A stretch of 64,000 bases of DNA from Hyphomicrobiales bacterium. GTDB taxonomy: Bacteria > Pseudomonadota > Alphaproteobacteria > Rhizobiales > Hyphomicrobiaceae. The notes below the pieces were generated by a model. It was not told the origin of the DNA. It searched no databases and saw only the letters and a program-made list of their open reading frames with translations. The translations under genes were made by a program, and so were the position numbers. Below, one piece after another: positions 1 to 64,000 of the stretch (position 1 is the stretch's first letter; every line of letters begins with the position of its first letter). Location of the stretch: positions 25,205-89,204 of the forward strand of contig JANOHP010000015.1 in the NCBI GenBank assembly GCA_031406575.1, in the 5' to 3' direction.

Positions 1-239
1 GAGATATCGGCGCCCGACACGAACGCTTTGCCACCCGCTCCTGAGACGACCAGGACCCGAATGTCGGGGTCCTTGGCGAACTCGCCGAGCAGCATGATCA
101 GCCGCTCCCACATATCGAGCGAGACGGCGTTGCGCTTGGCCGGATTGTTGAAAATGATCTGCGCCACACCCCCCTCGCGCCGCGCCAGCAACTTTTCTTC
201 GGTCGTGAGGTCAGGCTTGGCTGAGCTGGTCGCAGTCAT
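1..239 (-). CDS. enoyl-CoA hydratase/isomerase (crotonase) family protein, N-terminal 79 codons; gene continues past the left edge
   Basis: My reverse-complement translation from ATG 239-237 gives MTATSSAKPDLTTEEKLLARREGGVAQIIFNNPAKRNAVSLDMWERLIMLLGEFAKDPDIRVLVVSGAGGKAFVSGADI. This is a typical crotonase N-terminus (NxPxxxNA ... GAGxxAFxxGxD). It is absent from the ORF track because there is no stop in the window. Confidence 0.8.
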   Translation of the reverse strand, partial: MTATSSAKPDLTTEEKLLARREGGVAQIIFNNPAKRNAVSLDMWERLIMLLGEFAKDPDIRVLVVSGAGGKAFVSGADI

Positions 240-417
240 TGGCAGCGTCCTCATTGCGGGAAGGGTGATGTTGGGGAATGTGTAGGGGGGAATTGGGGTG
301 GGTGCAATGAGGGGGGTGGGTTCAGGAAAGCCTGTTCCATCGTGCCGCATGTTGCACGATGGGCGACTGTTTCGTTGCAACCGGCGCGGCACGGTCATGA
401 TATCGATGATGCTCACA

Positions 418-1302
418 TCAGCTGCTTGCCTTGTCTGCGGAAATCCGCGCGGCCATGGCGGTGTCAAACGTTTGTTTCATACGGTTGAAATCGGCTTCGC
501 GGCCGGTGAAATGGCGAAACGAATCGACGGCCTGACACACGTTCATGCCGTCGCCCGTGACTACGCGGCAGCCTTTGGCCTGGGCAGCCTTGATGAGTTG
601 GGTCTGGAGTGGGGTGTAGATGATGTCGGCGACCCAATGCGCAGATGACAGGTAGTCCGGAGGCACGGGATTTCCCGGGATGCCCACCATGCCGATTGGT
701 GAGGCGTTGACGATACCTTTGGCTCCGCGAACGGCCGCACCCAAGTCGTCCGTCTGGCGACTGCGCGAGGGACCGAAGTACTTGGCCAAGTCGGCCGCCA
801 AGCTACCGGCTTTCACGGGATCGACATCGTAAATATCGACCCGACCAGCGCCCATATCCATCAGGGCGAAGGCGCACGCACGGCCGGCGCCCCCGGCGCC
901 AACGAGTGCGATTGTCTGGTGCTGCAACGCCTTGACACCGAATGTGGCCTCGAGGCTGCGCCGGAACCCACTGCGATCCGTGTTGTAGCCAGTCGCCCGG
1001 CCGCCCTGTTCGAAGGTGACGGTGTTGACGGCACCGATCTGACGCGCTTCGTCGGAAATCGCATCGAGCAGCGGCATCACCGCCTGCTTCACCGGAAATG
1101 TGACGTTGATGCCGGTGAGCCCCACTTGTCTTACGGCCTCGAAGACGTCCGCGAGGTGGCGCTGCGGGGAAACGTCGAGATCCATCAGGTGGTAATGGCC
1201 GCGCAGGCCGAATGCGCCGAGCGCATCCTCCTGCAGTGTTGGAGCCAACGACTTCAGGATGTTGCCGCCGATGAGGCCGAGCAGATAGGGAGGTTGGTGC
1301 AT
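418..1302 (-). CDS. shikimate/quinate dehydrogenase family protein
   Basis: 294-aa ORF with NVTFPVKQ, GYNTD and the NAD(P) loop LVGAGGAGRA, typical of AroE/YdiB-type enzymes. Confidence 0.8.
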   Translation of the reverse strand: MHQPPYLLGLIGGNILKSLAPTLQEDALGAFGLRGHYHLMDLDVSPQRHLADVFEAVRQVGLTGINVTFPVKQAVMPLLDAISDEARQIGAVNTVTFEQGGRATGYNTDRSGFRRSLEATFGVKALQHQTIALVGAGGAGRACAFALMDMGAGRVDIYDVDPVKAGSLAADLAKYFGPSRSRQTDDLGAAVRGAKGIVNASPIGMVGIPGNPVPPDYLSSAHWVADIIYTPLQTQLIKAAQAKGCRVVTGDGMNVCQAVDSFRHFTGREADFNRMKQTFDTAMAARISADKASS

Positions 1303-1468
1303 TCAATTTCACCATAGCCGTTTCGAGGTCGCCAAGACGAAACAGGTCAGCTCGACGCCGCGTGCTGTTCGACAGCCATCTGCCGCTTTACGATCGGTCC
1401 CGCAGCTTGCGATGCCGAATTGGTCGACCAAGCGAATGGAGAACAGCGTGCCCCATCGGCTCACCCCC

Positions 1469-1567
1469 CTAAACCGCCTCATCCTTGCGCAACTTCGCAA
1501 TATCATCCGCCGAATAGCCGACGTCTGCCAGGACTTTTCTCGCTTGTTGGCCCAGCATCGGCGGTGA
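1469..1567 (-). pseudogene. relic of the last ~33 codons of a family III CoA-transferase gene (no gene body)
   Basis: The reverse strand reads ...SPPMLGQQARKVLADVGYSADDIAKLRKDEAV* (TAG at 1469-1471). This parallels the real C-terminus at 2413-2514, ...PPPTLGQQTDEVLADVGYSAGDIAKLRKDGAV*. About 80% nt identity by hand count, including the C-run after the stop. The listed 93-aa ORF 1309..1590 is in a different frame. Confidence 0.7.
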
Positions 1568-1593
1568 GCATCTGCTGCTGCCTGCCGCATGGC

Positions 1594-2016
1594 TCATGTA
1601 TTGGGCAGCCCCCAGGGATTGACGATGATGAGGCCGAGGCCGGTAAAATCGCTCGCGTTACGGGTGGCGAGGTGGAGGCCGCGCTGCAACGCGGTGGCGG
1701 CGATCAGAGCGTCGGCAAGATGCAGCACGCGGCCCTTGGCCTGGGCGTCGGCGCGCAGCTCTGCGGCGCGACGGGCAAGCGCCCTATCGATGTCGATGAC
1801 GGCATCGTCGAAGGTGGCGAGAAAGCGATCGACGGCGGTGGCGAGGTCGGTGCGGCGCTGACCCAGTGGCAGGCGGCAGATGCCGAAGTGCAACTCGTGG
1901 ATGGTGAGGACCGAAACGAAGGCGCGATCCAACCCGGAAAGGAAACCGAGTACGTGGGCATTTGGCGCCTGTCGGGTGGTTTCCGAGATGACGTTGGTGT
2001 CGAGCAGGATGGTCAC
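1594..2016 (-). CDS. vapC: PIN-domain ribonuclease toxin VapC
   Basis: VTILLDTNVISETTRQ...LTIHELHFG...GRVLHLADALIAATALQRGLHLATRNASDF is the PIN acidic-residue pattern. GTG start at 2016-2014 overlaps the antitoxin stop (GTGA). The longer 194-aa track ORF has an Arg-rich, non-coding-looking N-terminus. Confidence 0.8.
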   Translation of the reverse strand: MTILLDTNVISETTRQAPNAHVLGFLSGLDRAFVSVLTIHELHFGICRLPLGQRRTDLATAVDRFLATFDDAVIDIDRALARRAAELRADAQAKGRVLHLADALIAATALQRGLHLATRNASDFTGLGLIIVNPWGLPNT

Positions 2017-2303
2017 GGCGTGTCTGGGTTGCGCGCGGCCACGGGCTCGAAGGGGCTGTCGCGGGGCGGGTCGCAGCGATCCGGCAGCTGCAGCTCGTCG
2101 GCGTCCTTGGCGGCGCGCGGCATGTTGTCGACGAGCCAGGAGCCGAGAGGACGAGCGGTGGTGTTGAGCCTGTCCCACACATCCTCGGGCACCAGCACAT
2201 AGCGCCGTTGCGTGCCGATGCGCTGCGGGCCTTCGGTGCTTGCGAGCCGCAGAATTTCCGACAGCCGGGCCTTGGCGTCGGCGATGGTCCAGACTTGGGT
2301 CAT
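2013..2303 (-). CDS. vapB: Phd/YefM-type antitoxin (VapB partner)
   Basis: The N-terminus MTQVWTIADAKARLSEILRLASTEGPQRI is the Phd/YefM antitoxin signature. The gene lies immediately upstream of vapC with a 4-nt overlap. Confidence 0.75.
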   Translation of the reverse strand: MTQVWTIADAKARLSEILRLASTEGPQRIGTQRRYVLVPEDVWDRLNTTARPLGSWLVDNMPRAAKDADELQLPDRCDPPRDSPFEPVAARNPDTP

Positions 2304-2334
2304 GCGGGCGATGATCTCGGCTAAAGCAATTTTT

Positions 2335-2369
2335 ACGGATACTAGTCCATACTAGTCCGTATATGTCAA
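2335..2369 (-). promoter_or_regulatory. AT-rich promoter/operator of vapBC with tandem 10-bp repeats
   Basis: The coding (minus) strand reads TTGACATATACGGACTAGTATGGACTAGTATCCGT. It has a perfect TTGACA -35 (plus 2364-2369). GGACTAGTAT occurs twice in tandem (plus ATACTAGTCC at 2339-2348 and 2349-2358), each containing a TAGTAT -10-like hexamer, flanked by ACGGA/TCCGT. It lies 30-65 nt upstream of the vapB ATG in a ~40% GC patch. Confidence 0.5.
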
Positions 2370-2412
2370 GAATTGTTATAGAGAACTCATGGCCTTTATA
2401 GATCGACCCCCC

Positions 2413-3597
2413 CTAAACCGCCCCATCCTTGCGCAACTTCGCAATATCGCCGGCGGAATAACCGACGTCTGCCAGCACCTCGTCCGTCTGCTGGCCCAGC
2501 GTCGGTGGTGGGCGTTTGATGCTGGCTTTGGACCGGCTCATGAGGATGGGTTGGCCGAGAACTTCGGTGGCGCCGCGTTCTTGGCTCTGCATGGGTTGAG
2601 CGAGACCCAGATGACGCACTTGCGCGAGGCCGAACACCTGATCGATGGAGTTGATCTCGCCGGCCGGGCAGCCGTGGGCGTTGAGACGCTCGATCCAGTA
2701 GGTCGCCGTGTTCTGGATGGTGTGCTTTTCGATCAGGGCATTGAGCGCCTTACGGTTCTTCGAACGGCCCTTGCCGTCTTTGAAGTCGGGATCGGCAAAG
2801 CCCGGGTCTTCGAAGAGCGCGATGAACTTTTCCCACATCTTCTGCCCGGCGACGGCGATGTTGATGTAGCCATCGCTGGTCTTGAAGACGCCGGTCGGGA
2901 TCGAGGTCGGGTGGTCGTTTCCAGCTTGGGGCGCTACGTCTGCGTCCATCAGCCAGCGCGAAGCTTGGAAATCCAGCATGAAGACCTGGGCTTGGAGCAG
3001 CGAGGTCTGCACCCACTGGCCCTTGCCCGACTTCTCGCGCTCCATCAGCGCCAACAGGATGCCCTGTGAGCAGAAGATGCCCGCCGTCAGATCGGCGACG
3101 GGAATGCCGACGCGCATCGGGCCTTTGCCCGGCTCGCCGGTGATCGACATCAGACCGCCCATGCCCTGCGCGATCTGGTCGAAGCCGGGCCGATCGGCGA
3201 GCGGTCCATCCTGGCCGAAGCCCGAGATCGACGCATAAACGAGACGTGGATTGATCTTGGCGATCGTCTCGTAGTCGATGCCGAGCCGCTTCTTCACGTC
3301 CGGGCGGTAGTTCTCGACGATCACGTCGGCCGTCTTAGCGAGCGCCAGGAACACCTCTTTGCCGGCTTTCGCCTTGAGGTTGAGCGTCATCGACCGCTTG
3401 TTGCGGTGCAGGTTCTGGAAGTCGCTGCCCGATCGCGGTCCCCCGAGCCCCACCTTGTCACTCTCGGGATCCTCGATCTTGATGACGTTGGCACCCCAGT
3501 CCGCCAACTGGCGAATGCAGGTAGGGCCCGACCGCACGCGGGTCAGATCGAGAACCGTGTAGGCGGAGAGAATGTCGCTGGCAGGCTCGAAGGGCAT
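2413..3597 (-). CDS. CaiB/BaiF family III CoA-transferase
   Basis: MPFEPASDILSAYTVLDLTRVRSGPTCIRQLADWGANVIKIE... plus ...GQDGPLADRPGFDQIAQGMGGLMSITG is the family III CoA-transferase pattern. Start moved to ATG 3597 (M34 of the track ORF), which fits the usual N-terminus. Confidence 0.85.
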   Translation of the reverse strand: MPFEPASDILSAYTVLDLTRVRSGPTCIRQLADWGANVIKIEDPESDKVGLGGPRSGSDFQNLHRNKRSMTLNLKAKAGKEVFLALAKTADVIVENYRPDVKKRLGIDYETIAKINPRLVYASISGFGQDGPLADRPGFDQIAQGMGGLMSITGEPGKGPMRVGIPVADLTAGIFCSQGILLALMEREKSGKGQWVQTSLLQAQVFMLDFQASRWLMDADVAPQAGNDHPTSIPTGVFKTSDGYINIAVAGQKMWEKFIALFEDPGFADPDFKDGKGRSKNRKALNALIEKHTIQNTATYWIERLNAHGCPAGEINSIDQVFGLAQVRHLGLAQPMQSQERGATEVLGQPILMSRSKASIKRPPPTLGQQTDEVLADVGYSAGDIAKLRKDGAV

Positions 3598-3707
3598 CGC
3601 GGGACTGGCCTCGGCTCGAGTGAAGTTCGGCAACGATTGTGTCGCCGCGTGGCCGGATCCTGTCAACAGCCGATCGTGGGTGCCGGGTATCACCAACCCG
3701 AGTAGAT

Positions 3708-3793
3708 TGGTGCGGACGGCGGGACTTGAACCCGCACGACGTTGCCGTCTCAGGATTTTAAGTCCTGTGTGTCTACCGTTTCACCACGTCCGC
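3708..3793 (-). tRNA. tRNA-Leu (anticodon UAA)
   Basis: The reverse complement GCGGACGTGGTGAAACGGTAGACACACAGGACTTAAAATCCTGAGACGGCAACGTCGTGCGGGTTCAAGTCCCGCCGTCCGCACCA folds as a cloverleaf. It has a 7-bp acceptor stem, anticodon stem CAGGA/TCCTG with loop CTTAAAA (anticodon TAA), a long variable arm, T-arm GCGGG-TTCAAGT-CCCGC and an encoded CCA. Confidence 0.9.
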
Positions 3794-3984
3794 ATGCAGC
3801 ACGTGGGGCGAACCCCCATGCCGCTCGCGCTTTTAGCGGGCGTGATGGCGGTCCACAAGCATGCGTCGAGCAGAGCTCGGTAACAGTTCCCGCTTGATTG
3901 CGCCCGCACGGGGGGAGCAATGTCGCGACCGAGTCCTCGGTCGATGGCGGCACGGGACTCTCACCTGCGGAATGGCCCTGACCT

Positions 3985-4731
3985 ATGAGCATCAAGTCCA
4001 CCTTCTTCGGCGTCGTGTCCCGCTCGGACCAGCCCAAGCGCGACACGCTGCGCCGCTTGCGGGCACGGTCCAAGCCCGTCGGCAGGCGACAGGAATTACG
4101 GCCGCGGCTCGTGTTGGCGAGCGCCAGTCCGCGCCGCATGATGCTGTTGGCACAAGTGGGTGTGGAGCCCGATGCGCTGCGACCGTCGTCGATTGACGAG
4201 ACGCCCCTGCGCGGTGAGATGCCCCGCAGCCTGGCAATGCGGCTGGCTCGCGCAAAAGCCGAATCGGCACGCGATCTCATTGCCGACGATGCCGAACTGG
4301 CCGAAGCCTACGTGCTGGCGGCCGATACGGTCGTTGCTTCGGGTCGCCGGGATATTTTCGGCAAACCCAACGATGTCGATGAAGCCTTGGCTATGCTTGA
4401 GCGCTTGTCGGGCCGGTCACATCGCGTGCTGACCGGCGTCTGCCTCGTGACGCCCGATGATCGAGTGCGGTTGAAACTCGTCGACACGCGGGTGCGGTTC
4501 AAGCGCTTGTCGCGTGAGGAAAAAGAAGCGTACTTGGCGTCTCGCGAGTGGCGCGGCAAGGCCGGAGGATATGCCATTCAGGGGCTCGCTGGATGCTTCG
4601 TGCAGCGTCTGGTCGGGTCCTACACCAATGTTGTGGGGCTGCCCTTGACCGAAGTCGCCGCGATGCTTGTGGGCGAGGGCTTTCCCATCCATTTCAATTG
4701 GTTGAAGGCTGGCGAAACAGAGGCGGAATAG
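3985..4731 (+). CDS. maf: Maf-like nucleoside triphosphate pyrophosphatase
   Basis: [14 protein letters not shown]...ADTVV...[10 protein letters not shown]...NVVGLPL are Maf motifs. ATG 3985 gives an unusually long basic N-terminal extension. An in-frame GTG at 4111 is an alternative start. Confidence 0.8.
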
Positions 4732-4737
4732 GTCGAC

Positions 4738-4983
4738 GTGATCAAGCTGGTGGAACAACCCGAACCAACGCGCGGCGGCAAATGTCCGGTCTGCCGCAAA
4801 CCCACGGATGCCGAAAACAGGCCATTCTGTTCGCGCCGGTGTGCCGATCTCGACTTGTCGCGTTGGCTCGGCGGCGGCTACGCCATCGCGGGCTCGGTCG
4901 ATTCGGATGAAGACGGCGACGATGCTACGACTCGCCGCGGGCCGGCCGACGGAGCAAGGAGCGCGACCGATGAAGATGAGTGA
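4738..4983 (+). CDS. yacG: DNA gyrase inhibitor YacG (zinc finger)
   Basis: CPVCRKPTDAENRPFCSRRCADLDLSRWLGGGY is the YacG Cys4 zinc-finger motif. GTG start, adjacent to maf as in many proteobacteria. Confidence 0.8.
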   Translation: MIKLVEQPEPTRGGKCPVCRKPTDAENRPFCSRRCADLDLSRWLGGGYAIAGSVDSDEDGDDATTRRGPADGARSATDEDE

Positions 4984-5302
4984 CATTCCTTTCGGCACGA
5001 CCGACTGGGCCAGCGTCGCGCCGACCGAGCATCGGGGTGAAAGCGGTATGGCGACCTGGCGAACCCGCGAATTCGGCGGCATCCGGGTTCGAATGGTGGA
5101 CTATTCGCCGAACTATCTGGCGGATCATTGGTGCCAGAAGGGTCACATCCTTCTGGTCCTCGCCGGCGAACTCGAGACCGAACTCGACGACGGTCGCCGG
5201 GTGGTGCTGAAACCTGGCCAAAGTTATCAAGTCGCCGACGGCGCCGAGCCCCACCGCTCGCGGACCGGACCAGATGGAGCGAGGTTGTTCATTGTGGATT
5301 GA
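4970..5302 (+). CDS. cupin-fold protein (DHCW-motif type)
   Basis: MKMSDIPFGTTDW...YLADHWCQKGHILLVLAGELETELDDGR...GQSYQV. Start chosen at ATG 4970, preceded by GGAGCAAGGAG. It overlaps the yacG end by 14 nt. Confidence 0.6.
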   Translation: MKMSDIPFGTTDWASVAPTEHRGESGMATWRTREFGGIRVRMVDYSPNYLADHWCQKGHILLVLAGELETELDDGRRVVLKPGQSYQVADGAEPHRSRTGPDGARLFIVD

Positions 5303-5477
5303 GGGGGTGAGATGGTGGCGAGGGTAGTTCTTCGACAGTTGCGTTGAGGTCGTCAACCAAAGGGCGCGAAGCTCGACTCCAATCCAGAGGCTTGTGCCCA
5401 AAATTTGCGCACCACAGCACTTGATCCGGCCGGCGTTCTGGCCGACAAGCGGCCAGATTTCGTCAAAAGGACCGACA

Positions 5478-6377
5478 ATGGCAATCCTCGTCGACCGCAA
5501 CACCAAGGTCATCTGCCAGGGCATTACGGGCAAGCAGGGCACGTATCACACGTCGGCTGCGGTCGCCTATGGCACCCAGGTCGTGGGCGGTGTGACGCCG
5601 GGCAAGGGCGGCTCCAAGCATCCCGAGGCGAGCCTGGCCCACTTGCCGATGTTCGATTCGGTGATCGAGGCGAAAGCGGTGACCGGCGCCACAGCGACGT
5701 CGATCTATGTGCCGCCGCCCTTTGCGGCAGACGCCATCCTCGAGGCGATCGACGCCGAGATGCCTCTAATCGTGTGCATCACGGAAGGGGTTCCCGTGAT
5801 GGATATGATCAAGGTCAAGCGGGCGCTTTCGGGATCGAAATCGCGGCTCATCGGGCCGAATTGTCCGGGCGTGCTGACCACGGACGCCTGCAAGATCGGC
5901 ATCATGCCGGGTAACATCTTCAGGCCGGGCGATATCGGGATTTTGTCGCGTTCGGGAACGCTGACGTACGAAGCCGTCAAGCAGACCTCCGACGTCGGGC
6001 TGGGGCAGTCGACAGCGGTCGGCATCGGCGGCGATCCGGTGAAGGGCACCGAGTTCATCGATGTTCTGGAAATGTTTCTCTCTGATCCCGCAACCCGTGC
6101 CATCGTCATGATCGGCGAGATCGGTGGATCGGCCGAGGAAGAGGCGTGCGACTTCATCAAGAGCGAGCGGGCAAAGGGGCGCTCGAAGCCGATGATCGGC
6201 TTCATTGCCGGCTCCACGGCGCCACCGGGCCGGCGCATGGGTCACGCGGGTGCCATCATCTCCGGTGGCAAAGGCAAGGCGGAAGACAAGTTCGAAGCCA
6301 TGCGGTCCGCAGGAATTATGATTTCGCAGAGCCCGGCCGAGTTGGGGTCGACGATGATCAAAGCCTTGAAGGGTTGA
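5478..6377 (+). CDS. sucD: succinyl-CoA synthetase alpha subunit
   Basis: [40 protein letters not shown] and MGHAGAII (phosphohistidine loop). Start at ATG 5478 matches the canonical N-terminus. Confidence 0.92.
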
Positions 6378-6592
6378 GATCGCAGCTCGCGGTCATCTTG
6401 TGGCAAGGCCGGTCGTATAAGGCTGATTTGAGTATTGGTCCGGTAGGCGTTCCTGCGGTTCGGGACTTAAAGGCCCGGATGCAATCTCCTATGTGAGAGT
6501 GATCGGAATTGACGGGGTCGCACACGCGGCGAACACCCGATTCACATCGTGCTCGTGAACACGAAGCATTCGCGAGCCACTGGAGTGCCTAT

Positions 6593-9562
6593 ATGACCCG
6601 CCGACCCGAAAATGAAGCGTTCGCCCAATCCTCGTTTCTACACGGCGCCAACACCGCCTACATCGAGCAGATGCAGGCGCAGTACGAGGAGAATGCAGGT
6701 TCGGTGACGGATGAATGGCGGCTGTTTTTTCAGGGGCTCAATGAAGAGGCGGGCCGCAATGGAGCTGAACGCCACAACCCGTCGACAGGTCCCTCGTGGG
6801 GCACTCCGCTCGACCAGTTGCAATCCAATGGCGAAATGACGTCCGCCTTGGCGGCCGACTTTGGCCCCAGCGAAGTGCGCGTGCGGGAGAGGTTGGCGTC
6901 GCGAGCGCAGGGGGCGGGTTACGAGCTGTCACCAGCGGCCGCGTACCGCGCGACCCAGGACAGCTTGCGCGCCCTCATGTTGATCCGCGCCTACCGCGTC
7001 ATGGGCCATTTGGTGGCCGATCTCGACCCGCTCGGGCTCGCGGAACGCAAATCACATCCCGAGTTGCGCGCGGAAACCTACGGCTTCACCGACGCCGATC
7101 TCGATCGGCCGATCTTCATCGACAAGGTTTTCGGCGGCATCGAGACAGCGACGATCCGCCAAATCCTGGCCATCCTTCGCCGCACGTACTGTCGCAAGAT
7201 CGGCGTCGAGTACATGCACATCACGAGCCCCGCACAGAAACGCTGGATTCAGGAGCGCATGGAGGGCGAGGCCAAGGACGTGCGCTTCACGCCCGAGGGC
7301 AAGCGCGCCATTCTCAATAAGCTCATCGAGTCGGAAGCGTTCGAGACATTCGCGGACGTCAAATACACGGGCACCAAGCGCTTCGGCCTCGACGGCGCTG
7401 AGGCGATGATCCCCGCACTCGAGCAGATCATCAAACGCGGCGGTCAGCTCGGTGTGAAGGAGATCGTCATCGGCATGGCGCATCGCGGGCGCCTCAATGT
7501 GCTCGCCAACGTCATGTCGAAGCCCATGCGCGCCATCTTCAACGAGTTCAAGGGCGGCTCGTTCAAGCCCGACGACGTCGAGGGCTCGGGCGACGTGAAG
7601 TATCATCTGGGCGCCTCGTCGGATCGCGAGTTCGACGGCAACAGGGTGCACTTGTCGCTGACGGCCAACCCGTCGCATCTGGAGATCGTCGATCCGGTGG
7701 TTCTGGGCAAAGTGCGCGCCAAGCAGGATCAGCTCAAATGCCAAGCGGGCGAGCGCACGCCGGTGTTGCCGCTGCTGATCCACGGTGACGCGGCCTTTGC
7801 CGGTCAGGGCGTGGTGGCCGAGTGCTTCGGGTTGTCTGGCTTGAAGGGCCATCGCACCGGCGGGTCGATCCACTTCATCATCAACAATCAGATCGGCTTT
7901 ACGACCAATCCGAGGCTGTCGCGATCCTCGCCCTACTGTTCCGATGTGGCCAAGATGGTCGAGGCCCCGATCTTTCACGTCAACGGTGACAGTCCCGAAG
8001 CCGTCGTTCACGTCGCCAAGATCGCGATGGAGTTTCGACAGCGCTTCCAGAAGCCCGTCGTCGTCGACATGTTCTGCTATCGCCGCTATGGCCACAACGA
8101 GTCCGATGAGCCGGCATTCACGCAGCCCGCGATGTATCGCAAGATCAAGTCGCATGCGTCGGTCGTGACGCTCTATGGCCGGCAGCTCGTCGACGAAAAC
8201 GTGGTGTCGAGCGAAGGCTTCGACGACATGCGCGCAACCGTGCGGGCACATCTCGACGTGGAACTGAAAGCGTCCGACAGCTACAAGCCCAACAAGGCCG
8301 ATTGGCTGGATGGGCGCTGGGCGGGTGTCGGCCAAGCGCAGGACGACGATCGGCGCGGCGATACGGGCGTGCCGCTCGACGTGCTCAAAGAGGTGGGACG
8401 GCGCCTGACGACGATCCCGCAGGATTTCGCCGCGCACCGCACCATCGACCGTCTGCTGGCCCGTCGCCGCGAAATGATCGAGACCGCAGAAGGCCTCGAC
8501 TGGTCGATGGCCGAGCACTTGGCGTTCGGCACACTGGTGAAGGAAGGCGATCCGGTCCGGCTGTCGGGCCAAGACGTGGAGCGCGGTACGTTCTCACAAC
8601 GCCACTCCGTGCTCATCGATCAGCAGAGCGAGCGCCGCTATACGCCATTGAAGTACGTGTCGCCCGATCAGGGTCGCTTCGAGGTCATCAATTCGATGCT
8701 GTCGGAGGAAGCCGTGCTCGGGTTCGAGTATGGCTATTCGCTGGCGGAACCCAATGCGCTCGTCATGTGGGAAGCCCAATTCGGTGATTTCGCCAACGGC
8801 GCGCAGGTGGTGTTCGATCAATTCCTGTCGTCGGGCGAGCGCAAGTGGCTGCGCATGTCGGGCCTCGTGTGCCTGCTGCCGCACGGCTACGAAGGGCAGG
8901 GCCCCGAACATTCCTCCGCCCGTCTCGAACGTTTCCTGCAGATGAGCGCGGAGGACAACTGGCAGGTCGCCAACTGCACGACGCCGGCGAACTACTTCCA
9001 CATTCTGCGACGGCAGTTGCGTCGCAACTTCCGCAAGCCGCTCATCCTGATGACGCCGAAGTCTCTGCTGCGCCACAAGCGCGTCGTCTCGCGGCTCGAC
9101 GAGATGGCGACCGGCACCACGTTCCATCGCATCCTGTGGGACGACGCACAATCCAAGCCCGGTGAAGCCATCCAGTTGAAGCCCGATGCGGACATCCGCC
9201 GTGTCGTGCTGTGCTCGGGCAAGGTCTACTACGACCTCTACGAGGGGCGCGAGGCGGCCGGCGTCGATGACGTCTATCTGATGCGGGTGGAGCAGCTCTA
9301 CCCGGTGCCGGCGCGTGCGCTGATTGCCGAACTGGGCCGTTTCCCCAACGCCGAAGTGGTCTGGGCGCAAGAAGAGCCGCGCAACATGGGGTCGTGGTCC
9401 TTCATCGAAGGGGCGCTCGAGTGGGTTCTGGGGCATTTGTTCGTGAAGGCGAAGCGGGCCCGCTTTATCGGGCGCGCCTCGTCGGCAGCAACGGCCACTG
9501 GTCTGGCGTCACGACATGCGGCCGAGCAGAAGTCGATTGTCGAACAGGTGCTGGCGAAGTGA
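6593..9562 (+). CDS. sucA: 2-oxoglutarate dehydrogenase E1 component
   Basis: 989 aa with N-terminal SFLHGANTAYIEQMQAQYEEN and E1o motifs throughout. Start at ATG 6593 (M29 of the track ORF). Confidence 0.92.
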   Translation: MTRRPENEAFAQSSFLHGANTAYIEQMQAQYEENAGSVTDEWRLFFQGLNEEAGRNGAERHNPSTGPSWGTPLDQLQSNGEMTSALAADFGPSEVRVRERLASRAQGAGYELSPAAAYRATQDSLRALMLIRAYRVMGHLVADLDPLGLAERKSHPELRAETYGFTDADLDRPIFIDKVFGGIETATIRQILAILRRTYCRKIGVEYMHITSPAQKRWIQERMEGEAKDVRFTPEGKRAILNKLIESEAFETFADVKYTGTKRFGLDGAEAMIPALEQIIKRGGQLGVKEIVIGMAHRGRLNVLANVMSKPMRAIFNEFKGGSFKPDDVEGSGDVKYHLGASSDREFDGNRVHLSLTANPSHLEIVDPVVLGKVRAKQDQLKCQAGERTPVLPLLIHGDAAFAGQGVVAECFGLSGLKGHRTGGSIHFIINNQIGFTTNPRLSRSSPYCSDVAKMVEAPIFHVNGDSPEAVVHVAKIAMEFRQRFQKPVVVDMFCYRRYGHNESDEPAFTQPAMYRKIKSHASVVTLYGRQLVDENVVSSEGFDDMRATVRAHLDVELKASDSYKPNKADWLDGRWAGVGQAQDDDRRGDTGVPLDVLKEVGRRLTTIPQDFAAHRTIDRLLARRREMIETAEGLDWSMAEHLAFGTLVKEGDPVRLSGQDVERGTFSQRHSVLIDQQSERRYTPLKYVSPDQGRFEVINSMLSEEAVLGFEYGYSLAEPNALVMWEAQFGDFANGAQVVFDQFLSSGERKWLRMSGLVCLLPHGYEGQGPEHSSARLERFLQMSAEDNWQVANCTTPANYFHILRRQLRRNFRKPLILMTPKSLLRHKRVVSRLDEMATGTTFHRILWDDAQSKPGEAIQLKPDADIRRVVLCSGKVYYDLYEGREAAGVDDVYLMRVEQLYPVPARALIAELGRFPNAEVVWAQEEPRNMGSWSFIEGALEWVLGHLFVKAKRARFIGRASSAATATGLASRHAAEQKSIVEQVLAK

Positions 9563-9684
9563 GCTGTGAACTTTGGGTGCCAAATTGCCCATTCGTGCGT
9601 TAGCTGAGTTTGAGGTGAGTTGAAGTGGCCGGTGAAAACCGCCGGCACGGCGACAGGCCGACGTCACGACCCGCGAGGATTTGA

Positions 9685-10944
9685 ATGGCTATCGAAATCA
9701 AAGTACCCGCACTCGGGGAATCCGTCACCGAGGCGACGGTCGGAAAGTGGTTGAAGCAGGCGGGTGACGCGGTGACCGCCGACGAGCCGTTGGTCGAGCT
9801 CGAGACGGACAAGGTCGCGATCGAGGTGCCGGCGCCGGCTTCGGGCGTACTGGGCGAAATCGTGGTTGCGGAAGGGGAGACGGTCTCCATCGGCACGGTG
9901 CTGGGCTTGATCAAAGAGGGGGCTGCGGCCCCGACCAAGCCTGCCACCGCGAAGGCGCCGGCCGCGCCTGCGCCCGCACCGCCGAGCAAAGCAGCGGCGG
10001 CCTCGGGTGCGGCGATGCCACCTGCTCCAGCGGCCCGAAAAATCCTGGAAGAAAAAGGTATTCCCGCCAGCGACGTTGCAGGCTCCGGGCGACGCGGACA
10101 AGTATTGAAGGAGGATGCGGCGACGGCCCAGCCGTCGGCTGCAAAGCCCGCGGCGCCTGCGCCTTCACCTGCCGCCTATGCACCGCCGCCAAGTGTTCCT
10201 GCTGCGATGCCTGCCGTGCGTGCTCCGTCGGCGCTGAACGATGCCTCGCGCGAAGAGCGCGTGCGCATGACGCGGTTGCGCCAGACGATCGCGCGCCGTC
10301 TCAAGGATGCGCAGAACACCGCCGCCATGCTGACCACGTTCAACGACGTGGACATGGGCGCGGTCATGAAAGTGCGCACTGAGTACAAGGATTTGTTCGA
10401 GAAGCGCCACGGCGTGCGCCTGGGCTTCATGGGCTTTTTCGTGAAAGCGTGTCTGACCGCGCTGCGCGAGATTCCCGCCGTCAATGCGGAGATCGACGGC
10501 GCCGATATCATCTACAAGAATTACTACCACATGGGCGTCGCCGTCGGCACGGAGAAGGGTCTCGTCGTGCCCGTCGTGCGTGAGGCTGACCGGCTGACGC
10601 TGGCCGAGATCGAGGGCCGCATCAACGATTTTGGTCGCCGCGCCCGGGACGGCAAGCTCGGCATCGAGGAGATGCAGGGGGGCACCTTCACGATCACCAA
10701 CGGCGGCGTCTACGGCTCTCTCATGTCGACGCCGATTCTCAACGCGCCACAGTCGGGCATTCTCGGCATGCACCGCATCGAGGAGCGACCCGTGGTGCGC
10801 GGCGGCCAAGTCGTCGTGCGGCCGATGATGTATCTGGCGCTCAGCTACGATCACCGCATCGTCGACGGAAAAGAAGCCGTGACGTTTCTGGTGCGCGTGA
10901 AGGAGTGCCTCGAAGACCCGCAGCGGTTTCTGCTGGATTTGTGA
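9685..10944 (+). CDS. sucB: dihydrolipoyllysine-residue succinyltransferase E2
   Basis: Lipoyl domain [14 protein letters not shown], an Ala/Pro linker, and the catalytic [10 protein letters not shown]. Confidence 0.92.
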
Positions 10945-10981
10945 GAGGCGTGAGCGAACAAGGATCGGCGGACTCACCTCG

Positions 10982-11458
10982 ATGGATCGGTTGGCGTGGT
11001 TTGGTCCGTTGCGGTTTCCAGTGTTGATCGCGTTTCTCTGGATGCTGGGGCCGACGGTGTTCCTGGGGCATTCACTGTGGGGGCTGTTGCGACGGCATCG
11101 GTTGCGGATGCGGGGCGTGCCCGTGGAGGCCGTGATTACCGCCGTCAACGTGTTCAGCGCGATCGACAGCGTCGACGAAGCCATGGTCGTTGATCTCGAA
11201 CTCAGTTACGACGTGAACGGTCGGAGCTACGCTCATCGCGAAACGCGATCGGACCATCACAAGAAAAATTACGAGGCGGGTGGCGGCATCGAACTGCTCT
11301 ATGAACGCGGCAATCCCGGCAACGTGATGGATGCAGAGCGACGGCCTTGGGACGATGTGATTGGCCCCGTGGTACTCAGTGTTTTGTTGTTCGTGTTCGT
11401 GGGATGGTTGTGGGTGTTTCTGTCCGGATTGAGTTGGCGGCTGGGGTCGCCAGGGTAG
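10982..11458 (+). CDS. membrane protein, DUF3592-like
   Basis: A TM segment, a soluble beta-like region (...YDVNGRSYAH...IELLYERGNPGNV), then a second TM segment. It lies between sucB and lpdA. Confidence 0.5.
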   Translation: MDRLAWFGPLRFPVLIAFLWMLGPTVFLGHSLWGLLRRHRLRMRGVPVEAVITAVNVFSAIDSVDEAMVVDLELSYDVNGRSYAHRETRSDHHKKNYEAGGGIELLYERGNPGNVMDAERRPWDDVIGPVVLSVLLFVFVGWLWVFLSGLSWRLGSPG

Positions 11459-11484
11459 ATGCAGTGCGCTGTTAGGAAAGAACG

Positions 11485-12891
11485 ATGTCCAACACCTACG
11501 ATCTCGTCGTCATCGGCACGGGCCCCGGCGGGTACGTGTGCGCCATTCGCGCCGCGCAACTGGGCATGAAGGTGGCCGTCGTCGAGAAACGCAGCACACA
11601 CGGCGGCACCTGCCTGAACGTGGGCTGCATTCCCTCCAAGGCGCTGCTGCACGCGAGTGAGCTTTATGCCGACGCCGTGCATTCGTTCGCCGGTATGGGG
11701 ATCAAGGTGCGGCCGGAGTTGGATCTGGCGCAGATGCAGGTCTTCAAGGACGAGGGTGTCGCCGGCAATGTGCAGGGTGTGACGTTCCTGCTGAAGAAGA
11801 ACAAGATCGACGCGTTCCATGGGCTCGGACGCATCGCGGGTGCGGGTCAGGTGGAGGTGACGCTGGCGACTGGTGGGACGCAGGCGCTCTCGGCCAAGAA
11901 CATCGTCATCGCCACGGGGTCGGACGTGGCGCGGCTCCCCGGCATCGAGATCGACGAGCTGACGGTGCTGTCATCCACGGGCGCGCTGACGTTGCCAGTC
12001 GTGCCGCAACGCCTGCTGATCGTGGGCGCGGGTGTCATCGGGCTCGAGTTGGGATCGGTGTGGCGGCGGCTCGGCGCGGAGGTCGTCGTCGTCGAATATC
12101 TCGATCGCATTCTGCCGGGCATGGATCTCGACGTGGCGAAGTCTTTCCAGCGCATTCTCCAGAAGCAGGGCTTCACCTTCAAGCTCTCGTCCAAGGTGAC
12201 CAAGGTCGAAAAGACGCCGCCGCAAGGGCAGGCCGTGACGATCGAGCCAGCAGCCGGTGGCGCGGCGGAAACGATCGAAACCGATATCGTGCTGGTGGCC
12301 GTCGGGAGGGTGCCGTTGACGGACGGATTGGGTTTGGCCGAAGCCGGTGTCACGCTCGATAAGCGCGGACGCGTCGAGGTGGACGCGCATTGGCGCACGA
12401 ACATCGAAGGCATCTATGCCATCGGCGATGTCATCAACGGCCCCATGCTGGCCCACAAAGCCGAAGACGAGGGCGTGGCGCTGGCCGAGACACTGGCGGG
12501 GCAGGCGGGGCACGTGAACTACGGCGTCATCCCGAGCGTCATCTATACAGCTCCCGAGGTCGCCTCTGTAGGGCAGACTGAAGAAGAGCTGACAACCGCC
12601 GGCATCGCCTATCGGGTCGGCAAGTTCGGCTTCATCGCCAACGGTCGCGCCAAGGTCAACAAGTCGACGGACGGGTTCGTGAAGGTGCTGGCGGACGCCG
12701 CGACAGATCGCGTGCTGGGTGTGCACATCATCGGCCCGCACGCGGGCGAATTGATCGCGGAGGCCGCTGTGCTGATGGAATTCGGCGGCTCAGCCGAAGA
12801 CTTGGCGCGCACGTGCCATGCCCATCCGACACTGGCCGAGGCCGTCAAAGAAGCAGCCATGGCTGTCGATAAGCGGGCGATTCATATGTGA
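11485..12891 (+). CDS. lpdA: dihydrolipoyl dehydrogenase E3
   Basis: GTGPGGYVCAIRAAQLGMKVAVVEK, the redox disulfide GGTCLNVGCIPSKALL, and C-terminal HAHPTLAE. Confidence 0.92.
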   Translation: MSNTYDLVVIGTGPGGYVCAIRAAQLGMKVAVVEKRSTHGGTCLNVGCIPSKALLHASELYADAVHSFAGMGIKVRPELDLAQMQVFKDEGVAGNVQGVTFLLKKNKIDAFHGLGRIAGAGQVEVTLATGGTQALSAKNIVIATGSDVARLPGIEIDELTVLSSTGALTLPVVPQRLLIVGAGVIGLELGSVWRRLGAEVVVVEYLDRILPGMDLDVAKSFQRILQKQGFTFKLSSKVTKVEKTPPQGQAVTIEPAAGGAAETIETDIVLVAVGRVPLTDGLGLAEAGVTLDKRGRVEVDAHWRTNIEGIYAIGDVINGPMLAHKAEDEGVALAETLAGQAGHVNYGVIPSVIYTAPEVASVGQTEEELTTAGIAYRVGKFGFIANGRAKVNKSTDGFVKVLADAATDRVLGVHIIGPHAGELIAEAAVLMEFGGSAEDLARTCHAHPTLAEAVKEAAMAVDKRAIHM

Positions 12892-12945
12892 GGGGTGGAG
12901 CCCTCGTGTTGGTTCACTACTTGCCGGCGACCATTTTTTTGTGGT

Positions 12946-13045
12946 TCCCCGGACGAAGCATGGGCCCGTAGGGACCATGTGTAGATCCGGGGTTTTTCCC
13001 GGTTCAGTTTGTACTGCACCGGGTAAAGGTCCCGGAAGGGCGAGC
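12946..13045. repeat. REP-like nested palindromes in a convergent intergenic gap
   Basis: Outer stem CCCCGGA...TCCGGGG encloses CATGGGCCC-GTA-GGGACCATG. It is followed by CCGGG-GTTTTT-CCCGG and CCGGG-TAAAGGT-CCCGG. Confidence 0.45.
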
Positions 13046-13097
13046 CACGGGCGCGGCCTCCGGGAAACCGAAGAATTGAATGGTCCTGGCGAGACCC

Positions 13098-14261
13098 TCA
13101 AGCAACCGCATCGATCAACCCACCCGCTCTCGCCAGTTCGCGCAAATGATGATCGGCGTTGCCGAAGGCGAGGTCGAGCATGGTGAGGCGTTTGAAGTAG
13201 TGGCTGGCTTTGTATTCCAGCGTCATGCCGATGCCACCGTGAAGCTGCACGGCGTCCTGGCCGATGTGGCGGCCCGAGCGGCCGATCTGCACTTTGACGG
13301 CGTGCATGGCGCGGCGGCGCTCGGTGATGTTCTCCTCCTCGGCCATCATCGTCGCGAAGTAGACCATGCTGCGGGATTGCTCGAGGTGGGTGAACATGTC
13401 TACGGAGCGATGTTGCAGCACCTGAAAGTTGCCGATGGGCTGGCCGAACTGCTTTCGCGTCTTGAGATACTCGACGGTGGCGGTGTGCAGCACATCCATG
13501 CAGCCGACCGCTTCGGAGGCTTGAAAGGCGATGGCTTCGTCGACGGTGTGCTCTAGGGCAGCAAGGCCCTTGGTCGGCAGGCCCAAAACGTCGTCGGCGG
13601 CAACCTTGACGCTTGAAAACGAAATGTCGGCGGCGCGCTGGCCGTCTTGCGTGGGATAGCCGCGTCGCGAGACGCCGGCCGATTTGCCATCGACAAGGAA
13701 TAGGCCGATGCCGTCCTTGGCCCGGCGATCTCCCGAGACGCGCGCCGTGACGATGAGTGTGTCGGCGCTGTCGCCGTAGAGGACGACGCATTTTTCGCCT
13801 TCGAGAACGAAGCCGGTGTTGCCATCGGACTTGGCGGTCACACCCACATCGAACAGATCGAAACGCGATTGCTTTTCCTGGTGGGCGAGCGCGAAGGTCG
13901 TCTTGCCTTCGACGAGGCTCGGCACCAGGCGCGCGCGTTGCTCCGCGCTGGCGGCGTGGCGAAGAATGCCGCCGGCCAGGACGACTGTCGGAAAGTACGG
14001 CTCGAGCGCCAGCGTGCGCCCGACGGCCTCGCCGACAATCATCATCTCGACGGGGCCTTGGCCGAGCCCACCGTCCTCTTCGGAAAATGGAATGGCGAGC
14101 AGCCCCTGGTCGGCCAGTTCTTTCCAGACGGCTTCGCTGTAGCCCTTCGGTTCTTTCATCAGGGCCGCGCGAGTCTTGACGACGTCGGGGTAGCGACGGG
14201 CGAGTAGGCCGTTGACGCTGTCGGAGAGCAACCGCTGGTCGTCTGAGAGATCGAGATCCAT
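13098..14261 (-). CDS. acyl-CoA dehydrogenase family protein (possible non-catalytic partner subunit)
   Basis: MDLDLSDDQRLLSDSV..., an ACAD fold throughout. Start at ATG 14261 (M49 of the track ORF; the upstream part reads through a REP). The C-terminal region FGNADHHLRELAR lacks the usual GGTxEI Glu in my by-eye alignment. Confidence 0.8.
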   Translation of the reverse strand: MDLDLSDDQRLLSDSVNGLLARRYPDVVKTRAALMKEPKGYSEAVWKELADQGLLAIPFSEEDGGLGQGPVEMMIVGEAVGRTLALEPYFPTVVLAGGILRHAASAEQRARLVPSLVEGKTTFALAHQEKQSRFDLFDVGVTAKSDGNTGFVLEGEKCVVLYGDSADTLIVTARVSGDRRAKDGIGLFLVDGKSAGVSRRGYPTQDGQRAADISFSSVKVAADDVLGLPTKGLAALEHTVDEAIAFQASEAVGCMDVLHTATVEYLKTRKQFGQPIGNFQVLQHRSVDMFTHLEQSRSMVYFATMMAEEENITERRRAMHAVKVQIGRSGRHIGQDAVQLHGGIGMTLEYKASHYFKRLTMLDLAFGNADHHLRELARAGGLIDAVA

Positions 14262-14299
14262 AGGGGAATTCCTGGTCCGTGGGTCGGGGTCGCCGAGAG

Positions 14300-14345
14300 G
14301 TGTCGTGGGTACCCGCTTTCGCGGGCATGACGTCGAGGGTGGGGG
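14300..14345. repeat. REP unit, copy 1 (PAFAGMT-type)
   Basis: GTGTCGTGGGTACCCGCTTTCGCGGGCATGACGTCGAGGGTGGGGG contains the hairpin CCCGC-TTTC-GCGGG. It closely matches 57416-57460. Confidence 0.7.
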
Positions 14346-14422
14346 ACGGACTGCGGTGGCTAACTCGACTGGGTTGCTCGCGGGTTCCGGCGCAATTCGA
14401 GTCACCGCATCCGGCCCGTCCC

Positions 14423-15628
14423 TCAGAACCCCAGAACGGCCTTGGCGATGATGTTGCGTTGGATTTCGTTGGTGCCGCCGTAGATCGACACCTTGCGGTT
14501 GTTGAAGTAGCCGGGCGCCGTGGGCGTGGCCCAGTCGAGCCCGACGGGGGGCTCGTTGTGGCCAATGTCGGGGTCCTGTGGATCGTAGGGGAGCGCCAGG
14601 GGCCCCGCAATTTCCATCAGCAGTTCAGTTGTGAGTTGCTGCAACTCGCTGCCTTTGATCTTGAGGATCGACGAGGCAGGATTGGGCTTGCCGCCGCGAC
14701 CCTGGCCCCGCTCTTGGGAGATGACGCGCAACTGAGTCATCTCGAGTGCCTTCAATTCGACCTCGACGGCGGCGACCTTCTCGCGGAAGCGTTCGTCATC
14801 GCCCAGTGAGCCGTCGCCCGACGGCACGAGGCGTGCGAGTTCCTTGATGCGTGCGATGCGCATTTTCGACGTGCCCACGCGGGCGATGCCGGTGCGCTCG
14901 TTGCCGAGGAGAAACTTGGCGCAGTCCCAGCCGCGGTTCTCCTCGCCGACGAGGTTTTCGACGGGGACTTTGACGTTGTCGAAGAACACTTCGTTGACTT
15001 CGGTGCGGCCTTCCATGGTGACGATCGGCCGAACTTCGATGCCGGGCGTCTTCATGTCGATCATGATGTAAGAAATGCCCAGCTGCTTCTTGGCGCCGGG
15101 ATCGGTGCGCACGAGGCAGAAGATCCAGTCGGCGTACTGGGCGAGCGTCGTCCAGATTTTCTGACCGTTGACGATGTAGTGGTCGCCCTGGCGGACGGCG
15201 GTCGTGGAGAGCGAAGCCAGATCCGATCCCGAGCCCGGCTCCGAGAAGCCCTGGCACCACCAGTCGTCGCAGGCGGCGATGCGGGGAAGGTGGTGGGCTT
15301 TCTGCTTTTCGGTGCCGATCTGGATGAGCACGGGGCCATGCATCGTCACGTTGAAGCCGACCGGAGGCGGCACGCCGGCGATCTGCATTTCCTCGCCGAA
15401 TATGTAGAACTGGATCGAGGTCCAATCCTTGCCACCCCACTGGGTCGACCAGCCCGGCACGGCCCAGCCCTTGGCGTGCAGGCGTTTGTGGGCGGCGACG
15501 ATGTCGTCCTTCGTCAATTCGCGGCCTTCGATGACTTTGCGGCGGATGGGCAGAGGGATCTCGTTTTGGAAGAACGAGCGCACTTCGGCGCGGAAGGCGT
15601 TTTCTTCGGGGCTGAAGCGCAAGTCCAT
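14423..15628 (-). CDS. acyl-CoA dehydrogenase
   Basis: 401 aa, MDLRFSPEENAFRAEVRSFF..., C-terminal IYGGTNEIQRNIIAKAVLGF with the catalytic-Glu motif. Confidence 0.88.
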   Translation of the reverse strand: MDLRFSPEENAFRAEVRSFFQNEIPLPIRRKVIEGRELTKDDIVAAHKRLHAKGWAVPGWSTQWGGKDWTSIQFYIFGEEMQIAGVPPPVGFNVTMHGPVLIQIGTEKQKAHHLPRIAACDDWWCQGFSEPGSGSDLASLSTTAVRQGDHYIVNGQKIWTTLAQYADWIFCLVRTDPGAKKQLGISYIMIDMKTPGIEVRPIVTMEGRTEVNEVFFDNVKVPVENLVGEENRGWDCAKFLLGNERTGIARVGTSKMRIARIKELARLVPSGDGSLGDDERFREKVAAVEVELKALEMTQLRVISQERGQGRGGKPNPASSILKIKGSELQQLTTELLMEIAGPLALPYDPQDPDIGHNEPPVGLDWATPTAPGYFNNRKVSIYGGTNEIQRNIIAKAVLGF

Positions 15629-16031
15629 TGGCGGTCTCCTCGGGTTATCGGGGCATTGAAGTGCAGCCCGGGGCGAAGTGCAATCGGGGAGTGGGGGGAG
15701 TAGGGAGTAGGGAGTTGGGCAAATTCAACGCTCGGCTTTCACGGACGACGATCGTATCGCGCCCTCCCCCTGTTTCCCGGACGTCGCGCCCGGGGCGCAG
15801 CGATTCGGGATCACGTGGGAGCACGGCATGGCTGGCGGTTCCAGCGCGCCGCTGCGCATGACCGCAGCGGCGCCAATTGAACCTCTCTTTCAGGCGGCGC
15901 GATCCCGGCTCTCGCATGCGCTCGGCCGGGAAACAGTGGGGAAGGCGACAAGCCCTTGCATCCCTAGGACGGGAACTGATCCGCCCCAAGCGGCAAGACG
16001 TGGTGGGTTGGTCGATCGCCTCGCGGACAAT

Positions 16032-16886
16032 TCAAGCCGCCAGCGTGCATTTTCCGTTGTTGATGACGGTGACGTCGCGTTCTTTCAGGCGGCAGCGGAA
16101 GGAGACCACTTTGCCGTCGATCCAGCAGTCCGTGATAATCGTTTCGCCGGGGTAGACGGGTGAGGAAAAGCGCACGTCGAAGCCGGTGATCTTCGTGTGA
16201 TCGTATTTGCAAACCTGGGTCAAAATCGCACGGCAGGCGGTGCCATAGGTGCACAGTCCATGCAGGATCGGCACCGGGAAGCCGACGCGCTTGGCGAGTT
16301 CGGGATCGGCGTGGAGCGGGTTCCTGTCGCCGTTCAAGCGGTAAAGCAGGGCTTGATCGATGCGGGTCTCGAGCGGAATGGAGATGTCGGGTTTGCGGTC
16401 GGGGATTTTGTGCGCCTCGAGGCCGGCGCCATTCGGTCCACCGAAGCCGCCGTCGCCGCGTGCGAAAGTCGTGGAAATCATCGTGTAGAGCGGTTTGTTG
16501 TCGGCAGCTGAGCGGACCGCGACCTCCGAATTGATGACGGCGCCCTTGCCGGCACCCTTATCGAAGGCGGAGATAACGCGGCTGTCGGCGATGACTTCGC
16601 CTTCCGGTTCGAGCGGACGGTGCAGAGTGAGGCGCTGCTCGCCGTGCACGACCTTGGTGTAGTCGTAGCCGCAGTCCTTGAGCAGCGGGATGCGGGTCAG
16701 CACCGTTGCGAGCGTGGGCACGGTCTTGAGCTTGGTCGCCTCGAAGGTGTAGGCGAGTTCGTTGGGATCATAGGGATCGCGCCCCATGCCCACGCCAACG
16801 GCGTAGAGCATGGTTTCGCGATCCGTATAGGTGAAGCGGTCGCCGGTACGCTTCAGAGACATGAGTTTTTCGTAGTTCAGGGCCAT
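16032..16886 (-). CDS. MaoC-like (R)-specific enoyl-CoA hydratase, double hot-dog
   Basis: MALNYEKLMSLKRTGDRFTYTDRETMLYAVGVGMG... and ...RLNGDRNPLHADPELAKRVGFPVPILHG (hydratase 2 motif). Start at ATG 16886. Confidence 0.85.
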   Translation of the reverse strand: MALNYEKLMSLKRTGDRFTYTDRETMLYAVGVGMGRDPYDPNELAYTFEATKLKTVPTLATVLTRIPLLKDCGYDYTKVVHGEQRLTLHRPLEPEGEVIADSRVISAFDKGAGKGAVINSEVAVRSAADNKPLYTMISTTFARGDGGFGGPNGAGLEAHKIPDRKPDISIPLETRIDQALLYRLNGDRNPLHADPELAKRVGFPVPILHGLCTYGTACRAILTQVCKYDHTKITGFDVRFSSPVYPGETIITDCWIDGKVVSFRCRLKERDVTVINNGKCTLAA

Positions 16887-16922
16887 GGGGGTGTTCCGTC
16901 GTGGGTGGTTGCGGGGGAAATT

Positions 16923-17009
16923 GGTGAGATGGTGAGTGGTGAGGTCGTGAGTGGTGGGATGGCGAGGTGGTGGAACTGCCACTCACCACTGACCACTCAC
17001 CATCTCACC
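16923..17009. repeat. GTGAGTGG-rich long inverted repeat (intercistronic hairpin), copy 1
   Basis: Left arm GGTGAGATGGTGAGTGGTGAGGTCGTGAGTGG, right arm CCACTCACCACTGACCACTCACCATCTCACC. The outer 18 nt pair perfectly. It lies between the SDR stop (17016) and the MaoC start (16886). A related element is at 24600-24699. Confidence 0.75.
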
Positions 17010-17015
17010 CCCTTC

Positions 17016-17915
17016 TCAATCCAGATCGATGCCGTCCATGCCGGCGTTTTTGCGGATGCTGGGGAGCTGTTCGCGGAACAGGCGACCGGCTTCGCGCGGG
17101 TCCAGGGTCTGTGGCCGCTCGTCGCCGCGCCGCCAGCCTTCGAGCACGGCGATGCGGCCGAAGCCTGCTTGGAACACTCGGCCCGTGATGTCCTGCGCCT
17201 CTTCGCTGCAGAGATAGACGACGGTCGGCGATACCCATTTGGGATCGCGCATGGCGAGTTGCTCGGGCGTCAGCTCGCGCAGGCCCTCGGTCATGCGCGT
17301 CTGGGCCGAGGGCGACAGCGCGTTGACGGTGACGCCGATGCGGCGCAGTTCACGCGCGGCAATCACGGTGAAAGCGGCAATGCCAGCCTTGGCGGCACCG
17401 TAGTTGGTTTGGCCGACGTTGCCGTAGAGGCCCGACGTCGAACTGGTGTTGATGATGCGGCCTTTCACCGGCCCGTTGATCCTCTTCGATTCTTCCCGCC
17501 AGTAGGCGGCGGCATGGCGAGACGGGGCAAAGGTCCCCTTCAGATGCACTTGGATTACCGAATCCCACTCCAGCTCGGTCATGTTGACGAGCATGCGGTC
17601 GCGTAGAATGCCGGCGTTGTTGATCAAAATGTCCAGCTTGCCGAAAGTGCTGATGGCGTGGTCGATCATGCGCTTCGAGCCGTCCCAGCTCGAGACGTCT
17701 TCGCCGTTGACGATCGCCTCGCCGCCCATCTTTTTGATCTCGGCCACGGTCTGGGCGGCGTAGCTGTCGTCGCGCCCGGAGCCGTCGACGTTGGCGCCGA
17801 TGTCGTTGACCACGACCTTGGCGCCTTCTTTAGCGAGCAACAGGGAATGCTCGCGGCCCAGACCTCGCCCCGCACCGGTTACAATTGCCACGCGTCCATC
17901 ACACAACCCTGCCAT
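17016..17915 (-). CDS. SDR-family 3-hydroxyacyl-CoA dehydrogenase-like oxidoreductase (MFE-2 dehydrogenase-domain type)
   Basis: RVAIVTGAGRGLGREHSLLLAKEGAKVVVND, NNAG, and YGAAKAG (YxxxK). Start at ATG 17915, preceded by GGAGGA. Confidence 0.85.
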   Translation of the reverse strand: MAGLCDGRVAIVTGAGRGLGREHSLLLAKEGAKVVVNDIGANVDGSGRDDSYAAQTVAEIKKMGGEAIVNGEDVSSWDGSKRMIDHAISTFGKLDILINNAGILRDRMLVNMTELEWDSVIQVHLKGTFAPSRHAAAYWREESKRINGPVKGRIINTSSTSGLYGNVGQTNYGAAKAGIAAFTVIAARELRRIGVTVNALSPSAQTRMTEGLRELTPEQLAMRDPKWVSPTVVYLCSEEAQDITGRVFQAGFGRIAVLEGWRRGDERPQTLDPREAGRLFREQLPSIRKNAGMDGIDLD

Positions 17916-17994
17916 GCGCCCGTCCTCCACCTGTCGATCTTTTGGACAGTGTGCGACGGCAACCGTGGCAAAGGCAATGGCGATGCGCGGGCGG

Positions 17995-18231
17995 CTATTT
18001 TTTGGTGGCCGGCGCGGTCGCGCTCGGGTTGGTCTGCACGGAGATCCGCACATTGCCGTAACCGAAGTAGACGAGTGCACCGAAAATAACTGTGAACAGG
18101 ATAGCGGTGGCCAAGGCGTTGACGAACCGGTTGCTGAAGGTCAAGGCGTTGCCGATCAAGTCGACGACGAACACCACGACGGCAGCAAGGAGCACCGGCT
18201 CCATCCAGAAATATTCAGGGGGCAGAAACAT
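17995..18231 (-). CDS. small two-TM membrane protein, unknown function
   Basis: MFLPPEYFWMEPVLLAAVVVFVVDLIGNALTF...ATAILFTVIFGALVYFGYG. GGAGGA lies 7 nt upstream of ATG 18231. Confidence 0.55.
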   Translation of the reverse strand: MFLPPEYFWMEPVLLAAVVVFVVDLIGNALTFSNRFVNALATAILFTVIFGALVYFGYGNVRISVQTNPSATAPATKK

Positions 18232-18346
18232 TGGTGTCCTCCGTTGCTCGCGCCCACGCACAACCTCGATCGAGTTGATCTGGTGCGAGCCCCGAGCGAG
18301 GCGGAACGCAGCAACACAGCAAAAAGTTCCTGGTCGCCACACGAAA

Positions 18347-19093
18347 TCAATTCACCCCGACGGCACGGCTGAGAGTGGGGCCGATTTCGGCGTTGATGAC
18401 GAGGTCGGCGATCGGATCCTGGTCGGTCGGGTCGCGGTTGAGGATGACGTAACGCGCGCCATTGCGCTTGGCCATGATCGGGAAGCCCGCGGCGGGGTAG
18501 ACGACCAGCGAGGACCCGATGGTGATGCAGAGGTCCGCTTCCAGCGCCACCTCGCGCGCCCGTTCCATCTCGTCTTCGGGCATGGATTGGCCAAATGAGA
18601 TGGTGGCTGTCTTGATCATGCCGCCGCAGGCCGTGCATTTGGGTAGTCGCTCGTCGAGGGAGAAAATCTCGCGCACCCAGTCGAGGGTGTAGCGCTCCCC
18701 ACAGTCCAAGCAACTGGCGTAGGTTGCGTTGCCATGCAGCTCGATCACCTTGTCGTCGGGAATGCCGGACGCCTGATGCAGGCCGTCGATGTTCTGGGTG
18801 ATGACGGCGGACATACGGCCCTGCTCCACGAGGCGGGCGAGCGCGCGGTGGCCGGCGTTGGGCGTGGCCGCCTTCATGACGGCGTCGGAGGCGAATTTGC
18901 GCCGCCAAGACTCACGGCGCGCGTCGGCGGAGGCGATGAAGTCGCTGAACTCGATGGGTTTGAATTTGGTCCAGATGCCGCCCGGCGAACGAAAGTCGGG
19001 AATACCGGATTCGGTGGAGATTCCGGCCCCGGTAAAGGCGACGATCCGCCGGGCATCGGCGATCATGCGCGCGAGGTCGTCGACTTTGGCCAT
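18347..19093 (-). CDS. cobB: NAD-dependent protein deacylase (Sir2/CobB family)
   Basis: GAGISTESGIPDFRSPGGIW, QNIDGLH, and a zinc ribbon CLDCG...CTACGG. Start at ATG 19093. Confidence 0.88.
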   Translation of the reverse strand: MAKVDDLARMIADARRIVAFTGAGISTESGIPDFRSPGGIWTKFKPIEFSDFIASADARRESWRRKFASDAVMKAATPNAGHRALARLVEQGRMSAVITQNIDGLHQASGIPDDKVIELHGNATYASCLDCGERYTLDWVREIFSLDERLPKCTACGGMIKTATISFGQSMPEDEMERAREVALEADLCITIGSSLVVYPAAGFPIMAKRNGARYVILNRDPTDQDPIADLVINAEIGPTLSRAVGVN

Positions 19094-19251
19094 GGGTCCC
19101 CCTTTCGACTGGTCTTCTGGACGTTCAGAAGCGATTGTAGCAGATGTCGGCGGGGCACGTGCAGGCCGGGCGCGCAAGGGGCTGGATCAATGGCGCGGCC
19201 CGGTATTTTCGCCTAGGCTGGCCGGGAGAAGCCTAAGGAGACGAGGACGCG

Positions 19252-20442
<1,191 letters not shown>

Positions 20443-20460
20443 AGCTAGACCGACACGACG

Positions 20461-20490
20461 CCCCGAACGAGCCTTGGCGGCTCGTCGGGG
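20461..20490. terminator. GC-rich hairpin between convergent genes (possible bidirectional terminator, no U-tract)
   Basis: CCCCGAACGAGCC-TTGG-CGGCTCGTCGGGG forms a ~12-bp stem with one bulge. Confidence 0.3.
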
Positions 20491-20521
20491 GTGGGCAGTC
20501 GAGCGGCGCGTATGGATCGGT

Positions 20522-20950
20522 TCAGCGGGTCATCGTGACCGTTGCCGACGAGCCGCCGCCAGCGAAGGCCGCGTTCATGGATCGGCCCTTCACTGTAATG
20601 TGCAATGTTCCCGTGATGCCGTACTCGAGATTTTCGAAATTGCCAATGAATCGGTTGGGGCTCGTCTGAGCAACCACGGCGAACTGCTGCACCCGCACCG
20701 ACGCCGTAGCGCAGGTGGCTGTCATCGAGTAGCTGCCGCTACCGCGTTTGGCGAAGGTCGCTTTGCAGCGCACTTTCTCGATATCGCCGGTCGGCAAGCG
20801 CACGCTACCGGCCCCGCTCCAGGTGCCTTCGAGGCCGGCTGCGGCCTGAGGAGCGGCGATGGCCTGAGGGCCATCGCTCAACGTCAACGCAGACACGACA
20901 AAGAAGCCCGCGGTCAAGGCCGCTGCGGCGCGTAATCCGAAGTTCTGCAT
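20522..20950 (-). CDS. secreted hypothetical protein
   Basis: MQNFGLRAAAALTAGFFVVSALTLSDGPQAIAAPQAA looks like a signal peptide. The gene is immediately downstream of spoVR. Start at ATG 20950 (GAGGA 9 nt upstream); ATG 20959 is an alternative. Confidence 0.55.
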   Translation of the reverse strand: MQNFGLRAAAALTAGFFVVSALTLSDGPQAIAAPQAAAGLEGTWSGAGSVRLPTGDIEKVRCKATFAKRGSGSYSMTATCATASVRVQQFAVVAQTSPNRFIGNFENLEYGITGTLHITVKGRSMNAAFAGGGSSATVTMTR

Positions 20951-21008
20951 TGGGGGCATCCTCGAAGGTTGGATGTTCGCAATGTAGCAGACGATTCGGG
21001 TTCCCCGT

Positions 21009-22559
21009 TCAGGGCAACGGCAGCGTTTCATGCTCGCGGAGTTTTTTTCCCGACTGTGTGTCTACTTCCACGAGGCGCACGCGATAGCCCCAAAGCCGCG
21101 CGACGTGCATCAGCGTGCGGTCGCATTCTTCCTTGTCGAGAAGAATGCCGTCGCGGACGAAGTGCGTGAGCACGAGACGGCGGCTGCCGGCGAGATCGGC
21201 GTCGGTGACTTGAATGTCGGGGTCTTGCTGCCCGACATCGTACTGGCGCGCGAGCATGCGGCGCACTTGTTTGTAGCCCTGGGCATCGTGGATCGCCTCG
21301 ACGCGGACATTGCTGTTTTCGGATTCATCGCGCAGATGAAACATCCGGAAGTCGCGCATCACTTTCGGCGAGAGGAATTGCAGGATGAAACTCTCGTCAC
21401 GAAAGTCGGCCCAGGCCGTTCTCAAAATACCCATGTAATCCGAGTTGCCCGCGAAATCGGGGAACCAAGCGCGGTCTTCGTCCGTCGGCTCCAGGCAGAT
21501 GCGTTTGATGTCGCGCATCATCGCATAACCAAGCGCATAGGGATTGAAGCCGCCAAAGCCGCGATCGTTGAAGCCGGGCTGATAGACGACGGCGGCGTGC
21601 ATGTGCGCGAACTCGAGCATGGAGCCTTCCGTGACGAGCCCCTTCTCGAACATGCGGTTCATGATCTCGTAATGCACGAACGTGGCGCAGCCCTCGTTCA
21701 TCACTTTCGTTTGGCGTTGCGGATAGAAATACTGCGACATGACGCGAACGATCCGAAGCAGTTCGGCCTTCCAATCTTCCAGTTTGGGAGCATTCTTTTC
21801 CAGGAAATAGAGGATATTTTCCTCCGGCAGGCTGAGCGCCTGCTGCTCGGCTCGGCTTTCCTCGCTGACCTCCGAGACCGCTTTCTTGACGCCGGGCTTG
21901 GGAAGCGTGCGGTAAATTTCGTTGAAAATTTCGATCTCGTAGTCTTTGCGGGCCTGTTCGCGCTGACGCTCCTTGGCTGGATCAAAGCGCCGCCGCGGCT
22001 TGGCGTTGCGCGACACACCCTGGTTCATCAGCGCGTGCGCGGCATCGAGCACGGATTCCACGGCACCGACGCCGTAGCGTTCCTCGCAATCGGAAACGTA
22101 GCGTTTGGCGAAGTCGAGATATTCCAAGATGGCGTCGGCCTGGGTCCACTGGCGAAACAGGTAGTTGTTCTTGAAGAAGTGGTTGTGACCCATCGCGGCG
22201 TGCGCCATCACCAAGCACTGCATCGTCATGGAATTTTCTTCCATGATGTAATTGATGCAGGGATCGGAATTGATGACGATCTCGAAGGCCAGAGAGCGCG
22301 CACCCTTGCGATACATCATCTCATCGCGGGCAAAGCGCTTACCGAAGGACCAGTGCCGATACATGAGGGGCATGCCGATCGACGAGTACGCATCGAGCAT
22401 CTGCTCGGCGGTAATCACCTCGATCTGGTTCTTGTAGATGTCGAGGCCCATCTCGCCGACGCCGATCTCCTCGATGGCCTCGTAGGTGCGCCCGATCAGA
22501 TCGAAATTCCATTCCGGCCCGATAAAGAGGGGTTTGTGGTTTGCCCGCGTGGTCGCCAT
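21009..22559 (-). CDS. spoVR: SpoVR/YcgB family protein
   Basis: 516 aa with LFIGPEWNFDLI...YRHWSFGKRF...LAFEIVINSDPC...MAHAAMGHNHFF. Third gene of the prkA module. Confidence 0.88.
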   Translation of the reverse strand: MATTRANHKPLFIGPEWNFDLIGRTYEAIEEIGVGEMGLDIYKNQIEVITAEQMLDAYSSIGMPLMYRHWSFGKRFARDEMMYRKGARSLAFEIVINSDPCINYIMEENSMTMQCLVMAHAAMGHNHFFKNNYLFRQWTQADAILEYLDFAKRYVSDCEERYGVGAVESVLDAAHALMNQGVSRNAKPRRRFDPAKERQREQARKDYEIEIFNEIYRTLPKPGVKKAVSEVSEESRAEQQALSLPEENILYFLEKNAPKLEDWKAELLRIVRVMSQYFYPQRQTKVMNEGCATFVHYEIMNRMFEKGLVTEGSMLEFAHMHAAVVYQPGFNDRGFGGFNPYALGYAMMRDIKRICLEPTDEDRAWFPDFAGNSDYMGILRTAWADFRDESFILQFLSPKVMRDFRMFHLRDESENSNVRVEAIHDAQGYKQVRRMLARQYDVGQQDPDIQVTDADLAGSRRLVLTHFVRDGILLDKEECDRTLMHVARLWGYRVRLVEVDTQSGKKLREHETLPLP

Positions 22560-22576
22560 GGTCTGGTCAACGCCCC

Positions 22577-23857
22577 TCAGTTGGTGGCCGAGCTGGAAAA
22601 CAGCTCGTGGAACACCGGGAAGATTTCTCCGGGGTTGGTGACTCGGCGCATGGCGAAATGCCGGTGACGATCAGCCAATTCCTTGTAGCCGTGCCACACG
22701 ATGGTTTCGCCGGGGCCTGAGCGTTCGGACACCTCGATATAGGCGAAATACTGACTGGCGGGGAGGAGATGCTCCTGCACCAACTCGATGCAGCGGCCCA
22801 TGTCGTCGGGGATGTTGTCGCCGTCGGATGCCTGCGCGGCGTAGATGTTCCAATCCTCCGGCGAGTAGCGTTCCTTGACGATGCGGTCCATCTCGTCGAG
22901 CGCGGTGGAGATGACGGTGCCGCCCGTCTCGACGCCGCGAAAGAACGTTTCTTCGTCGACTTCGGCGGCCGTCGAAGTGTGGCGAATGAAGACCAGATCG
23001 ACCTCGCGGTAATGGCGCGAAAGGAAGAGGTGGAGCAACATGAAGAAGCGCTTGGCGAGTTCCTTGAGGGGCTCGGTCATGGAGGCCGAAGCGTCCATCA
23101 GGCAGAACATGACCGCCTGGGTCGACGGCCGCGGCACACGCTCGAAGCGATTGTACTGGAGATCGATCGGGTCGACGTAGGCGATGGATTTTCGCATGCG
23201 CTCCATGCGCGCGAGCTTGGCGCGCAACTCGGCGATCAGCACTTCGTTGGGAATTTTTTCCGCTTCGGCTGCCCGAATCTCTTCTTCGAGCTTGCGGATG
23301 TCCTCTTGCTTGGGCCGCTTCAGCGCGATGCGCCGTGACAGACTTTTGCGCATGGTGCGCACGCGGTTCATTTTTGCGGGCGGGCCATCCGTGGTGTAGC
23401 CGGCGCGCTGCATGACCGGCGTCTTCATGTCCTTCAGCTTGGTTTTGACGAGGTTGGGCAACTTCAAGTCCTCGAAGAAAACGTCGAGGAACTCGTCCTT
23501 CGAGAGCGTGAAAACGAAATCGTCGCTGCCTTCGCCATCGGGGCTGGCTTTGCCACCACCTCCGCCGCCGCCACCGCCGCCCTGTGGTTTTGGAATGAGG
23601 TCGCCCGAGCGGTATTCTTTATTGCCGGGCAAAACCATGTCGCGGTTGCCACCATCGCGACTGGGCGAGAAGGAGGGTTCGCGCACGCTCTTGGAGCGGA
23701 TCGAGATTTTCTCCGAACCCTCGACGTTGGCCACCTTGCGCTTCTTGACGGCGTCGCGCACGGCTTCGCGAATGTCGGCCTTTGCACGGCGCACGAAGCG
23801 CTGGCGATTGCCCAGAGATTTCGATTTCGGATTGAGGCGGCGGTCGACGATGTTCAT
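22577..23857 (-). CDS. yeaH: YeaH/YhbH (DUF444) family protein
   Basis: MNIVDRRLNPKSKSLGNRQRFVRRAKADIREAV..., an internal poly-Gly tract, and a vWA-like C-terminal half. Confidence 0.88.
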   Translation of the reverse strand: MNIVDRRLNPKSKSLGNRQRFVRRAKADIREAVRDAVKKRKVANVEGSEKISIRSKSVREPSFSPSRDGGNRDMVLPGNKEYRSGDLIPKPQGGGGGGGGGGKASPDGEGSDDFVFTLSKDEFLDVFFEDLKLPNLVKTKLKDMKTPVMQRAGYTTDGPPAKMNRVRTMRKSLSRRIALKRPKQEDIRKLEEEIRAAEAEKIPNEVLIAELRAKLARMERMRKSIAYVDPIDLQYNRFERVPRPSTQAVMFCLMDASASMTEPLKELAKRFFMLLHLFLSRHYREVDLVFIRHTSTAAEVDEETFFRGVETGGTVISTALDEMDRIVKERYSPEDWNIYAAQASDGDNIPDDMGRCIELVQEHLLPASQYFAYIEVSERSGPGETIVWHGYKELADRHRHFAMRRVTNPGEIFPVFHELFSSSATN

Positions 23858-24456
23858 TGATTTGAATCCCGATCGGTCTCAGCCGAAGCAAGCGGAATGC
23901 CGCCATAGACGGTCATGAGAGAAAGCGCTGCGGGCGTTCCCGGAATGGCGATGACGTCGTCGGGATTGTCGAGGCGAACGGCATCCCAGGTGCCATCAGC
24001 GCCGCGCGAATAGACCATGACGTCCATGATCGTGGGATCGATGTGCACGATGGTCGTGAGGCTCGGGTGACGGAGATACTCCTGCAGCTTCTCGCTGCGG
24101 TCGAGCTGGCGGGTCGTCGGCGACAGGATCTCGAATGCGGCGACTGGATTGCGGGCTTCGAGCGTGCCGCGCTCTACCGGGGCGCAATCGATCGTCACAT
24201 TCGGACGGCGCACACGCTTGATGTTGGTCCGGACGGCCGTGTCCGCGGTCGTCGGGCGGCACGGCGAGCCGGCAAGCTGAGCGCCAAGCGCCACGATGAC
24301 GTTGACGACGACGGCGTCGTGCTCACCGCGTGCACCCGACATCCCGCGGAGCGGCACGGGCACGCCGTCGACGAGCTCGTAGCGCTCGTCCTGCGAGAGG
24401 TTCCACTCCAGGAACTCGTCGACCGTCATGTCGGTGCTGCGCAGGGGTTCGCCCAT
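23854..24456 (-). CDS. Uma2 (DUF820) family PD-(D/E)xK nuclease-like protein, inserted inside the prkA operon
   Basis: MGEPLRSTDMTVDEFLEWNLSQDERYELVDGVPVPL...RRPNVTIDC...AAFEILSPTTRQLDRSEKLQEYLRHPSLTTIVHIDP matches the Uma2 layout (YELxxG, PD-like, EhlSPst, DxxxKxxxY). Start at ATG 24456. The stop overlaps the yeaH ATG (ATGA). Confidence 0.7.
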   Translation of the reverse strand: MGEPLRSTDMTVDEFLEWNLSQDERYELVDGVPVPLRGMSGARGEHDAVVVNVIVALGAQLAGSPCRPTTADTAVRTNIKRVRRPNVTIDCAPVERGTLEARNPVAAFEILSPTTRQLDRSEKLQEYLRHPSLTTIVHIDPTIMDVMVYSRGADGTWDAVRLDNPDDVIAIPGTPAALSLMTVYGGIPLASAETDRDSNQ

Positions 24457-24590
24457 CAAGTCCTCGACCTCAACTCTAGCCAGCAACTCCGGCGCATCCG
24501 ACCCCCTGAAGGCCTCGCGCGACGCGCGAAGCGCTGGCGGTTGCCGAGGTTCTTGGACTTGGGGTTCAGGCGGCGGTCGACGATGTTCAT
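24456..24590 (-). pseudogene. duplicated, diverged yeaH 5' end forming a 44-codon leader ORF
   Basis: The ATG at 24590 reads MNIVDRRLNPKSKNLGNRQRFARRAR, then goes out of register and stops at TGA 24458-24456, which shares one base with the Uma2 ATG. About 62/78 nt are identical to 23780-23857. Confidence 0.7.
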
Positions 24591-24599
24591 TGGGGCACT

Positions 24600-24699
24600 C
24601 GTGAGTGGTCAGTCGTGAGTGGTGAGTGGTGGGGTCGGTTGACATGGCGCGACAGCCGCAACTGCCGTGCCACTCACCCGTGATCACTCACCACTCACG
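24600..24699. repeat. GTGAGTGG-rich long inverted repeat (intercistronic hairpin), copy 2
   Basis: CGTGAGTGGTCAGTCGTGAGTGGTGAGTGGTGGGG ... GCCACTCACCCGTGATCACTCACCACTCACG, lying between the prkA stop (24706) and the yeaH-relic ATG (24590). The loop shares AACTGCC with copy 1. Confidence 0.7.
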
Positions 24700-24705
24700 C
24701 TGCAC

Positions 24706-26670
24706 TTACCCGGCCTTCTTCACCCGCATGTACCATTCGACGAGACGGCGGACCTGCCGCTTGGTGTAGCCGCGCGAGACCATGCGCTCGACGAAGTCCT
24801 GGTGCTTGCGTTCGGCGTTGCTGTCCTTTTTTGCTCCGAAGCTGATGACGGGTAGAAGATCCTCGACCTGGCTGAACATGCGCCGCTCGATGACGTCGCG
24901 GATCTTCTCGTAGCTCGTCCAATCGGGGTTCTTGCCACCGTTGCGCGCGCGCGCCCGCAGCGAGAACTTGACGACCTCGTAGCGGAAGTCCTTCGGATTG
25001 GCGATGCCGGCGGGCTTTTCGATCTTGGAGAGTTCCTGATCGAGCAGATCGCGACTCATGAGCTGGCCGGTGTCGGGATCCTTGTGGTCGTGATCTTCGA
25101 TCCAGGCATCGGCATAGGCCACGTAGCGATCGAAAAGGTTTTGCCCGTAATCGTTGTAGGACTCGAGGTAGGCCTTCTGGATTTCGTTGCCCACGAACTC
25201 GGCATAACGGGGCGCCAGCTCTTCCTTGATGAACTCGATGTAGCGGGTCTCTTGGTCTTCGGGCATCTGCTCGCGTTTGATCGCCTGTTCGAGCACGAAC
25301 ATCAGATGCACGGGGTCGGCGCCGATCTCGTGGCTGTCGTAATTGTAGGTCTCCGACAGGATCTTGTACGCAAAGCGTGTGGAGGCGCCGTCCATGCCTT
25401 CCGTTACGCCCGCTGCATCTTTGTATTCTTGCATGGTGCGGGCCTGGGGATCGGTATCCTTGAGGCTTTCACCGTCGTAGACGCGCATCTTGGAGTAGAG
25501 GGACGAATTCTCGTGCTCCTTGAGGCGCGACAAGACGGAAAAGTTCGCCAACATTTCGAGCGTGAATGGTGCGCAGGGCGAGCCCGACAGATCGCTCGAG
25601 CGAATGAGCTTGTCGTAAATCTTGCGCTCTTCCGTCACGCGCAGGCAGTAGGGCACCTTGATGACACAGATACGATCGAGGAATGCTTCGTTCGTGCGAT
25701 TGGCGCGGAAGCTCTGCCATTCGCTTTCATTGGAGTGAGCGACGATGATGCCCTGATAGGGCATGGCGCCGACATTTTCCGTGCCGACGTAGGTGCGGTC
25801 CTGCGTCGCCGTCAGCAGCGGATGCAGCATCTTCAGCGGCGCTTTGAACATTTCGACGAATTCCAGCAACCCTTGCGTCGTGCGGTTGAGACCGCCCGAG
25901 TAGGAGTACGCATCGGCGTCGTTCTGGCCGTAATGTTCGAGCTTGCGGATATCGACCTTGCCGACGAGGGCGGAAATGTCCTGGTTGTTCTCGTCACCGG
26001 GCTCCGTCTTTGCGATGCCGATCTGGCGCAGCTTGGACGGGTAGAGCTTGACGACGGTGAACTTCGAGATGTCGCCGCCGAATTCGTCCAAACGCTTGAC
26101 GGCCCACGGTGAAATGAAGCCGGTGAGCTTGGAGGCCGGAATGGCGTACTTTTCCTCGAGAGCCTTGCCCATGGTTTCGGGGTCGAACAGGCCGAGGGGG
26201 CTTTCGAAAATGGGGCTCGTCTCGTCACCGGCGCGCAGGACGTAGATGGGCAGCTTTTCCATCAAATCCTTGAGGCGTTCGGCCAGTGAGGATTTGCCGC
26301 CGCCAACAGGGCCGAGAAGGTAGAGGATCTGTTTGCGCTCTTCCAGCCCCTGAGCCGCATGCCGGAAGTAGCCGACAATGCGCTCGATGGTTTCTTCCAA
26401 GCCGAAGAAATCATGGAAGGCTGGATAGACTTTGATCGTGCGGTTCATGAAAATCCGCCCGAACCGCTGGTCGTCGGCCGTGTTGACGAGTTGTGGCTCG
26501 CCGATGGACGCGAGCATGCGTTCTGACGCCGTCGCGTACATCGTGGGATCTTTTTTGCACCCCTCGAGGTAATCGCGGATCGACATCACGACTTGCTTCT
26601 GCCGGTCGTATGCCTGAGTGTAGAGATCGAAAATCTCGCTGCGGGATGCCGTTGTGGTGGCCATGGTCAT
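24706..26670 (-). CDS. prkA: PrkA/YeaG family serine protein kinase
   Basis: 654 aa with Walker A LLGPVGGGKSSL and PrkA AAA plus C-terminal domains. Confidence 0.9.
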   Translation of the reverse strand: MTMATTTASRSEIFDLYTQAYDRQKQVVMSIRDYLEGCKKDPTMYATASERMLASIGEPQLVNTADDQRFGRIFMNRTIKVYPAFHDFFGLEETIERIVGYFRHAAQGLEERKQILYLLGPVGGGKSSLAERLKDLMEKLPIYVLRAGDETSPIFESPLGLFDPETMGKALEEKYAIPASKLTGFISPWAVKRLDEFGGDISKFTVVKLYPSKLRQIGIAKTEPGDENNQDISALVGKVDIRKLEHYGQNDADAYSYSGGLNRTTQGLLEFVEMFKAPLKMLHPLLTATQDRTYVGTENVGAMPYQGIIVAHSNESEWQSFRANRTNEAFLDRICVIKVPYCLRVTEERKIYDKLIRSSDLSGSPCAPFTLEMLANFSVLSRLKEHENSSLYSKMRVYDGESLKDTDPQARTMQEYKDAAGVTEGMDGASTRFAYKILSETYNYDSHEIGADPVHLMFVLEQAIKREQMPEDQETRYIEFIKEELAPRYAEFVGNEIQKAYLESYNDYGQNLFDRYVAYADAWIEDHDHKDPDTGQLMSRDLLDQELSKIEKPAGIANPKDFRYEVVKFSLRARARNGGKNPDWTSYEKIRDVIERRMFSQVEDLLPVISFGAKKDSNAERKHQDFVERMVSRGYTKRQVRRLVEWYMRVKKAG

Positions 26671-27120
26671 TGCCCTGCCGTGATGTTGTTTCGTGGGTCT
26701 TTACGCGCGCACGCCCCTCGTCCCTTTGAGTGGAAGCGGTGCGCAATCACTTCGAGTTCGCACTGACGCTGGTTCCATCACAACTCCTGAAACTGGCAAT
26801 TCCGATGGGTCTAGCGCGCACATTTGGTCGGAGCGCGGCGAATTCGAGATGCTTGCGTGGCGGACACGCCACACCGGACTGTCGCCGAGCGACGACACTG
26901 GGGAGGGCAGGTCTCTGTCGATCGGCACTTCGCCAGTACAGGGCGGTTACGCCGATCCGATCGGTGACGTGCAATGTGCTCATGCGCGAGGCCATTGGTC
27001 CTCCCTGCACTGAACTCTCAATCGATCCCAAGAGACCAAACTCCTCTCAACACACACACCGAGAGCGAATTTAATGGGTACAACAACGACGGGGATAAGT
27101 TTTTTCACTTGCAATTCGCG

Positions 27121-27147
27121 TTAACCCGTGAGGTGCGCTTCGGTTCC
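27121..27147 (-). promoter_or_regulatory. candidate EcfG-type (general stress response) promoter upstream of prkA
   Basis: The minus strand reads GGAACCGAAGCGCACCTCACGGGTTAA, i.e. GGAAC-N17-GTT. It lies ~450 nt upstream of the prkA start in a low-GC intergenic region. The match to GGAAC-N16/17-CGTT is imperfect. Confidence 0.25.
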
Positions 27148-27395
27148 ATGCTGCCCGATTCGCTGCGAAAAGCGTCATCAATTGTCGTTGTTCGATCGCT
27201 GATTATCGATACAGTTACAAGAAGGTGACAGATTGTGTGTTTTCAAGCGCCTTTGACGGGCAATCGTGCGAGTTGACCAAAATGTAATCTGCTCCGGCTG
27301 AATCTTCTGGCCCCCTCGGGGTGCGATCTTGTCCGGTGATCGTGACGAAGCTTCCGGGATTATCGACTTGCCGGCATCGAGTCACGTTTGCGTGA

Positions 27396-28457
27396 TCATC
27401 CGCGTGTGGTGAGTGTCTCCCAAAGGCGATTGCCACCGCGCGCCGCGAACAGGCGACCCAATTCACCTTGCCAATGAGCTTCGCCGCCGAACTCATTGCG
27501 CCACGCCCATAACCTGCGGGTCGAGAAATGCAGAGTGTGCTCGCGCGTAAAGCCCATGGCGCCGAAGACGGCATGGGCAATGTTGGCACCCTTGCCGGCC
27601 GCCTCTCCGACCCGGGCCTTGGCGACGGCGATGGTGAGGAAATCGGGTCCGTCGCCCGAGGCTTCGATGGCCTGATCGACGGCTGCGGTCGCGGCGGCTG
27701 TTTCGGAGGCGAGGATTGCCATTTGATGTTGAATTGCCTGGAATTTTCCGATCTGCCGGCCGAATTGAACGCGGTCATTCACCCATACGAGGCAGTGTTC
27801 GAGGGTGCGATCGAGGGCGCCGGCCATTTGCACGGCGCGCAACAAGGCTCCGGCCGCGAAGAGGTCGGTCTCGGCACCGGGAAGGTCCACGGCCGAGAGG
27901 ACCTTCTGTCCCGCGTGTGGGGGGGCGACGAGGAAGGTCTCGCGCAGCTCGCCCGCGATATTGCGCGTGAGCGTCACGGAGGCGGCGCCAACGTCGAGGA
28001 GGGCCAGTTGATCGTGGCGGCTTGCCCCGGCGCCAGCCAGCAGAACCGGACCATGGCCACCGCGCGCGACCGTGACGATCGAGCCGTCTTGACGGCTGGC
28101 CAGTCCGGCGAGGCGGATCGATTGCGTGGGTAGAGCGAGGCACAGCCCCATTGCGCCGTCCGGGAGTTCGAGGCCGGTCTGCGTGGCGAGCCAACGCCCG
28201 ATGATGGCCTCGCCGAGGGGCACGGGGATTGCGTGATAGGCCGCGCGACGCACCAGCGCCATGGCATCGGTGAACGACACGTCCGCATCGCCGCCCGTGC
28301 CGGCGATCGCGAGCAGGCCTGCCTCGTTCAGGGCCGACCAGAGGGGCGTCGAAACGGCATCGGTGCCGGCCTCGCCGGTTTCGCGGATGGCGGTGGTCAG
28401 GTTCTCCTCGACGATGCGGTCGAGCGTTCTCAGCATTTCCTCGCGCATATCACTCAT
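27396..28457 (-). CDS. acyl-CoA dehydrogenase family protein, short form (possible non-catalytic partner subunit)
   Basis: MSDMREEMLRTLDRIVEE... with an ACAD C-terminal domain (RVQFGRQIGKFQAIQHQMA). The ATG at 28457 overlaps the upstream gene's stop (ATGA). NEFGGEAHWQ occupies the place of the GGTxEI motif. Confidence 0.75.
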   Translation of the reverse strand: MSDMREEMLRTLDRIVEENLTTAIRETGEAGTDAVSTPLWSALNEAGLLAIAGTGGDADVSFTDAMALVRRAAYHAIPVPLGEAIIGRWLATQTGLELPDGAMGLCLALPTQSIRLAGLASRQDGSIVTVARGGHGPVLLAGAGASRHDQLALLDVGAASVTLTRNIAGELRETFLVAPPHAGQKVLSAVDLPGAETDLFAAGALLRAVQMAGALDRTLEHCLVWVNDRVQFGRQIGKFQAIQHQMAILASETAAATAAVDQAIEASGDGPDFLTIAVAKARVGEAAGKGANIAHAVFGAMGFTREHTLHFSTRRLWAWRNEFGGEAHWQGELGRLFAARGGNRLWETLTTRG

Positions 28458-29617
28458 CGCAGACCGAGCCCCCGTGCAATCATGCCGCGCAGAATTTCGC
28501 GGGTGCCGCCGCGCAACGAATAGGAGACGCACTGCATTTGCGACAGTCCTTGCAGGGTCGCGTAGTCGGCATCTGGCGCGCCGTGGGAGGCCGGCATATT
28601 CGGCATGACGGGGAGGACGCGGCGCACGACTTCGGGCGTCTCCTGTTCGAAGGTGGTGCCCAAATCTTTGACGACGGCGGCTTCGGTGACGGGGGAGTGG
28701 CCCGCTTGGAGAAGGCCGGCGATCGAGCTGGACATCCGCCGCAGTGTCGACAGGTGGGCGACGAGGCGGCCGAGTTCGACGGCCGTGTGCCGGTCGGGGT
28801 CGGGCCCCGCCTCGTTGAAGGCCTCCATCAACAGCGGGAACGACGACATGAAACGGTCGGGGCCGGAGCGCTCGAAGGCCAGCTCGCCCACGACCATTTC
28901 CCAGCCGCGCCCCTCGCCGCCGATGCTCATATCCTCGGGGACGAAGACATCGTCGAACGTCACCTCGTTGAAATCGTGGCCGCCATAGACGTTGTAAATC
29001 GGCCGGACCTCGATGCCGGGTGTTTTCATGTCGATGATCAACTGGGTGAGGCCGTGGTGGCGCTGTTCGGGCGTGCCCGAGGTGCGCACCAAGGCGATCA
29101 CGTAATGGGCGCGATGGGCGAAACTCGTCCACACCTTGCGCCCGGTGACGTGCCAGCCGCCGTCGACCTTGTGGGCGCGCGAGCGGACGCTGGCGAGGTC
29201 GGAGCCAGTGTCGGGCTCACTCATGCCGATGGCGAAATAACATTGTCCGGCGGCAATGCGGGGCAGGATCTCGCGTTTGGCGCGTTCGCTGCCGTGGCGC
29301 AGGATTTGCGGCCCCGATTGGCGCTCGGCGACCCAGTGGCACATGACGGGAGCGCCGGCCGCCAGCAGCTCCTCGACGACGACGTAGCGTTCCAGAGACG
29401 AGCGCTCCTGGCCGCCGTATTCCCTAGGCCAGGTCATGCCGAGCAGGCCACGGGCGCCGCACTTGGCGCTGAATGCCTCGTCGGCTTCGACCATGGCGCC
29501 GACTGCGGGCTTGAAGCCGCCATTTGCACGCTCTTCGGCGCAGAAAGCACGCACTGCTGTCCGCAGGCGGGCGGCTTCCGGCGGGAGCGTCACGGGTTCG
29601 AAGTTGAAATGGCTCAT
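28454..29617 (-). CDS. acyl-CoA dehydrogenase
   Basis: MSHFNFEPVTLPPEAARLRTAVRAF..., MSEPDTGSD, and C-terminal LRGGTREILRGMIARGLGL. Start at ATG 29617. Confidence 0.85.
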   Translation of the reverse strand: MSHFNFEPVTLPPEAARLRTAVRAFCAEERANGGFKPAVGAMVEADEAFSAKCGARGLLGMTWPREYGGQERSSLERYVVVEELLAAGAPVMCHWVAERQSGPQILRHGSERAKREILPRIAAGQCYFAIGMSEPDTGSDLASVRSRAHKVDGGWHVTGRKVWTSFAHRAHYVIALVRTSGTPEQRHHGLTQLIIDMKTPGIEVRPIYNVYGGHDFNEVTFDDVFVPEDMSIGGEGRGWEMVVGELAFERSGPDRFMSSFPLLMEAFNEAGPDPDRHTAVELGRLVAHLSTLRRMSSSIAGLLQAGHSPVTEAAVVKDLGTTFEQETPEVVRRVLPVMPNMPASHGAPDADYATLQGLSQMQCVSYSLRGGTREILRGMIARGLGLR

Positions 29618-29775
29618 CGGGGCAGCGAGTCCCTTCAGGTTGAGTGCTTGGCGGAGTATGACGGGACCACCCGGCGCGGCAAGTGGATTTCGAGGCACAC
29701 CGGCGGGAGACTTGTTCTTGCCGCGGCGGCCTGCTTACGCTGGGCGACCCTGCAACCCGAGGAGTGGACGGTCGC

Positions 29776-30489
29776 ATGACGTGGTCGATTATTGCGCGCG
29801 ACGAAAAGACAGGCCGAATTGGCATAGCGGTGGCGACGCGGGCGTTCGCCGTGGGCGCGCGGGTGCCGCACATCCGCACGGGCGTGGGCGCTGTGTGCAC
29901 GCAGGCGTTGACCAATCCCTATTGGGGACCGCGTGGTCTGGCGCTGCTGAGTGCTGGGGCGTCGGCGGAGGAGTGCGTGCGCATGTTGCGGGGCGCCGAC
30001 GAAGGGCGCGATCATCGCCAAGTGCATGTCATGGATCGCCAGGGGCGGTTCGCGGCCGGGACGGGGGCCGACTGCATCGACTGGTGCGGGCATCTCGTGC
30101 GCGAGCGGTTTTCCGTTGCCGGCAACATGCTGACGGGCCCCGACGTGATCGAGAAGACGGCCGAAGCGTTCGAAGCGACGGCTGACATGCCCTTTGCCCG
30201 GCGCTTGATCGGCGCGCTGACGGCGGGTGAGAAAGCCGGCGGCGACAAGCGCGGCAAGCAGTCGGCAGTCCTGCTGATTCACGGCGAGGATGAGTTCGCC
30301 GCGCTCGATCTACGGGTCGACGATCATACCGATCCACTCGCGGAATTGGCGCGCCTCGAAGCCGTCGCGCGCGAACGCTTCGTGCACATGCGCCGTTATG
30401 GGCCGTCGAAGGACGATCCGGTCGGTGTGCTGGATCGCGGTCTACTCGAAAAGGCCATGCTCCAGTCGATCGAAGACGGCTACGAATGA
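29776..30489 (+). CDS. DUF1028 family protein (Ntn-hydrolase-like)
   Basis: MTWSIIARDEKTGRIGIAVATRAFAVGARVPHIRTGVGAVCTQA. The T2 right after the Met fits an N-terminal nucleophile. Start at ATG 29776 with GGAGTGGA upstream. Confidence 0.65.
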   Translation: MTWSIIARDEKTGRIGIAVATRAFAVGARVPHIRTGVGAVCTQALTNPYWGPRGLALLSAGASAEECVRMLRGADEGRDHRQVHVMDRQGRFAAGTGADCIDWCGHLVRERFSVAGNMLTGPDVIEKTAEAFEATADMPFARRLIGALTAGEKAGGDKRGKQSAVLLIHGEDEFAALDLRVDDHTDPLAELARLEAVARERFVHMRRYGPSKDDPVGVLDRGLLEKAMLQSIEDGYE

Positions 30490-30523
30490 GTCGGGCCGGC
30501 CTGCGTGGGCGGAGGGGTAATCG

Positions 30524-32041
30524 ATGAACCATATCCTCGCCATCGACCAGGGGACGACATCGAGCCGGGCGCTGCTGTTCGATGCGGGGCTCGAGGTGGT
30601 TGGCGTCGGCCAGCAGGAATTCACGCAGCACTATCCGCAGCCCGGTTGGGTCGAGCACGATCCCGAGGATATCTGGCGCACGACGGTGGAGACGGCGCGG
30701 GCGGCGATTGCAACGGGCGGGGTGGCGCCTGCGTCCCTCGCCGGTATAGGCATCACCAATCAACGCGAGACCTGTGTGATCTGGGATCGACGTACGGGCG
30801 CGCCGATCCATCGCGCGATCGTGTGGCAGGATCGGCGCACGGCCGATATCTGCGCGCGCCTGAAAGCCGACGGCGTCGAGCCGATGGTGACGGCCAAGAC
30901 GGGGCTGCTGCTCGACCCCTATTTTTCAGGCACGAAGATCGGCTGGCTGCTGGACACGGTGCCGGGAGCACGGGCTGCGGCGGAGGCGGGACATCTGGCG
31001 TTCGGCACGATCGATACTTTTTTGCTGTGGCGGCTGACGGGTGGGCGTGTGCATGCGACGGACGCCACCAACGCCTCGCGCACGCTGCTTTACGATATCC
31101 GCGCCGGGCAATGGGACGACGACTTGGCTCGCCTGTTTCGCGTGCCGCGCGCGATGCTGCCCGACGTGCGCGACTGCGCGGCGGAATTCGGTGTGAGTGA
31201 TTCGGCCGTGCTCGGTGCGGCGATCCCGATCCGGGGTATGGCGGGTGATCAGCAGGCGGCGACGATCGGGCAGGCGTGCTTTGCGCCGGGCATGGTGAAA
31301 TCGACCTACGGCACGGGGTGCTTCGCGTTGCTGAATACGGGGACGGAGGCGATCCCCTCGCGCAATCGCTTGCTGACGACGGTGGCCTATCAACTGGGCG
31401 GCGAGCGGACGTATGCGCTCGAGGGTTCGATTTTCGTGGCGGGGGCGGCGGTGCAGTGGTTGCGCGACGGGCTCGGCGTGATCGGGTCATCGGCGGAGAG
31501 CACGGCTTTGGCGTCGGCGGCGGGATCGATTGCGCCGGAGGACGAGGCCGTGCTGGTGCCGGCTTTCGCCGGCCTGGGCGCGCCCTATTGGAATGCCAGT
31601 GCGCGCGGCGCGGTGTTCGGGCTGACCAGGGGAACAGGGCGGACCGAATTGGCGCGCGCCGCACTTCAGGCGGTGGCGTTCCAGACGCGGGACTTGCTGG
31701 AAGCCATGCGGCGGGACTGGTCGGGCGGTGCAGCAGGCGGCGCGCAAACCGTTCTGCGCGTCGACGGCGGCATGGCCACCAGCGATTGGACCATGCAATT
31801 CCTCGCCGACATCATCGGCGCGCCGGTCGACCGGCCAACGAATACGGAAACCACGGCGCTGGGCGCGGGCTGGCTCGCGGGGATGCAGGCGGGCGTGATG
31901 CCGGGGCTATCGGAGTTCGCCACCCGGTGGCGCCGCGAGAAACGGTTCGAACCGGTGATGGCTGACGCGGAACGCGCGCGTCGCTGCGCGCGCTGGCAGG
32001 CAGCGGTGGATGCAACGTTGGCGTTTGCGGGTGGGGGGTAG
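30524..32041 (+). CDS. glpK: glycerol kinase
   Basis: [20 protein letters not shown]...[14 protein letters not shown]...[15 protein letters not shown]. Confidence 0.92.
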
Positions 32042-32046
32042 GCACC

Positions 32047-32907
32047 CTACCCCGCCCTCAACTCCAAAATCACCCCATTCGCCTCCGCCGGCGCGACCTT
32101 CACGGCTGTCGCGCTGGCCACGCACGCTTTCGATCCGATCGTGATGGCGGCCAGCGCGATGTCGGCGACGCTGAGCGCGAGGGAGACGCCGCCCTCTTCG
32201 GGGAGGCCGTCCAATGGAACGCCGGGATGGCGTTTCGCCAAGGTGGCGCGGTCGAGGAATACGAAATCGCCGCGCGTGGACCCCGTCTCGACGCGATAGG
32301 CGCCATCCGATTGTCGTTCGACGGGGCGATCGATCAGCCGTCCCATGTGGCCGGCGGCTTTGACGGGGTCCTTCGACAGCATCTCGACGCGGTCGATGCG
32401 GGTGGCGGTGTTGGCGTGCCGCGTCAGCTCGGGAATCCACACGTTCTCGCGCGTGAGATGTTGGCAGGTGAAGATGCGCAGGCCCCCGGGGCGCTCGTCG
32501 ACGGGCCACAGATAGGTGCGGAAGCGGGCTTCGGCCTTGCGTCCGTCGGGCAGGTCGACGGGGCGGCCGAAATCGTAGGGGCCCAGCGCCGCAAAACCAT
32601 GCGCCTTGAGCTCGGCGACGCCGTCGTCGGCATCGGTGCCCGTGAAGGCCGCGCGCTCGATGCCCTCGCCGCGTTTGGCCAGGAACTCGCGGCTCTGCAG
32701 ATTGCGCTCCGTTTCGGCAACGACGCCGATCAGCTCGATGTAGTCCTCACCCAGCATGATGGTGTGATTGGCCGTGCCCATCGCCGCCGTATGCAGGCCC
32801 TTGGGCGAAACCGTGAAGCCGAGCCCCTGCCAGCGCCGCGCCCCCTCGGACAAATCGCGCGTGAGGATGACGACGTGGTCGAGGCCGATGATCGAGCGCA
32901 TGGGCAT
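32047..32907 (-). CDS. VOC (glyoxalase/dioxygenase) family protein
   Basis: LDHVVILTRDLSEGARRWQGLGFTVSPKGLH...TANHTIMLGEDYIELIGV. Confidence 0.65.
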   Translation of the reverse strand: MPMRSIIGLDHVVILTRDLSEGARRWQGLGFTVSPKGLHTAAMGTANHTIMLGEDYIELIGVVAETERNLQSREFLAKRGEGIERAAFTGTDADDGVAELKAHGFAALGPYDFGRPVDLPDGRKAEARFRTYLWPVDERPGGLRIFTCQHLTRENVWIPELTRHANTATRIDRVEMLSKDPVKAAGHMGRLIDRPVERQSDGAYRVETGSTRGDFVFLDRATLAKRHPGVPLDGLPEEGGVSLALSVADIALAAITIGSKACVASATAVKVAPAEANGVILELRAG

Positions 32908-33054
32908 GGGACACCTCCGGGCCAGTGGGTCAATCAGCGTCGCGCGGGGGGCGGGGGGAAGTCAACGGTGGCGGTGAGCTCTGGCGCTGGGCCCGTATTC
33001 CCCGGTTGCAAGACAGCCATCACCGGAAACATCGGAAGGCATCGGCGCAGACGA

Positions 33055-34062
33055 TCAATTGCCGCTGAAGACTTTGACTTGCCAGCTGGAGCCGCCACCC
33101 GATCCCAGCGACCCGCTGGAGCGACGGGCTGTCGGTTGGCTGTCGCGGCTCGCATCACCGAATGCCGGTGTGCCCGCGGGCAACCGGGAGAAGCGATAGT
33201 CCGTTTCACCGTCATCGTCGGATCGGTCGCGAAACATGCGGCTTCCTGGACCGGGCGCCGCAATGCCCGCAGCCACCGCCTGCACATTGGCCACGCGGGT
33301 TTTTACCTTCGCGAGCCGCGCATCTTCCGCGACTTTGGTCCGCAGAGCGGCGAGCTCGGGAACGACCGTGGCGTCACCCTTCGCGCGGGCGGCCTCCAGA
33401 GCATACAGGCGATGGCGATCCGTGGACTGTTGCTCCCAGGGGGCCGCCGTACACTTGCAGCCCGCGTCGAACGTTGTTCTGAAGCGGAACGCGGTTTTCA
33501 AGTGCGCGTAGGGCAGCCCCGTCAAATCCTGCATGTCTCCAGTCGATTCCGTCGCGGCGGGGTGGGCGAAGAGGCGGACGGGCGTGCCGCCGCACATCTG
33601 CTCGCATTTGGCGAGATCATTGCGAAAATTCGACTGCGACGTGCGACTGCTGATCGGGAAAAAATAGCCGTCGCACAGGCGCACGCAGACCGTCTTATAC
33701 CCTCCGCCTTCGCCGAAACGGTCATCGCCGATGTTGCCGATCCTGGCCCCGACGATCTGGGTCGGGGCGATCATGTGACGTGTCGGTTGCGCAATCGAGA
33801 AATTGGTGTCGATCGTGCGGCTGGCGATATCCTCGCGGTTGGTGACGGAGGCCGCCGAGACATGCATTTCGACGCGCGAAAGGCCCTCGCTCCCCTGGCT
33901 GGGCAAATGCGCATCGACGACGCTGATCAACATGGACCCGACGGCAGCAAGCCCCCACGTCGTGACCGTCAAAATGACCGTCAGGGTGGCGACGTATATA
34001 GCGATGCGACGATCGCTCGATCGCGCCAGAGAATTCCAGACTGTCGACGCAAACAAACGCAT
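33055..34062 (-). CDS. DUF2865-like protein with N-terminal TM segment
   Basis: CVRLCDGYFFPISSRTSQSNFRNDLAKCEQMCGG...RLFAHP resembles the DUF2865 Cys pattern. The start is uncertain (ATG 34062 chosen; the ORF is open to 34233). Confidence 0.5.
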   Translation of the reverse strand: MRLFASTVWNSLARSSDRRIAIYVATLTVILTVTTWGLAAVGSMLISVVDAHLPSQGSEGLSRVEMHVSAASVTNREDIASRTIDTNFSIAQPTRHMIAPTQIVGARIGNIGDDRFGEGGGYKTVCVRLCDGYFFPISSRTSQSNFRNDLAKCEQMCGGTPVRLFAHPAATESTGDMQDLTGLPYAHLKTAFRFRTTFDAGCKCTAAPWEQQSTDRHRLYALEAARAKGDATVVPELAALRTKVAEDARLAKVKTRVANVQAVAAGIAAPGPGSRMFRDRSDDDGETDYRFSRLPAGTPAFGDASRDSQPTARRSSGSLGSGGGSSWQVKVFSGN

Positions 34063-34355
34063 TGATACGCTTTCGGGCTTCGGGGTCGTCCAACTGGCGG
34101 CGATACTGGGCCGGCCTCGTGGCGCGCCTGTGACGCTGGTTGGACAAACAACGTTTACGCTGCGCCTGCGTTCCGCTTCCGAGCTGGCTACGCTTGCGAA
34201 TGGCCGCTTCGGCATCGCAGGAAATGCTGCCAATCCGCGGGGAAGCGTGCAAGAATTACCCGCCGTGGTTAACGTCCGTCAGGCGGCATTAACCAAAGCG
34301 CCACGGCGACATGCGTGCAATGCGAGGCCACTGCGGCTTCAAGTGGGAGAGGACG

Positions 34356-35570
34356 ATGCGTTCTAAAGAGTTGAATCTGTTGCGCGGCGCGCTGCTCGGT
34401 GCGGTGCTGGGGGCGTCGGCGCTCACCCCTGCTACAGCGCAGGACACGATTAAAGTCGGCGAGCTGAACAGCTACAAAGCGATCCCGGCGTTCCTGGAAC
34501 CCTACAAGAAGGGCTGGGAACTAGCCGTCGAAGAGATCAACAAGGCGGGCGGCATCAATGGCCGCAAGCTCGAGGTCGTCTCGCGCGACGACAATGCGAC
34601 GCCGGGCGAAGCGGTGCGGGTGGCAGAAGAGCTGGTATCGCGCGAGAACGTGGTGCTGCTGACCGGCGGATTCCTGTCGCACGTCGGCCTCGCCATTTCG
34701 GATTTCGCCAAGCAGCGCAAAATGCTGTTCGTGGCAGCCGAGCCCCTGACGGACAAGCTGGTCTGGGACAACGGGCATCGCTACACGTTCCGCCTGCGCG
34801 CCTCGACCTACATGCAGACCTCGATGCTGGTCGAGGATGCGGTGAAGCTCAACAAGAAGCGCTGGGCCATCGTTTATCCCAATTACGAGTATGGCCAGTC
34901 GGCAGTCGCGTCGTTCAAGAAGCTGATGAGCGAAAAGCAGCCGGGTGTCGAATTCGTCGGCGAGCAGGCGCCCGCGCTGGGCAAGATCGAAGCGGGGGCG
35001 GTGGCACAAGCGATCGCCGACATGAAGCCCGATGCGATCTTCAACGTCACCTTCGGTCCCGATCTGCAGAAGTTCGTGCGGGAAGGTACGACGCGCGGCG
35101 TGTTCAAGGATGTCGCCGTCTTCTCGCTGCTGGGCGGAGAACCCGAATATCTCGATCCGTTGAAAGAGGAAGCTCCCGTCGGCTGGTACGTGACGGGCTA
35201 TCCCTGGGATCAGATCACGACGCCCGAGCACAAGGCGTTCCTGGACGCCTATCGCGCCAAGTGGAACGACTACCCGCGACTGGGTTCCGTGGTGGGCTAT
35301 GCGGCGCTGCAGTCGATCGCGGCCATGCTGAAGAAAGCCGGGTCGACCGATACGGAGAAGATGGTCGATGCGATGAAGGGTCTCTCGCACGCGACTCCGT
35401 TCGGTCCGATCACCTATCGTGCCTTCGATCACCAATCGACGATGGGCGCCTATGTCGGCCGCGTCGGCGTCAAGGATGGCCGTGGCGTCATGACCGACTG
35501 GCGTTACGAAGCCGGCGACAAGCATCTGCCACCCGAGGATGCGGTGAAGAAACTACGCCCCGCCGAGTGA
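34356..35570 (+). CDS. ABC transporter substrate-binding protein (LivK/branched-chain amino acid type)
   Basis: Signal peptide MRSKELNLLRGALLGAVLGASALTPATAQD followed by a type I periplasmic-binding fold. Start at ATG 34356 with GGAGAGGA upstream. Confidence 0.85.
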   Translation: MRSKELNLLRGALLGAVLGASALTPATAQDTIKVGELNSYKAIPAFLEPYKKGWELAVEEINKAGGINGRKLEVVSRDDNATPGEAVRVAEELVSRENVVLLTGGFLSHVGLAISDFAKQRKMLFVAAEPLTDKLVWDNGHRYTFRLRASTYMQTSMLVEDAVKLNKKRWAIVYPNYEYGQSAVASFKKLMSEKQPGVEFVGEQAPALGKIEAGAVAQAIADMKPDAIFNVTFGPDLQKFVREGTTRGVFKDVAVFSLLGGEPEYLDPLKEEAPVGWYVTGYPWDQITTPEHKAFLDAYRAKWNDYPRLGSVVGYAALQSIAAMLKKAGSTDTEKMVDAMKGLSHATPFGPITYRAFDHQSTMGAYVGRVGVKDGRGVMTDWRYEAGDKHLPPEDAVKKLRPAE

Positions 35571-35592
35571 GTGAGATGGGTGGCTGGGTGGG

Positions 35593-35985
35593 ATCGTACG
35601 GATCTTCTTGAACAGGTGGTTCGCACGGTTCGCTCGTCGTGAGCGGCTTACGACGGCTCAGCTGTGCGAGGCCATCGACAGGGCGTCGCGCGGCTTGATC
35701 GATGCCGATCTCGGAGGCGGCGTCATCAAGCAGTGAGTGGCCCGAACCGGCCAGGGAAGGTCGGGAGGTTATCGGGTTGTCATCGTGTGCAGAATTGCGG
35801 ACCGCGCCGTCTTCTTTCGTGGGTTTGCCAAGAACGAGCGAGACACCTTAGGGGTCGACGAGTTTCGTGTTATCAAGGACGTCGCTAAAGACCTGTGGGC
35901 ATTGACGCAAGATGAACTGGATCGTCTGGTGGCAGCGAACGAATTCACGGAATTGAACTGCGATGGGCAAGCGGTACAAGAGTGA
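35593..35985 (+). pseudogene. RelE-superfamily toxin of HigB2/COG4737-like type, disrupted by an in-frame TGA and lacking a canonical start
   Basis: The frame reads (I)VRIFLNRWFARFARRERLTTAQLCEAIDRASRGLIDADLGGGVIKQ*VARTGQGRSGGYRVVIVCRIADRAVFFRGFAKNERDTL...; the stop is at 35734-35736. Only ATC, CTG or TTG are available as starts. The track lists just the C-terminal 82-aa piece (35737..35985). Confidence 0.65.
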
Positions 35986-35989
35986 CACG

Positions 35990-36250
35990 ATGGAGGCACT
36001 GCATGGGACCATGCAGAGCCTCAAATCCGTTGGCGCCATCGATGCCAAGCGCTTGGCCGAATTCGACGAGGCGTGCCTCGTACCGCTGTACCACGTGTAT
36101 AAAGATCGCAGAGGAGAGTGGCGGTGGCGCCTCGTCAGCGGCGGCGGTAAAATCATTGCCAGTAGCGGCGAAGGCTACGAGAGCCGGAAAGCTTGCGTCG
36201 CGGCGATTGCCATCTTGAAACTTGCGGCCGATGCTGAGATTGCCGCTTGA
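35990..36250 (+). CDS. chimeric small protein: antitoxin-like N-terminus fused to a DUF1508 (YegP-like) domain
   Basis: MEALHGTMQSLKSVGAIDAKRLAEFDEACLVP resembles the N-terminus of HigA2-type antitoxins. It continues as LYHVYKDRRGEWRWRLVSGGGKIIASSGEGYESRKACVAAIAILK, the DUF1508 pattern, and no HTH is present. ATG 35963 is an alternative start. Confidence 0.5.
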   Translation: MEALHGTMQSLKSVGAIDAKRLAEFDEACLVPLYHVYKDRRGEWRWRLVSGGGKIIASSGEGYESRKACVAAIAILKLAADAEIAA

Positions 36251-36309
36251 ACGGACATCACGACCCGCATGGTGATCGCCGATCAACCGCCCGGTGAGCA
36301 AAGGCTGAC

Positions 36310-38193
36310 ATGCTCGCCTCCTTCCTGATCCAGACGCTGAACGGCTTGGCCAGTGCGTCGCTGCTGTTTCTGGTGGCGCTCGGGTTGACGTTGATTTTCG
36401 GTGTTACACGCGTCGTCAATTTTGCGCACGGCTCGTTCACGATGCTGGGCGCGTTTATTGCAGCCACGCTCTATGCGCGGATGGGCGGCGGCGTGCTCGG
36501 GTTTTGGGGCGGCGCGCTGCTGGCTGCCCTCATCGTCGCCCTGATCGGCGTGGTGGTCGAACTCGTCATTCTGCGGCGCATCTACGCGGCGCCTGAGCTT
36601 TTGCAACTGACGGCGACGTTCGGCGTCGTGCTGGTCATCAAAGATGCGGCCCTGTGGCTGTGGGGGCCGGAGGATATTCTGGGTCCGCGCGCGCCGGGAT
36701 TGCGCGGCGCGGTATTCATCTTCGGAAAGCCCATTCCAGACTACGATCTGCTGCTGATTGTGCTGGGCCCGGTGTTCCTGGGGCTCATCACGCTGCTGTT
36801 GCGGCGCACCGATTGGGGCACTCGCGTCCGCGCCGCGACCGAAGACCGCGACATGGCGGCCGCGCTGGGTGTGAACCAAGCGCTGATGTTCACCAGTGTA
36901 TTTGCGCTCGGTTCGTTTCTCGCGGGGCTGGCGGGTGCGTTGGCGTTGCCGCGTGAGCCGGCAAATCTCGGCATCGACCTGTCGATCATCGCCGATGTGT
37001 TCGTTGTCACAGTGGTGGGTGGATTGGGCAGCATTTCGGGGGCCTATATCGCGGCCGTCTTGGTGTGCGTGGTCAAGGCCTGGTGCATCGGGATTGGCGA
37101 GGCGACGGTCTTCGGGTTCACGGTGTCGTTCACGCAGTTGACGATTGTCGTCGAATTCATCGTCATGGCGGTTGTGCTGGTGATCCGACCGTGGGGGCTG
37201 CTCGGCACGAAACCGGCACCGCAGCGCATAGCCGCCGTGCACCTGCTGCCGATGCCGCCGCCGGGACAGAGCGCGGTGCTGATGACCGGCGCGCTCGTCG
37301 TGATGATGGGATTGGCTCCGCTCGTTGCGGATCGGTTCGCGCTGGTGTTGGCGACGGACATTCTGACTTTCGCGCTGTTTGCGGGCAGCCTCGGTCTGCT
37401 GATGGGGCCGGGTGGCATCACGTCGTTCGGGCACGCGGCGTATCTGGGGGGCGGCGCCTATGCGGCGGCGATTGCGGCGAAGGCCGGCGCGCCTCTCGTC
37501 GTCGCCATCGCAGCGGGGATGTCGTTTGCCGCCGTGTTGGCGATGTTGTTTGGGTATTTCGCGGTGCGTTCCGCCGGTGTGTCGCTCGCCATGTTGACGT
37601 TGGCCTTCGCGCAGATCGTGTGGGCCATCGCGTTCCAATGGAACAGCGTAACCGGCGGTAGCAACGGGCTCGTCGGCGTTTGGCCACCAGCAGCGCTGGC
37701 GTCGAAGTCCACCTATTATCTGTTCACGTTGGCCGTGGTTGCGGCCGCGTTGCTTTTTGCGTGGCGCGTGGTGCACACGCCGTTCGGGTATCTGCTGCGG
37801 GCGGCACGTGACTCGCCCGTGCGCGCGGAATCGTTGGGCATCGATGTGCGGCGCACGCAGTGGTCGGCGTTCGTGCTGGCGGGTGCGCTGGCGGGCATTG
37901 CGGGGGCGCTCACCGTGTTCTCGAAGGGATCGCTGTCGCCGGACGTGGCGTCGATCCCGCGCTCGGTCGATGCGCTCGTCATGGTGCTGCTCGGCGGCCT
38001 CAACACGATTGCCGGTGCGGTGGTAGGCGCGGCCGTATTGACGCTGCTGGCCGACACGATCACGCGCTCGATCGTGTACTGGCAGGCCGTGCTGGGGCTG
38101 TCAATCATCGCGCTGTGCGTGCTGTTTCCCAATGGGATCGTCGGGACTCTGCGACGGCGGCTGGAGCACTTCACCTCCGGTGGCGCGCCGTGA
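36310..38193 (+). CDS. fused branched-chain amino acid ABC permease (LivH-LivM in one 627-aa polypeptide)
   Basis: The N-terminal half, MLASFLIQTLNGLASASLLFLVALGLTLIFGV, is LivH-like. The C-terminal half is LivM-like. Hydrophobic throughout. Confidence 0.85.
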   Translation: MLASFLIQTLNGLASASLLFLVALGLTLIFGVTRVVNFAHGSFTMLGAFIAATLYARMGGGVLGFWGGALLAALIVALIGVVVELVILRRIYAAPELLQLTATFGVVLVIKDAALWLWGPEDILGPRAPGLRGAVFIFGKPIPDYDLLLIVLGPVFLGLITLLLRRTDWGTRVRAATEDRDMAAALGVNQALMFTSVFALGSFLAGLAGALALPREPANLGIDLSIIADVFVVTVVGGLGSISGAYIAAVLVCVVKAWCIGIGEATVFGFTVSFTQLTIVVEFIVMAVVLVIRPWGLLGTKPAPQRIAAVHLLPMPPPGQSAVLMTGALVVMMGLAPLVADRFALVLATDILTFALFAGSLGLLMGPGGITSFGHAAYLGGGAYAAAIAAKAGAPLVVAIAAGMSFAAVLAMLFGYFAVRSAGVSLAMLTLAFAQIVWAIAFQWNSVTGGSNGLVGVWPPAALASKSTYYLFTLAVVAAALLFAWRVVHTPFGYLLRAARDSPVRAESLGIDVRRTQWSAFVLAGALAGIAGALTVFSKGSLSPDVASIPRSVDALVMVLLGGLNTIAGAVVGAAVLTLLADTITRSIVYWQAVLGLSIIALCVLFPNGIVGTLRRRLEHFTSGGAP

Positions 38194-38966
38194 GCCCGCC
38201 CGTTCTCGCCGTCGAGGCTATCGCCAAATCGTTCGACGGGTTTCCTGCCCTGGTGGCGGCGTCGTTCAATGTCGCGGCGGGTGAGCTGGTCGCGCTCATC
38301 GGTCCCAATGGTGCGGGTAAAACCACGACGTTCAACGTCGTCAACGGCCAGCTCGCGCCGGACCGGGGCCAGGTGCGGCTCGATGGGGCCGACGTGACGG
38401 GGCTGGTTCCGCGCGCGCTGTGGCGTCTGGGCGTCGGTCGCACCTTCCAGATCACGGCGACGTTCGCCTCGATGACAGTCGTAGAGAACGTCGCCATCGC
38501 GCTGATGTCGCGCGAGCGAGCGTGGTCGCTCTGGCGCAGTGCAGCGCGCTTTCGCGAAGAGGAGGCAATGGCCTTGCTCGACGAGGTGGGCATGGCGGTG
38601 GCGGCGCAGCGCACCTGCGGGTTGCTCGCCTATGGCGATCTCAAGCGCGTCGAACTGGCGCTCGCACTCGCCAACCGGCCGCGCCTGCTGCTGCTCGACG
38701 AACCGACGGCGGGCATGGCGCCGACCGAACGGCGCGCATTGATGGCGCTCGTTGCCCGCATTGCCCGCGACCGGCAGACGGCGGTGCTGTTCACCGAGCA
38801 CGACATGGACGTGGTGTTTGGCCATGCCACGCGCGTGCTGGTGATGAACCGCGGCGAAATCATCGCATCGGGCAGCGCGGATGACGTGCGCGCCGACCCG
38901 CGCGTGCGCGAGGTTTATCTCGGGCACGGGCTGCCCCCGGCGGGTCACAAGCGGCAGGGGAGCTGA
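38190..38966 (+). CDS. ABC transporter ATP-binding protein (LivG-like)
   Basis: The GTG at 38190 overlaps the permease stop (GTGA). Walker A GPNGAGKTT, signature LAYGDLKRVEL and Walker B LLLLDEP are present. Confidence 0.85.
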   Translation: MSPPVLAVEAIAKSFDGFPALVAASFNVAAGELVALIGPNGAGKTTTFNVVNGQLAPDRGQVRLDGADVTGLVPRALWRLGVGRTFQITATFASMTVVENVAIALMSRERAWSLWRSAARFREEEAMALLDEVGMAVAAQRTCGLLAYGDLKRVELALALANRPRLLLLDEPTAGMAPTERRALMALVARIARDRQTAVLFTEHDMDVVFGHATRVLVMNRGEIIASGSADDVRADPRVREVYLGHGLPPAGHKRQGS

Positions 38967-38971
38967 CATTG

Positions 38972-39676
38972 ATGCCGCTTCTCGACATCTCCGCCCTCGA
39001 CGCCTGGTATGGCCGCGCGCAGGTGCTCTATGGGGTTTCGCTGACGGTCGAACCGGGTGAGGCCGTCGTGCTGCTCGGCCGCAACGGTGCCGGAAAATCC
39101 ACGACGTTGAAGGCCGTCATGGGCCTCGAGGTCGAGCGGCGCGGGGCGATTTCCTTCGATGGCGCGCGCATCGAAAACAACCCCACGCATCGCATCGCGC
39201 GGATGGGGCTCGGTTGGGTGCCGGAGGATCGGCGCGTGTTCGGTGGGCTGACGGTGCTCGAAAACTTGGCCGTCGGCCGGTTGCCGGCGCGGAATGCACG
39301 GGCCTGGACCGTGCCCGAATTGTTCGAACTGTTCCCCAACCTAGGCGCGATGCGGGATCGACTGGCCGCGCGCATGTCGGGAGGCGAACAGCAAATGCTG
39401 ACGCTGGCGCGCACGCTCATGGGCAATCCGCGCTGCATCCTGCTCGATGAGCCGTCGGAGGGGTTGGCGCCCGTCATCCTGGAAGGCATCGTCGCGGCGT
39501 TGGGCGAACTGCGGCGGCGCGGTGTGGGCCTACTGGTGTCGGAGCAGAACGTGCATGTCGCCCGCGCCATCGCCGACCGCGCTTATATTCTCGAGAGCGG
39601 CCATATCCGCTGGTCCGGCAGCATGGCCGACCTCGAACGCGATCCGGCATTGGTGGAGCAGTATCTGTCGGTGTAA
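38972..39676 (+). CDS. ABC transporter ATP-binding protein (LivF-like)
   Basis: GRNGAGKSTT, MSGGEQQML, ILLDEPSEGLAP. Confidence 0.85.
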   Translation: MPLLDISALDAWYGRAQVLYGVSLTVEPGEAVVLLGRNGAGKSTTLKAVMGLEVERRGAISFDGARIENNPTHRIARMGLGWVPEDRRVFGGLTVLENLAVGRLPARNARAWTVPELFELFPNLGAMRDRLAARMSGGEQQMLTLARTLMGNPRCILLDEPSEGLAPVILEGIVAALGELRRRGVGLLVSEQNVHVARAIADRAYILESGHIRWSGSMADLERDPALVEQYLSV

Positions 39677-39703
39677 TCCGTCGCGGCGCGCGCCCGATCG
39701 CCC

Positions 39704-41899
39704 TCACCGTCGATCGCTGCGGCGCATGAGATCGTCCTCGAGGCGGAGCGCGTTGGGCTCGTCGAGGCGGGCGCGGTAAATCTGGACGTTCGACAGTACT
39801 TTCTTGACGTACTCGCGCGTCTCCTCGATGGGAATGCGCTCGATCCAATCGATGGGGTCGACGTTGGCCTCGCGAGGATCGCCCAGTTCGCGAATCCATT
39901 GGCGCGCGCGGCCAGGACCGGCGTTGTAGGCAACGAGGCCCAGCACGTAACTGCCGCGCAACGCCGCCATCCGGTCACCGATGTAAGCACTGGAGATGGT
40001 GGCGTTGTATGAATTGTCGGTGAGGAGACGCGGCAGATCGCATTTGATCTTGTAATCGCGGCAGATGTGCTGCGCCGTGATGGGCATGACTTGCAAAAGC
40101 CCGCGCGCGCCAGCACTCGAGACGATGGTGTGGTTGAACTCCGTCTCCTGGCGGGCAATTGCCAGCAGCATGGCTTTTTCGGGCGGATCGCGCAGCGGCG
40201 TGTAAGCGGGAAACGGGTGCACGGGATACGCGTAGGCGATGAGGTTCATGCCGCGCGCGATGCCTGTTTTACCGACGCGCAGCGATGTCTGCACATCACC
40301 CAGTGCAGCTGCCAGATGGGCGAGCATCGCGACGTCGGCTTCCGTTTCAAGATGGCCGCGCAGGTGCGCGAACAGGGCGACACGAATGTTGCGGTCGAGA
40401 CCGGCTTTGGTCGCGATCACCGCCGCGCGCACGCTATCGAGTTCGACGAAGCGGCGGACTTGCTCGGCGGTCGGCATCGCGGGTGGGCCGATGCGAAGGT
40501 CGAGGGAACGTCCGCCCGACAGTTTCTGGCGCGCGAGTTGGCCGTGGAAGGAATCGACGATTTTGGCTGCGTCGTCGTAGCGCTTTTTCGCCTCCACGTT
40601 CCGCTCGAGGGCGTCCAGCGCGCGGCCCGTCCAGTATTCGCCGCGGGCCTTGCTCAAAGGGCCATCTGCCGATGTGCGCGAGGCTTCGAGATGGGGCAGC
40701 GCAGCGTGAGGATTTTTCAACAGGCGCAGCGCGATCCATCCGGCCATGAACGCCTGGTCTTTTGCGGGATTGACGCTCAGGCCGGTTCCGTCGGCGACAA
40801 GGGCGTAGGCAGCTTCGTTCTTGCCTAGGCGCAGCGCATCGTAGGTGGCACTGCGGCGCTCTTCCCACCATTCGTCGGGGTTGACGAGGAGAGCTGCATC
40901 GCGCGGGGCAGTCGACAACAGTTTCCAGGCCGCCTCATCCTGGTTGGTGCGCCGCATGTGCTGGGCGCGCTGAAACGCCAAACCCCAATCGGTTTTGCCA
41001 TCCGCAGGGGCTGGCACCTTGGCAAGTAGTGCGGCTGCATTCTTGGCGCGCAGGTAGATGGCCAGTCGCGCCTCTGCCGTTTTGCGGTCGGATTCGCTGA
41101 GCAGAGGCACCACACGCGCCGCCGTCGTGGCGCGCTGCGTGCGATCACTGGCCGAACGCGAGACGTCGACCAGCAGCCGGTCGAAGCGGCGCTTATGATC
41201 AACGGTCGAGAGGAAACTGCCGAACCGCTCGAGAAACCCCTTCTCGAAGGTCGCGGGCAACTCGTGGGAGCGCCAAGCTTCACCAGCCAAGCGTTTCGCC
41301 TCGGCCTGGTTGCCGTCTGCCAGAAACGCCGAGGCCAGGGCTGCGTAACCGGCGCCAGAGCGCGGCTCGGCCCCGTTGAAAAAGGCTTTGATGCGCTGTG
41401 TCGAGCCGCCCGTCGCCAGCAATTGATCCTCGGCGCGGCGATGCATCAGGTTGCGTTCGGGCCACGCAGGATTGGCCTCGACGAAGCGTGTGATGTCCTG
41501 CGCTTCACCGACGCCCGCCCGGTAGGCCAACCAATCCGCAAGCTTGCGCGCGGCGGGATCGGTGATTTGGGCGCGCAAGGCGCGGGCACCGTTCTGGTCC
41601 TTCGTGCCCGTGAGTCGGATGGCGTCCAGCAATCTTTGGACGTCGACTGGATCGGGTGTGAGGCCCAGGACAGGCGCGATCAGTTCGTCCAGGCGCGCCT
41701 TGTAGCGTTGCTCAGAAGTTGCGGCCGCTGAGGGGGCGGCGGTCGACACTGCAGAGGTGCTTTTGACCGGTTCGGGCGACGCCGCACGGGCGATATCCGC
41801 CGCCGTGAGCCCGAAAAGGACCGCCAGCGCCGCTGTTGCCGAAACGACACCGCGGCTGAGCAGGGCGAGGGGGACGATCAAGCGTCCAGACCTTTCCAT
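39704..41899 (-). CDS. soluble lytic murein transglycosylase (Slt70-like)
   Basis: N-terminal signal-like segment, a long helical superhelix-like region, and a C-terminal SLT domain ARQETEFNHTIVSSAGARGLLQVMP...AYNAGPGR. Confidence 0.85.
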   Translation of the reverse strand: MERSGRLIVPLALLSRGVVSATAALAVLFGLTAADIARAASPEPVKSTSAVSTAAPSAAATSEQRYKARLDELIAPVLGLTPDPVDVQRLLDAIRLTGTKDQNGARALRAQITDPAARKLADWLAYRAGVGEAQDITRFVEANPAWPERNLMHRRAEDQLLATGGSTQRIKAFFNGAEPRSGAGYAALASAFLADGNQAEAKRLAGEAWRSHELPATFEKGFLERFGSFLSTVDHKRRFDRLLVDVSRSASDRTQRATTAARVVPLLSESDRKTAEARLAIYLRAKNAAALLAKVPAPADGKTDWGLAFQRAQHMRRTNQDEAAWKLLSTAPRDAALLVNPDEWWEERRSATYDALRLGKNEAAYALVADGTGLSVNPAKDQAFMAGWIALRLLKNPHAALPHLEASRTSADGPLSKARGEYWTGRALDALERNVEAKKRYDDAAKIVDSFHGQLARQKLSGGRSLDLRIGPPAMPTAEQVRRFVELDSVRAAVIATKAGLDRNIRVALFAHLRGHLETEADVAMLAHLAAALGDVQTSLRVGKTGIARGMNLIAYAYPVHPFPAYTPLRDPPEKAMLLAIARQETEFNHTIVSSAGARGLLQVMPITAQHICRDYKIKCDLPRLLTDNSYNATISSAYIGDRMAALRGSYVLGLVAYNAGPGRARQWIRELGDPREANVDPIDWIERIPIEETREYVKKVLSNVQIYRARLDEPNALRLEDDLMRRSDRR

Positions 41900-42088
41900 T
41901 GTGGAGCGTCACGCGGGCTGCGGCATCCGTCTTGCTGTTCGCTTGCCGAGCGCATAGACTCCGCCGAAGTGATGAGGGGAGGCGCGCGACCGTCGGCGCC
42001 TTCCGAGCGTTCAACGTAACAACCACGTCGGCGGGGTTCAAGGCGTCGTCGACCGATCGCCTGCACGTGCGATGCACAGGAGCAACCC

Positions 42089-42982
42089 ATGTTCAAAGGC
42101 TCGTTTCCTGCACTGATTACACCGATGCGGGGCGGAAAAGTCGACGAGAAGGCGTTCGTGCGCCTCGTCGAATGGCACATCGCAGAAGGTTCGCACGGCC
42201 TCGTTCCGGTCGGCACGACCGGTGAAGCGCCAACGTTGAGCCACGACGAGCACCGCCGCGTCGTCGAGTTGTGCGTGACCACCGCGAAAAAGCGCGTCCC
42301 GATCATCGCGGGCGCGGGCTCGAATTCGACCGCCGAGGCGATCGAGCTGACGAAGTTCGCCAAGTCGGCGGGCGCCGATGCGGCGCTGCACTCGACCGGC
42401 TACTACAACAAGCCGACGCAGGAAGGCCTTTACCTGCACTTCAAGGCGATCAGCGAAGCGGTCGATTTTCCGATCGTGGCTTACAATGTGCCGGGTCGCA
42501 CCGTTGCCGACATCCTGCCCGCTACACTGGCGCGGATCGCGACGCTGAAAAATGTCGTCGGGGTGAAAGACGCGTCGGCCAAGGTCGATCGCATGTCGCT
42601 GCATCGCATCATGATCAAGAAGCCGTTTTCCTATCTGTCGGGTGAGGACGGCACTGCGCTCGGCTTCAACGCCCACGGTGGCAACGGGTGCATTTCGGTG
42701 ACGGCCAACATCGCTCCGCGACTGTGTGCGGAGTTCCAGAATGCGACCTTGGAAGGCAACTGGAAACGTGCGCTCGAATTGCAGGACCTGCTGATCCCGT
42801 TGCACGATGGCCTGTTCGTCGAGACGAGCCCATCGCCGGTGAAATATGCGGCGTGGCGCCTCGGCCTCATCGAGAGCCCCGACACGCGTCTCCCGCTGGC
42901 TCCGCTCACCGACGCGACGAAGAAAATCGTCGATGCGGCCTTGACCCATGCGGGTCTCTTGAAGGCGAAAGCGGCGGAATAA
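42089..42982 (+). CDS. dapA: 4-hydroxy-tetrahydrodipicolinate synthase
   Basis: MFKGSFPALITPM...VPVGTTGEAPTLSHDEH...YNKPTQEGLYLHF...VGVKDAS. Confidence 0.92.
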   Translation: MFKGSFPALITPMRGGKVDEKAFVRLVEWHIAEGSHGLVPVGTTGEAPTLSHDEHRRVVELCVTTAKKRVPIIAGAGSNSTAEAIELTKFAKSAGADAALHSTGYYNKPTQEGLYLHFKAISEAVDFPIVAYNVPGRTVADILPATLARIATLKNVVGVKDASAKVDRMSLHRIMIKKPFSYLSGEDGTALGFNAHGGNGCISVTANIAPRLCAEFQNATLEGNWKRALELQDLLIPLHDGLFVETSPSPVKYAAWRLGLIESPDTRLPLAPLTDATKKIVDAALTHAGLLKAKAAE

Positions 42983-43071
42983 GCGGCGGCGCTGATCTGA
43001 AGGCGCAGTTGCAGCGTTTACCGCAGGCCTGACGGCAGCGTCGGGCCTGCTGGCATTATGAGGGTGCGGCC

Positions 43072-43557
43072 ATGGCCGAGAAGACCGACAACCACAAGGT
43101 CGTCGCCGAGAATCGCAAGGCGCGCTACGAATATCGCGTCGAGGACACGTGGGAAGCCGGCATCGTGCTGACCGGCACGGAAGTGAAGTCGCTGCGCACC
43201 GGCGAGGCCAATATCGCGGAAAGTTATGCGTCGGCCGAGAACGGCGGCATTTTCCTCGTCAACGCCCACATCCCCGAATACCGGCAGGCCGGCGCATTCT
43301 TCCAGCACGATCCGCGCCGGCCGCGCCGTCTGTTGCTGAAAGCGAGCGAGATCCACAAACTCAAGGTTGCGGTCGATCGGCAGGGCATGACGATCGTGCC
43401 GTTGCAGCTGTATTTCAATGCGCGCGGCATCGCCAAACTGCGCATCGCGCTGGCGCAAGGCAAAAAGCATTACGACAAGCGCGAAGACATCAAGAAGCGC
43501 GACTGGCAGCGCGATAAAGCGCGCCTGTTCCGGCAAGGCACGAAGGGCGGCGACTGA
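43072..43557 (+). CDS. smpB: SsrA-binding protein
   Basis: [32 protein letters not shown]...GKKHYDKRE. Confidence 0.92.
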
Positions 43558-43585
43558 GCCGATTCACCCCGAGCAAGAATGCGTT

Positions 43586-44470
43586 CTAATCGAGCATGGG
43601 GTCGGCGACGCAATCATCATAAGCGGGAATGCGGCGGATGAAGCCGCCCGACTGCAGGCTGACGGCAAGACGGTCGAAACCGCGGCGCGACATGGGTGTA
43701 TCGTCTGCCCAAAGGTTGGCGGCTTTGTAGCGGGTGAGTGCGGCAACCAAGTCTTCGCGCGCGACGTTGGGGTAGTAAGAGGCGACAGCGTCCGCGAGTT
43801 CGGCGCCCGTGTGCGTGGCGAGCCAGGCCTGCATCGCGCGCGTGGCGCGGGCCATGGCGGAGAACGCGGCGCGGTTTTTCTCGACGCCCGCACGCAACGA
43901 CAGCAGCGTCGTATATGCGGTGTCGCCGCGCGCGCTGGCGGCATGCACGATGCCGCCGACACCCTGACGCACGGCCATCGCGGCGAACGGTTCGAACACC
44001 TGGATGACGTCGACGGTGCCGGCGGCAAGCGCCGCGAGGTTGTCGCCCATCGTACGGTCGGGGATGCGCTTCAAGGTCGACGGATCGAGGCCCAGATCGC
44101 GCAGATCGTGTTGCAGGCAGAGCCAGGGGGTCGGAACTTCGGAGACGGACGCAAAGCGCAGTTTCGGCAGGTCGGTGAGCTTGAATGCGGTGCCGGGTTT
44201 CGCGAGGAGATAGAACGGATCGCGGCGCACGACCTCGGCGAAGCAGACGTAATCGGGCCCGTTTTCGTCACGCGCTTTCATGACGCGCATCGGCCCGCCC
44301 CAGGTGACGTCGACGGTGCCGTCGAGCAGGCCGCCGGGACCGCCACCGGGCGCGCCGGACTCGACGAACGTAATGTCGAGACCTTCGCGCGCGTAACAGC
44401 CGAGCGCCATGGTGGCGTAGAACGGCGCATAGAAGACGGCGCGAAAATTCTCGGACAGCCGGATATTCAT
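43586..44470 (-). CDS. NMT1/THI5-like (ABC substrate-binding-fold) protein, no obvious signal peptide
   Basis: MNIRLSENFRAVFYAPFYATMALGCYAREGLDITFVES... Start at ATG 44470 with AGGAG upstream. Confidence 0.6.
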   Translation of the reverse strand: MNIRLSENFRAVFYAPFYATMALGCYAREGLDITFVESGAPGGGPGGLLDGTVDVTWGGPMRVMKARDENGPDYVCFAEVVRRDPFYLLAKPGTAFKLTDLPKLRFASVSEVPTPWLCLQHDLRDLGLDPSTLKRIPDRTMGDNLAALAAGTVDVIQVFEPFAAMAVRQGVGGIVHAASARGDTAYTTLLSLRAGVEKNRAAFSAMARATRAMQAWLATHTGAELADAVASYYPNVAREDLVAALTRYKAANLWADDTPMSRRGFDRLAVSLQSGGFIRRIPAYDDCVADPMLD

Positions 44471-44540
44471 CTCGCGTGCTCCTGGGTTGGGCGGGACCTC
44501 ATGATCCGACGTTCCAGACGCGCCGTCGAGGGTCGACAGC

Positions 44541-45929
44541 TCACCCCTCCTTGCCATCGGGCGTGCGCTTCTTCTTTTCCGGTGGCTTTTGCTGTGGGTT
44601 CTGTGCCGGCGGCGGGTTTGCAGCGCGCGGGGGCCCACCTTGCGGGGCGGCGCCAGGAGGAGGGCCACTGGGTCCGCGCACGCGCGGCTCACCCGATGAT
44701 TGCGCGGGAGGCGGCAGGATGCGGGGTTGAGCTTGTGGCGGTGGCGGCGCTGCGCGTTGTGGAACGGGTGGCGGGGCCGCGCGATTGCTGGGCGGCAGGA
44801 ACGTGCCCGGCTGCGGATTGCCCGACGGCGCGGGCGTGACCGTACGCGGTTGAAGGGGGGCAGGTTGCGCCGGCGTGATCGTTCGTGGCTGGGTTATACT
44901 CGGCTGCCCCTGCCCGCCCGGTGGCTGTGACTCCAGATTGCGGGCGCGAAAACCACCCCCACCAGCACCGCCCGGTGGTTGCACGACTTGCGGTTGGGAT
45001 GGTTGCGGCTGTATCACGCGCCCGGCATTGGGGTCGGGGCGGGGTTGAATCGACGGCTGATTTCCCGGCGCCACGCGTTGCGGGCGCTGACCGGCGCCCA
45101 GGCTGCGAGATTGAAATTCCGCCCTCGGCACGATGCGCGGGGGAGGCGTCGCGGCGACGGTGCCGACCACGCGCGGGCGGAAAACCTGCACGGAGCCGCC
45201 GGGTGCGCCAGCGCGCGCCCCTGAAACTTGCGGGCGGTTGCTGACGACGATGCGCACAGGCGTGATCGGGCGCCGGGTAATGGTTTCATAGCGGCGGCGG
45301 TCGAAGCCGGCGTTGAAGACGCCATGTCGGCCGTGATGATGGCTGCGCGGCACCCACGTGGTGGAGCGCAGGAAAACGGTGTTGCGCCGTGGCGGCAGGA
45401 TGTAGCGGTAAATCGCATACGTGGTGAGCGCCGCGACAGGCACGAACACCCACGCGGGCGACAGGTGGGGGCGATCGTAGTAGGTCGACGAAAACGTCAA
45501 AGCATCGTTGTGCCACTCGGCTTCGGGCGGCAACGGCACCCAACCGACGTGACTGTCACTATGGCGCCACGCCACCCATGCGGGACCCCACTCGCTGCCG
45601 GGTACCCAGAGCCAGCCGAGGTCTTCGTCGAGGAACCAGCGGCCATAATGGTAGACGGCCCAACCGAACGCCTCTTCGGACTGCCACAGCCAGCCATGCT
45701 CGTCGGTGAACACCCAACGTCCGCGCGTATAGGGGCGCCACTCCGGGTCCGTGTCCGGCGCCCAGACGCTGCCATATTGGGGATGATCGACCCAACGGCC
45801 GTAGGGTTCGAGCTGATGGTAGAACTCGCTGATCTGGATCGGCTCTTGCGCCTGTCCAGGTCCTGTCGAGACAACGACCGTCGTCGCCACGACGAGCAGC
45901 GCTGCGAGCAGAGTGCGGAGCGAATGCAT
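44541..45929 (-). CDS. secreted Trp-rich repeat protein with long Pro/Gln-rich C-terminal tail
   Basis: Signal peptide MHSLRTLLAALLVVATTVVVSTGPGQA. Repeated xGxW units follow (YGRWV, RGRWVF, HGWLWQ, FGWAVYHYGRWF, LGWLWVPGSEWGPAWVAW), then ~230 aa of P/Q/G/A-rich low complexity. Confidence 0.6.
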   Translation of the reverse strand: MHSLRTLLAALLVVATTVVVSTGPGQAQEPIQISEFYHQLEPYGRWVDHPQYGSVWAPDTDPEWRPYTRGRWVFTDEHGWLWQSEEAFGWAVYHYGRWFLDEDLGWLWVPGSEWGPAWVAWRHSDSHVGWVPLPPEAEWHNDALTFSSTYYDRPHLSPAWVFVPVAALTTYAIYRYILPPRRNTVFLRSTTWVPRSHHHGRHGVFNAGFDRRRYETITRRPITPVRIVVSNRPQVSGARAGAPGGSVQVFRPRVVGTVAATPPPRIVPRAEFQSRSLGAGQRPQRVAPGNQPSIQPRPDPNAGRVIQPQPSQPQVVQPPGGAGGGGFRARNLESQPPGGQGQPSITQPRTITPAQPAPLQPRTVTPAPSGNPQPGTFLPPSNRAAPPPVPQRAAPPPPQAQPRILPPPAQSSGEPRVRGPSGPPPGAAPQGGPPRAANPPPAQNPQQKPPEKKKRTPDGKEG

Positions 45930-46069
45930 GAGCGTTCTCGGTTGGTAGACGCGAATCGTCGATACGGTCCAAGCCTGTTGAATGTCCATGCACGATTGCC
46001 TGTGAACGTGTCGTGAATGGGGCGCAAAAACTCAGCGTTCTGCGCTGCTTGCGCACAGAAGCAGGGGTG

Positions 46070-46759
46070 TCAGTCGTGCACGATGACGACACACATGCGG
46101 CGCGGACCGTGCGCGCCCATGACGAGGCGCCCCCCGATGTCGCCCGTGCGCGATGGCCCCGAGATCATGTTGAGCGTGCGCGGCATCGTGCCTTTGCCGT
46201 AGAGCGCGCGTACCCGGTCGAACGCGGTCTCGTAGGGACCGACGATATCTTTGGCGCGCACGATGACGACGTGGTTCTCGGGCAGAAAATTGACGGTGAC
46301 GGGATTGTCAGTGCCGGATGCCAGGACGAGCGTACCAGTCTCGGCAACAGCGCTGATGGCATGGGTGAGGCCCACCTCGTCGGAGGGTGCGGCGCGACCC
46401 CTCTCGAGCGTCAGGGTGGGCTCATTCGACCACGGCAGGGCGCCCAGGCGGGGATCATCTCCCATACGCAGGCGCATGGGCAGATTGGTGCTGCGCAACC
46501 AGCCAGCGATCGCGGCGGGGATTTCGGCTGTATCTGTCACGTCGATGATCGCCGCCGACTGCGATGTGAGGTGGGCCTTGAAGAGCGTCTCCAAACCCGC
46601 AGCGTCCGTCTGCACGCGCTGTGGCACAACGTGTGGTGGCTGATCCGCGAGTCGTACGGCGACCACGGCGGACCGCTGGCTTGCTGATGTGCCACCGCTG
46701 AGTTTGGCCCGAATTTTCCCCAGAACGGCGTCGCGTCCGGAGCCCGCTCGCTCGCTCAT
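46070..46759 (-). CDS. lutC: lactate utilization protein C (LUD domain)
   Basis: MSERAGSGRDAVLGKIRAKL...AISAVAETGTLVL...NHVVIV...GPSRTGDI. The ATG at 46759 overlaps the lutB stop (ATGA). Confidence 0.8.
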   Translation of the reverse strand: MSERAGSGRDAVLGKIRAKLSGGTSASQRSAVVAVRLADQPPHVVPQRVQTDAAGLETLFKAHLTSQSAAIIDVTDTAEIPAAIAGWLRSTNLPMRLRMGDDPRLGALPWSNEPTLTLERGRAAPSDEVGLTHAISAVAETGTLVLASGTDNPVTVNFLPENHVVIVRAKDIVGPYETAFDRVRALYGKGTMPRTLNMISGPSRTGDIGGRLVMGAHGPRRMCVVIVHD

Positions 46760-48192
46760 CGGGGCACTCCCGCTTTGGTTTCCGCCCACAGTTGCTGAAA
46801 CGTGCGTCCTTGCGGCGCGGGCATATCGCGATGGCGCGTCCACCCACTGGCAAAGGGTAGCCAACGAAAGGCGCCACCCCGCAGTTTGCCAACGGCGCCC
46901 AGAGCCGCAATCCCCAGCCGCATCGCGACATGATAGGCGCGTGGGCGTCGTGCGAGGGCCGCCCAGACTTTGAGGCCGATGCGGGACGTCCGCGCGCCGC
47001 CGCCGCCCTCGAATTCCTTGGCGCGCCATTCGCGCATGAGATCGGGCAGTGGAATTTTGACCGGACACACGCTGGCGCAGCGTCCACAAAAGGTCGACGC
47101 GTTGGGCAGATGGCCGGCTTCTTTCAGTCCGATCAATGCCGGATTCAGCACCGCCCCGATGGGTCCCGGATAGACCCAGCCGTACGCGTGCCCGCCGACG
47201 GCGCCATAGACCGGACAATGGTTCATGCAGGCGCCACAGCGGATGCAGCGCAGTGCTTCCCTAAAGGGCGTGTCGAGCAGTGCGGAACGCCCATTGTCCA
47301 GAACGACCACATGATACTGCTCGGGACCATCGGGATCGCCGGGTCGGCGCGGACCGGTCGACAGCGTCATGTACGTCGAGAATTCCTGTCCCGTCGCCGA
47401 GCGCGCCAGGAGGCGCAGGAGCGTGGACAGGTCCGACAGCGTCGGGATCACCTTTTCTATGGAGGCGATGGCGATGTGCACCTTGGCCAGCGACTGGGTC
47501 AGATCGCCGTTGCCTTCGTTGGTCACGATGACTGAGGAACCCGTTTCCGCGATCAGAAAGTTGGCGCCCGTGATCCCCACGTCGGCGTTGATGAACTTGC
47601 CGCGCAGGATCTGGCGCGCTTCATCGACGAGTTGATGCGCCTCGACCAGCACGCGGTCTTTCGGCAGGTGCGTGTGCAGACGGCGGAAATCCTTCTCCAC
47701 CTCGGCCTGCGTCAGATGGATGGCGGGCGCAATGATGTGGCTCGGCGATTCCTTGCGGATCTGGACGAGATATTCGCCCAGGTCCGTCTCGACGACCTGC
47801 ATGCCGGCCGCTTCGAGGTGCGCATTGAGGCCCACCTCCTCGGAGATCATCGATTTGCCCTTGGTGACGAGCTTGGCGTCGACCGATTTGCAGATGTCGA
47901 GGATGATTCGACGCGCGTCGGCGGCCGTGGACGCCCAATGCACGATGGCGCCGGCAGCTTTCGCCTTGGCTTCCCAGGCTTCGAGATAGAGATCGAGATG
48001 CGCCAGGGTGTGGTTCTTGATATCGCGCCCGAAATCGCGCAGGTCCTCGAACTCCGGCAGCCGAGAGCGCGCCGCCGCCCGCCGCGTCACCAAGCTGTCG
48101 CCATGCGTCAACCCTGCGAGCGCGCGCTGCAGCTGCTCGTCGGCGAGCGCGGCTTTCGCGTTGTCCTTGAAGGCGTGGGCAGTGGGCTGCAT
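46756..48192 (-). CDS. lutB: lactate utilization protein B (4Fe-4S, LUD domain)
   Basis: Two ferredoxin-type motifs, CIRCGACMNHCPVY and CGRCASVCPVKIP, plus LUD-domain segments. Confidence 0.88.
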   Translation of the reverse strand: MQPTAHAFKDNAKAALADEQLQRALAGLTHGDSLVTRRAAARSRLPEFEDLRDFGRDIKNHTLAHLDLYLEAWEAKAKAAGAIVHWASTAADARRIILDICKSVDAKLVTKGKSMISEEVGLNAHLEAAGMQVVETDLGEYLVQIRKESPSHIIAPAIHLTQAEVEKDFRRLHTHLPKDRVLVEAHQLVDEARQILRGKFINADVGITGANFLIAETGSSVIVTNEGNGDLTQSLAKVHIAIASIEKVIPTLSDLSTLLRLLARSATGQEFSTYMTLSTGPRRPGDPDGPEQYHVVVLDNGRSALLDTPFREALRCIRCGACMNHCPVYGAVGGHAYGWVYPGPIGAVLNPALIGLKEAGHLPNASTFCGRCASVCPVKIPLPDLMREWRAKEFEGGGGARTSRIGLKVWAALARRPRAYHVAMRLGIAALGAVGKLRGGAFRWLPFASGWTRHRDMPAPQGRTFQQLWAETKAGVPR

Positions 48193-48657
48193 GGGTCGGG
48201 AGGTCCAGGGTTGTCGTGGGATCGCACGTTTACATAAGGGGAGTGAGCGGCGAAGTGCAGCGTTTTCGTTCGCGAATGACGGTTGTCATCCTGTCGCCCC
48301 AGCCGGACCCGCGCCGCATCGATGGGGCGTTGAGTGGCGCCGTAGATGGCGATGTTCTGGTCGATCACGACGACGGTTGTGACACGACCGATTCGGCCTC
48401 GGTGTCCAACGTCAAACCGTCACCGAAAATCCACATGCGGTGGATGAAATGCAGCACTCATCTAATCAGTGCGTGCACAACTCGAGCATTTACAACACGA
48501 TGTGCTGGTGGCTCCGCAGAACTGCTGTTTCGGGCCGCTGTTGAGAAGTCGTGGATAAGGCCGAAGCGCCACTATGACGAGCTCGTGGGGACTATTAGGC
48601 AATGCAACTCGTAACGCGTCCTTGTAGGTAAAACTCGTCGAGTAGAGGGTTAGTCGT

Positions 48658-49155
48658 ATGAAAGTTATCGCGGTCGTATCAGTGTCACTTTTAACTGCGT
48701 GTGCCATGCCGGCCACAGCCGAACACCGAAACCCCTTCAATGATTGGGGTTGGGCCGACAAAGCCATGAGCGAGACCCATACGCGAACGAGAAATGTACC
48801 TCGCTATCGCCCCGCCGGTGATCATTACCGGCGCTCCAATCATCATCACCCCAAGCCACCCGTGCATGGCCATTACGATCGCGATCGTGACCGCGACGAG
48901 TTGCGCGTCGACGCGCGATGCCGTCAAGACTTCCAGGCCGCCGGCGACCAAGCTCTGACCGAGCAGGGCGCCCGAGATGCCGCCGAGAAAGCCTTCCAGC
49001 AGGAAATACGCTTCGCTTATGGCGAATTGTGGGCAGATCCGTCGCATGCCCAAGACAAGACGTTCTTGTGCGTGAAATCGTCCGTCGGCGGCGGTCTGTT
49101 CCATCGGTGCAGAATGCGGGCGAAACCCTGCATGCCGGAAAAGCTGCGCCAGTAA
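48658..49155 (+). CDS. orphan lipoprotein, His/Asp-Arg-rich, unknown function
   Basis: MKVIAVVSVSLLTAC has a lipobox (LTAC). GAGGG lies ~10 nt upstream of the ATG. A strong terminator hairpin sits 30 nt after the stop. The local GC is clearly lower than the flanks. Confidence 0.6.
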   Translation: MKVIAVVSVSLLTACAMPATAEHRNPFNDWGWADKAMSETHTRTRNVPRYRPAGDHYRRSNHHHPKPPVHGHYDRDRDRDELRVDARCRQDFQAAGDQALTEQGARDAAEKAFQQEIRFAYGELWADPSHAQDKTFLCVKSSVGGGLFHRCRMRAKPCMPEKLRQ

Positions 49156-49185
49156 CAGCCGGGTCCGCCGCGATCTGAAAATTGA

Positions 49186-49222
49186 GGCCGGACACAGGCG
49201 TGTGTCCGGCCATTTTCGTCTT
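49186..49222. terminator. bidirectional intrinsic terminator
   Basis: GGCCGGACAC-AGGCGT-GTGTCCGGCC (10-11 bp stem) is followed by ATTTTCGTCTT on the plus strand and by TCAATTTTC on the minus strand. It lies between the lipoprotein stop (49155) and the lutA stop (49235). Confidence 0.7.
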
Positions 49223-49234
49223 ACGTATCGGCAC

Positions 49235-50005
49235 TCATCCCGCAATCGGGGGATCGGTCATCTCGCCGGCGAGCACTTCGGCCACGTGCCGCACGGCAAT
49301 GCCGCTGCCGTGCCGCCGCAGCTTGCCGGCCATGTTGAGCAGGCACCCCAAATCCCCCGCGAGGACGAGTTGCGCGCCGGTCTCGACGATGTTGGCGCAT
49401 TTCTTCTCGACCATGGCGTTGGAGACGTCACCGTATTTGATGGCAAAGGTGCCGCCGAAGCCGCAGCAGACTTCGCAATCGGCCATTTCGACGAGTTCAA
49501 GCCCGTCGACGGAGCGCAGCAGCGTGCGCGGTTGTTCTTTGATGTCGAGTTCGCGCAGGCCCGAGCAACTGTCGTGATAGGTAGCGGTGCCGGCGAGACG
49601 TTCGCCAACCTCGGTCATACCCCGCACGTCGACGAGGAACGACACCAGTTCATGAACCTTACCGGCGAAAGCCGTGGCGCGCGCTGCCCACGCGGGTTCT
49701 TCCGCCAGAAGTGCTGGATAATGCTTTTTCAGCATGCCCGCGCATGACCCGGACGGCGCGACCACGTAATCAAATCCTTCAAGCGCCGCGATCGTCTGTC
49801 GCGCGAGGTCGGCGCTCGTCGCCTTGTCGCCGGAATTGTAGGCCGGCTGGCCGCAGCAGGTCTGCCCCGTCGGCACCTCGACATCGCAGCCGGCGCGCTC
49901 GATCAGCTTGGCGGCGGCAAAGCCCACCGACGGCCGCAGCAAATCGATGAGGCAGGTGACGAACAGCGCGACGCGGGGTCGTGAGGTGGCGGCAGAGTGT
50001 TGCAT
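49235..50005 (-). CDS. lutA: lactate utilization protein A (CCG-domain Fe-S oxidoreductase)
   Basis: RVALFVTCLIDLLRP...GQTCCGQPAYNSG...YHDSCSGLR...CCGFGGTFAIKY. Start at ATG 50005 (ATG 50026 also possible). Confidence 0.85.
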   Translation of the reverse strand: MQHSAATSRPRVALFVTCLIDLLRPSVGFAAAKLIERAGCDVEVPTGQTCCGQPAYNSGDKATSADLARQTIAALEGFDYVVAPSGSCAGMLKKHYPALLAEEPAWAARATAFAGKVHELVSFLVDVRGMTEVGERLAGTATYHDSCSGLRELDIKEQPRTLLRSVDGLELVEMADCEVCCGFGGTFAIKYGDVSNAMVEKKCANIVETGAQLVLAGDLGCLLNMAGKLRRHGSGIAVRHVAEVLAGEMTDPPIAG

Positions 50006-50063
50006 GGGGCGGAGGGTTCCACTCATCGGGTGCGGACGTTCGCGTTCTAGCGAGCGATGTTGC

Positions 50064-51302
50064 TCACGTCCATTGCGGGTGCGTGCGTGGCTTGCGACGC
50101 GCACACGCCACGAGCACGACGATGATGGCGAAGTTGACGAGATTGGCCCCCAATCCGGCAGCAAATGCAGGAGCATAGTAGCCGTAGACATCGTGCAGGG
50201 CGCCAGCCAGCCAGCCGCCGAAGGCCATGCCGCTGGTTCCTGTCAACAACAGGACCGGCAGCCGCCAACTGGCCTCGCTGGCCGGGAAGAGCTGGCGTGC
50301 AGTGATCATGTACGCGGGGATGAGGCCGCTGAACCCCAGCCCGAACGCGGCGGCGACAAAAAACAGCCCCGCTTCGTCCTGGGTCACGAGAAACCCGAAA
50401 ACCGCCACCGCCTGCGCCGCCGAGCACACGAGCAAGGTCATCAGGCCGCCGATCCGATCCGACATCCAGCCCCAGAACTGCCGGCTGAAAAAGGCGCACG
50501 TGAGCAGCAACGACAACATGGCAGCGCCACGCCCGGGCAGAAATCCCAGGTCGCCGCAGAAGGCGATCAAGTGTGCCTGCGGCATCGCCATCGGCACGCA
50601 GCACAGGAATGACGCGATCCCCAGCATCGCAAACGCCGTGTTCGGGGGAAGGCCGAACACCGTCGTGGGGGATTGACTGCCGGCCCCGCCAATTCCCGAT
50701 ACCGACGCGGCGACCGGCGGCGGTTTCAGGAACAGTCCGGCCAACGGCACCACGACAATCGCCACGAGAAGGCCGAAGCCGATCATGGTCTGCTGCCAGC
50801 CGTATGCTGCAATGGCCCGCTCGAACAGAGGCGGCCAGAACGCGCCCGCCAGATATTGACCGCTCGCGATCAGCGCCATGGCCGCGCCACGACGTCGTTC
50901 GAACCAGCGGGTCACGTAGACGTAGAGCGGCGCGTTGATGCCGCCGTTGCCGAGAACGCCGATGAGCAAGCCGTGGCCGAGATAGAGTTGCCACGCCTCA
51001 CCCAGTGACGACAGCGCCAGTCCCGCCGCCACCATGACGGCCCCGAACATCGCCGTGAAGCGAACGCCGATCCGCTCCGCCACCTGTCCCATGAGCAAAC
51101 CGCCGACGCCGGTCCCCAGCCACGCCAAGGCATTGGCGGCCGCTGGAATGGAGCGATGGCCGCCCAAATCTTCCGCGACGGTCTTCAAGCCCGTCGAAAC
51201 CACATGGGGAGACCCAAAGGCGACCGCCAAAATGGTGAGCGAGGCAATGGCCGTAATCCAAGCCTCTCGGCTGTCCAATCCCGTCCGCTCCGCCACCACC
51301 AC
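50064..51302 (-). CDS. MFS transporter (possibly carboxylate/lactate-related by context)
   Basis: 412 aa with ~12 predicted TM segments, upstream of lutA on the same strand. Confidence 0.75.
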   Translation of the reverse strand: MVVAERTGLDSREAWITAIASLTILAVAFGSPHVVSTGLKTVAEDLGGHRSIPAAANALAWLGTGVGGLLMGQVAERIGVRFTAMFGAVMVAAGLALSSLGEAWQLYLGHGLLIGVLGNGGINAPLYVYVTRWFERRRGAAMALIASGQYLAGAFWPPLFERAIAAYGWQQTMIGFGLLVAIVVVPLAGLFLKPPPVAASVSGIGGAGSQSPTTVFGLPPNTAFAMLGIASFLCCVPMAMPQAHLIAFCGDLGFLPGRGAAMLSLLLTCAFFSRQFWGWMSDRIGGLMTLLVCSAAQAVAVFGFLVTQDEAGLFFVAAAFGLGFSGLIPAYMITARQLFPASEASWRLPVLLLTGTSGMAFGGWLAGALHDVYGYYAPAFAAGLGANLVNFAIIVVLVACARRKPRTHPQWT

Positions 51303-51449
51303 CTCGTTCGCCCCACCCTACAGTTCGTCGCCTGCTGCATTGTTGGCAGGAGGCTAATGCGATTGGCGGGGGAGCGCTATAGGGGTCGGGCGAAGTGTCG
51401 GGCGGAGTTGGGAACGGTTCCAGTGGACCGACATGGTTGCTTGGCGATC

Positions 51450-52613
51450 TTATTTCCGTTCGAGAACTTCGACGGCGAGTATCGTGGGCAAGTGGCGCGC
51501 GATCTCGTGCCAATTCTCACCCTCGTCGAAGCTCGCGAAAATCGAGCCGCTGTTGGTACCGAAATACACGCCAGCGGGATCGCGTTCATCGCCCGCCATC
51601 GCTTGACGCAACACGGTGAAGAAGCAGCCCTCCTGCGGCAAGCCTTTGCGCATGGCTTGCCAGTTTTGGCCGCCGTCGCGTGATCGCCAAACGGCTGCTG
51701 CGGCATCGGGCGGAAAGCGCCCGGCCATGTCGCCGTTGAGGGGCAGCGTCCACAGGGTGTTGGGATCGCGCGGATGGACGCGGATCGGGAAGCCGAAGGT
51801 CGACGGCAACCCCTCGGTCAGGTCGTCCCAGCTGCGGCCGCCATCGGCGGAGCGCCAAACGCCGTGGTGGTTCTGCTGGTAGAGCACGTCGCTCGTCCCC
51901 GGCGCGCGCATCATGTTGTGGACGCAATGCCCGATTTCGCCGTCGCGTGGCGCGGCAGGATGGTCGTGGTGACCGCAGGCTTGCGCGTTCGAGAGGCGGT
52001 TGCGGCGCTCCCACGTCGCACCGCCGTCCTCGGTCGCGAAGACGCCGGCAGAGGAGATTCCCACCCATAGTTTTTTCGCATTGTCGGGATCAGATACGAT
52101 GGTGTGCAGCACGAGGCCCGCAGCTCCGGGGTTCCAGCTTCCGGCAGACGGGTGATCCGTCAGGCCTTGTACGCGTGTCCAATCCTTGCCGCCGTTCTCA
52201 CTCGACAGAAGGCTTGCGGGTTTCGTGCCGGCATACAGCGTCCCGTGCGCGTAGCCCAGAGACCAGATTTGAGCGAATTCGCTGGTGAAGGGCAACGGTG
52301 CGTCGGACCAGCCGATCATTTTCGCGAAGTTGGAATCATTGGCGGCCCAATCATCCATCGCGCCTTTGGTCAGTCGGGAGACCGTCCAGTGTGCACCGCC
52401 GTCTTCGCTGCGCCAGACGCCAGCGCCATGGAAATCGCCACCACCTCCGGCCCAAATCGTACCGGTCTGCGGATCGCCAACCACGTGATTGATCGGCCAG
52501 CCGTCACAGTACGGTCCCCTGGCGCTCCAGCCGCTTCGATTCTTGTCGCCATCGATCAGGAACGCGCCCTTGGTTGTTCCCACGAGAAGGGTCATGCCGG
52601 AAGAAGTGGTCAC
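51450..52613 (-). CDS. BNR/Asp-box repeat beta-propeller protein (sialidase/Ycf48-like fold)
   Basis: Six SxDxGxxW boxes: SEDGGAHW, SENGGKDW, TEDGGATW, SADGGRSW, SRDGGQNW, SFDEGENW. Confidence 0.75.
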   Translation of the reverse strand: MTTSSGMTLLVGTTKGAFLIDGDKNRSGWSARGPYCDGWPINHVVGDPQTGTIWAGGGGDFHGAGVWRSEDGGAHWTVSRLTKGAMDDWAANDSNFAKMIGWSDAPLPFTSEFAQIWSLGYAHGTLYAGTKPASLLSSENGGKDWTRVQGLTDHPSAGSWNPGAAGLVLHTIVSDPDNAKKLWVGISSAGVFATEDGGATWERRNRLSNAQACGHHDHPAAPRDGEIGHCVHNMMRAPGTSDVLYQQNHHGVWRSADGGRSWDDLTEGLPSTFGFPIRVHPRDPNTLWTLPLNGDMAGRFPPDAAAAVWRSRDGGQNWQAMRKGLPQEGCFFTVLRQAMAGDERDPAGVYFGTNSGSIFASFDEGENWHEIARHLPTILAVEVLERK

Positions 52614-52768
52614 AACGCGCGCTCCTTATCCAAAAGAGATGCATAATTATAAAGTTGAGAGCAGCGCACCGCAATGCATCCGCAAGCCACGCCGAGGCGT
52701 GCGCGAGGATCGCAAGCGTCGTTCCGAGATCTGGCAAGGCTGCCGAGCGTGCGCGCCCCCCAACCCCT

Positions 52769-55117
52769 CTACCGCCCGAACAATTGCTTGAGCGCGTCCT
52801 TCGCTTTTCCGACTTTTTCATCGGCCTTCGGTCCGTCGCCGATGATGGTGCGCAGGGCGCCGTCGAGGTCGCCGCCTTGTAGCTGTTTGCCGATTCTGCG
52901 GGCGGCTTCCTGCGCTTGGGGAGATTTCATCGCCGCATTGACGTCGGGGATGGCTTTCACATCGCTCCATGGCCCCGCGATGCGCACGGGTATCTCGATT
53001 CCGGCCAGACCCGATGTCCCGGTCGCCTTGGGCTTGAGCATCAGATCGATATTCTGGTCGACCATATTGACGGTGCCGCTGCCGGTGGCTTCGAGTGTGG
53101 GGCTCTTCAAGCGAATGTCTTGCGTGCGCCCCACGCCGCTGGCGATGGGCAAGCTGGCCGACAGTTCGGTGAACGGCGTGCGCGCCGCCGCGTTGCGGTC
53201 GAGATTTGGCAGGCGCCCCTGGGAGAGACTGGCGGTGATGTCGTTCGCGCTCCAGCCGATGACGGCGCCGTCGGCAACGTTGAGTTCAGCTTTTCCAGTC
53301 AGGCTCGACACCAGCTCGCGCTCGCTGCTGCCCTGCGCGCTGACGGCAATGACGACGCGTCCCCGTCCGTCCAGGCTATCGATGTTTGCGACGGTGCTCA
53401 AAAAGGGCAGCACGGAGACACCATCGGCCGACAGATTGGCACCGACGACGAGCGTGTCCTTCTGAGCATCGAGGGTAATCAAACCCTTCGCCCGGCCCCC
53501 GAACATCCGGGCGTCGCTGACATTGGCCTTCAACACGCCGGCCTTCAACGTCAGCGCCGATTGGCTCGAGCCGATCTCCTGCTGTTTCCAAACGACGCGA
53601 TCAACCTCCAGCCGTGCATCGATGTCGATCACCCGCAGCGCCGCCGATGACATCGGCTCGACGCTCCACGCCTCGCCGGCGCGACGCGCGAACCCGCGAA
53701 CCGCTGGCCCCGGCATGCTGGTTGCCGGCGGCAACGAGGGCGTTCGCTCGATCAACTCTTCGATGGAGCGCGGGGACGTTGCGGGCGGTGGCGGGGCCGA
53801 GATGCGAGGAACCGGGTGCGCTGCGGGCGTCGCGGGAGCGGAACGCAGGGCGAGGTTGCCGAGGTGATCGACATCCAGCAGGGATACCTTCAAAGCCGCT
53901 TGGATTTGCGGACGCGCTGCGGTCGTATCGACGCCGATGCGGCCCTGCAGAGCGGTCGAGCCGAACGTCAGCTGTGCGCCCGACAACGAGAAATTCTGTT
54001 GATGGCCTTTGATCTGACCCTCGAGCGCGATGGCTTGATCGGCCGCGCCCACCAGCTCGAGCCGCGCCAGACGCACCAGCGCCTCCATTGACGTGGTCGA
54101 CAGGGAGATACGGCCGTCGACCACGGGCTTGGCACCCGCCGTCAATAGGCCATCGTAATCCAATCGCAGCGAGGCGCCCTTGATGTCGAGCCGGGTTTTG
54201 GTTTCCCGCGCCGCTGCAGCATCCCGCAAGGAGGCGAGCTTCAGGCCGATATCGAAGCGCTCTCCGGCGTGGACGAGCGAGCCGGTGAGATCGAGCGGGC
54301 CGGCCGGATCGGGAAGGGAAACCCTCGCCTCCAACCGCTCGATCTCGTGGCGCGTGCCAGCGCGCAGATCGGACCACGTCACCCGGCCGTCGACGATGCG
54401 CACGTCTCCAAGACTGACGCCGTTGACGCCATCAAGCGCATTGGCGCGTGGCGCGATGGGAATGGTCGCGTTCTTGGCGAAGGCGTCGAGCTCGGACGCG
54501 GAACGTTTGTCGAGGTCTCGGCGCGGGGTTGCCTGCGCCAGTTGCACCCGGTTACCGCTCTGCAAGTCCATCGCGGCGGCGAAGTCCCAGCTGCGCCGCC
54601 CGGATTGATCGACGCGTAAAGTGATGTGCGGTCGATGCAGAACGAAGCGTTCGACCTGCACGTCGCGCAGCAGCATGGGCAACAGGGCGATGCTGACTTC
54701 CAGCTTGGCCGCAGTGAGGAGGGGATCACCGGGCATCTCGGGAGGTGCGGAGAGCGAGACGTCCGTGGCTGTGATCCCCAGGCCGGGCAGCATCGTAAAG
54801 TGCGTGCTGCCCGTAATGACGAGGTCGCGGCCCGTGCGGTTTTTGACTTCCGCGATGATGCGATCGCGCACGAGTTCCGTCGGGGGTGCAATCGCCAGGA
54901 ATGTCGCCACCGCCACAGCGAGGGCCGCAAGCCCGACTGACGCGTTCAGCAGGATCGCCTTGGCGCGGCGCACGCCCCGCGAGGGGGGGGACGCGGGACG
55001 CCGATGGGGTGAGCGAGGCGCGGGATGAGCCCCTACTGGGCCGAGTGCCAGCCGATCCCGACGGGGTTGCGCATCGTGTGGGTTGGGCATCGGATATCTC
55101 GGCGGGCGATCGGACAT
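52769..55117 (-). CDS. AsmA family outer-membrane biogenesis protein
   Basis: N-terminal TM anchor (AILLNASVGLAALAVAVATFLAI) followed by AsmA-type beta-rich repeats. 782 aa. Confidence 0.8.
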   Translation of the reverse strand: MSDRPPRYPMPNPHDAQPRRDRLALGPVGAHPAPRSPHRRPASPPSRGVRRAKAILLNASVGLAALAVAVATFLAIAPPTELVRDRIIAEVKNRTGRDLVITGSTHFTMLPGLGITATDVSLSAPPEMPGDPLLTAAKLEVSIALLPMLLRDVQVERFVLHRPHITLRVDQSGRRSWDFAAAMDLQSGNRVQLAQATPRRDLDKRSASELDAFAKNATIPIAPRANALDGVNGVSLGDVRIVDGRVTWSDLRAGTRHEIERLEARVSLPDPAGPLDLTGSLVHAGERFDIGLKLASLRDAAAARETKTRLDIKGASLRLDYDGLLTAGAKPVVDGRISLSTTSMEALVRLARLELVGAADQAIALEGQIKGHQQNFSLSGAQLTFGSTALQGRIGVDTTAARPQIQAALKVSLLDVDHLGNLALRSAPATPAAHPVPRISAPPPPATSPRSIEELIERTPSLPPATSMPGPAVRGFARRAGEAWSVEPMSSAALRVIDIDARLEVDRVVWKQQEIGSSQSALTLKAGVLKANVSDARMFGGRAKGLITLDAQKDTLVVGANLSADGVSVLPFLSTVANIDSLDGRGRVVIAVSAQGSSERELVSSLTGKAELNVADGAVIGWSANDITASLSQGRLPNLDRNAAARTPFTELSASLPIASGVGRTQDIRLKSPTLEATGSGTVNMVDQNIDLMLKPKATGTSGLAGIEIPVRIAGPWSDVKAIPDVNAAMKSPQAQEAARRIGKQLQGGDLDGALRTIIGDGPKADEKVGKAKDALKQLFGR

Positions 55118-55242
55118 GTCTTGCCTCTCGACGAGCCAGCCGACTGGGGCGGTGCGGCTCGCCGCAAATGATCGATTCGACTGCTAGTCCCAGATTATGT
55201 CATGGCCGCGGTGAGGTGAAGCGGCCGTTCGCTGAACCTGGA

Positions 55243-56010
55243 TCACTCGGCTGCGACGGCATCACCGACGGCGATCGGCCCCCCGATCGTGACTTTGGCG
55301 TAAATTCCGAAGTCGGTGTGGCCCCATGTTCGCTGCAGCAGGGAGGGAATCGCCATGTCACGCGCCCCCGAGGTCGGATCGACGTTGGTTGCCTCGCAGC
55401 GGGTGGTGCGATCGATCACGCTCAGGGTGGCCGCGCCGAGGGTCAGGGTCTTGCCGACCCACGACAGTTCCTCCCACGGCGGAATGCCATCGATGTGCAC
55501 GTTGGCGCGAAAGCGCAGGGGATGCACGGGGCGACCGGCGACGCGCTCGAGTTCGCGCACCGAGGCCAAATTGATGATGTGCAGGCACTTGGCCGACACG
55601 TCGGAAAAGCTGTGGCCCTCCGCGTGCACGATCTTGGGTGCGCCACGCACCGCGCCCTGCATGTAGGCCGCGATGAACTGCTCGATCAGGTGCCGGCCCG
55701 TGGGTGTGCTCAATTGCCCCCGCGCCACCTGTTTGCCGCTGCGTTTGATCGTCAGAGTTTCAGATGCGTCATCGAAATGGGTCTCGAGGGACGCCAGCCG
55801 TTCGTCGCGCATCAGCATCAGGAAATTGATTTTGGGCAGGTATTTCGGATGCTCGGGATCGAACCGCCCCGGCCCATTCTCGATCGCATAAGCCCGGTCG
55901 AACGGCACCGTCGCGCCCTTGGAGAGGTCTACGCGGTCCAGCGACTCGGGCGAGAGACCTTTGACGGGGTAGCGGTAGAGGGACTGGATTTGGGGGGAGG
56001 TGGGGGGCAT
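55243..56010 (-). CDS. MOSC domain-containing protein (YcbX-like)
   Basis: IQSLYRYPVKGLSPESLDRVDL... with a C-terminal MOSC region. Start at ATG 56010. Confidence 0.75.
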   Translation of the reverse strand: MPPTSPQIQSLYRYPVKGLSPESLDRVDLSKGATVPFDRAYAIENGPGRFDPEHPKYLPKINFLMLMRDERLASLETHFDDASETLTIKRSGKQVARGQLSTPTGRHLIEQFIAAYMQGAVRGAPKIVHAEGHSFSDVSAKCLHIINLASVRELERVAGRPVHPLRFRANVHIDGIPPWEELSWVGKTLTLGAATLSVIDRTTRCEATNVDPTSGARDMAIPSLLQRTWGHTDFGIYAKVTIGGPIAVGDAVAAE

Positions 56011-56241
56011 GGGGGCTCGGTACTTTGTTCGGTCGCAGGCGCTCTTGAACAAACGAACGAACCGTGATCAAAGACTAGGCTGCACGCTTTGAACAGGCGT
56101 GCCGCAGGGCACTAAACGATGAGCAAGTCGCTGGGGTGCGACGGCAGCCGTGTTGAATCAGCGTTCGCGTCCTGCGTCAAGGCGCCGTAGACACCTCTCC
56201 GACCTTTTGACCGCACTCGAGCGCAAAAGGACGCAGACGCA

Positions 56242-57159
56242 ATGAGCACGAACACAGAAGTCGTGAGGCTTTTTGCTTCGTTTGAAGATTGCAAGTTTGA
56301 CCATCATGGCACAGAGGCGTGGACTGCTCGCAGTCTGATGGCCCCATTCGGGTATGACCGGTGGGAGAATTTCAGGGAAGCGATCAAGCGGGCACTGGAG
56401 AGCTGCGTGGCGTCTGGAATTGACCCGGCAGCCAACTTTCTCTTGGGCGATGGTTCAGATCCATGGGTGCCCGACAAGGTTTTTCGTGGCGCCACGAAAA
56501 ACCCCCAAGGCGGTCGTCCGAGCGAAGATGTCATAATGACACGACGCGCCGCCTACCTCATCGCCATGAATGGCGACCCACGCAAGCCAGAGATCGCGTT
56601 CGCGCAGCAATACTTCGCGGCATCAACACGCACTCTCGAGGTAATCCAGCAGCGGATCGTCGAGGGCGCGCGTTTGCAAACCCGCGAAAAACTCACCGAG
56701 ACCGAGGGTCGTTTCCAACGCGTAGTTTTTCAGCATGACGTTGACGGTGATGGAATTGGTCGCATCCGTAGCAAGGGCGACGAGGCTTTGTTCGGCGGCA
56801 AAAACACCCAGCAGATGAAGGACAAATGGGGCGTGCCCAAAGGACGACCGTTGGCAGATTTCGCTCCCGAGGTCGTCAATATCGCCAAGCAGCTTGGCGC
56901 GGCGATAACGACGCACAATGTGAAGGTCAATAACTTGCGCGGAGAAAACCAGATCACCGGTGAGCATGTCGCAAACAACAAGATGGTTCGCGGTGGCGTG
57001 GCATCTCGCGGGATCATCCTCGAGGATCTCGACGGTGAAGAGGATATCAAAAAAATCGAGCGTCGACACGCGAGCGAGGCAAAGAAGCTGACGGCGCCGC
57101 CGAAGGCCGAGAAACCGAGCGGCGCTACGCCGAAAAGAGCCAAAGGCAAGTCAGCGTAA
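56242..57159 (+). CDS. dinD: DNA damage-inducible protein D-like
   Basis: WTARSLMAPFGYDRWENFREAIKRALESC..., RAAYLIAMNGDPRKPEIAFAQQYFA and ...ALFGG... parallel E. coli DinD (WSARQLGKLLGY..., [26 protein letters not shown]). It has a Lys-rich tail. The region has lower GC. Confidence 0.7.
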   Translation: MSTNTEVVRLFASFEDCKFDHHGTEAWTARSLMAPFGYDRWENFREAIKRALESCVASGIDPAANFLLGDGSDPWVPDKVFRGATKNPQGGRPSEDVIMTRRAAYLIAMNGDPRKPEIAFAQQYFAASTRTLEVIQQRIVEGARLQTREKLTETEGRFQRVVFQHDVDGDGIGRIRSKGDEALFGGKNTQQMKDKWGVPKGRPLADFAPEVVNIAKQLGAAITTHNVKVNNLRGENQITGEHVANNKMVRGGVASRGIILEDLDGEEDIKKIERRHASEAKKLTAPPKAEKPSGATPKRAKGKSA

Positions 57160-57283
57160 AATCTCAGACGGTGGGTGCCCCATCAGCAGGATCGCCGCCT
57201 GCTATCGCCCTGCTGTCCACCCAGCGCCGCCACCAGACAGGCCTTGATCTGGGCTTCGTGCCAGTTCTGGGTAAGCCGTGGAT

Positions 57284-57386
57284 GTTGGGTCGCGCTGCGC
57301 TGACCCAACCGCGTGGGAAGCGCCCTAGTGTTCCGACTCAATCATAATGTACCCCTATTCAACGTCATCCCCGCGACGGTGGGGAT
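57284..57386. repeat. two different REP-type palindromes downstream of dinD
   Basis: GTTGGGTC-GCGCTGCGCT-GACCCAAC (57284-57309) and ATCCCC-GCGACGGT-GGGGAT (57367-57386). Confidence 0.6.
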
Positions 57387-57415
57387 CCACGCCAAGTCGT
57401 TGAGTATACTGATAA

Positions 57416-57460
57416 GTGTCGTGGGTGCCCGCCTACGCGGACATGACGTTGAGGGGTGGG
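57416..57460. repeat. REP unit, copy 2 (PAFAGMT-type)
   Basis: GTGTCGTGGGTGCCCGCCTACGCGGACATGACGTTGAGGGGTGGG matches 14300-14345 at most positions. Confidence 0.7.
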
Positions 57461-57492
57461 TTGACCGGGTGCCATATGACTGGGCCAGAACA

Positions 57493-57711
57493 CTAGCGCC
57501 GCTTTTTCGGCATAGGCAGGCTATCCCCGAATCTGTCTTCTTGCGCCAACCAGTCCAGTTTGCCCGCCGCGACGTCGCGCTCAATCCGCGCGTCCCACAG
57601 GCGTGCCTGCAATTCCTCAAACCATTCCCTGAACTTGGAAAGCTCCTCGCGCGGCAGCCGCTCGACGGCTTTCTTGAGGTCTTCCAAATTATCCAAAGGC
57701 AAACCTTTCAA
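57493..57711 (-). CDS. small charged helical protein, antitoxin-like; unknown family
   Basis: (TTG start) KGLPLDNLEDLKKAVERLPREELSKFREWFEELQARLWDARIERDVAAGKLDWLAQE. The pattern is reminiscent of small addiction-module antitoxin components. It is in the same frame as the upstream hicB-like ORF. Confidence 0.4.
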   Translation of the reverse strand: MKGLPLDNLEDLKKAVERLPREELSKFREWFEELQARLWDARIERDVAAGKLDWLAQEDRFGDSLPMPKKRR

Positions 57712-57726
57712 AGGCGGTCGGCCAAT

Positions 57727-57891
57727 TCACTGATCGTCGAGGCGCTCAGCCATGACGCGTAGCGCAAGTATCTCCGCTTTGATCGCAGCTTCATCGGCTG
57801 TCGCGCCGTAGGTCAAAACACCGGGAATTTGAGGAATTTCCGCAATCCTCCGGCCGTCGTCCTCTTGCTCGTATGCGATGGTCAGTTTCAT
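57727..57891 (-). CDS. HicB-like (UPF0150) antitoxin-fold protein, 54 aa; below the ORF-track size cutoff
   Basis: My translation is MKLTIAYEQEDDGRRIAEIPQIPGVLTYGATADEAAIKAEILALRVMAERLDDQ*. The core motif (GxxAxxPxxPGxxxxGxTxxEA) is typical of HicB-like N-terminal domains. Confidence 0.6.
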   Translation of the reverse strand: MKLTIAYEQEDDGRRIAEIPQIPGVLTYGATADEAAIKAEILALRVMAERLDDQ

Positions 57892-57931
57892 GACATGCTC
57901 TTTACGGATTTTGTTCTAGGGCCATCATACA

Positions 57932-60730
57932 TCACGCCCCCGGCCGCCCGGTTTTCCTTGCTCGTCCACCGCGCCGTGCCTTCTTGTCCCCGCCACTCGG
58001 AGCGTCGGTAGAGCGGTTGACGTGGAGATCGGGTTTTTCGGTGGGGCGGGTCTTGTCGACGGGCACTTCCGTGCGGCCGACGGTCATTTCATCGAGGGTG
58101 GGTTTGCGCACGCGGGAGGCGGGTTGCGCGGTGGACTGGGCGTAGGTCGGTTGCACGGGTTCGTATTCGGTGGCGATGCGGGAGCCGGCGTTGTCGGTGT
58201 CGGGCTTGCGGCCAGAGGGCGAGGGACGTGTCAGCACATTTCCCGCCGCGCCGTATTTGCGTTGGCCGGCGAACGATCCCGCGCGATCTTCGATCTCGGT
58301 CTGGCGGGCCAGCGGATCGTCCGAGATGGCGAGTTCGGTTTGCCGCAGGCGTTTGACTTCATCGCGCAGGCGCGCGGCTTCTTCGAACTCGAGGTCGGCG
58401 GCAGCGGTGCGCATGCGCTTTTCCATCTCGTCGATGATGGCGGCGAGATTGTGCCCCACCAGCGGCACGCCGCCGATATCGGCGAGCCCCGAGTCGACCG
58501 TGACGTGATCCTGCTCGTAGACAGACGACATCACGTCGTGAATGTTGCGCTTGATACTCTCGGGCGTGATGCCGTGCGCGGTATTGTACGCCACCTGCTT
58601 TTCACGCCGCCGGTCCGTCTCGGCGAGCGCGCGCTCCATCGAGCCGGTAATGCGGTCGGCGTAAAGGATGACCCTGCCGTCGACGTTGCGGGCCGCGCGG
58701 CCAATGGTCTGGATCAGGGATGTTTCGGAGCGCAGAAATCCCTCCTTGTCCGCATCGAGGATGGCGACGCGGGCGCACTCCGGGATGTCCAAACCCTCGC
58801 GCAGGAGATTGATGCCGATCAGCACGTCGAAGGCGCCCAGGCGCAGGTCGCGAATGATCTCGATGCGCTCCAATGTTTCGATGTCGGAGTGCATGTAGCG
58901 CACGCGGATGCCGTTGTCGTGCAGGTACTCCGTCAGGTCCTCGGCCATGCGCTTGGTCAGTACGGTGACGAGCGTGCGATAGCCTTTTTTGGCGACTTGG
59001 CGCACCTCGTCGAGGAGATCGTCCACCTGCGTTTTTGCCGGGCGGATTTCGCAGACGGGATCGATCAGTCCAGTCGGACGGATGACTTGTTCGACGAAGG
59101 CGCCGCCGGTCTGCTCCATTTCCCACGATCCGGGCGTCGCGGACACATAGACCGTCTGGGGCCGCATCACGTTCCATTCCTCGAACCGCATGGGGCGATT
59201 GTCGAGGCACGACGGCAGGCGGAAGCCGTATTCGGCCAGCGTCGCCTTGCGCCGATAGTCGCCACGGAACATGCCACCGATCTGCGGCACGGTGACGTGA
59301 CTCTCATCGGCGAAGACGAGGGCGTTGTCGGGCAGATATTCGAACAGCGTCGGCGGCGGTTCACCGGGTTTGCGGCCGGTGAGATAGCGCGAGTAATTTT
59401 CAATGCCGGCGCACGAGCCCGTGGCTTCCATCATTTCCATGTCGAACAGGGTGCGTTGCTCGAGCCGCTGGGCCTCGAGCAACTTGCCCGTGCGATACAA
59501 CTCTTCGAGGCGTTCTTTCAGCTCGGATTTTATGGATTTCAGCGCCTGCTGCAGCGTCGGCTTGGGTGTCACGTAGTGTGAATTGGCGTAGATTTTGACG
59601 AGTTTCAACTCGTCGGTCTTGCTGCCGGTGAGCGGATCGAACTCGGTGATGCTCTCGATTTCGTCGCCAAACAGTGAGATGCGCCAGGCGCGGTCCTCCA
59701 AGTGGGCCGGATAGAGTTCGATCGTATCGCCTCGCGCGCGAAAACTGCCGCGCAGAAAATTGCCGTCGTTGCGGCGGTAATGCAGCGCCACGAGGTCGGC
59801 GAGAAGCTGGTCGCGGCTGATGCGGTCGCCCAGCGAGACCGTGAACGTCATCGCCGTGTAGGTCTCGACCGAGCCGATACCGTAGATGCACGACACGGAC
59901 GCCACGATGATGACGTCGTCGCGTTCGAGCAGGGAGCGGGTTGCGGCGTGGCGCATCCGGTCGATCTGCTCGTTCACTGAGGATTCTTTTTCGATGTAGG
60001 TGTCCGTGCGCGGCACATAGGCTTCCGGCTGGTAGTAGTCGTAGTACGACACGAAATACTCGACGGCGTTGTCGGGGAAAAAGCTCTTGAACTCGCCGTA
60101 GAGCTGGGCCGCCAGGGTCTTGTTGGGCGCCAGGATCAGAGCCGGGCGCTGCGTCGCCTGGATGATGTGCGCCATCGTGAACGTCTTGCCGGAGCCTGTG
60201 ACCCCGAGCAGCACTTGGTTGCGCTCGTGCTTGTTGACACCATCGACCAATTCGATGATCGCCTGGGGCTGGTCGCCCTTGGGCTCGTATTCCGAGACGA
60301 TGCGCAAGGGGATGCCGCCCTCGGATTTGTCGGGGCGGGGCGGGCGATGGGGGACGTAAGTCGGCACCGTTCCCGCGACGAGGGGGTGGCTCGCCATCAT
60401 CGGTTGGCGGGCGATCAGCTCTTTCGCGCGGTCGGAGCGTTCCTCGGGGCGGGCGAGAAGCGCGTTGAGGCCAGCGGACGGCGAAAAGTCTTCGGGCCTC
60501 GGACGGGTCGAGCGCAGGGCGGGGAGCGCCGGCATCGATGATCCACCAGCGGGAAGAAAAGGCGCTTGCGGAGCTTCGGCGAAGCCGGGCGTTCCGGCCG
60601 CCGTTTCAGCGCGGGGCGCCACAGGCTTGCCGCTTTTGCCCCGTGAGGGGCGAGCCTTGGGGGTCGTGTCGGTTTTGTCGGAGCGCGCCATGCCCGCAAT
60701 ATGGCCTGCGACTCGGGCGATCTCAAGCAA
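57932..60730 (-). CDS. uvrB: excinuclease ABC subunit B, with long N- and C-terminal low-complexity extensions
   Basis: [14 protein letters not shown], helicase motifs, and the UVR domain [19 protein letters not shown] 60691 (M14) is an alternative start. Confidence 0.9.
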
Positions 60731-60780
60731 TCTGGCGTCGCGCCGAAGGACGCGCGGTCGAGCGCCAACTCTGCAGCCGT

Positions 60781-61716
60781 CTACTCGGCCGCGGCAATCC
60801 GCCCCGACGTCGCCGCTCCAGGCGCTGGACCCTCGTGCAGCAGGTGCCGCCAGTGCTCCGGCGTGTCACGAACGGCGCGGGGAAGCTCTGCGAGCGAAAC
60901 CCGACGCAGCGAACGGCCGCAGATGCTGCGGCCTTCGCGGATCATCCGTTCGATGTTCGCCAAATTGTTGAACTCGGGCGTATTGCGCTCCTGGTGGGCG
61001 TAGCTGCGGATCTTGTATTGGATTTTCTCGGGCGTGTTGACGAACGTGAAGTGCCAGCCGCCGTGCTCGATCAACGCATGCGTCAAGGGCCGGCCGATGC
61101 GCACCACGTTTTTCGCCACGTTGATGGCTTGGTTGACCGGCATGGGCAGGCGTCGGCTCTGGCGGGCGCGGAACAGGCGAAAATCCTGAACGGCAGGAAG
61201 ATGGCGTTTTTGCACCGCACGAACCGCACACAAGCCCACCCACTTGTCGACGATCGCGAGGTCGAGCTTGTAGGTGTAATAATCGCACTCGATGAACCAG
61301 ATGCGCCCGGCCATGGCGGCAGGCGTCAGGCGCGCAACGTGGGCCGGGAACGGAATTTCATCGACATCGGAAATCATGATGACGTCATCGGGAGCGGCTT
61401 CGCCCAGACCACGGGCGACGGCATTGCGCTGGAACGCTTCGCGGTCCCACGCATCTCCTTCAGCGGGCAGGTCGTCGATCACGACATGCACGATCTTGGG
61501 CAGGAAACGGGCAAACCGCTCACGATTGTCGGTGAAATGGAGGGGTTTGGGGTCGTTGGAGAACGTGCGCGTCGCCTCGGCAATGACGAAGCGATCGACC
61601 ACGGAGTCGAGTTCCGTCAGCCGTAGCTCCAGAATGTCGAGTTCGTTGAAAAACGTGAAGCAATCCCAGACGGCCACGCGTGTCCCCTTGCCCTGGCGGC
61701 ATGATGGGGCGACCAT
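60781..61716 (-). CDS. glycosyltransferase family 17-like protein
   Basis: [46 protein letters not shown]...[11 protein letters not shown]. Start at ATG 61716. Confidence 0.7.
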
Positions 61717-61774
61717 AGCCGATATCGACGGCCGGCACGCAGCGACAGGCCGTCGCCGGGGGAAATGGCGCAAT

Positions 61775-62335
61775 ATGGCCGCAACGACGGGACACAGCGC
61801 AGCGCCGCGGATCGTGCCGTTCGTCGACGTGGCGGTGTCCGCGCGCCAGCAGGCGGAGATCGACGCGATTTTCTTTGCGGCCAGCGCGACCCAGTCTTTT
61901 GCCAGCGATACCGCGCGCGCCGCCTTTCGCGAACGGTGGCTCGGCCGGTATTTCTCGCTCTTTCCGCAGGATGGCTGGTTGGCGCTCGACGCGGAGGACG
62001 GCGTGCTCGGCTATCTCGTGAGCGCGCGTGAAGACCCCGCGCGCGATCCCGTCTTCGCCGATATCGGCTACTTCGCGGACTTGGCCGACGTGACGCCGCT
62101 CTATCCGGCGCACCTGCATATCAACCTCGCCGAAAGTGCCCGCTCACGCGGTATCGGCGCGCGGCTCGTGGAGGCCTTCGTGTCGCGCCTTCGCGCCGAG
62201 GGCGTGCTGGGCGTGCACGTCGTGACCGGTGCCGGATCGCGCAACCGATCCTTTTACGCTCGGCTCGGGTTCGAGGTCGTTCGGGAGTTCGATTGGAAAG
62301 GCGCGGCCATCGTGATGTTGGGGCGGAAGATGTGA
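61775..62335 (+). CDS. GNAT family N-acetyltransferase
   Basis: ...AHLHINLAESARSRGIGARLVEAFVSRLRAEGVLGVHVVTGAGSRNRSFYARLGFEVV is the acetyl-CoA binding motif. Start at ATG 61775. The upstream part of the 347-aa track ORF is antisense to the GT17 gene. Confidence 0.75.
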   Translation: MAATTGHSAAPRIVPFVDVAVSARQQAEIDAIFFAASATQSFASDTARAAFRERWLGRYFSLFPQDGWLALDAEDGVLGYLVSAREDPARDPVFADIGYFADLADVTPLYPAHLHINLAESARSRGIGARLVEAFVSRLRAEGVLGVHVVTGAGSRNRSFYARLGFEVVREFDWKGAAIVMLGRKM

Positions 62336-62357
62336 GTTCAGCGCGATCGTGCGACGT

Positions 62358-62495
62358 TCAGAAACACCACACGCGCGACCCGAGCGCGGCCATGTCGGCC
62401 AAGATCGCTTCGCCTCGAACGGCCACGAGATAGCCTGCGCCCAGCAACAGGATGCTGGCGAGCATCGTCAAACCGATCTGAAGCGTGCGAGGCAT
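62358..62495 (-). CDS. possible 45-aa single-TM peptide downstream of the MFS gene
   Basis: MPRTLQIGLTMLASILLLGAGYLVAVRGEAILADMAALGSRVWCF. The only support is an ORF with a hydrophobic segment. Confidence 0.2.
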   Translation of the reverse strand: MPRTLQIGLTMLASILLLGAGYLVAVRGEAILADMAALGSRVWCF

Positions 62496-62521
62496 CGCCG
62501 TTCGTCCCGTGCGTCTTCGTC

Positions 62522-63745
62522 TCAGGCGACCGCTGGCGCCGTCGGCCGTTCGACGGCGCGCTCGCGGATGGGCAGGTGAATCAGAGCCGCAAACAGCGCC
62601 AATCCGATCGAAATCCACCACATCATATCATAAGATTTGGTGAGATCGTACAGTCGGCCGCCCAGCCATAGGCCCACGAACGATCCAAGTTGGTGGGACA
62701 GAAAGACCAGCCCGAACAGCATCGACATCCATTGGGGTCCGAAAAAGGTCGCGACCATCGCGCTCGTCAGCGGCACGGTCGACAGCCAGAAGAAGCCGAG
62801 CAGGATGCTGACGCCGATGATCGTCCAGGCGTTCATGGGCAGGAACAACAGCCCCAAGAACGCAAAAATACGCATGAAGTAGATGAAGGCCAGCGTCAGG
62901 CGTTTTTCCGCGAGCTTGGTCGATTGTCCGGCGAGGTACGTGCCGATGATGTTGGCGATGCCGACAGCCGTCAGCGCCGCAACGGCGACACCGCCGGGCA
63001 AGCCCTGGTCGGCAACGAAGGCGGGCAAGTGGACCGCGTAGAACGCGACGTGGAACCCGCAGACGAAGAAGCCGGCGATCAACAGCCAGAAACTGGGATA
63101 TCGCAGCGCTTCCGACATGGCTTCGCCGAAGCCTTGCGGGCGGCCGGGCGCGGGAGCAATAGCGCGTTTGGTGAACACCAGCGCCAGAGGCAGCAGCATC
63201 GCGATCGTCCCGGCCATCACGAGTAGTGTCGTCTTCCAGCCGAGCCATTCCATGAACAGATGCGTGTAGGGGAATGCCAGAAAGCCACCGATCCCACCGG
63301 CCATGCCGAGGGAGGCCAGCGCTTGCGGACGTTTCTCGGCAGGTACCGCGCGACCGACCGCGCCCACGAGCGCCGAGACGCCGGTGCCGGCGATGCCGAT
63401 CCCCAAAATGACTCCGCTGATCAACAGAGCGATCTCGCTCTGGGCTGCCCACATCGTCAAAAGGCCGGCGAGCGTCGCCACCGCGCCGATCACGATCACG
63501 GTGGCCGAACCGAACCGATCCGCAATGAAGCCCATGGGCATCGCGAATAAGCCCCACACCAAATTCGCAATCGCCATCGCCAGCGAGAAGGGTTCACGCC
63601 CGATGTTCAACTCCGTGGTCATCGGCGTCAGAAACAACCCCATGACCTGGCGTAGGCCCATGGCCGTGCCCACGATCAGCCCCGCCGCCAAAATCACGAG
63701 CCAGACGGGATGGGCCGCTGTTACCGGCAAGAAGGACTTCTGCAT
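62522..63745 (-). CDS. MFS transporter
   Basis: 407 aa with ~12 TM segments, MQKSFLPVTAAHPVWLVILAAGLIVGTAMG... Confidence 0.8.
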   Translation of the reverse strand: MQKSFLPVTAAHPVWLVILAAGLIVGTAMGLRQVMGLFLTPMTTELNIGREPFSLAMAIANLVWGLFAMPMGFIADRFGSATVIVIGAVATLAGLLTMWAAQSEIALLISGVILGIGIAGTGVSALVGAVGRAVPAEKRPQALASLGMAGGIGGFLAFPYTHLFMEWLGWKTTLLVMAGTIAMLLPLALVFTKRAIAPAPGRPQGFGEAMSEALRYPSFWLLIAGFFVCGFHVAFYAVHLPAFVADQGLPGGVAVAALTAVGIANIIGTYLAGQSTKLAEKRLTLAFIYFMRIFAFLGLLFLPMNAWTIIGVSILLGFFWLSTVPLTSAMVATFFGPQWMSMLFGLVFLSHQLGSFVGLWLGGRLYDLTKSYDMMWWISIGLALFAALIHLPIRERAVERPTAPAVA

Positions 63746-64000
63746 CGAATGCCTCGGACTTTCGGAGCTGCTTGGAGCGGGAGTTCAGTTTGGAACAGAT
63801 CGCGCGGCGCGCTTTAATGCCATGCGGCACACATGCCTGCCACCCCGGTGCACCACAAGCGAATTCTTTGCAGGGCACACCTGAGCAGACCTCATAGGTC
63901 ACTCGCCCGACGCACCGTCACACCCACACGTCGAACGCGCCGGGAAACGGCCGATTCGCCGGCTAATCCCGACCGGTAAAGCGCACGCAGAGCGATGCTT

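Follow-up and report, generated by a model that had tools for sequence, protein, structure and literature searches.

An apparently exchangeable Uma2-family gene between prkA and yeaH in a Hyphomicrobiaceae stress operon, beside a duplicated yeaH 5' end

The PrkA-YeaH-SpoVR (YeaG-YeaH-YcgB) stress/sporulation module is usually contiguous. In a 64,000-nucleotide stretch of DNA from a soil Hyphomicrobiaceae bacterium (hereafter, the window), the three genes belong to the same three Pfam families and keep the order and strand of the known module, but an unrelated fourth gene, of the Uma2 family, lies between the first and the second, and a copy of the yeaH start precedes it (Table 1). How did this gene come to sit within a conserved stress operon, and what does the second yeaH start record of its history? 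Apart from the Uma2 gene of the window, prkA, yeaH and spoVR are adjacent, in the same order and on one strand, in the window and in 80 related loci. The gene coordinates given by the initial annotation of this DNA, which had been made from the sequence alone, all proved correct on recomputation.

Table 1. Features of the prkA-yeaH-spoVR locus, in window positions; every coordinate refers to the minus strand.
Feature	Position	Strand	Description
prkA	24706..26670	-	654 aa; Pfam AAA_PrkA PF08298 E 9e-175, PrkA PF06798 E 2.5e-71; operon gene 1; conserved sequence bounding the variable slot on its left
prkA-yeaH intergenic hairpin	24591..24705	-	long, imperfect; arms about 24596-24629 and 24670-24699, made of heptamers of the GTGAGTG type
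yeaH 5' relic, codons 1-26	24509..24590	-	allowing a 1-nt deletion extends the homology by about 4 nt
Relic ORF	24456..24590	-	44 codons: yeaH start, 26 yeaH codons, 18 out-of-frame codons
Spacer/leader between relic and Uma2	24457..24508	-	52-57 nt; contains Uma2 Shine-Dalgarno GAGG at -9 to -6
Uma2-family (PF05685, COG4636) gene	23854..24456	-	200 aa; PD-(D/E)XK fold predicted; putative exchangeable cassette
Uma2 codon 86	24199..24201	-	AAT (Asn); family has the PD-motif Asp here (RRP-D-VTIEC)
yeaH (DUF444)	22577..23857	-	426 aa; conserved sequence bounding the slot on its right; Pfam E about 3e-162
Intact yeaH, first ~17 codons	23807..23857	-	patch apparently imported along with Uma2
spoVR/ycgB	21009..22559	-	516 aa; third and last module gene; Pfam SpoVR E 3e-159, SpoVR_C E 1e-21

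The 200-aa ORF had been called Uma2-like without a database search, and a profile search places it firmly in that family: it matches Pfam Uma2 with an E-value of 7.4e-20 and 71.6 bits (cut-off 27) over profile positions 1-168 of 172. A longer open frame of 277 aa (23854-24687) was considered as an extended Uma2 and rejected, all homologs starting at the ATG at 24456. We collected 367 homologs. An AlphaFold (AF2) model of the protein has a pLDDT of 84, and a Foldseek search with it returned Uma2-type structures of restriction-endonuclease fold, 9y1l first (E 7e-8, TM 0.74) and then 6okh and 3ijm. The model thus indicates a restriction-endonuclease-like (PD-(D/E)XK) fold. A search of solved structures with the single protein sequence gave no match, and one with the profile recovered 9y1l, weakly. 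In both sequence family and predicted fold the window protein agrees with the known Uma2/DUF820/COG4636 proteins (structures TT1808 1wdj, 3ot2, 9y1l and 6okh). COG4636 appears in the literature as a predicted PD-(D/E)XK endonuclease, a likely "solo toxin" (PMC2701414) and a family with multiple horizontal transfers (PMC3424549). Our literature search on Uma2 found no family member with demonstrated nuclease activity. To our knowledge this large family, for which structures have been solved, still lacks an assigned function.

Comparison of Uma2 alleles gave dN/dS values of 0.10-0.19, indicating purifying selection; about 40 positions are invariant over 31 aligned homologs, and E27, E100, E109, S112/P113 and K123 are conserved. 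Within the species, SNPs in Uma2 amount to 1 in 603 nt. One substitution in the window copy escaped the initial annotation. Residue 86, opposite the PD of the solved Uma2-type structure 9y1l in the alignment, is Asp in 119 of 120 homologs and Asn in the window lineage only, where all eight sampled same-species sequences carry it. Against the family pattern, therefore, the window protein lacks an intact catalytic PD...E motif, although it keeps E27, E100, E109 and K123. The substitution probably knocks out catalysis and may leave the protein nuclease-dead, and the passenger in this species is probably disarmed.

The two yeaH starts form a direct repeat of 78-82 nt around Uma2 (24509-24590 and 23776-23857). 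Recomputation agreed with the initial annotation in every count: 62 of 78 nucleotides are identical between 24513-24590 and 23780-23857, and the copies differ at 14 codons, 11 of them synonymously and three not (N14S, A22V, R26K). The similarity is significant, local alignment of the prkA-Uma2 interval with the yeaH 5' end scoring 98 against a mean of 23.8 and a maximum of 37 in 300 shuffles, and the relic on its own matches DUF444 (E 7e-4). Over the duplicated 78 nt the Nei-Gojobori method gave pS 0.64, pN 0.068 and dN/dS 0.05, with differences at 12 of about 19 synonymous sites as compared with 4 of about 59 non-synonymous sites. Divergence under such purifying selection indicates that the two copies stem from different functional alleles and not from a recent duplication in place, as the initial annotation had also argued. 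Slippage or unequal crossing-over can yield direct repeats around a gene, and metagenome assemblies can be chimeric. That the yeaH 5' end was tandemly duplicated in place and the copies then diverged neutrally is nonetheless hardly credible, as non-coding drift of that duration would give many more than 4 non-synonymous changes in about 59 sites. A chimera assembled from two strains is no more so: seven independent same-species contigs (L081-L087; NCBI, ENA and Logan assemblies) repeat the window arrangement, which is thus found in eight independent assemblies, each with its own SNPs, and is not an assembly artefact.

Within the window species the upstream copy is most likely a decaying pseudogene fragment. 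Its short frame is unbroken in all eight sampled same-species sequences and ends at a TGA (24458-24456) sharing one base with the Uma2 ATG (24456-24454; TGATG, an overlap correctly reported before). Within-species changes in its 78 nt are mostly non-synonymous: L082 has five SNPs, four of them non-synonymous, and L081 has two. The relic occurs in this species only. Local alignment in the other Uma2-occupied loci detected no significant hidden yeaH relic; one candidate, GCCAAGGCGAC in L183, was rejected as chance-level similarity.

The initial annotation had presented Uma2 as a singular insert. This does not hold, as members of one Uma2 clade fill the same slot in at least ten lineages. Ten distinct alleles, 56-100% identical, lie between prkA and yeaH in Hyphomicrobiaceae genomes and metagenomes (the window, L088, L092, L172, L174, L176, L179, L180, L181 and L183). 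One further allele, 62% identical (L177), lies outside the slot, and more distant homologs (at most 53%) have neither prkA nor yeaH close by. In a metagenome scan with the Uma2 alignment, the matches listed were mostly distant homologs, L092 alone among them belonging to the clade. None of 80 GTDB loci has Uma2 in the slot. The Uma2 literature describes expansions as paralog cassettes in cyanobacteria and Thermus, whereas the present clade is single-copy and keeps to one slot of a conserved alphaproteobacterial stress operon.

Comparison with close relatives had been proposed earlier as a check of presence and absence. The nearest relative, L182 (PrkA 98% and YeaH 96% identical to the window), has a clean empty site, and 37 further family-level loci are empty too; the occupied loci L088 and L172 are 91-92% identical to the window in PrkA. 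L185 (YeaH 87%) is empty whereas L183 (YeaH 89%) is occupied, L001 is also without Uma2, and occupied loci are dispersed across the host tree. The initial annotation had named, as something that would refute its reading, relatives that uniformly carry an ORF here without a duplicated yeaH start; many relatives do so, though not uniformly.

Evidence for exchange comes from pairs of loci. Between L179 and L180 the PrkA proteins are identical and the prkA DNA is about 96% identical. Identity then falls at the prkA stop, recovering to 91-93% once the yeaH ATG is reached; in between, their Uma2 proteins are 68% identical (pS 0.62) and the genes that follow Uma2 are unrelated. Conversely, L172 and L174 share Uma2 proteins 79% identical in hosts whose YeaH is merely 68% identical. 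By these comparisons, Uma2 relationships are discordant with those of the hosts. The slot holds other cargo elsewhere, namely YefM-YoeB (L019), Phd with DJ-1/PfpI (L020), a cupin (L058) and DUF4440 (L180), and further genes stand between Uma2 and yeaH at L176, L179 and L180. Distances alone may be compatible with Uma2 having been inherited vertically in the window's own clade and precisely lost several times. With the nearest relatives at about 85% DNA identity and synonymous sites near saturation, a sliding-window comparison of prkA, yeaH and spoVR with nine relatives could resolve little; no recombination tract stood out in prkA or in the remainder of yeaH.

An old, vertically inherited gene is also what would be expected if Uma2 were a functional accessory subunit of PrkA-YeaH-SpoVR, repeatedly lost and fast-evolving, with the relic an incidental scar. 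Uma2 keeps its position and strand in hosts whose YeaH proteins share just 64-69% identity, its start/stop overlaps with yeaH recur (window, L174, L183 and L088), and the purifying selection and invariant positions described above would suit such a role. We consider it unlikely all the same. The near-identical flanks of L179 and L180 enclose dissimilar Uma2 genes and unrelated neighbouring cargo; the close relatives L182, L185 and L001 lack the gene; unrelated cargo, including a toxin-antitoxin pair, uses the same slot; and in the window lineage the catalytic Asp has been lost while the operon genes are conserved. No paper naming both the Uma2 and the PrkA-YeaH-SpoVR families was found in a literature search.

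Which of the two yeaH starts was there first? The initial annotation took the upstream relic to be foreign, yet three features make it more likely, judging from the alleles compared, that the relic is the resident, pre-insertion start. Codon 14 of the relic is of the AGY serine type typical of empty sites (AGC in L082, AAC (Asn) in the window), whereas Ser14 of intact yeaH is TCT, of the TCN type as in occupied sites; TCN was found in 7 of 9 Uma2-bearing loci versus 4 of 38 empty ones (Fisher p 1.6e-4, uncorrected for phylogeny). The synonymous distance to L182 is 0.32 for the relic, its lowest to any locus, versus 0.48 for the intact copy; over codons 2-17 the relic has four synonymous differences from L182 and the intact copy seven, a contrast not significant alone. 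Finally, a hairpin that looks native is attached to the relic. No donor lineage emerged when the relic was compared with yeaH 5' ends from about 50 loci, the best match being 69 of 78 nt (L017). Asn14, shared by the relic and L017, was rejected as a sign of the donor, because the AGC of L082 at that codon marks it as a recent change.

The hairpin between prkA and the relic is predicted to be unusually stable (-64.8 kcal/mol, z -5.2; 0 of 200 shuffles were as stable), and the same heptamer hairpin is found again at 16923-17011. Between prkA and yeaH, relatives have analogous hairpins whose heptamers differ. Rfam gave only chance miRNA-hairpin matches in the region and no family for the hairpin, which looks like a REP-like repeat native to the window genome. 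The intact copy, for its part, looks like a mosaic, on counts too small for significance: compared with L182, its codons 8-17 differ at 8 of 30 nt and its codons 18-60 at 11 of 129 nt, so that it appears foreign in codons 8-17 and L182-like after them, while codons 8-17 of the relic are L182-like. Uma2 and about the first 17 intact yeaH codons look imported and the relic with its hairpin native, an assignment of donor and resident that rests on few sites. The leader is presumed to be donor sequence from upstream of Uma2; it has zero SNPs within the species, and local alignment with the sequences upstream of Uma2 in six other occupied loci was no better than shuffles.

The same observations can be read with the opposite polarity. 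Uma2 would then have been inherited vertically, as in L183, L088 and L172, and a linear fragment from an empty-site relative, carrying the prkA 3' end, the hairpin and the first 82 nt of yeaH, would have replaced the region upstream by homology-facilitated illegitimate recombination, with a homologous crossover in prkA and an illegitimate joint about 52 nt ahead of Uma2, making the relic the foreign copy. This topology is simpler, requiring neither a circle nor a duplication step; the intact copy and the three next-closest occupied loci (L183, L088 and L172) all have TCN at Ser14, and a relic nearest to empty-site L182 is what an L182-like donor fragment should leave. We doubt it nonetheless, as the relic's hairpin family recurs in the same genome while the hairpins of L182, L183 and L001 differ from it, the prkA 3' end has no unusually similar block to any sampled lineage, and the intact copy is unusually diverged from L182 in codons 8-17 and not in codons 18-60.

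We favour, with a probability of roughly 0.6, the reading that Uma2 is a locus-locked exchangeable cassette, a selfish or defence-type passenger that entered by Campbell-type duplicative integration. Slot Uma2 genes would move between lineages by recombination through the conserved prkA 3' end and yeaH 5' end. In the window lineage, the ancestral empty site would have consisted of prkA, a REP-like hairpin and yeaH, as still seen in the sister L182, and the incoming DNA of a leader of about 52 nt, Uma2 and the beginning of a foreign yeaH. One crossover would have fallen inside the near-invariant block GGCAAYCGCCAGCGCTTCG (yeaH nt 46-64) and the second joint at about yeaH nt 82; as this places the left joint downstream of the right, some 80 nt of yeaH would have been duplicated. 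A circularised fragment integrating by a single crossover should produce this geometry, as should an equivalent sister-chromosome event. After insertion the upstream yeaH copy would have been functionless and free to decay, the downstream copy being an intact donor/resident hybrid. The Campbell-type capture suggested by the initial annotation remains the best-fitting geometry, with a repeat on both sides and an apparent allele mosaic, though from a single case the fit falls short of proof. Since other occupied loci have no relic, most Uma2 transfers probably used two homologous crossovers.

Scars of Campbell-type or homology-facilitated illegitimate integration consist of direct homologous repeats around the insert, each a hybrid of resident and incoming sequence. 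Here, by comparison, the homology is only about 80 nt of the 5' end of a chromosomal gene, the circle would be a deduced intermediate, and integrase, att site and plasmid backbone are all absent. As a passenger, Uma2 would occupy a permissive, stress-induced slot. Conserved flanks with variable content, YefM-YoeB included, recall flexible islets and defence cargo, and four PADLOC models of PDC-S03 match the Uma2 protein (E 6.8e-14 to 1.3e-6). Unlike a defence island, however, the slot lies within a housekeeping stress operon, on the coding strand and with start/stop overlaps, and PDC-S03 is merely a candidate system. The other operon genes gave no convincing match to PADLOC defence models. No conserved small partner gene of the toxin-antitoxin kind stands beside Uma2, the neighbours varying at every locus examined.

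Free-standing homing endonuclease genes, such as seg and mob of phage T4, also sit between conserved genes, and I-Ssp6803I is a homing enzyme of the PD-(D/E)XK class. Uma2 resembles them in its wedged position, patchy and host-discordant occurrence, apparently linked flank polymorphisms and occasional, probably inactive copy. Were it an endonuclease of this type, it would cut empty alleles in or near the conserved yeaH 5' end, repair would copy the gene in, and synonymous recoding would protect occupied alleles. Presence or absence at one site among close relatives, a host-discordant phylogeny, the link of TCN versus AGY at Ser14 to Uma2 presence and a catalytically degenerate copy in one lineage are all to be expected as stages of such a cycle. 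We judge this decidedly improbable: co-transfer alone accounts equally for the codon association, AGY occurs in 2 of 9 occupied loci and TCN in 4 of 38 empty ones, and other genes intervene between Uma2 and yeaH at L176, L179 and L180. We know of no site-specific or homing Uma2-family protein. Moreover, in contrast to phage homing genes, this gene has a chromosomal host and is known here from sequence alone, and recombination through conserved flanks explains its pattern. A broader form of the idea, improbable as well, is that the Uma2 clade propagates itself, either by cutting empty alleles or by re-integration of a circle through yeaH 5' repeats, recombination or repair copying Uma2 with the recoded yeaH start; the window would then represent a post-invasion state, with a scar and a disarmed D86N protein. 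If true, this would be the first biology assigned to Uma2 and a chromosomal homing system aimed at a stress operon.

The recurrent prkA-Uma2-yeaH arrangement appears to be undescribed and is the chief novelty here; its parts are all of known kinds and major concepts are unaffected. A Uma2 clade with a fixed address should lend itself to genetic and biochemical assay, offering presence/absence pairs (window/L182 and L183/L185) and a natural active-site variant. The prkA-yeaH junction is a cargo slot in Hyphomicrobiaceae, which calls for caution in interpreting PrkA operon structure, and in which selfish or defence genes could gain stress-induced expression. The relic itself would be a rare physical record of a cassette entering an operon through about 80 nt of conserved coding sequence.

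A crude scan of the minus strand found no promoter-like or terminator-like sites inside the operon. That the insert uses the native yeaH translation start, as first proposed, is doubtful: the relic ORF has a weak Shine-Dalgarno (just GAG at -11 to -9) and no counterpart of the GGAG-bearing segment upstream of yeaH in L182 and L001, and Uma2 has its own GAGG. Coupling at the other end, also proposed then, is plausible. At 23854-23857 the Uma2 stop (TGA) and the yeaH start share an ATGA, again as first reported, an overlap that recurs in L174 and L183, and with its start so placed yeaH is probably translated in coupling to Uma2.

We found by Pfam search that the 200-aa ORF separating prkA from yeaH in the window's prkA-yeaH-spoVR operon is a Uma2 member, as had been proposed from sequence alone, and the three operon genes matched their own families at E values of about 1e-159 or better. 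An AlphaFold model built from 31 homologs reached a pLDDT of 84, and its top structural matches were Uma2-type restriction-endonuclease-fold structures, led by 9y1l (E 7e-8). The Uma2 frame remains open for 277 codons (23854-24687), back to a GTG just past the prkA stop, crossing a hairpin and a diverged copy of the yeaH 5' end (hereafter the relic), which it reads in another frame. As every homolog starts at the ATG at 24456, this longer frame is probably a high-GC artefact.

Features of the window and of compared loci (L handles)
Locus	Feature	Position	Strand	Remark
Window	Heptamer hairpin	16923-17011		same kind as at 24596-24699
Window	spoVR	21009-22559	minus	Pfam
Window	yeaH/DUF444	22577-23857	minus	Pfam
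Window	Uma2 (PF05685)	23854-24456	minus	Pfam E 7.4e-20, almost full profile
Window	Relic	24513-24590	minus	repeat of yeaH codons 1-26
Window	Heptamer hairpin	24596-24699		prkA-relic interval; long, imperfect, GTGAGTG-type arms
Window	prkA	24706-26670	minus	Pfam
L006	Distant Uma2 homolog	2223-2786		upstream of prkA
L007	Distant Uma2 homolog	2200-2763		upstream of prkA
L009	Distant Uma2 homolog	2328-2891		upstream of prkA
L011	Distant Uma2 homolog	1018-1584		upstream of prkA
L019	YefM-YoeB toxin-antitoxin pair	238-870		prkA-yeaH gap
L020	Phd antitoxin and DJ-1/PfpI	4586-6000		prkA-yeaH gap
L021	Small membrane ORFs	5653-6000		prkA-yeaH gap; also in L088
L058	Cupin	5484-5997		prkA-yeaH gap
L172	HisKA-like and aspartyl-protease-like ORFs	3933-5000		prkA-yeaH gap
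L180	DUF4440	5599-5985		prkA-yeaH gap

The initial annotation had treated this gene as a singular insert. Homology searching gave 367 Uma2 homologs (E ≤ 1e-5), and contigs fetched for nine distinct alleles, together with two further alleles reached by other routes, placed ten Uma2 alleles, the window's included, between prkA and yeaH; the insertion is not unique to the window. A paralog of this clade (L177, 62% identity, from the same genome as L088) lies outside the slot, between ilvD and apbA (5001-5594, with gaps of 9 and 25 nt), and the clade's Uma2 genes may tend to insert tightly between conserved genes that share a strand. Among the matches listed, no prkA or yeaH was found near Uma2 homologs at ≤53% identity. 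Other Hyphomicrobiales likewise carry cargo of several kinds in the prkA-yeaH gap.

Uma2 alleles between prkA and yeaH (of paired identities, global alignment gave the lower and tblastn the higher)
Locus	Uma2 identity to window	Arrangement
Window	100%	prkA, hairpin, relic, Uma2, ATGA, yeaH
L088	74%	prkA, 127-aa membrane ORF, Uma2
L172	72%	prkA, two ORFs, Uma2
L174	69-72%	prkA, hairpin, Uma2, ATGA, yeaH
L183	68%	ATGA overlap with yeaH
L092	65-68%	Uma2 15 nt past prkA
L176	61-67%	Uma2 16 nt past prkA
L179	64%	Uma2, 97-aa ORF, yeaH
L180	60%	Uma2, DUF4440, yeaH
L181	56-61%	prkA, Uma2, 42 nt, yeaH

Occupancy of the slot is patchy. None of the 80 best GTDB yeaH loci carried Uma2 there, and the window's nearest relative, L182 (PrkA 98%, YeaH 96% and SpoVR 93% identical), has a clean site consisting of prkA, a 113-nt hairpin and yeaH. 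Empty sites were also seen in L185 (YeaH 87%) and L001 (84%), and occupied ones in L183 (YeaH 89%), L088 and L172. In a neighbour-joining tree of PrkA, YeaH and SpoVR, occupied loci were interspersed with empty ones at four or more positions. The Uma2 proteins of L172 and L174 are 79% identical, their YeaH proteins merely 68%. The clearest case of host discordance is the pair L179 and L180 (4969-5964 and 4993-5989, respectively), whose PrkA proteins are identical and whose prkA DNA is ~96% identical. From the prkA stop, DNA identity falls to 60-78% across Uma2 (68% protein identity, pS 0.62), the genes that follow Uma2 in the two contigs are unrelated to each other, and identity of 91-93% resumes exactly at the yeaH ATG. 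Taken with the patchy, host-discordant distribution, these breakpoints indicate that the interval behaves as an exchangeable cassette between two conserved genes. The Uma2 alleles themselves are under purifying selection (dN/dS 0.10-0.19). Separately, in the one clade comprising L006, L007, L009 and L011, the slot holds no Uma2, and a same-strand distant homolog with 29-32% identity is found 1-2.4 kb upstream of prkA; this may be a coincidence or a second Uma2-prkA association. In one MAG (L050, 4010-5963), prkA aligned in five overlapping segments. This points to frameshifts, so that the gene is either a pseudogene or affected by errors in long-read assembly.

In the window, the relic matches the start of intact yeaH at 62 of 78 nt, and the alignment score of 98 far exceeds the maximum of 37 from 300 shuffles. 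Fourteen codons differ, 11 of them synonymously, and the TGATG and ATGA overlaps flanking Uma2 are exactly as first described. The same structure occurs in seven independent contigs of the window's species, ruling out an assembly artefact. Among the occupied loci compared, the relic is confined to this species; none was seen in the others. Differences between the two copies fall on 12 of ~19 synonymous but just 4 of ~59 non-synonymous sites (dN/dS 0.05), and this scarcity of amino-acid change indicates that they diverged while both belonged to working yeaH genes, in keeping with the two-allele origin initially proposed. Had a duplication in place been followed by drift, far more amino-acid changes would be expected. 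Sequences from the same species show clearly that the relic is free of constraint: one conspecific contig, L082, has five SNPs in its 78 nt, four of them non-synonymous (V4A, R7H, N14S and R24S), versus one across Uma2 (603 nt) and six across yeaH (1281 nt), and another, L081, carries a double change, P10S.

Which copy is resident bears on how Uma2 arrived. The hairpin that separates prkA from the relic folds at -64.8 kcal/mol (z -5.2) and is made of tandem GTGAGTG-type heptamers, a motif with eight hits in the window versus 0.4 expected. Analogous hairpins built on other heptamers occupy the prkA-yeaH gap in L001, L014, L017, L018, L032, L174, L182 and L183; each lineage has its own heptamer, the hairpin is kept in the gap, and CGACTG is often found in the 3' arm. 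No Rfam family matched these hairpins. Since the window's type recurs elsewhere in the window and relatives use other heptamers, the hairpin appears to be a native REP-like repeat specific to this genome. The codon for Ser14 points the same way. In the relic, L082 has AGC at this codon and the window has AAC, a mutated form of it; AGC-type codons occur in 33 of 38 empty loci, L182 among them. Intact yeaH has TCT, and TCN is found in 7 of 9 occupied versus 4 of 38 empty loci (Fisher p 1.6e-4, a statistic that ignores phylogeny). In addition, the relic's smallest synonymous distance is to L182 (0.32, versus 0.48 for the intact copy), from which intact yeaH differs at 8 of 30 nt in codons 8-17 and 11 of 129 nt in codons 18-60. 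From these three lines of evidence, with small sample sizes, we put the probability that the relic side is resident at roughly 60-70%, reversing the polarity assumed in the initial annotation, whose observation is confirmed and whose interpretation is partly supported.

With a resident relic, the resident piece would be yeaH nt 1 to ~82, and the imported piece would comprise a 52-nt leader and Uma2, up to yeaH nt ~50-64. The left joint would then lie downstream of the right joint in resident coordinates, so that the yeaH segment becomes duplicated. We infer that one crossover with a circularised fragment would leave just such a duplication, as would an equivalent exchange between two sister chromosomes, with the near-invariant block GGCAAYCGCCAGCGCTTCG as the natural crossover site; on that condition, the Campbell-type geometry originally suggested stands. 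Alternatively, a linear empty-site fragment could have replaced the sequence preceding an already resident Uma2 through one homologous and one illegitimate joint, a simpler topology that conflicts with the native-looking heptamer hairpin beside the relic. Elsewhere, as the other occupied loci lack a relic, Uma2 probably enters by one homologous crossover in prkA and another in yeaH.

The window's protein is probably catalytically impaired: residue 86 is Asn in each of the eight sequences sampled from the species, at the position of the PD-motif Asp present in 119 of 120 homologs. The sole Uma2 difference among those eight lies at position 23862, which is A in the window (Asn199) and G (Asp199) in all seven other contigs. 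In published descriptions, Uma2/COG4636 is predicted to be a PD-(D/E)XK endonuclease that has undergone multiple transfers (PMC3424549) and is regarded as a likely solo toxin (PMC2701414); the window's protein matches PDC-S03, a PADLOC candidate. On these grounds, and given the toxin-antitoxin genes carried in the slot, the rapid turnover of alleles and the probably disarmed copy, we prefer to see Uma2 as a passenger of a selfish or defence type, not as a true PrkA-system subunit; a homing-type mechanism seems improbable. Our literature search found no paper naming Uma2 together with PrkA, YeaG or DUF444. New here is the arrangement: a four-gene version of a well-known operon that turns up repeatedly and, in the window, bears an unusually legible integration scar. 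Its components are of kinds already known.

A crude scan of the minus strand from prkA to spoVR found no promoter-like or terminator-like sites. The Uma2 gene had been thought to use the native yeaH translation start. The relic ATG is preceded by GAG alone, without the GGAG-containing segment found upstream of yeaH in the empty loci L182 and L001, and Uma2 has its own Shine-Dalgarno sequence (GAGG at -9 to -6), so such dependence appears doubtful. The yeaH ATG, with only a weak GGGA at -13, and the Uma2 stop overlap here and in L174 and L183, so translational coupling of yeaH to Uma2 is plausible.

What the first reader, a model, noticed from the sequence alone, without database searches (positions are those of the whole stretch)
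35571..36309. Decaying HigB2-like toxin plus an antitoxin N-terminus fused to a DUF1508/YegP domain, inserted inside an ABC transporter operon
A 740-bp insert lies between the binding-protein stop (35570) and the fused permease start (36310). Frame 35593-35985 encodes a full-length RelE-superfamily toxin of the HigB2/COG4737-like kind (RWFARFARRERL...LIDADLGGGVIKQ*VARTGQGRSGGYRVV...FFRGFAKNERDTL). It carries an in-frame TGA at 35734-35736 where relatives have Arg (KQRVAR). ATC stands where I would expect the ATG. The partner ORF begins like the cognate antitoxin (...LKSVGAIDAKRLAEFDEACLVP, resembling the N-terminal toxin-neutralising segment described for Vibrio HigA2). Instead of the HTH DNA-binding domain, it continues as LYHVYKDRRGEWRWRLVSGGGKIIASSGEGYESRKACVAAIAILK, a DUF1508 pattern. 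So the toxin looks dead. The antitoxin has either been domain-swapped into a new chimera or overwritten by a DUF1508 gene. A neutralising-peptide::YegP fusion is not something I recognise as described.
Basis: partly seen in the sequence, partly recalled or inferred. Interest (0 to 1): 0.6.

Follow-up and report, generated by a model that had tools for sequence, protein, structure and literature searches.

The report
Decayed toxin-antitoxin cassette with DUF1508 antitoxin
A small toxin-antitoxin cassette sits between two genes of a nutrient-uptake operon; its toxin gene is dead here, but its antidote gene belongs to a rare, so far unnamed family in which the usual DNA-binding half is replaced by a DUF1508/YegP domain of unknown function.

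Summary
Window 35571-36309 is a 739-bp insert between the binding-protein gene and the fused permease gene of a Liv-type ABC operon. At least 14 congeners have the two genes adjacent.

The insert carries two genes:
- A PF06296 (HigB2-type) toxin gene with two lesions. The family's start codon reads GTA (35596-98). A TGA (35734-36) replaces the Arg that aligns with catalytic Arg51 of Vibrio HigB2.
- An intact 95-aa ORF (35963-36250). Its first ~41 residues are the HigA2-type toxin-neutralising segment. The rest is one DUF1508 domain, with no HTH.

The fusion is not a decay artefact. A congener (G004) has the cassette at the same site with an intact toxin and an intact 103-aa fusion. Two other congeners have degraded remnants. 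A profile search of 1.84 billion proteins found the same architecture in at least seven clusters that are under 50% identical. Public sources name them only "DUF1508/YegP".

Best reading: this is a HigBA2-type module in which a homodimerising DUF1508 domain replaces the HTH. Here it has decayed to an orphan antitoxin. I rate it a new variant of a known kind, of moderate interest. Neutralisation, dimerisation and expression are untested.

The parts
34311..35570 (+). Periplasmic substrate-binding protein gene of a Liv-type ABC transporter. It forms the left flank of the insert.
   Evidence: PF13458 Peripla_BP_6, E 1e-68. Orthologues at 75-89% identity occur in 20 of 23 congeners.
35571..36298 (+). 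Inserted toxin-antitoxin cassette. It replaces the native spacer between the binding-protein and permease genes.
   Evidence: Alignment with the empty site of congener G013: homology stops at the binding-protein stop codon and resumes about 12 nt before the permease ATG. At least 14 congeners have the permease 100-260 bp after the binding-protein gene.
35596..35985 (+). Pseudogene of a PF06296 (HigB2-type, RelE superfamily) toxin.
   Evidence: PF06296 positions 1-119, 138 bits, one internal TGA. One search gives E 4e-38. It is 52% identical to the intact G004 toxin over 124 aa.
35596..35598 (+). GTA at the position of the family's start codon, so the canonical start is lost.
   Evidence: Codon alignment of six distinct relatives: GTG in three (G004 cassette, G012:C112, G004:C763), ATG in G004:C603, TTG in G012:C399. 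G016's stub also begins with GTG.
35608..35610 (+). TTG that could act as a substitute start, four codons downstream of the canonical one.
   Evidence: the ORF listing. It aligns with an internal Met, Leu or Lys in relatives.
35734..35736 (+). In-frame TGA at the conserved Arg codon of the KQR(I/V)AR motif. This Arg is equivalent to catalytic Arg51 of Vibrio cholerae HigB2.
   Evidence: Ten relatives have CGN or AGA here. The HMMER alignment to PDB 5JA8/5JA9 places it at Arg51. R51A lowers VcHigB2 activity 170-fold (PMC5416850).
35963..36250 (+). Intact 95-aa ORF encoding a chimeric antitoxin. Its start overlaps the toxin's 3' end by 23 nt.
   Evidence: The G004 pair shows the same 23-nt overlap. 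AlphaFold2 gives mean pLDDT 88.
35963..36085 (+). Residues 1-41: the HigA2-type N-terminal toxin-neutralising segment.
   Evidence: It matches the N-termini of HTH antitoxins next to PF06296 toxins. Predicted helices span residues 8-22 and 28-38.
36086..36247 (+). Residues 42-95: a single DUF1508 / UPF0339 domain that follows the N-terminal segment with no linker.
   Evidence: PF07411, E 1.6e-11. PDB 6Q2Z, 3BID and 2K7I match by sequence and by fold, with target-normalised TM 0.70-0.75.
36310..38193 (+). Fused LivH/LivM-type permease gene, forming the right flank. The ATPase genes follow it.
   Evidence: PF02653, two stretches, E 4e-65. Orthologues sit directly after the binding-protein gene in congeners.

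Best explanation
The insert is a type II toxin-antitoxin cassette of the HigBA2 kind. The toxin gene comes first and is a PF06296 ribosome-dependent mRNA endonuclease. The antitoxin gene overlaps its 3' end.

The antitoxin keeps the roughly 41-residue N-terminal segment that wraps and neutralises the toxin in Vibrio HigA2. In place of the C-terminal helix-turn-helix dimerisation and DNA-binding domain it carries one DUF1508 (UPF0339/YegP) domain.

Most likely mechanism in intact relatives (inferred):
- The DUF1508 domain homodimerises, as single-domain DUF1508 proteins do.
- This gives a toxin-antitoxin2-toxin complex like VcHigBA2.
- With no HTH and no room for a promoter of its own, the pair is transcribed with the upstream binding-protein gene.

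In this genome the cassette has decayed. The toxin has lost its canonical start codon (GTA) and carries a stop at the catalytic-Arg codon. The antitoxin ORF is still intact, though it has lost the inter-domain linker. It is therefore an orphan antitoxin, and the genome holds no other PF06296 toxin for it to act on.

Shown: the homologies, the lesions, the insertion site, and conservation of the architecture. Inferred: neutralisation, dimerisation, co-transcription, and whether the orphan is still useful.
For: Domain assignments.

Lesions. The TGA is placed at the VcHigB2 Arg51 position together with PMC5416850.

Intact pair in congener G004, directly after the orthologous binding-protein gene:
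- A 128-aa toxin, PF06296 E 1.3e-42.
- A 103-aa fusion with the same 23-nt overlap.

Remnants at the same site:
- G012 has a 5'-truncated toxin and a fusion with a 10-nt frameshifting deletion.
- G016 has a 13-codon toxin stub.
- At least 14 congeners have empty sites.

The architecture elsewhere:
- Full-length matches (profile positions 1-87 up to 1-95) occur in P0022, P0056, P0058, P0065, P0080, P0113 and P0114.
- These are mutually under 50% identical. All have PF07411 and none has an HTH match. Linkers are 8-17 aa.
- N-terminal residues S7, A12, H14, L20, G24, D35 and C38 are invariant across the fusions. In the HTH antitoxins listed, A12, H14, G24, D35 and C38 are kept in all, and S7 and L20 in most.

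The standard form of the family is a PF06296 toxin plus a 105-aa antitoxin made of the N-terminal segment and HTH_3.

Literature:
- The HigA2 N-terminal intrinsically disordered segment is sufficient for neutralisation, and the HTH is the dimerisation and DNA-binding domain (PMC5416850).
- Single DUF1508 domains form homodimers, as in 6Q2Z (bioRxiv 10.1101/2024.11.21.623966).

No promoter-like or terminator-like site lies inside the cassette. Only 25-37 nt separate the binding-protein stop from the toxin start.
Against: - Only one locus (G004) shows the fusion next to an intact toxin.
- In three of the four congeners that carry the cassette it is degraded, so it is not strongly maintained.
- The window's clade has lost the linker that all other family members keep. 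That could impair toxin binding.
- No experiment shows that DUF1508 dimerises in this context or that the fusion neutralises the toxin.
- AlphaFold predicts a second helix (residues 28-38) where VcHigA2 forms a beta-strand on binding (against PMC5416850).
- The assembly is a 265-contig draft, so the two point lesions are not verified by reads.
Confidence: 0.72

Rival explanations
1. The chimera is an accident of decay. A DUF1508 gene, or a fragment of one, overwrote the 3' part of an ordinary HTH antitoxin gene. The resulting ORF has no function in any lineage.
For: The toxin is dead in the window. The fusion is frameshifted in G012. The architecture is rare: none was found in 72,556 plasmids, in 400 genomes sampled from the order, or in viral contigs.
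Against: - The architecture is kept as an open frame in at least seven clusters that are under 50% identical. They have variable linkers but conserved N-terminal and DUF1508 core residues.
- It is paired with an intact toxin in G004.
- The 95-aa form is uninterrupted in four lineages at 75-100% identity.
Confidence: 0.1
2. The window's toxin is still functional. It starts at TTG 35608 and the TGA is read through, or GTA and TGA are assembly errors. The locus would then be a live toxin-antitoxin pair.
For: A TTG lies four codons after the lost start. The pseudogene still scores 130-138 bits against PF06296, so any inactivation is recent. The genome is a draft of 265 contigs.
Against: - There are two independent lesions.
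- The stop replaces a catalytic Arg, so even read-through would give a crippled enzyme.
- The 15-billion-protein collection holds no intact toxin more than 63% identical. Yet near-identical 95-aa fusions occur on more than 50 contigs.
Confidence: 0.06
3. The 95-aa protein is primarily a DUF1508 stress or nucleic-acid-binding protein. The captured antitoxin N-terminus serves another purpose, for example as a degron or regulatory handle, independent of any toxin.
For: - It is the only DUF1508 gene in the genome, and its ORF outlived the toxin.
- The 95-aa form is conserved at 75-95% identity in relatives where no intact toxin was found.
- DUF1508 is found fused to a tyrosyl-tRNA synthetase and to lysine-rich tails elsewhere.
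Against: - The N-terminal residues conserved in the fusions are largely the ones conserved in toxin-bound HTH antitoxins.
- The gene overlaps the toxin gene as in canonical pairs.
- The G004 copy keeps its toxin.
Confidence: 0.1

Closest known systems
Vibrio cholerae HigB2-HigA2 (PDB 5JAA, 5JA8, 5J9I; PMC5416850)
   Same: - Toxin-first gene order.
- A RelE-superfamily toxin with the Arg51, Arg64 and Lys84 equivalents (KQR, GGYR, GFAKN).
- An antitoxin whose N-terminal segment of about 40 residues is the neutralising part, followed by a separate C-terminal domain.
   Different: - Sequence similarity is distant: toxin E 2e-3, HTH antitoxin of the same family E 1e-5.
- The C-terminal HTH dimerisation and DNA-binding domain is absent and replaced by DUF1508.
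- In the window the toxin is a pseudogene.
Standard PF06296 toxin plus roughly 105-aa antitoxin (N-terminal segment and HTH_3) pairs, e.g. G012:C112 (L002) and metagenome loci L105, L110, L133
   Same: - The same toxin family.
- The same antitoxin N-terminus, 41-57% identical over residues 1-42.
- The same overlapping gene arrangement.
   Different: After the conserved C-L-x-P motif these antitoxins continue into an HTH_3 domain. The window's protein continues into DUF1508.
Single-domain UPF0339/DUF1508 proteins: HVO_2922 (6Q2Z), NMB1088 (3BID), Atu0232 (2K7I); E. coli YegP (2K8E) as the tandem form
   Same: The C-terminal 54 residues match by sequence (E 2e-12 to 3e-8) and by fold (target-normalised TM 0.70-0.75).
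   Different: Those proteins are stand-alone and have no known partner. About 25 sampled homologues had no antitoxin-like N-terminus and no closely linked partner gene of toxin size (neighbours were not run against Pfam).

Membership tests
PF06296 (PF_RelE / HigB2-type) toxin | Profile match above Pfam's gathering score over most of the domain | tested here: met
   130.6 bits (cut-off 27), profile positions 6-119, read through with X. 138 bits over positions 1-119 from base 35596.
PF06296 (PF_RelE / HigB2-type) toxin | Uninterrupted ORF with a start codon at the family's N-terminus | tested here: not met
   GTA at the start position. TGA at codon 47 counted from that position. It is a pseudogene.
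PF06296 (PF_RelE / HigB2-type) toxin | Equivalents of the VcHigB2 active-site residues Arg51, Arg64, Tyr82 and Lys84 | tested here: inconclusive
   Using the alignment and PMC5416850: Arg64 (GGYR) and Lys84 (GFAKN) are present. Tyr82 is Phe, as in the whole PF06296 group examined. Arg51 is the stop codon in the window and Arg in G004.
HigA2-type antitoxin | N-terminal toxin-neutralising segment homologous to that of antitoxins paired with PF06296 toxins | tested here: met
   Residues 1-45 match the G012:C112 antitoxin at E 1.8e-6. Seven were inspected: all are HTH-type antitoxins, and six have a full-length PF06296-like toxin ORF directly upstream.
HigA2-type antitoxin | C-terminal helix-turn-helix (HTH_3/XRE) dimerisation and DNA-binding domain | tested here: not met
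   No HTH match in the window protein or in any of the 10 aligned fusion proteins. PF07411 is the only hit. Standard relatives hit PF01381.
HigA2-type antitoxin | Gene immediately downstream of the toxin gene and overlapping it | tested here: met
   The ATG at 35963 lies 23 nt before the end of the toxin's stop codon at 35985. G004 has the same overlap.
DUF1508 / UPF0339 (PF07411) | Profile match above the gathering score and the beta-beta-beta-alpha fold | tested here: met
   44.3 bits (cut-off 22). AlphaFold2 gives strands 42-47, 53-58 and 64-67 and helix 75-89, mean pLDDT 88. Foldseek finds 3BID, 6Q2Z and 2K7I at probability 1.00.
DUF1508 / UPF0339 (PF07411) | Homodimerisation of the single domain | not testable with these tools
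   Known for 6Q2Z according to bioRxiv 10.1101/2024.11.21.623966. Only single chains can be folded here.
Functional type II toxin-antitoxin system | The toxin arrests growth and the partner neutralises it by direct binding | not testable with these tools
   This needs expression and binding assays. The G004 pair is the one to test.

The most novel reading that the evidence does not exclude
DUF1508 (UPF0339/YegP) is a recurrent alternative scaffold of type II antitoxins. It would act as a dimerisation module, and possibly a nucleic-acid-binding one, that can stand in for HTH, RHH or AbrB domains. This HigB2-type family would be one instance.

Unchecked first-reader notes from this scan report similar DUF1508 chimeras next to PIN/VapC and BrnT toxins in other genomes.

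If true, this would give a widespread domain of unknown function its first concrete molecular role.
Probability: 0.3. Interest if true: 0.65.

Novelty: new variant of a known kind. Interest (0 to 1): 0.5.

Why it matters
Type II antitoxins are known to be modular: a neutralising peptide joined to a DNA-binding and dimerisation domain. The recognised second modules are HTH, RHH, AbrB and Phd/YefM.

Here a small, conserved family uses a DUF1508 domain instead. DUF1508 is found across bacteria, archaea and phages, and E. coli YegP is a stress-induced member. No function is known for it.

A defined binding partner and a testable role, as a dimeric scaffold for a HigB2-type toxin, would give a way into DUF1508 biology. 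It would also raise the question of how an antitoxin without an HTH is regulated; here, embedding in a host operon is a plausible answer.

In the papers I could search, no text links DUF1508 or YegP to an antitoxin role. Public sources label the family members only "DUF1508" or "YegP".

The window's own copy is an ordinary decaying cassette. It also records the stages of decay within one genus: intact, then toxin lesions, then truncation and frameshift, then a 13-codon stub, then an empty site.

Tried and rejected
- **The look-up of encoding contigs:** The neighbourhoods of P0002-P0004, P0056, P0058, P0065, P0080, P0113 and P0114 could not be read.
- **Metagenome-contig scan with the fusion alignment:** returned only ordinary HTH antitoxins, matching the N-terminus only. 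No fusion locus was found.
- **Genome-contig scan:** found only the G004 record as a full-length fusion. Its peptide patterns were narrow.
- **Other collections:** the search of 400 sampled genomes from the order, the plasmid tblastn and the viral-contig scan found no further full-length fusion.
- **ESM Atlas:** no usable hit.
- **Neighbours of about 25 stand-alone DUF1508 genes:** no closely linked partner gene of toxin size was seen (the neighbours were not run against Pfam), so these loci give no sign that DUF1508 is generally TA-linked.
- **dN/dS:** not attempted. The only DNA-level relatives (G004, G012) are 45-62% identical at protein level, so synonymous sites are probably saturated. 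The closer relatives are available as protein only.
- **Binding-protein gene fragment after the window's fusion stop, as seen in G004:** the similarity is too weak to claim.
rejected.

Full report
**1. What is in the sequence**

The binding-protein gene (34311-35570, PF13458) and the fused LivH/LivM-type permease gene (36310-38193, PF02653) are separated by 739 bp. Two genes lie in this gap.

The first runs from 35596 to 35985.
- It matches PF06296 (Pfam "RelE", the HigB2 group) over profile positions 1-119 at 138 bits, with one internal TGA.
- Read through with X it scores 130.6 bits, E 4e-38.

The second is an uninterrupted 95-codon ORF at 35963-36250. Its ATG lies 23 nt before the end of the toxin frame.
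- Pfam finds DUF1508 (PF07411) at residues 48-93 (E 1.6e-11) and nothing else.
- NCBIfam finds only the HVO_2922 (DUF1508) model, below its cut-off.

**2. The toxin is a pseudogene with two lesions**

*Start codon.* I aligned the 5' ends of six distinct relatives codon by codon. The family starts at a conserved (M/V/L)-R/Q-(I/V)-F motif.
- The start codon is GTG in the G004 cassette, in G012:C112 and in G004:C763. It is ATG in G004:C603 and TTG in G012:C399.
- In G004:C763 an in-frame stop lies seven codons upstream of it.
- The window has GTA at this position (35596-98).
That detail is therefore wrong, although the idea that the start is damaged is right.
- A TTG at 35608 could act as a substitute start.

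*Premature stop.* The TGA at 35734-36 replaces an Arg that all ten relatives examined encode as CGN or AGA, in the motif KQR(I/V)AR.
- The HMMER alignment of the intact G004 toxin to Vibrio cholerae HigB-2 (PDB 5JA8/5JA9, E 2e-3) puts this Arg at VcHigB2 Arg51. It puts the GGYR Arg at Arg64 and the GFAKN Lys at Lys84.
- Hadzi et al. 2017 (PMC5416850) show that Arg51, Arg64, Tyr82 and Lys84 are active-site residues. R51A lowers activity 170-fold.
- So even read-through of the stop would give a crippled enzyme.

The pseudogene still scores well against the profile, so inactivation is probably recent. The genome (97.6% complete) has no other PF06296 locus and no other DUF1508 locus.

**3. The second ORF is an antitoxin N-terminus joined to DUF1508**

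The same genus holds ordinary pairs of this family. In G012:C112 (L002) an intact toxin is followed by a 105-aa protein.
- Its first 41 residues align with the window ORF. Invariant positions include K6, S7, H14, M17, G24, D35, C38, L39 and P41.
- It then continues into an HTH_3 domain.

The 80 best kept match the N-terminal part, mostly residues 1-42 to 1-56.
- The seven loci I inspected are all HTH-type antitoxins of about 105 aa.
- Six of them have a full-length PF06296-like toxin ORF directly upstream.

The L002 antitoxin matches Vibrio HigA-2 (5JAA, 5J9I) at E 1e-5. In VcHigA2:
- Residues 1-36 are an intrinsically disordered segment that folds into a helix and a strand on the toxin and is sufficient for neutralisation.
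- The C-terminal HTH is the dimerisation and DNA-binding domain (PMC5416850).

The window protein keeps the whole neutralising segment up to the conserved C-L-x-P motif. It then runs straight into a DUF1508 domain.
- That domain matches the solved UPF0339 proteins 6Q2Z, 3BID and 2K7I by sequence (E 2e-12 to 3e-8).
- In an AlphaFold2 model (mean pLDDT 88; helices 8-22 and 28-38, strands 42-47, 53-58 and 64-67, helix 75-89) it matches them by fold. Target-normalised TM is 0.70-0.75 at probability 1.00.

**4. The chimera is conserved and is not a local accident**

- *Close relatives.* The 5.8-billion-cluster search found three, all exactly 95 aa, at 95, 80 and 75% identity. The 95% cluster has nine members on more than 50 contigs.
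- *An intact pair.* In congener G004 (record JANOJW010000630.1, a Hyphomicrobiales MAG) the orthologous binding-protein gene is followed by an intact toxin. It is 128 aa from its GTG start, PF06296 E 1.3e-42, with CGC at the Arg position. An intact 103-aa fusion, 48% identical to the window's, follows with the same 23-nt overlap.
- *Diverged family members.* A profile search of 1.84 billion representative proteins found single-stretch matches covering most or all of the profile (positions 1-87 up to 1-95) in P0022, P0056, P0058, P0065, P0080, P0113 and P0114. These are 103-111 aa and mutually under 50% identical. They share the N-terminal motif and the DUF1508 core, and they differ in a linker of 8-17 aa. 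All ten aligned members hit PF07411 only.
- *Annotation.* Sources call them "DUF1508 domain-containing protein" or "uncharacterized protein YegP".
- *The window's clade* is the only one without a linker. G012's degraded copy has a 7-residue linker.
- *Specificity.* About 25 DUF1508 genes sampled from other genomes are mostly stand-alone proteins of about 56 aa, with no such N-terminus and no closely linked partner gene of toxin size; their neighbours were not run against Pfam.
- *Rarity.* No full-length fusion was found in 72,556 plasmids, in 400 genomes sampled from the order or in viral contigs.

**5. It is an insertion in the operon, caught at several stages of decay**

Of 21 congeners with the orthologous binding-protein gene (75-89% identity), at least 14 have the permease gene 100-260 bp downstream.
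- The closest by binding-protein identity (G013, 89%) is empty. Its alignment with the window shows that the cassette replaces the whole native spacer, from the stop codon to about 12 nt before the permease ATG.

Four genomes carry the cassette or remnants of it at this site:

| Genome | Toxin | Fusion |
|---|---|---|
| G004 | intact | intact, 103 aa |
| G000 (the window) | two point lesions | intact, 95 aa |
| G012 | 5' half deleted | 10-nt frameshifting deletion |
| G016 | 13-codon stub (VRIFLKRWFARFA) | absent |

In G004, an 89-nt direct repeat (85% identical) of binding-protein codons about 365-396 brackets the cassette. This hints that recombination in the 3' end of the binding-protein gene moved or removed it.

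The distribution is patchy relative to binding-protein similarity. That fits an old insertion with repeated loss, but transfer by flanking homology is not excluded.

**6. How it probably works**

In intact relatives I read this as a HigBA2-type module.
- The N-terminal segment of the partner binds and inactivates the toxin. This is inferred from homology to VcHigA2 and from conservation of most of the same residues in the fusions and in the HTH antitoxins.
- The DUF1508 domain takes over the structural job of the HTH domain by homodimerising. Single-domain DUF1508 proteins form homodimers and tandem ones form pseudo-dimers (bioRxiv 10.1101/2024.11.21.623966).
- The dimer is said to resemble the PC4/Whirly single-stranded nucleic-acid-binding fold (PMC12065111). 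Some nucleic-acid binding is therefore possible but unproven.
- Only 25-37 nt separate the binding-protein stop from the toxin start, and no promoter-like or terminator-like site lies in the cassette (this is a weak test in a high-GC alphaproteobacterium). Transcription from the transporter operon is the simplest expectation.

In the window itself the toxin is dead and the partner is an orphan.
- No intact toxin more than 63% identical to the window's exists in the 15-billion-protein collection, although the 95-aa fusion is common there.
- This suggests that the whole 95-aa lineage has lost the toxin while keeping the fusion ORF open at 75-100% identity.
- That pattern hints at some retained value, for example protection against incoming HigB2-type elements or a DUF1508 function. 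Without DNA of those relatives I could not test selection.

**7. Comparison with what is known, and novelty**

The toxin is a (broken) member of PF06296. The partner fails one defining feature of HigA2-type antitoxins, the HTH, and so cannot be filed as one. It is a DUF1508 protein by profile and by fold.

Searches of the paper library for DUF1508 or YegP together with "antitoxin" found no description of such an antitoxin.
- The only DUF1508 and antitoxin co-occurrence is a Menshen paper that treats DUF1508 as a putative sensor domain.
- A 2025 survey of RelE/ParE toxins lists PF06296 as HigB2-type with toxin-first gene order. Its main text does not mention DUF1508.

I therefore rate the family a new variant of a known kind.

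This scan's index holds unchecked first-reader notes of DUF1508 chimeras next to PIN/VapC and BrnT toxins in other genomes. I could not test them. They raise the possibility that DUF1508 is a recurrent antitoxin module.

**8. Limits**

- No experiment supports neutralisation, dimerisation or expression.
- Only one intact pair was seen in context.
- The window comes from a 265-contig draft, so the two point lesions rest on the assembly.

Noticed in passing
L010:1400-1488 and L010:2279-2367 (G004:C630): An 89-nt direct repeat, 85% identical, copies binding-protein codons about 365-396. It brackets the binding-protein 3' end, the toxin and the fusion. This suggests the cassette was inserted or can be excised by recombination within the binding-protein gene.
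   Followed up: partly
L187:2723-2761 (G016:C60): A 13-codon stub of the toxin gene (VRIFLKRWFARFA, GTG start) sits directly after the orthologous binding-protein stop. About 400 bp of unrelated sequence and then the permease gene follow. It is a scar of the same cassette.
   Followed up: partly
P0152 (243 aa): One ORF holds two complete HigA2-like antitoxins in tandem, each with the N-terminal segment and an HTH.
   Followed up: no
L055:2789-4144 (Pirellulales MAG): A tyrosyl-tRNA synthetase-like protein of 451 aa (HLGH and KMSKS motifs seen by eye; not run against Pfam) ends in a DUF1508 domain at residues about 405-440. The NCBIfam tryptophan-tRNA ligase model PRK12284 also weakly matches the window's DUF1508 part (E 0.011). 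This hints at an RNA-related role for DUF1508.
   Followed up: no
L025:3893-4321 and L029:3935-4282 (Alphaproteobacteria MAGs): Single DUF1508 domains are followed by long lysine-rich, histone-H1-like tails (repeats of the AKRKT kind). This suggests nucleic-acid association.
   Followed up: no
L024:3863-4303 and L030:260-754 (Acidobacteria MAGs): DUF1508 is preceded by an N-terminal region of roughly 85-105 residues that looks helical (coiled-coil-like) by eye and is unrelated to the antitoxin segment. This is another recurrent DUF1508 architecture.
   Followed up: no
window 35993-36022: A 14-nt inverted repeat, 93% complementary with 2 nt between the arms, lies inside the coding region for the antitoxin's N-terminal helix. 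Its significance is unknown and it may be chance.
   Followed up: no
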